Shown: positions 1 to 6,925 of the stretch, piece after piece
Numbering within the stretch: position 1 is the stretch's first letter
Layout of the letters: each line of letters begins with the position of its first letter
Made by a program: the position numbers and the translations under genes
The notes under the pieces: model-generated
Databases searched by the model: none
What the model saw: only the letters and a program-made list of their open reading frames with translations
Told to the model about the DNA's origin: nothing
Virus record (IMG/VR): IMGVR_UViG_3300005861_000247
Span: 1 to 6,925 of that record
Strand: one strand, 5' to 3'
DNA: 6,925 nt

Positions 1-148
1 TTAATGATCCGTCAAACTTCTTTGACGCTTCTTTGCCAAATGCAAAATCTCTACTAGATGCCAAGAACTTAGAAAAAACCTTGACAAGATATTCATCTAA
101 CGGAATGAGCGGGGGCAAAGCTGAAGCCGAAGCATTGTTAGTACTCAT
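1..148 (-). CDS. Hypothetical protein, N-terminal part (MSTNNASASALPPLIPLDEYLVKVFSKFLASSRDFAFGKEASKKFDGSL...), runs off the left edge
   Basis: Manual translation from the ATG at 148 is open to position 1. It is preceded on the minus strand by GTGA (SD-like) and a BRE/TATA (GAAAAGTTTTTAATAA). Confidence 0.7.
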   Translation of the reverse strand, partial: MSTNNASASALPPLIPLDEYLVKVFSKFLASSRDFAFGKEASKKFDGSL

Positions 149-161
149 TTTTTACATCACT

Positions 162-198
162 CAAACATATGTTTGCTTGTAGTTATTAAAAACTTTTC
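162..198 (-). promoter_or_regulatory. Archaeal BRE/TATA promoter plus palindrome CAAACATATGTTTG (162-175)
   Basis: Minus strand reads AAGAAAAGTTTTTAATAA...CAAACATATGTTTG. The same layout recurs at 1649-1680 and 2114-2146. Confidence 0.65.
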
Positions 199-201
199 TT
201 G

Positions 202-255
202 CTGACCTCCTCCCCGCCCTGGAAGGGCGAGGCTTTACGCCCCCTTAACCCCCTT
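202..255 (-). mobile_element. Solo IS200/IS605-type end hairpin (remnant or mini-element)
   Basis: CTGACCTCCTCCCCGCCCTGGAAGGGCGAGG is close to the reverse complement of the tnpB right end at 4158-4188. Confidence 0.7.
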
Positions 256-309
256 CTTTGTAAAAAAGAAGCTTTGTAAAAAAAGAAGGAAAAAAAAGAA
301 GAATGAAAG
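256..309 (-). terminator. Oligo-T terminator region downstream of the 278-aa ORF, containing a CTTTGTAAAAAA(A)GAAG duplication
   Basis: Several T runs on the minus strand directly after the stop at 310, typical of archaeal terminators. Confidence 0.5.
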
Positions 310-1146
310 TTAAATTATGTGAAGACCGAATAGTACTGCCAGGAGCATCATCACGACTATACCGATCACGAAGTATAGCATTATCTTACTCATTGATTGC
401 ACACGCTTACTCTCATTCTGCAACTTCAATAACTTCACTAAGTTTGCATTCATCTCCTTAACCGTCGTGGGTATTGTACTCAATATCTCCAACTCTTGCG
501 ATAGCCGACGGTTAAGTAATAATTTAGGGTCAACAGCGATAGAAAGTTTTGTGCTAGGAGATAACGTTATAGCACCAGTAATCATCTTTTTGACCTTAGC
601 CAACTGTGCTAATAATTCTGGTTCCGCTGTATCATACTCAGACACAGGTATCGACGTTTCCAGCGTCTCTAACCTTATCGCATACGGCATCGTGTTATTT
701 TTCCTTATTGTAACTAATAACGGTCTATGCACGTTGCCGTATTGTATCATTCCGACCATGGATTCCGAGGTGACTGGGACAATTAGCTCTTCGCCTGTAA
801 CTGGGTCATGGACTGTGTACAACGACGGCGATAATTTTTCACCTACGTATAGTTGAGCAGACCTAGTAGATATATCAACGTTGACAACTACAACGTCACT
901 ATTCTTAGAGCGACGGATTTGCCTTATTAGCCCATTTCTTATGGGGTCTTTCATATACGACCTTCTGAACAGTAAGTATACGGCAATAAATACTACTATC
1001 AGTATACCTAGAGCGATGAAAATGTAAATATACGGCGGAGATGATAGTATGTGAAATAACGAGAAAACCGTAACTTGTTGAGCTTGTTGATGTGGTGTTG
1101 CCGTATTCGTCAAACTTATGTTTGAAGACGGCGTTTTCAGTGCCAT
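310..1146 (-). CDS. Membrane protein (278 aa) with N- and C-terminal transmembrane helices and a coiled-coil-like segment; putative viral structural or assembly protein
   Basis: Hydrophobic segments YIYIFIALGILIVVFIAVYLLF and IMLYFVIGIVVMMLLAVLFGL. TATA (TTTTAAAA, about 1168-1175) lies roughly 25 nt upstream of the ATG. Confidence 0.8.
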   Translation of the reverse strand: MALKTPSSNISLTNTATPHQQAQQVTVFSLFHILSSPPYIYIFIALGILIVVFIAVYLLFRRSYMKDPIRNGLIRQIRRSKNSDVVVVNVDISTRSAQLYVGEKLSPSLYTVHDPVTGEELIVPVTSESMVGMIQYGNVHRPLLVTIRKNNTMPYAIRLETLETSIPVSEYDTAEPELLAQLAKVKKMITGAITLSPSTKLSIAVDPKLLLNRRLSQELEILSTIPTTVKEMNANLVKLLKLQNESKRVQSMSKIMLYFVIGIVVMMLLAVLFGLHII

Positions 1147-1221
1147 GTTAATATCTTGACAGAAGAGTTTTAAAAGAAGAAAGCGAATTCGCGAAAAAAC
1201 ACATGCTTGACTTAGAGAGTT

Positions 1222-1635
1222 TTAAGTCTTGAATTTCTCCATGATTATGGATATTATACCTGCCGCGATGAGTACTATTCCTGTGACACCCAAGAGCACG
1301 TACAGCGTTGGGAAGAAGCTGAAGAACGATACCATACCGTCTACAAGTGGGTGTGTCAAGTTATACGCTAAGGTTCCTGGCGACGGGTTGCTTATTGCTG
1401 AGGCAGTAGCTGTGGCGAAGATAGAGAGAATGAGACCGGATAGTCCTATTATCACACCGACTATCAAGAGAGCTATCGCGATCGTTGGAATGTCAAACTC
1501 GTTGGTTCCAAACACTTTTGCTAACGACCCTGCTACTCCTGGATCATGAATTCTAGTCGCTTTCTTTATCTTATGAACATTATTTTTTGCCTTTGGTGTA
1601 CGAAGGCTTACTGACGGAACTACCGAAACTGACAT
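1222..1635 (-). CDS. Putative major capsid protein precursor (137 aa, MSVSVVPS...) of the hydrophobic helical-hairpin type found in spindle-shaped and ellipsoid archaeal viruses
   Basis: The start is re-placed at ATG 1635 (GGAG SD, BRE/TATA at 1667-1680). The protein has a basic N-terminal region, then two long hydrophobic helices linked by a loop with an N-L-T sequon, and a basic C-terminus. This resembles fusellovirus VP1 and SEV1 VP4 in architecture; I have not checked it by search. Confidence 0.65.
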   Translation of the reverse strand: MSVSVVPSVSLRTPKAKNNVHKIKKATRIHDPGVAGSLAKVFGTNEFDIPTIAIALLIVGVIIGLSGLILSIFATATASAISNPSPGTLAYNLTHPLVDGMVSFFSFFPTLYVLLGVTGIVLIAAGIISIIMEKFKT

Positions 1636-1648
1636 TTTGCTCCGTCTA

Positions 1649-1680
1649 AAACATCTGTTTGAGGAATTAATAAACTTTTC
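1649..1680 (-). promoter_or_regulatory. BRE/TATA promoter (GAAAAGTTTATTAA) plus near-palindrome AAACAGATGTTT upstream of the capsid gene
   Basis: Read directly from the minus strand; matches the Sulfolobus promoter consensus. Confidence 0.7.
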
Positions 1681-1706
1681 GTTTCGCTGTCTCTGATCTG
1701 GGAAAA

Positions 1707-1774
1707 ACAAGAGAGAAGTGAAAGAGACAAGAGAGAAGTGAAAGAGAGAAGTGAATAGGAGCAAAGTGAATAGG
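1707..1774. repeat. Purine-rich tandem repeat: 2 x ACAAGAGAGAAGTGAAAGAG followed by 2 x AAGTGAATAGG
   Basis: The AAGTGAA core occurs four times, at 1716, 1736, 1749 and 1764. Confidence 0.8.
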
Positions 1775-1884
1775 GACAGTTTCAGCCCAACCAGTTAGAT
1801 AGAAAAGGTACCCCACGGGGGTGTGGCGTAGCTTGCCTACCTCGTGCGTTGAAACAAGAATTAACCCCGTCCTGTACCTTCCTG

Positions 1885-2103
1885 TTAGGTATATTTCCTG
1901 TATATTATCATGACCGCAACTAAAGCTATTGCCAAAACTACGAATGCCCACAACATATAGTTTACAGTATTTGCGACTGGTGTAAATGAACTCCCATCTA
2001 TGCTATAAAATATACCAGTAAAGTTGTTTGCCAAAACTACAATAAGCAATAAAAACGGTATTAGGACAAAAACTGCGATAAAGAATACTGCAAACGGGTT
2101 CAA
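1885..2103 (-). CDS. Small two-helix hydrophobic protein (72 aa), putative minor capsid protein (VP3-like)
   Basis: Two hydrophobic helices, an N-F-T sequon in the loop and an IIYRKYT C-terminus. TTG start preceded by GTGA and its own TATA. Confidence 0.6.
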   Translation of the reverse strand: MNPFAVFFIAVFVLIPFLLLIVVLANNFTGIFYSIDGSSFTPVANTVNYMLWAFVVLAIALVAVMIIYRKYT

Positions 2104-2113
2104 CTTTGGGTCA

Positions 2114-2146
2114 CTTAAACATATGTTTAAGCAGTGTTTAAAAAAG
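2114..2146 (-). promoter_or_regulatory. TATA (TTTTTTAAA) plus perfect 18-bp palindrome CTTAAACATATGTTTAAG (2114-2131)
   Basis: Seen directly; same motif as at 162-175 and 1649-1660. Confidence 0.65.
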
Positions 2147-2148
2147 GT

Positions 2149-2487
2149 TTATTGTGGTTTAGCGAAACTAACGGCTCCTTCTTTCAGGAGGAGTTTCCAT
2201 ATTGCGATTCTTACAAGTTCACTTACTTGTATATGGTTCTCTTCCGCAATTAGTTTTAGCCTGTCTAACGTCTCTTCATCGATTTTAACACTTGTTTGCC
2301 TCTTCTCGTCTACCGGAATGGATAGGGCTATTAGTATATCGTCCTTTGTTATACCTTCCTGGATAATGTAGTTTATAGCGTCTCTCATCACTGAAGATCT
2401 ATTCTGATTCTTAGAATCAATCAATTCAAGTGCACTACGTTCTATTCTAAACGAGACGATTCTTTTTTTCCTAACTGGGTTTTCCAT
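2149..2487 (-). CDS. Tandem ribbon-helix-helix (CopG-like) transcriptional regulator, 112 aa
   Basis: Two RHH patterns: IVSFRIERSALELID...RSSVMRDAI and TSVKIDEETLDRLKLIAEE...VSELVRIAI. Confidence 0.85.
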   Translation of the reverse strand: MENPVRKKRIVSFRIERSALELIDSKNQNRSSVMRDAINYIIQEGITKDDILIALSIPVDEKRQTSVKIDEETLDRLKLIAEENHIQVSELVRIAIWKLLLKEGAVSFAKPQ

Positions 2488-2530
2488 GATTATGTTCTTG
2501 CTTGCCAGATTATTTTTAAAATTAGAAGGG

Positions 2531-2559
2531 CTGACTTCCTCCGCATCCTGTGGGGTCAG
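2531..2559 (-). mobile_element. Degenerate IS-end remnant CTGACTTCCTCC...GGGGTCAG
   Basis: The first 12 nt are identical to the IS-end copy at 5263. Bounded by CTGAC and GTCAG like that copy. Confidence 0.45.
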
Positions 2560-2569
2560 AGAAGCAGAA

Positions 2570-2620
2570 AATCCTCACCGCTAGGTCGGGATGCTCCGTC
2601 CGTGAGGCGGGGTAGTTCAC
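2570..2620 (+). mobile_element. Right end / omegaRNA 3' remnant of a different IS200/IS605 subfamily (ends GGCGGGGTAGTTCAC)
   Basis: GC hairpin GCTCCGTCCGTGAGGCGGGGT followed by AGTTCAC, resembling Sulfolobales tnpB right ends. No tnpB gene lies directly upstream. Confidence 0.55.
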
Positions 2621-2730
2621 ACTCTACGGGAGTTAGTCCTAAAATTACCGTGAATTCAAGAGTTCACGGCAAAATAACATATAAGGTTGATCTGACAAAC
2701 GACAAACCTCGCCCCTTCTAGGGGCGGGGT

Positions 2731-2743
2731 GAAAGTTTTAAGA
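2731..2743 (+). promoter_or_regulatory. BRE/TATA promoter of tnpB (GAAAGTTTTAAGA), probably giving a leaderless transcript
   Basis: Located about 23-35 nt upstream of ATG 2766. Confidence 0.6.
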
Positions 2744-2765
2744 CTACGCATCTCTTTTCTTTCAG

Positions 2766-4145
2766 ATGCCTTCCTCTGGTCAACTCTTAGGACATGAGGA
2801 GCGGGAGCTGATTTCTCCCGCAATACCAGAGGAGGGTATCTACGAAGTTAAATATGAAAATAGGAGGGCAAATGTAGTCCGTCTTCTCCCAAACGGTTTT
2901 CAGGAAAGGAAGTTAAGGAAGTTAGCCGATGCCTCTGCCAGACTATTTAACGAAGTTAACTACGAGAGGAGGCAACAGTTCTTCCAACAACATCAAGTGG
3001 ACTTCAAATCAACATGGGACAAATATTACGAGAAGTACAAGGACGTACTGGGTGTCAACACACAAGCAGTGCTTCAGAAGAACAACGAGGCTTGGTCATC
3101 GTTCTTCTCCCTCATCAAGCTGAAGAAACAAGGAAAATTGCCATCTCACATGAACCACGTTTCACCACCACGTTATTGGAAGAAGGAGAAGAAGAGGAAG
3201 TTGATCCTGGTCGTCAGACAAGACAGATATGCTGTGGACGAGAAGAACCACAAGCTCATCCTCAAGGACTTCGATCTGGAAATAGAATTTGCTGGTAGGC
3301 TGAGGTGGTACGGTAAACAAGGTAGGCTGGAGATATACTACGACGACACAGAGAACGCATGGTACGCTTCGATCCCAGTCGAAGTAGGTGTTGAGGAGAC
3401 CAAGACGGGAAAGAAGAGCAGGTACATTGTGAGAGGAGAGAGGAAGACAATACAGATCGGATCCCCAAAGGGAAACAAGGTCGCGTCCATCGACTTAGGT
3501 ATAAACATCCTAGCGAGTGTGATAGTGGACGACGGTACTTGGCTACTCTATAAGGGCGTCAGGATCAAGGAAGACTACTTCTACCTCCAAAGGAAGATAG
3601 CTGAGGTTCAATCTCTCGTAGATACGGCAAGAAAACTAGGTGAGCACGAAGCCCAAGAAGGACTAAACATAAACAGAGAGAAGAGGAGACTCTTTAAGAA
3701 ATTGACTAGGCGTCTCCTTCACCTCTACAGGAACTTAGCTTCCGACTTACTGAAGCAACTTCACGATCAGGGTGTCTCCATCATCTACCTTGGTTATCCG
3801 TACAACATCGCACAGGACAAGGGCAACAAGTTCACCGTCAATATGTGGTCGTACCGTATGCTAATGAACATCATCGAGTTAAAGGCTCAGGAGTACGGTA
3901 TGAAGGTGTACGAAGTCGTTGAGTATAACACATCTAAGTACTGTGCTTACCACGACGTTGAAGTCAGTAGGAATCCGAGAGGAGTAGTCAGTTGTCCTAA
4001 GGGACATAAACTCCATTCAGATCTTAACGGTGCATTGAACATCCTGAAGAAAGCTGTTGGCATCGCAATTTCAACAGTGAAGAAACCGTTATCATTCCTA
4101 GTACTGCATAACGGAGTAGCACCCGTAAAGGGGTGTAACACCTGA
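2766..4145 (+). CDS. tnpB: RNA-guided endonuclease TnpB (IS200/IS605 OrfB), 459 aa
   Basis: N-terminal ARLFN motif, RuvC-I SIDLG, EYNTSKYC, Zn ribbon CAYH...CPKGH and RuvC-III HSDLNGALNI. Confidence 0.95.
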   Translation: MPSSGQLLGHEERELISPAIPEEGIYEVKYENRRANVVRLLPNGFQERKLRKLADASARLFNEVNYERRQQFFQQHQVDFKSTWDKYYEKYKDVLGVNTQAVLQKNNEAWSSFFSLIKLKKQGKLPSHMNHVSPPRYWKKEKKRKLILVVRQDRYAVDEKNHKLILKDFDLEIEFAGRLRWYGKQGRLEIYYDDTENAWYASIPVEVGVEETKTGKKSRYIVRGERKTIQIGSPKGNKVASIDLGINILASVIVDDGTWLLYKGVRIKEDYFYLQRKIAEVQSLVDTARKLGEHEAQEGLNINREKRRLFKKLTRRLLHLYRNLASDLLKQLHDQGVSIIYLGYPYNIAQDKGNKFTVNMWSYRMLMNIIELKAQEYGMKVYEVVEYNTSKYCAYHDVEVSRNPRGVVSCPKGHKLHSDLNGALNILKKAVGIAISTVKKPLSFLVLHNGVAPVKGCNT

Positions 4146-4208
4146 GACCTCGGGGAACCCCCGCCCTTCAGGGCAGGGAGGAGGTCAGTAGTAGATATCA
4201 TACAATTA
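4040..4208 (+). ncRNA. Predicted TnpB omegaRNA (reRNA): scaffold overlapping the tnpB 3' end and right end, guide from the flank after about 4188
   Basis: Inferred from established TnpB biology and the right-end hairpin. The 5' boundary is approximate. Confidence 0.55.
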
Positions 4209-4323
4209 TTATAGAATATCATAACGGCGTTCAACATCTTGCAGATCTACTTAAAGCATCAGGGTTTAACATCACGATTAAAGGAAATAAGAAGATCGGC
4301 TTGGTGTATGCAAGGCGACTAAC

Positions 4324-5283
4324 ATGAAGTATGATCCGCGAATAGCACAACTACGTTTCTTCGCATCTTTTTCAGTTGCTTTATATCATTTATGGACGCT
4401 ACAGCTACAAATACCAATAATTCCCCTCATCTTTTTTAGAGCCGGCTGGCTAGGAGTCCCTTTCTTCTTTGAATTGTCAATCTTTCTCCTTCTAAACAGG
4501 CTTGACTATAATTCATCGTTTCCACGTTATTTGAAAAGAAGGATGAAACGTATTTGGATACTTTATTTCCTCTCCGTCGTCACTGTATTCTTAGCCGACA
4601 AATACGTGTTCCATATGGGAGTAACGTATTACGACTTGACACTCCATTTTGCATTCGTTTCCTCCGTTTTTGCACCGTTTTCCTTTCAATACCTCTTCTG
4701 GTCTCTCCAGCTGGAGGAATGGATGTACTTAGCTATTCCCTTCATTCATGCAATGAACGATAAAGCAAAGTTTCAAACAGCTGTTTTATTGATCTTTATA
4801 TCGTTTTTCTACAGTCTCTTTATCGTCTTCCTCCCCTACAACGAGTTCCACTTACTTTACTTCATGCCACCCTTCTGGTTAGGGGCATACGGGTGGGGAA
4901 TAATTGCTTACCTTTTGAAGAAACAGAAAAAAGATGAACCAGCAAAAAAAGCCAAATATTTCATACTAATACTTTACGCTCAATATGTTTTTACTGCATT
5001 GATATTTTCTAATGAATTTGTATATGAGTTCCTCACAAGGTTCCTTGTGTACAACTTATCATTACCCGCTTTCGCCCTCCTTATTCTGAACCCACCTAAA
5101 GTCCTTAGTCGTGTAACAGTCTTCCTGGGCGAGGTGAGCTACGGGGTTTATTTGTGGACTTTGCTATTCCAGGAACTTTTTGGGGTAACTGGAATAGTTT
5201 ACGGCATCCTAACCGCAATTGCTACAGAGTTCCCATTAAGAAGAAGAGAGATAACAAACAGACTGACTTCCTCCCCGCCCTGA
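4324..5283 (+). CDS. Acyltransferase family 3 (OafA-like) polytopic membrane protein, 319 aa
   Basis: Motifs LRFFA..SVALYH, GWLGVPFFFELS, KRRMKRIW, FWSLQLEEWMY and LGEVSYGVYLW, plus many transmembrane helices. Confidence 0.9.
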   Translation: MKYDPRIAQLRFFASFSVALYHLWTLQLQIPIIPLIFFRAGWLGVPFFFELSIFLLLNRLDYNSSFPRYLKRRMKRIWILYFLSVVTVFLADKYVFHMGVTYYDLTLHFAFVSSVFAPFSFQYLFWSLQLEEWMYLAIPFIHAMNDKAKFQTAVLLIFISFFYSLFIVFLPYNEFHLLYFMPPFWLGAYGWGIIAYLLKKQKKDEPAKKAKYFILILYAQYVFTALIFSNEFVYEFLTRFLVYNLSLPAFALLILNPPKVLSRVTVFLGEVSYGVYLWTLLFQELFGVTGIVYGILTAIATEFPLRRREITNRLTSSPP

Positions 5284-5311
5284 AGGGCGGTGGTTCCCCC
5301 AGGACGGGTCA
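5263..5311 (-). mobile_element. About 49-bp mini IS200/IS605 element (solo right end), inverted relative to the tnpB element
   Basis: Reverse complement GGGGAACCACCGCCCTTCAGGGCGGGGAGGAAGTCAG versus 4152-4188 GGGGAACCCCCGCCCTTCAGGGCAGGGAGGAGGTCAG: 3 mismatches in 37 nt. Confidence 0.85.
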
Positions 5312-5766
5312 GTGTGCAAGGCATCGATTATTGACTTCCCGGTTTGCTTGTGTGCAATTTCACTATTATCGATGGTATCGCTTGCTTACGTGCAGTTAAG
5401 CATTTATTGACACCGTAGCTTGTTGGTGTGCGACTTCACGGTTATTGATTAGATTTGTTGCTGGCGTACATGGAGACATCTGTTGAAGTAACTTCTTGCT
5501 GGTGTGCAACTGCTCATTTATTGACGTGATATCTTGCTCATGTGCAAGTGTGTTTTTAAGCTTGTTTGTGTGCAATTATTTTCTTGTTGAGCAATTCGTT
5601 TGCTTGTGTGCAGACGTATGTTTATTGACCTTTTCCGTTGCTTGTGTGCAGATATAGCCTAATTGAGCGTGTCTCTTGCTTATGTGCAAGCGGTGAATTA
5701 TTGAATTTTTGCTTTGCTTTAGTGCATATACACCTCTTTATTGAACTGTCTTATTGCTTATGTGCG
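5312..5766 (-). ncRNA. TIGR-like dual-repeat, dual-spacer guide RNA array: 12 units with a 38-nt period
   Basis: Plus-strand long repeat TTGCTTGTGTGCA (consensus) at 5344, 5382, 5420, 5458, 5496, 5534, 5562, 5600, 5638, 5676, 5714 and 5754, with a partial copy at 5312. Short repeat TTATTGA (consensus) at 5328, 5366, 5404, 5442, 5480, 5518, 5584, 5622, 5660, 5698 and 5738. Unique 9-nt spacers lie between them. Confidence 0.9.
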
Positions 5767-5767
5767 A

Positions 5768-6799
5768 TTATTCAATAATCTTTTTCTTCTTAAGCCATGT
5801 TGTCACCTCATCCCTATTTATCCCTAACTCTTCTATAGTTTTCTCAAACATCGCCTTGTATTTAGTAGTCTTCCTGTCAACATAATAGTCTGTAATTGGT
5901 GACTCTATGAAGTCCTCATGCTTCTTGAGGACTTCGTATTCCTTCCCCAGAACTACCTTATAGGCTTCAGTTAGTGGCACACCTTCGCGATAATGCAGGG
6001 AGATGGCAAAGTATTGTGATAATAGTAAGGATATTGCTTTCCTAACTGCTGTCCTCTGTACTCTTAGCTTAGACCAGTCTGGATGCTTGACCGTGATTTC
6101 TTCCTTAAATGATTTTATTATCTTAGCGTAAACGCCTCCAGCTAATATAAGATTGTTAGCTAGGATCCCAAGCAAAAACGTCTTAACAGTTCTGTTGTAC
6201 TTAACGTTTCTCGCTGAAGTACCAAAAAGTTTCATCCCGTCGTTAGGGCATAACCAGCCATCTTTCGAGGGAACGGCTGGTTTCCCATTCGAGGACTCAC
6301 CGGCGTAATAATAATATCCGCACTTCGGACACTGGAACATTACAGCTAAACCAGCGTACTTCCTGAATTTATTGATGTTATAATCAAACCATGGTGGATA
6401 CGCATAAACGATGAGTCTAGAAGCGTTAGCGGATCCTATCCCGCTAATAAACGTCAGGAATTTAGTAAATTCAGGGAATTTGGTAACAGTGTCAGCGATA
6501 AGTCCTTCAACTGTCTCTTGTTGTCTGAGCAGTTCCATGAACCTCTCTATGAGGTCATTAGATGGTGTTTCTTCAACAATTTTCACTGGCTCACCGCATA
6601 TAGGGCAGTTATCGCGTTTTTCGTCTTCCTTAAGTAATATCATATGGTCGTTCTTACATACAGAATATCTCCTGAGGAAGACCCAATCATTTTTCTCTTT
6701 TTTTGCCCCCATCCTGTTTCCAAATGCAATACGTACTTTTATCAAATCGTCCCTGAACGCTACCAAATCTTTTAAATACATTAGATCTGCCTCACCCAT
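5768..6799 (-). CDS. Tas-like (TasA-type) protein: IS110/Nop-related RNA-binding core without a DEDD/RuvC domain, with two Zn-binding insertions, 343 aa
   Basis: Coiled-coil helix LKDLVAFRDDLIKVRIAFGNRM, then FLTFISGIGSANASRLI, KFRKYAGL, YNRTVKTFL and RTAVRKAISLLL, all IS110/Transposase_20-like motifs. Zn ligands CKNDH/CPIC and CPKC/CPND. Directly adjacent to the array. Confidence 0.8.
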   Translation of the reverse strand: MGEADLMYLKDLVAFRDDLIKVRIAFGNRMGAKKEKNDWVFLRRYSVCKNDHMILLKEDEKRDNCPICGEPVKIVEETPSNDLIERFMELLRQQETVEGLIADTVTKFPEFTKFLTFISGIGSANASRLIVYAYPPWFDYNINKFRKYAGLAVMFQCPKCGYYYYAGESSNGKPAVPSKDGWLCPNDGMKLFGTSARNVKYNRTVKTFLLGILANNLILAGGVYAKIIKSFKEEITVKHPDWSKLRVQRTAVRKAISLLLSQYFAISLHYREGVPLTEAYKVVLGKEYEVLKKHEDFIESPITDYYVDRKTTKYKAMFEKTIEELGINRDEVTTWLKKKKIIE

Positions 6800-6805
6800 T
6801 CCTGA

Positions 6806-6925
6806 TCACATCTTCGCGATGATGTATAGATAGTCTTCCCTGAGTTGCTTATATTTCACGTAAGCTTCGTCTGGCATTAGCCTTGGTGTATACACTATAT
6901 GCGAATACTTCTTTTTTAGCTCGTT
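6806..6925 (-). CDS. C-terminal end of an upstream hypothetical protein (...NELKKKYSHIVYTPRLMPDEAYVKYKQLREDYLYIIAKM*), probably co-transcribed with the Tas-like gene
   Basis: Manual translation gives a frame open from the right edge to TGA at 6806, 6 nt before ATG 6799. Confidence 0.65.
   Translation of the reverse strand, partial: NELKKKYSHIVYTPRLMPDEAYVKYKQLREDYLYIIAKM

Follow-up and report, generated by a model that had tools for sequence, protein, structure and literature searches.

A probable dual-repeat, nuclease-less TIGR-Tas locus encoding a zinc-ribbon Tas protein in a Sulfolobales spindle-shaped virus

INTRODUCTION

TIGR-Tas systems were first described in 2025. Their Tas proteins adopt a Nop-type fold, with coiled-coil helices for dimerisation and a C-terminal domain that binds RNA. 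Their dual-repeat form is defined by two alternating repeats, with processing in the middle of the edge repeat and targeting of opposite DNA strands (Faure et al. 2025). The processing residues of dual-repeat systems form a Tyr/His dyad on an extended C-terminal loop, as exemplified by Y289 of SpTasH, and Transposase_20 is one of the profiles used in defining Tas. The characterised TasA proteins, MbTasA and PlTasA, carry out guide-controlled DNA binding and transcription repression without partners.

The genome of Acidianus tailed spindle virus (ATSV; Hochstein et al. 2016) contains an annotated repeat region of 915 bp. This region lies downstream of the gene ATSV_B343 and was annotated in 2016 (KU645528), marked only as a repeat region; Faure et al. 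2025 cite it as an archaeal-virus TIGR-like array seen earlier, and the text of their supplement mentions neither Acidianus nor KU645528. Since the ATSV array was annotated in 2016 and cited in 2025, this kind of system was already known. Here we describe a related locus in a 6,925-nt stretch of DNA (referred to as the window) comprising positions 1 to 6,925 of the IMG/VR record UViG 3300005861_000247, and we find it to be a true case of TIGR-Tas that belongs to the known class rather than to a new one.

RESULTS

A dual-repeat array lies directly behind the tas gene

The minus strand of the window carries, at positions 5312–5766, a dual-repeat TIGR array of 12 units followed by a terminal truncated edge. 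In gene orientation each unit consists of a 13-nt edge repeat (TGCACAYNAGCAA), a 9-nt spacer A, the 7-nt loop repeat TCAATAA and a 9-nt spacer B. Parsing of this strand recovered 12 edge repeats that each deviate from TGCACACAAGCAA at up to 3 positions and begin at 5766, 5726, 5688, 5650, 5612 and 5574 for units 1–6 and at 5546, 5508, 5470, 5432, 5394 and 5356 for units 7–12, together with 11 loop repeats (up to 2 mismatches), each located 9 nt past its edge. The interval between edges is 38 nt in 9 of the 11 cases, and 10 units are regular 38-nt units; unit 1 measures 40 nt because its spacer B has 11 nt, and unit 6 is shortened to 28 nt, having neither spacer A nor a loop repeat. TRF reported a period of 38/76 for the array. 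When the edge-N9-loop pattern was searched with up to 3 mismatches, 11 matches were found, exclusively on the minus strand, compared with 0.00 expected from 200 dinucleotide-preserving shuffles. Thus, parsing and shuffling both bear out the 12-unit edge-N9-TCAATAA-N9 array that the first-pass annotation had read from this strand, and all the spacers it gave were reproduced exactly. It had also placed the array 1 nt past the stop codon, correctly so: the TAA of the 343-aa ORF occupies 5770–5768, a single base (T5767) follows and the first edge begins at 5766.

In a family logo built from 251 regular 38-nt units, the spacer columns carried about 0 bits and most of the repeat columns 1.3–2 bits. 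In TIGR-Tas each spacer is expected to lie between a box C-like motif on its 5′ side and a box D-like motif on its 3′ side, alike in edge and loop repeat and thus pseudo-symmetric for a protein dimer. Here the bases ahead of either spacer read (C/U)AA and those behind it U(C/G), and the ..AA and U.. flanks differ from the CCA and UG of published TIGR (TasR). The repeats allow U1-A12 and U23-A28 to pair, and GCA at positions 10–12 is complementary to UGC at positions 1–3 of the next edge; these positions are nearly invariant across the units of the family, leaving no covariation signal to read. Compared with published dual-repeat TIGR, which has a 36-nt unit and repeats of 8–12 nt, the unit here is 38 nt long and the repeats have 13 and 7 nt. 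The array shares with CRISPR arrays, including viral mini-arrays, the logic of repeats and spacers, the loss and recombination of units and a degenerate or conserved terminal unit. However, two alternating short repeats (13 and 7 nt), 9-nt spacers and the lack of any cas gene in the window set it apart from CRISPR-Cas, in which one repeat of about 25–36 nt alternates with comparably long spacers beside cas genes, and an assignment to CRISPR-Cas was therefore rejected.

The array protein is a nuclease-less relative of TasR and TasH

The tas gene (5768–6799, minus strand) encodes a 343-aa protein, for which searches of Pfam and single-sequence searches of PDB returned weak matches to zinc ribbons only (rubredoxin-like ones included), with neither DEDD_Tnp_IS110 nor Transposase_20 among the Pfam matches. 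Consequently, profiles and a structure model were required to establish homology. The AF2 model (pLDDT 88.8, pTM 0.83) contains coiled-coil helices at residues 3–29 and 81–105, a Nop-like C-terminal domain at residues 109–311 and, at residues 312–343, a C-terminal extension of two more helices and a basic tail. Foldseek comparison of this model with PDB ranked the TIGR-TasR structure 9mty first (E 1e-4), followed by TasH (21kl/9vzx/9w03) and then by IS621/ISCro4. TM-scores to TasR and TasH were moderate (0.45–0.63), partly because of two zinc-ribbon insertions. Sequence profiles agreed with the structural ranking: against PDB sequences, a profile of the close family (A1) had TasR as its sole significant match (E 8e-5), and an extended profile that included distant relatives (A2) matched TasR at 7e-47, TasH at 6e-30 and IS621 at 2e-4. 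Moreover, Transposase_20 was found in 21 of the 60 members of the extended homolog set. The comparison of a predicted structure with Tas, IS110 and Nop5, which the first-pass annotation had proposed, thus returned TasR, TasH and IS621 but not Nop5.

No RuvC or HNH nuclease domain was found in Pfam searches up to an E-value of 1, and the model opens directly with a coiled-coil helix at residue 3; the protein is therefore of the TasA type. Model, Foldseek ranking and the profile matches to TasR and TasH together uphold the earlier view of it as a nuclease-less Nop/IS110-related protein. The expectation that pipelines would label it a truncated IS110 transposase was wrong, since it appears in the sources as a hypothetical protein, as ‘Zn-ribbon protein’ or as ‘rubredoxin’. 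Among solved structures the best match in both structure and sequence is TaTasR (9mty, from a Thermoproteota archaeon), which has in common with the 343-aa protein the coiled coil, the GIGP helix-hairpin-helix region, the C-terminal helices and an H-x-D-[YF]-I-x-x-P loop; TaTasR, however, carries a RuvC nuclease at its N-terminus and is devoid of zinc ribbons, whereas the 343-aa protein starts at the coiled coil. The IS110/IS621 bridge-RNA recombinases have a similar Nop-like RNA-binding C-terminal domain (Foldseek E 9e-3, profile 2e-4), but their DEDD/RuvC domain and single two-loop bridge RNA are absent here, where an array of many guides is found. Having no N-terminal domain, no DEDD_Tnp_IS110 or Transposase_20 match and an array in place of one bridge RNA, the locus was not assigned to the IS110 family transposases, which combine a DEDD/RuvC-like catalytic domain at the N-terminus with a catalytic Ser in the C-terminal domain and are encoded in a transposon with one bridge RNA.

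Two zinc ribbons and a candidate processing loop

The core of dual-repeat Tas proteins, among them TasA proteins such as Flavonifractor plautii FpTasA, is described as compact, with minimal variation, whereas the protein studied here carries two zinc-ribbon insertions, which are the sole non-helical modules of the model and hold one metal site each. Zinc ribbon 1 (residues 30–78; 6566–6712, minus strand) is located at the tip of the coiled coil, with beta strands within residues 32–77 of the model; its ligands C48, H52, C65 and C68 are invariant in 29 homologs, and it accounts for the weak Zn-ribbon matches in Pfam and PDB. Zinc ribbon 2 (residues 154–194; 6218–6340, minus strand) is inserted in the Nop C-terminal domain after a conserved GLAV motif, has C157, C160, C184 and D187 invariant in the 29 homologs and gave the weak rubredoxin-like matches. 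In the profile alignment both ribbons fall on gaps in TasR, which has a short loop at the site of ribbon 2. Cys motifs at both insert positions occurred in about 10 of the 53 distant relatives sampled. Zinc is not mentioned in the supplement text of Faure et al. 2025, nor are zinc-ribbon additions mentioned in the TIGR-Tas literature examined.

The extended C-terminal loop (residues 280–311; 5867–5962, minus strand) contains a candidate Tyr/His dyad for pre-tigRNA processing, Y280 and H294. In the alignment, Y280 falls on the catalytic Y289 of SpTasH, and it is near-invariant in the 29 homologs. At the position of the catalytic His, strict alignment places K286 of the family; beyond an 8-residue insertion, the invariant H294 (29 homologs) lies in H-E-D-F-I-x-x-P, which resembles H-V-D-Y-I-K-P-P of TasR, and it also matches the His of the nearest relatives.

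The carrier virus and the related loci

Patches of the window are 78–87% identical to the Sulfolobus monocaudaviruses SMV1, SMV3 and SMV4 and 82% identical to ATSV. To judge from these matches, the carrier of tas and its array is a Sulfolobales spindle-shaped (bicaudavirus-like) virus of a hot spring; the thermophilic viral origin claimed earlier was right, resting on the UViG record and on the SMV and ATSV patches. Such a hyperthermophilic archaeal virus differs from the carriers of the dual-repeat TIGR-TasA examples FpTasA, MbTasA and PlTasA. A sigma-70 promoter scan of the window was set aside because the host is archaeal.

The ATSV ortholog ATSV_B343 also has 343 aa and is 82% identical in nucleotide and about 85% in protein sequence. 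Its array has edge and loop repeats identical to those of the window, the same 38-nt unit and the same start right past the stop codon, and ends likewise with a truncated edge and a GTCAG hairpin. One spacer B (CCGTGAAGT) is common to both viruses, while all other spacers differ; there are 24 units in ATSV versus 12 in the window, and the genes flanking gene and array differ on both sides. A conserved terminal unit, present in ATSV and in the loci L002 and L010, is absent from the window array. The ‘possible viral CRISPR locus’ of ATSV is a separate, unrelated repeat.

A same-strand array was located just downstream of tas in ATSV, L002, L004 and all 12 IMG/VR close-homolog loci. In total, 14 of the 14 non-redundant close-homolog loci had a downstream array of the same kind, with 3–51 units. 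Homologs devoid of arrays, which according to the first-pass annotation would have spoken against the assignment, were thus not encountered among the close homologs. Further away, a dual-repeat array built from other repeats accompanies a relative at 26% identity, and on the 8.5-kb contig of P0072, a relative at 38% identity, no array is present. Comparison of the relatives' arrays revealed shared units, point-diverged units and recombinants at the loop repeat, a turnover that, as read from the sequences, resembles the evolution of guide arrays. At the protein level, 71 full-length homologs at 62–100% identity retain many invariant residues, including both zinc sites. Across the bicaudaviruses, tas and its array come and go like a cassette, SMV1, SMV3 and SMV4 being close relatives that lack it, and the genomic context of the cassette varies among the window, ATSV and L002. 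We found no transposon-end structure around tas.

A hairpin probably derived from another element follows the array

The last edge of the array, the 13th, is truncated to TGCACAC (5318–5312) and fused to a GC-rich hairpin with a UUCA loop and a GTCAG end (feature at 5263–5311, minus strand; hairpin at 5290–5275), after which a T-rich tract follows. The hairpin resembles an IS200/IS605 right end (omegaRNA/HgcC-like): it aligns with the right end of a TnpB element elsewhere in the window, and its match to Rfam HgcC (RF00062) scored 30.1 bits (E 0.0011), which is under the gathering score of 50. The alignment suggests that the hairpin derives from an IS200/605 right-end-like element, and the 3′ terminus of the array transcript is probably made up of this hairpin. 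The surrounding 106 nt (5240–5345) showed no significant folding advantage over shuffled sequences (z -0.87), and a hairpin at the array end was present in the window and ATSV only, the arrays of other relatives ending in T-rich sequence; on both grounds we rejected the idea that it is an integral part of TIGR. An origin from a tRNA or attachment site was also discarded, there being no tRNA in the window.

Spacer pairs match candidate targets at chance level

The 24 spacer pairs of ATSV gave no sign of self-targeting in the full 70.8-kb ATSV genome, where the best match of 15/18 equalled that of shuffled pairings. A set of 201 distinct spacer pairs was searched against 183 kb of related contigs and SMV1, SMV3 and SMV4, with spacer A joined to reverse-complemented spacer B at a gap of 0–2 as published, in an alternative geometry and in a same-strand control; the match distributions were indistinguishable from those of shuffled A/B pairings. 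Hence the search for joined spacer A and reverse-complemented spacer B that the first-pass annotation had suggested found nothing above shuffled pairings in these viruses and contigs. Exact scans, which miss mismatched targets, also stayed at chance level: seven window units had 17 matches in IMG/VR, on tailed-phage, giant-virus or unrelated contigs and none from samples that yielded this Tas family; unit 3 had 27 matches in JGI metagenomes (GC 42–70%), none from the family's samples; and unit 11 had 52 matches in GTDB genomes, nearly all in bacteria and none in Sulfolobales. No natural target thus emerged from these searches for the putative role against competing viruses or host genes that the first-pass annotation had offered as an example.

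DISCUSSION

Our analysis documents a dual-repeat array, a protein that has a Tas-like fold and profile homology to TasR and TasH but no nuclease domain, and a constant linkage of gene and array. On the combined evidence of fold, profile matches and array layout, the locus belongs in TIGR-Tas, as the first-pass annotation had proposed, with the TasA type as the fitting subdivision. We consider it very probable that the locus is a dual-repeat, nuclease-less (TasA-type) TIGR-Tas of a Sulfolobales spindle-shaped virus, which would act as a guide-RNA DNA binder.

It is also conceivable that a genuine TIGR-Tas RNP uses its ribbons or basic C-terminal helices to recruit another factor, such as a trans-acting nuclease, a viral integrase or a partition or replication protein, with the guides directing cutting, integration or segregation; the pair of invariant zinc ribbons and the extended C-terminus, neither of which TasR has, would fit this, as would the different surroundings of the cassette in the window, ATSV and L002, and Faure et al. 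2025 discuss integrase-aid and ParB-linked roles of TasA. We regard it as unlikely, however, since no conserved partner gene stands beside tas, whose neighbours differ among the window, ATSV, L002 and L004, and since the characterised TasA proteins repress without partners. Box C/D sRNPs also combine a Nop fold with two guides, each flanked by short anchors, and archaea, including the host here, possess box C/D machinery. The array could then supply guides for RNA modification or binding, and Tas would take the part of Nop5 alongside the host's fibrillarin and L7Ae, a thought encouraged by the Nop superfamily fold common to Tas and Nop5 and by the two-guide design common to tigRNAs and box C/D sRNAs. 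This is very unlikely: the model has no Nop5 N-terminal fibrillarin-binding domain, Foldseek brought up TasR, TasH and IS621 but not Nop5, the repeats contain no RUGAUGA/CUGA K-turn boxes, the guides are arrayed and hypervariable and, according to the literature, TasR is inactive on RNA substrates. A box C/D sRNP (Nop5) identity was accordingly rejected, with domain, boxes and Nop5 match all absent.

Tandem short repeats adjoining a zinc-ribbon protein might instead function as DNA, for example as iterons or protein binding sites where replication starts or packaging takes place; the ATSV authors indeed annotated a repeat region only. Such a role is hardly credible given that the array keeps strictly to the strand of tas and to a position downstream of it in 14 loci, that the 9-nt spacers are variable and information-free, with unit turnover between relatives, and that the protein is clearly homologous to Tas proteins guided by RNA. 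Equally improbable is a decaying relic, in which a truncated IS110-type transposase and a degenerate repeat tract would persist without current function: distant similarity to the IS110 C-terminal domain, the truncated unit 6, the irregular unit 1 and the disruption of the array end by an IS200/605-like fragment could be taken for decay, but the conservation of full-length homologs with both zinc sites, the retention of arrays in every close relative, with up to 51 units, and a model without trace of a recently lost DEDD/RuvC domain argue against it.

For the guide-RNA DNA binder of the TasA type, transcription, processing, guide length, DNA binding and biological role can be predicted by homology to the characterised TasA, TasR and TasH. 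The tas gene and the array would be transcribed together as a single minus-strand RNA, a Tas dimer would bind each unit, and the precursor would be cut within every edge repeat, the Y280/H294 loop being the probable agent. The predicted guides of about 38 nt would read (N)AGCAA, spacer A, UCAAUAA, spacer B and UGCACAY, and the ..AA on the 5′ side and U.. on the 3′ side of each spacer may serve as box C-like and box D-like anchors. Of the two DNA strands, one would pair with spacer A and the other, over the directly adjoining stretch, with spacer B, such that one target strand would read as spacer A joined to reverse-complemented spacer B. With no nuclease domain for cutting, the complex would instead bind DNA, bend it and block transcription or replication.

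More tentatively, and with considerable doubt, the zinc-ribbon proteins may constitute a structurally distinct TasA subtype of viruses and elements of Thermoproteota hyperthermophiles, with 38-nt guides, an extra function and a tas-array cassette that is mobile among bicaudaviruses. The protein would represent a thermostable TasA with zinc-ribbon additions, and if the subtype holds true, the ribbons may clamp target DNA when hot or recruit a host transcription or replication factor. From acidic hot springs of the Yellowstone type, the family contributes no fewer than 14 loci with 201 distinct spacer pairs; together with the complete ATSV genome and the cassette-less SMV1, SMV3 and SMV4, these form a natural comparison set for the role of TasA in viruses. 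The subtype, if real, would provide a virus-host system native to archaea for testing what TasA naturally does.

A regular dual-repeat array directly follows the tas gene

An ORF search of the window, which is IMG/VR UViG 3300005861_000247, returned a 343-codon reading frame, tas, on the minus strand (5768-6799), with its TAA stop at 5770-5768 and a regular array beginning one base beyond. Parsing this strand, we found 12 edge repeats with at most 3 mismatches to TGCACACAAGCAA, their starts running from 5766 to 5356 and their spacing being exactly 38 nt in 9 of 11 intervals. Unit 1 has 40 nt because its spacer B is 11 nt long, unit 6 has 28 nt, its spacer A and loop repeat being gone, and a truncated edge, TGCACAC (5318-5312, minus strand), terminates the array. 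The loop repeat TCAATAA is present 11 times, each 9 nt past an edge repeat. The combined edge-N9-loop pattern (at most 3 mismatches) occurred 11 times, on the minus strand only, versus 0 in 200 shuffles. The first-pass annotation had described 12 units starting 1 nt after the tas stop; parsing and shuffle test agree with this layout in every detail, and parsing reproduced every spacer that it listed.

The array-associated protein has a Tas fold and no nuclease domain

A Pfam search with the 343-aa protein gave zinc-ribbon matches alone, all sub-threshold, and a single-sequence search of PDB sequences gave no useful match. Its close homologs (n=71, 62-100% identity, from hot-spring metagenomes and MAGs) are called 'hypothetical', 'Zn-ribbon protein' or 'rubredoxin' in their sources, and none of the 71 has a Pfam domain. 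From 29 of them we built an AlphaFold2 model, which was confident (pTM 0.83, pLDDT 88.8). In it, two long helices (aa 3-29 and 81-105) enclose beta module 1 (aa 32-77). A helical domain (aa 109-149) follows, then beta module 2 (aa 154-194) and more helices up to residue 291; after an extended loop (aa 292-311) the chain closes with two short C-terminal helices. In a Foldseek comparison with the PDB the best match was the TIGR-TasR complex 9mty (E 1e-4), followed by three TasH entries and then by the bridge-RNA recombinases IS621 and ISCro4, all at a probability of 0.99-1.00; there was no other credible match. In the viral library the best match, 85% identical, is presumably the ortholog from ATSV, and phage proteins labelled IS110 family come next.

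Profile searches agreed with the structural matches. The close-family profile had TasR as its sole match among 177,635 PDB sequences (E 8e-5) and collected 300 relatives from 1.84 billion representatives. The profile of this wider set matched TasR (7e-47), TasH (6e-30) and IS621 (2e-4), and 21 of its 60 aligned members contain Transposase_20, one of the Pfam profiles that define Tas. The IS110/Nop-type protein named in the first-pass annotation is supported by these matches. Since a coiled-coil helix opens the chain and RuvC and HNH domains are absent, the protein belongs to the nuclease-less TasA type of Tas proteins; fold, profile homology, array and lack of a nuclease domain together support the earlier TIGR-Tas reading.

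Two zinc-ribbon insertions and a candidate processing dyad

Compared with TasR, the two beta modules are insertions, lying opposite gaps in the profile alignment. Module 1 lies at the coiled-coil tip and has C48, H52, C65 and C68 invariant in the 29-homolog alignment; module 2, with invariant C157, C160, C184 and D187, lies in the C-terminal domain after the conserved GLAV motif. Cys motifs at both insert positions are present in about 10 of 53 sampled distant relatives, those nearest this family, and most others are without them. Dual-repeat Tas proteins are described in the TIGR-Tas literature as a compact core with minimal variation, and the word zinc was not found in TIGR-Tas papers, as far as these were accessible.

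SpTasH processes its own precursor by Y289 and H296 in a C-terminal loop. The near-invariant Y280 of the 343-aa protein aligns with Y289, and the family residue at the strictly aligned His position is K286. Past an 8-residue insertion, the invariant H294 lies within H-E-D-F-I-x-x-P, where it matches H-V-D-Y-I-K-P-P of TasR and the His of the nearest relatives. Judged from these alignments, Y280 and H294 are a likely, though unproven, processing dyad.

The array is kept across the family

The pairing of gene and array extends to homologs: ATSV, two JGI contigs and 12 of 12 IMG/VR loci encoding a close homolog have the same array on the same strand directly 3' of the gene, with 3 to 51 units. 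The exception is P0072 (38% identity; L005 291-1698, from the window's own sample), which has both zinc-ribbon motifs and no dual-repeat array on its 8.5-kb contig. The same strand bears an HgcC-like element (L005 506-603, 30.8 bits) whose end lies some 40 nt upstream of the P0072 gene. The more distant, zinc-ribbon-bearing P0077 (26% identity) has a dual-repeat array of its own, built on another edge repeat, TGCGAGCCG; this array (L106 1980-2293; edge TGCGAGCC(G/A), period about 38) starts inside the last codons of the gene.

The logo of 251 regular family units reads TGCACAYNAGCAA, N9, TCAATAA, N9. Information content is 1.3-2 bits in most repeat columns and 0-0.36 in spacer columns; it falls to 0.6-1.2 bits at the two variable positions in mid-edge and at loop positions 2-3. 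The least conserved edge positions are 7 and 8, at mid-edge, where known tigRNAs are cut, and a guide of about 38 nt is therefore predicted. Spacers A and B are both flanked by (C/U)AA on the 5' side and U(C/G) on the 3' side, whereas the TasR motifs are CCA/UG. Such matching flanks are the pseudo-symmetry expected if the guide were to sit in a symmetric dimer.

Whole units recur between arrays: window unit 3 is identical to one unit of the related locus L007, and unit 11 is one base away from another L007 unit. In some units, spacer A of one unit is joined to spacer B of the following unit, the product that recombination between loop repeats should give. Spacer A is A-/purine-rich (A 40%, G 20%) in the arrays of the window and of L001, L002 and L007-L016, a bias that spacer B (A 32%, G 17%) lacks. 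ATSV, L002, L008-L011 and L015 share a terminal unit that is conserved and slightly degenerate, with the loop TTCAACA; the window has no such unit. L012 has two more short edge-like runs, 3558-3645 and 14541-14705 (2 and 5 copies), distant from its main array.

The module behaves as a cassette and borders a probable mobile-element fragment

Hairpin, array and tas (5268-6805) stand where SMV1 has a 68-bp intergenic spacer (L052 2206-2273), bordered by the acyltransferase gene on one side and by the end of a gene with an ATPase domain on the other; both flanks are 83-95% identical to the window. No tas was found in SMV1, or in SMV3 and SMV4 over their first 50 kb, and in ATSV the module sits between other genes; the module therefore behaves as a cassette.

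A TnpB gene (2766-4145, plus strand, 459 aa) has OrfB_IS605 (E 1e-22) and Cas12f1-like TNB domains, and no tnpA was seen in the window. Its 3' end and right end (4053-4200, plus strand) match Rfam HgcC (RF00062) below threshold; the literature links HgcC to the tetraloop at the right end of IS1341-type tnpB elements, and the match is the omegaRNA/IS200-605 right-end arrangement. At the corresponding place SMV1 has MITE-SMN2, and a 112-aa ribbon-helix-helix (CopG-type) gene (2149-2487, minus strand) is kept there beside the mobile-element site.

Two solo right-end-like hairpin copies with a UUCA loop, conserved up to GTCAG, lie on the minus strand at 189-273 and 5263-5311 (5263-5340 in a wider span), and related contigs contain several more at scattered sites. 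The copy at 5263-5311 is joined to the final, truncated edge repeat via a short CACAC / CAC(C)TGA similarity. A shorter copy ends the ATSV array at the same place; other family arrays have a T-rich end without it. We read the 5263-5311 hairpin as a mobile-element fragment that probably now forms the 3' end of the array transcript, and not as part of TIGR. The acyltransferase gene (4324-5283, plus strand; Acyl_transf_3, E 2e-21) is convergent with the array, and since its stop codon falls inside the hairpin loop, its last residues are encoded by this fragment.

Proposed mechanism and target search

From the anatomy and homology observed at the locus we infer each biochemical step. The array and tas would be co-transcribed, because the start of tas lies 6 nt past the stop codon of the preceding gene and that of the array 1 nt past tas. 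Processing by the dimeric Tas protein would yield guides of about 38 nt, and these would direct binding to 18-bp sites, where transcription or replication would be blocked and the DNA left uncut. TasR leaves 8-nt 3' overhangs, from which we deduced a target geometry in which one strand reads spacer A and then the reverse complement of spacer B, with gaps of 0-2 bp tolerated.

The 18-mer search suggested in the first-pass annotation, spacer A plus the reverse complement of spacer B, yielded no target in ATSV, SMV1/3/4, related contigs or exact collection scans. For the 24 ATSV spacer pairs the best match in the whole ATSV genome was 15/18, as with shuffled pairings, and when 201 distinct pairs were compared with 183 kb of related contigs and with SMV1, SMV3 and SMV4, the match distributions were identical to those of shuffled pairings. 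Seven window units were scanned for exact matches in IMG/VR, unit 3 in JGI metagenomes and unit 11 in GTDB genomes, and all hits were at chance level and in unrelated organisms. The system is therefore without obvious targeting of its own genome or of cultured relatives; mismatched targets in the host or in other viruses are possible.

Relation to known TIGR-Tas systems

In the ATSV genome record, a 915-bp repeat region is annotated immediately 3' of ATSV_B343, a 343-aa protein whose gene is 82% identical in nucleotides to the window tas. The region annotated in ATSV as 'possible viral CRISPR locus' (L018 11703-11992) consists of another short repeat, GGAAGAACTAAAAG-type, that encloses a GC-rich hairpin, and is unrelated to the TIGR array. 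Faure et al. 2025 defined TIGR arrays by two repeats of 8-12 nt that alternate, with spacers of 9 nt, beside Nop-domain Tas proteins, and they cite the ATSV array as an archaeal-virus example seen earlier. Guide-dependent, reversible target-DNA binding and transcription repression have been demonstrated for TasA proteins. Given these precedents, this kind of system is already known and the clade has been seen before: the locus is a TIGR-TasA system, ortholog of the ATSV locus, and no new class. Its zinc ribbons, 38-nt unit and cassette behaviour are, as far as could be checked, undescribed details of the clade. The locus offers a clean natural example of TIGR-TasA from a lineage of hyperthermophilic archaeal viruses, one in which the protein has unusual added zinc ribbons and many related arrays are available.
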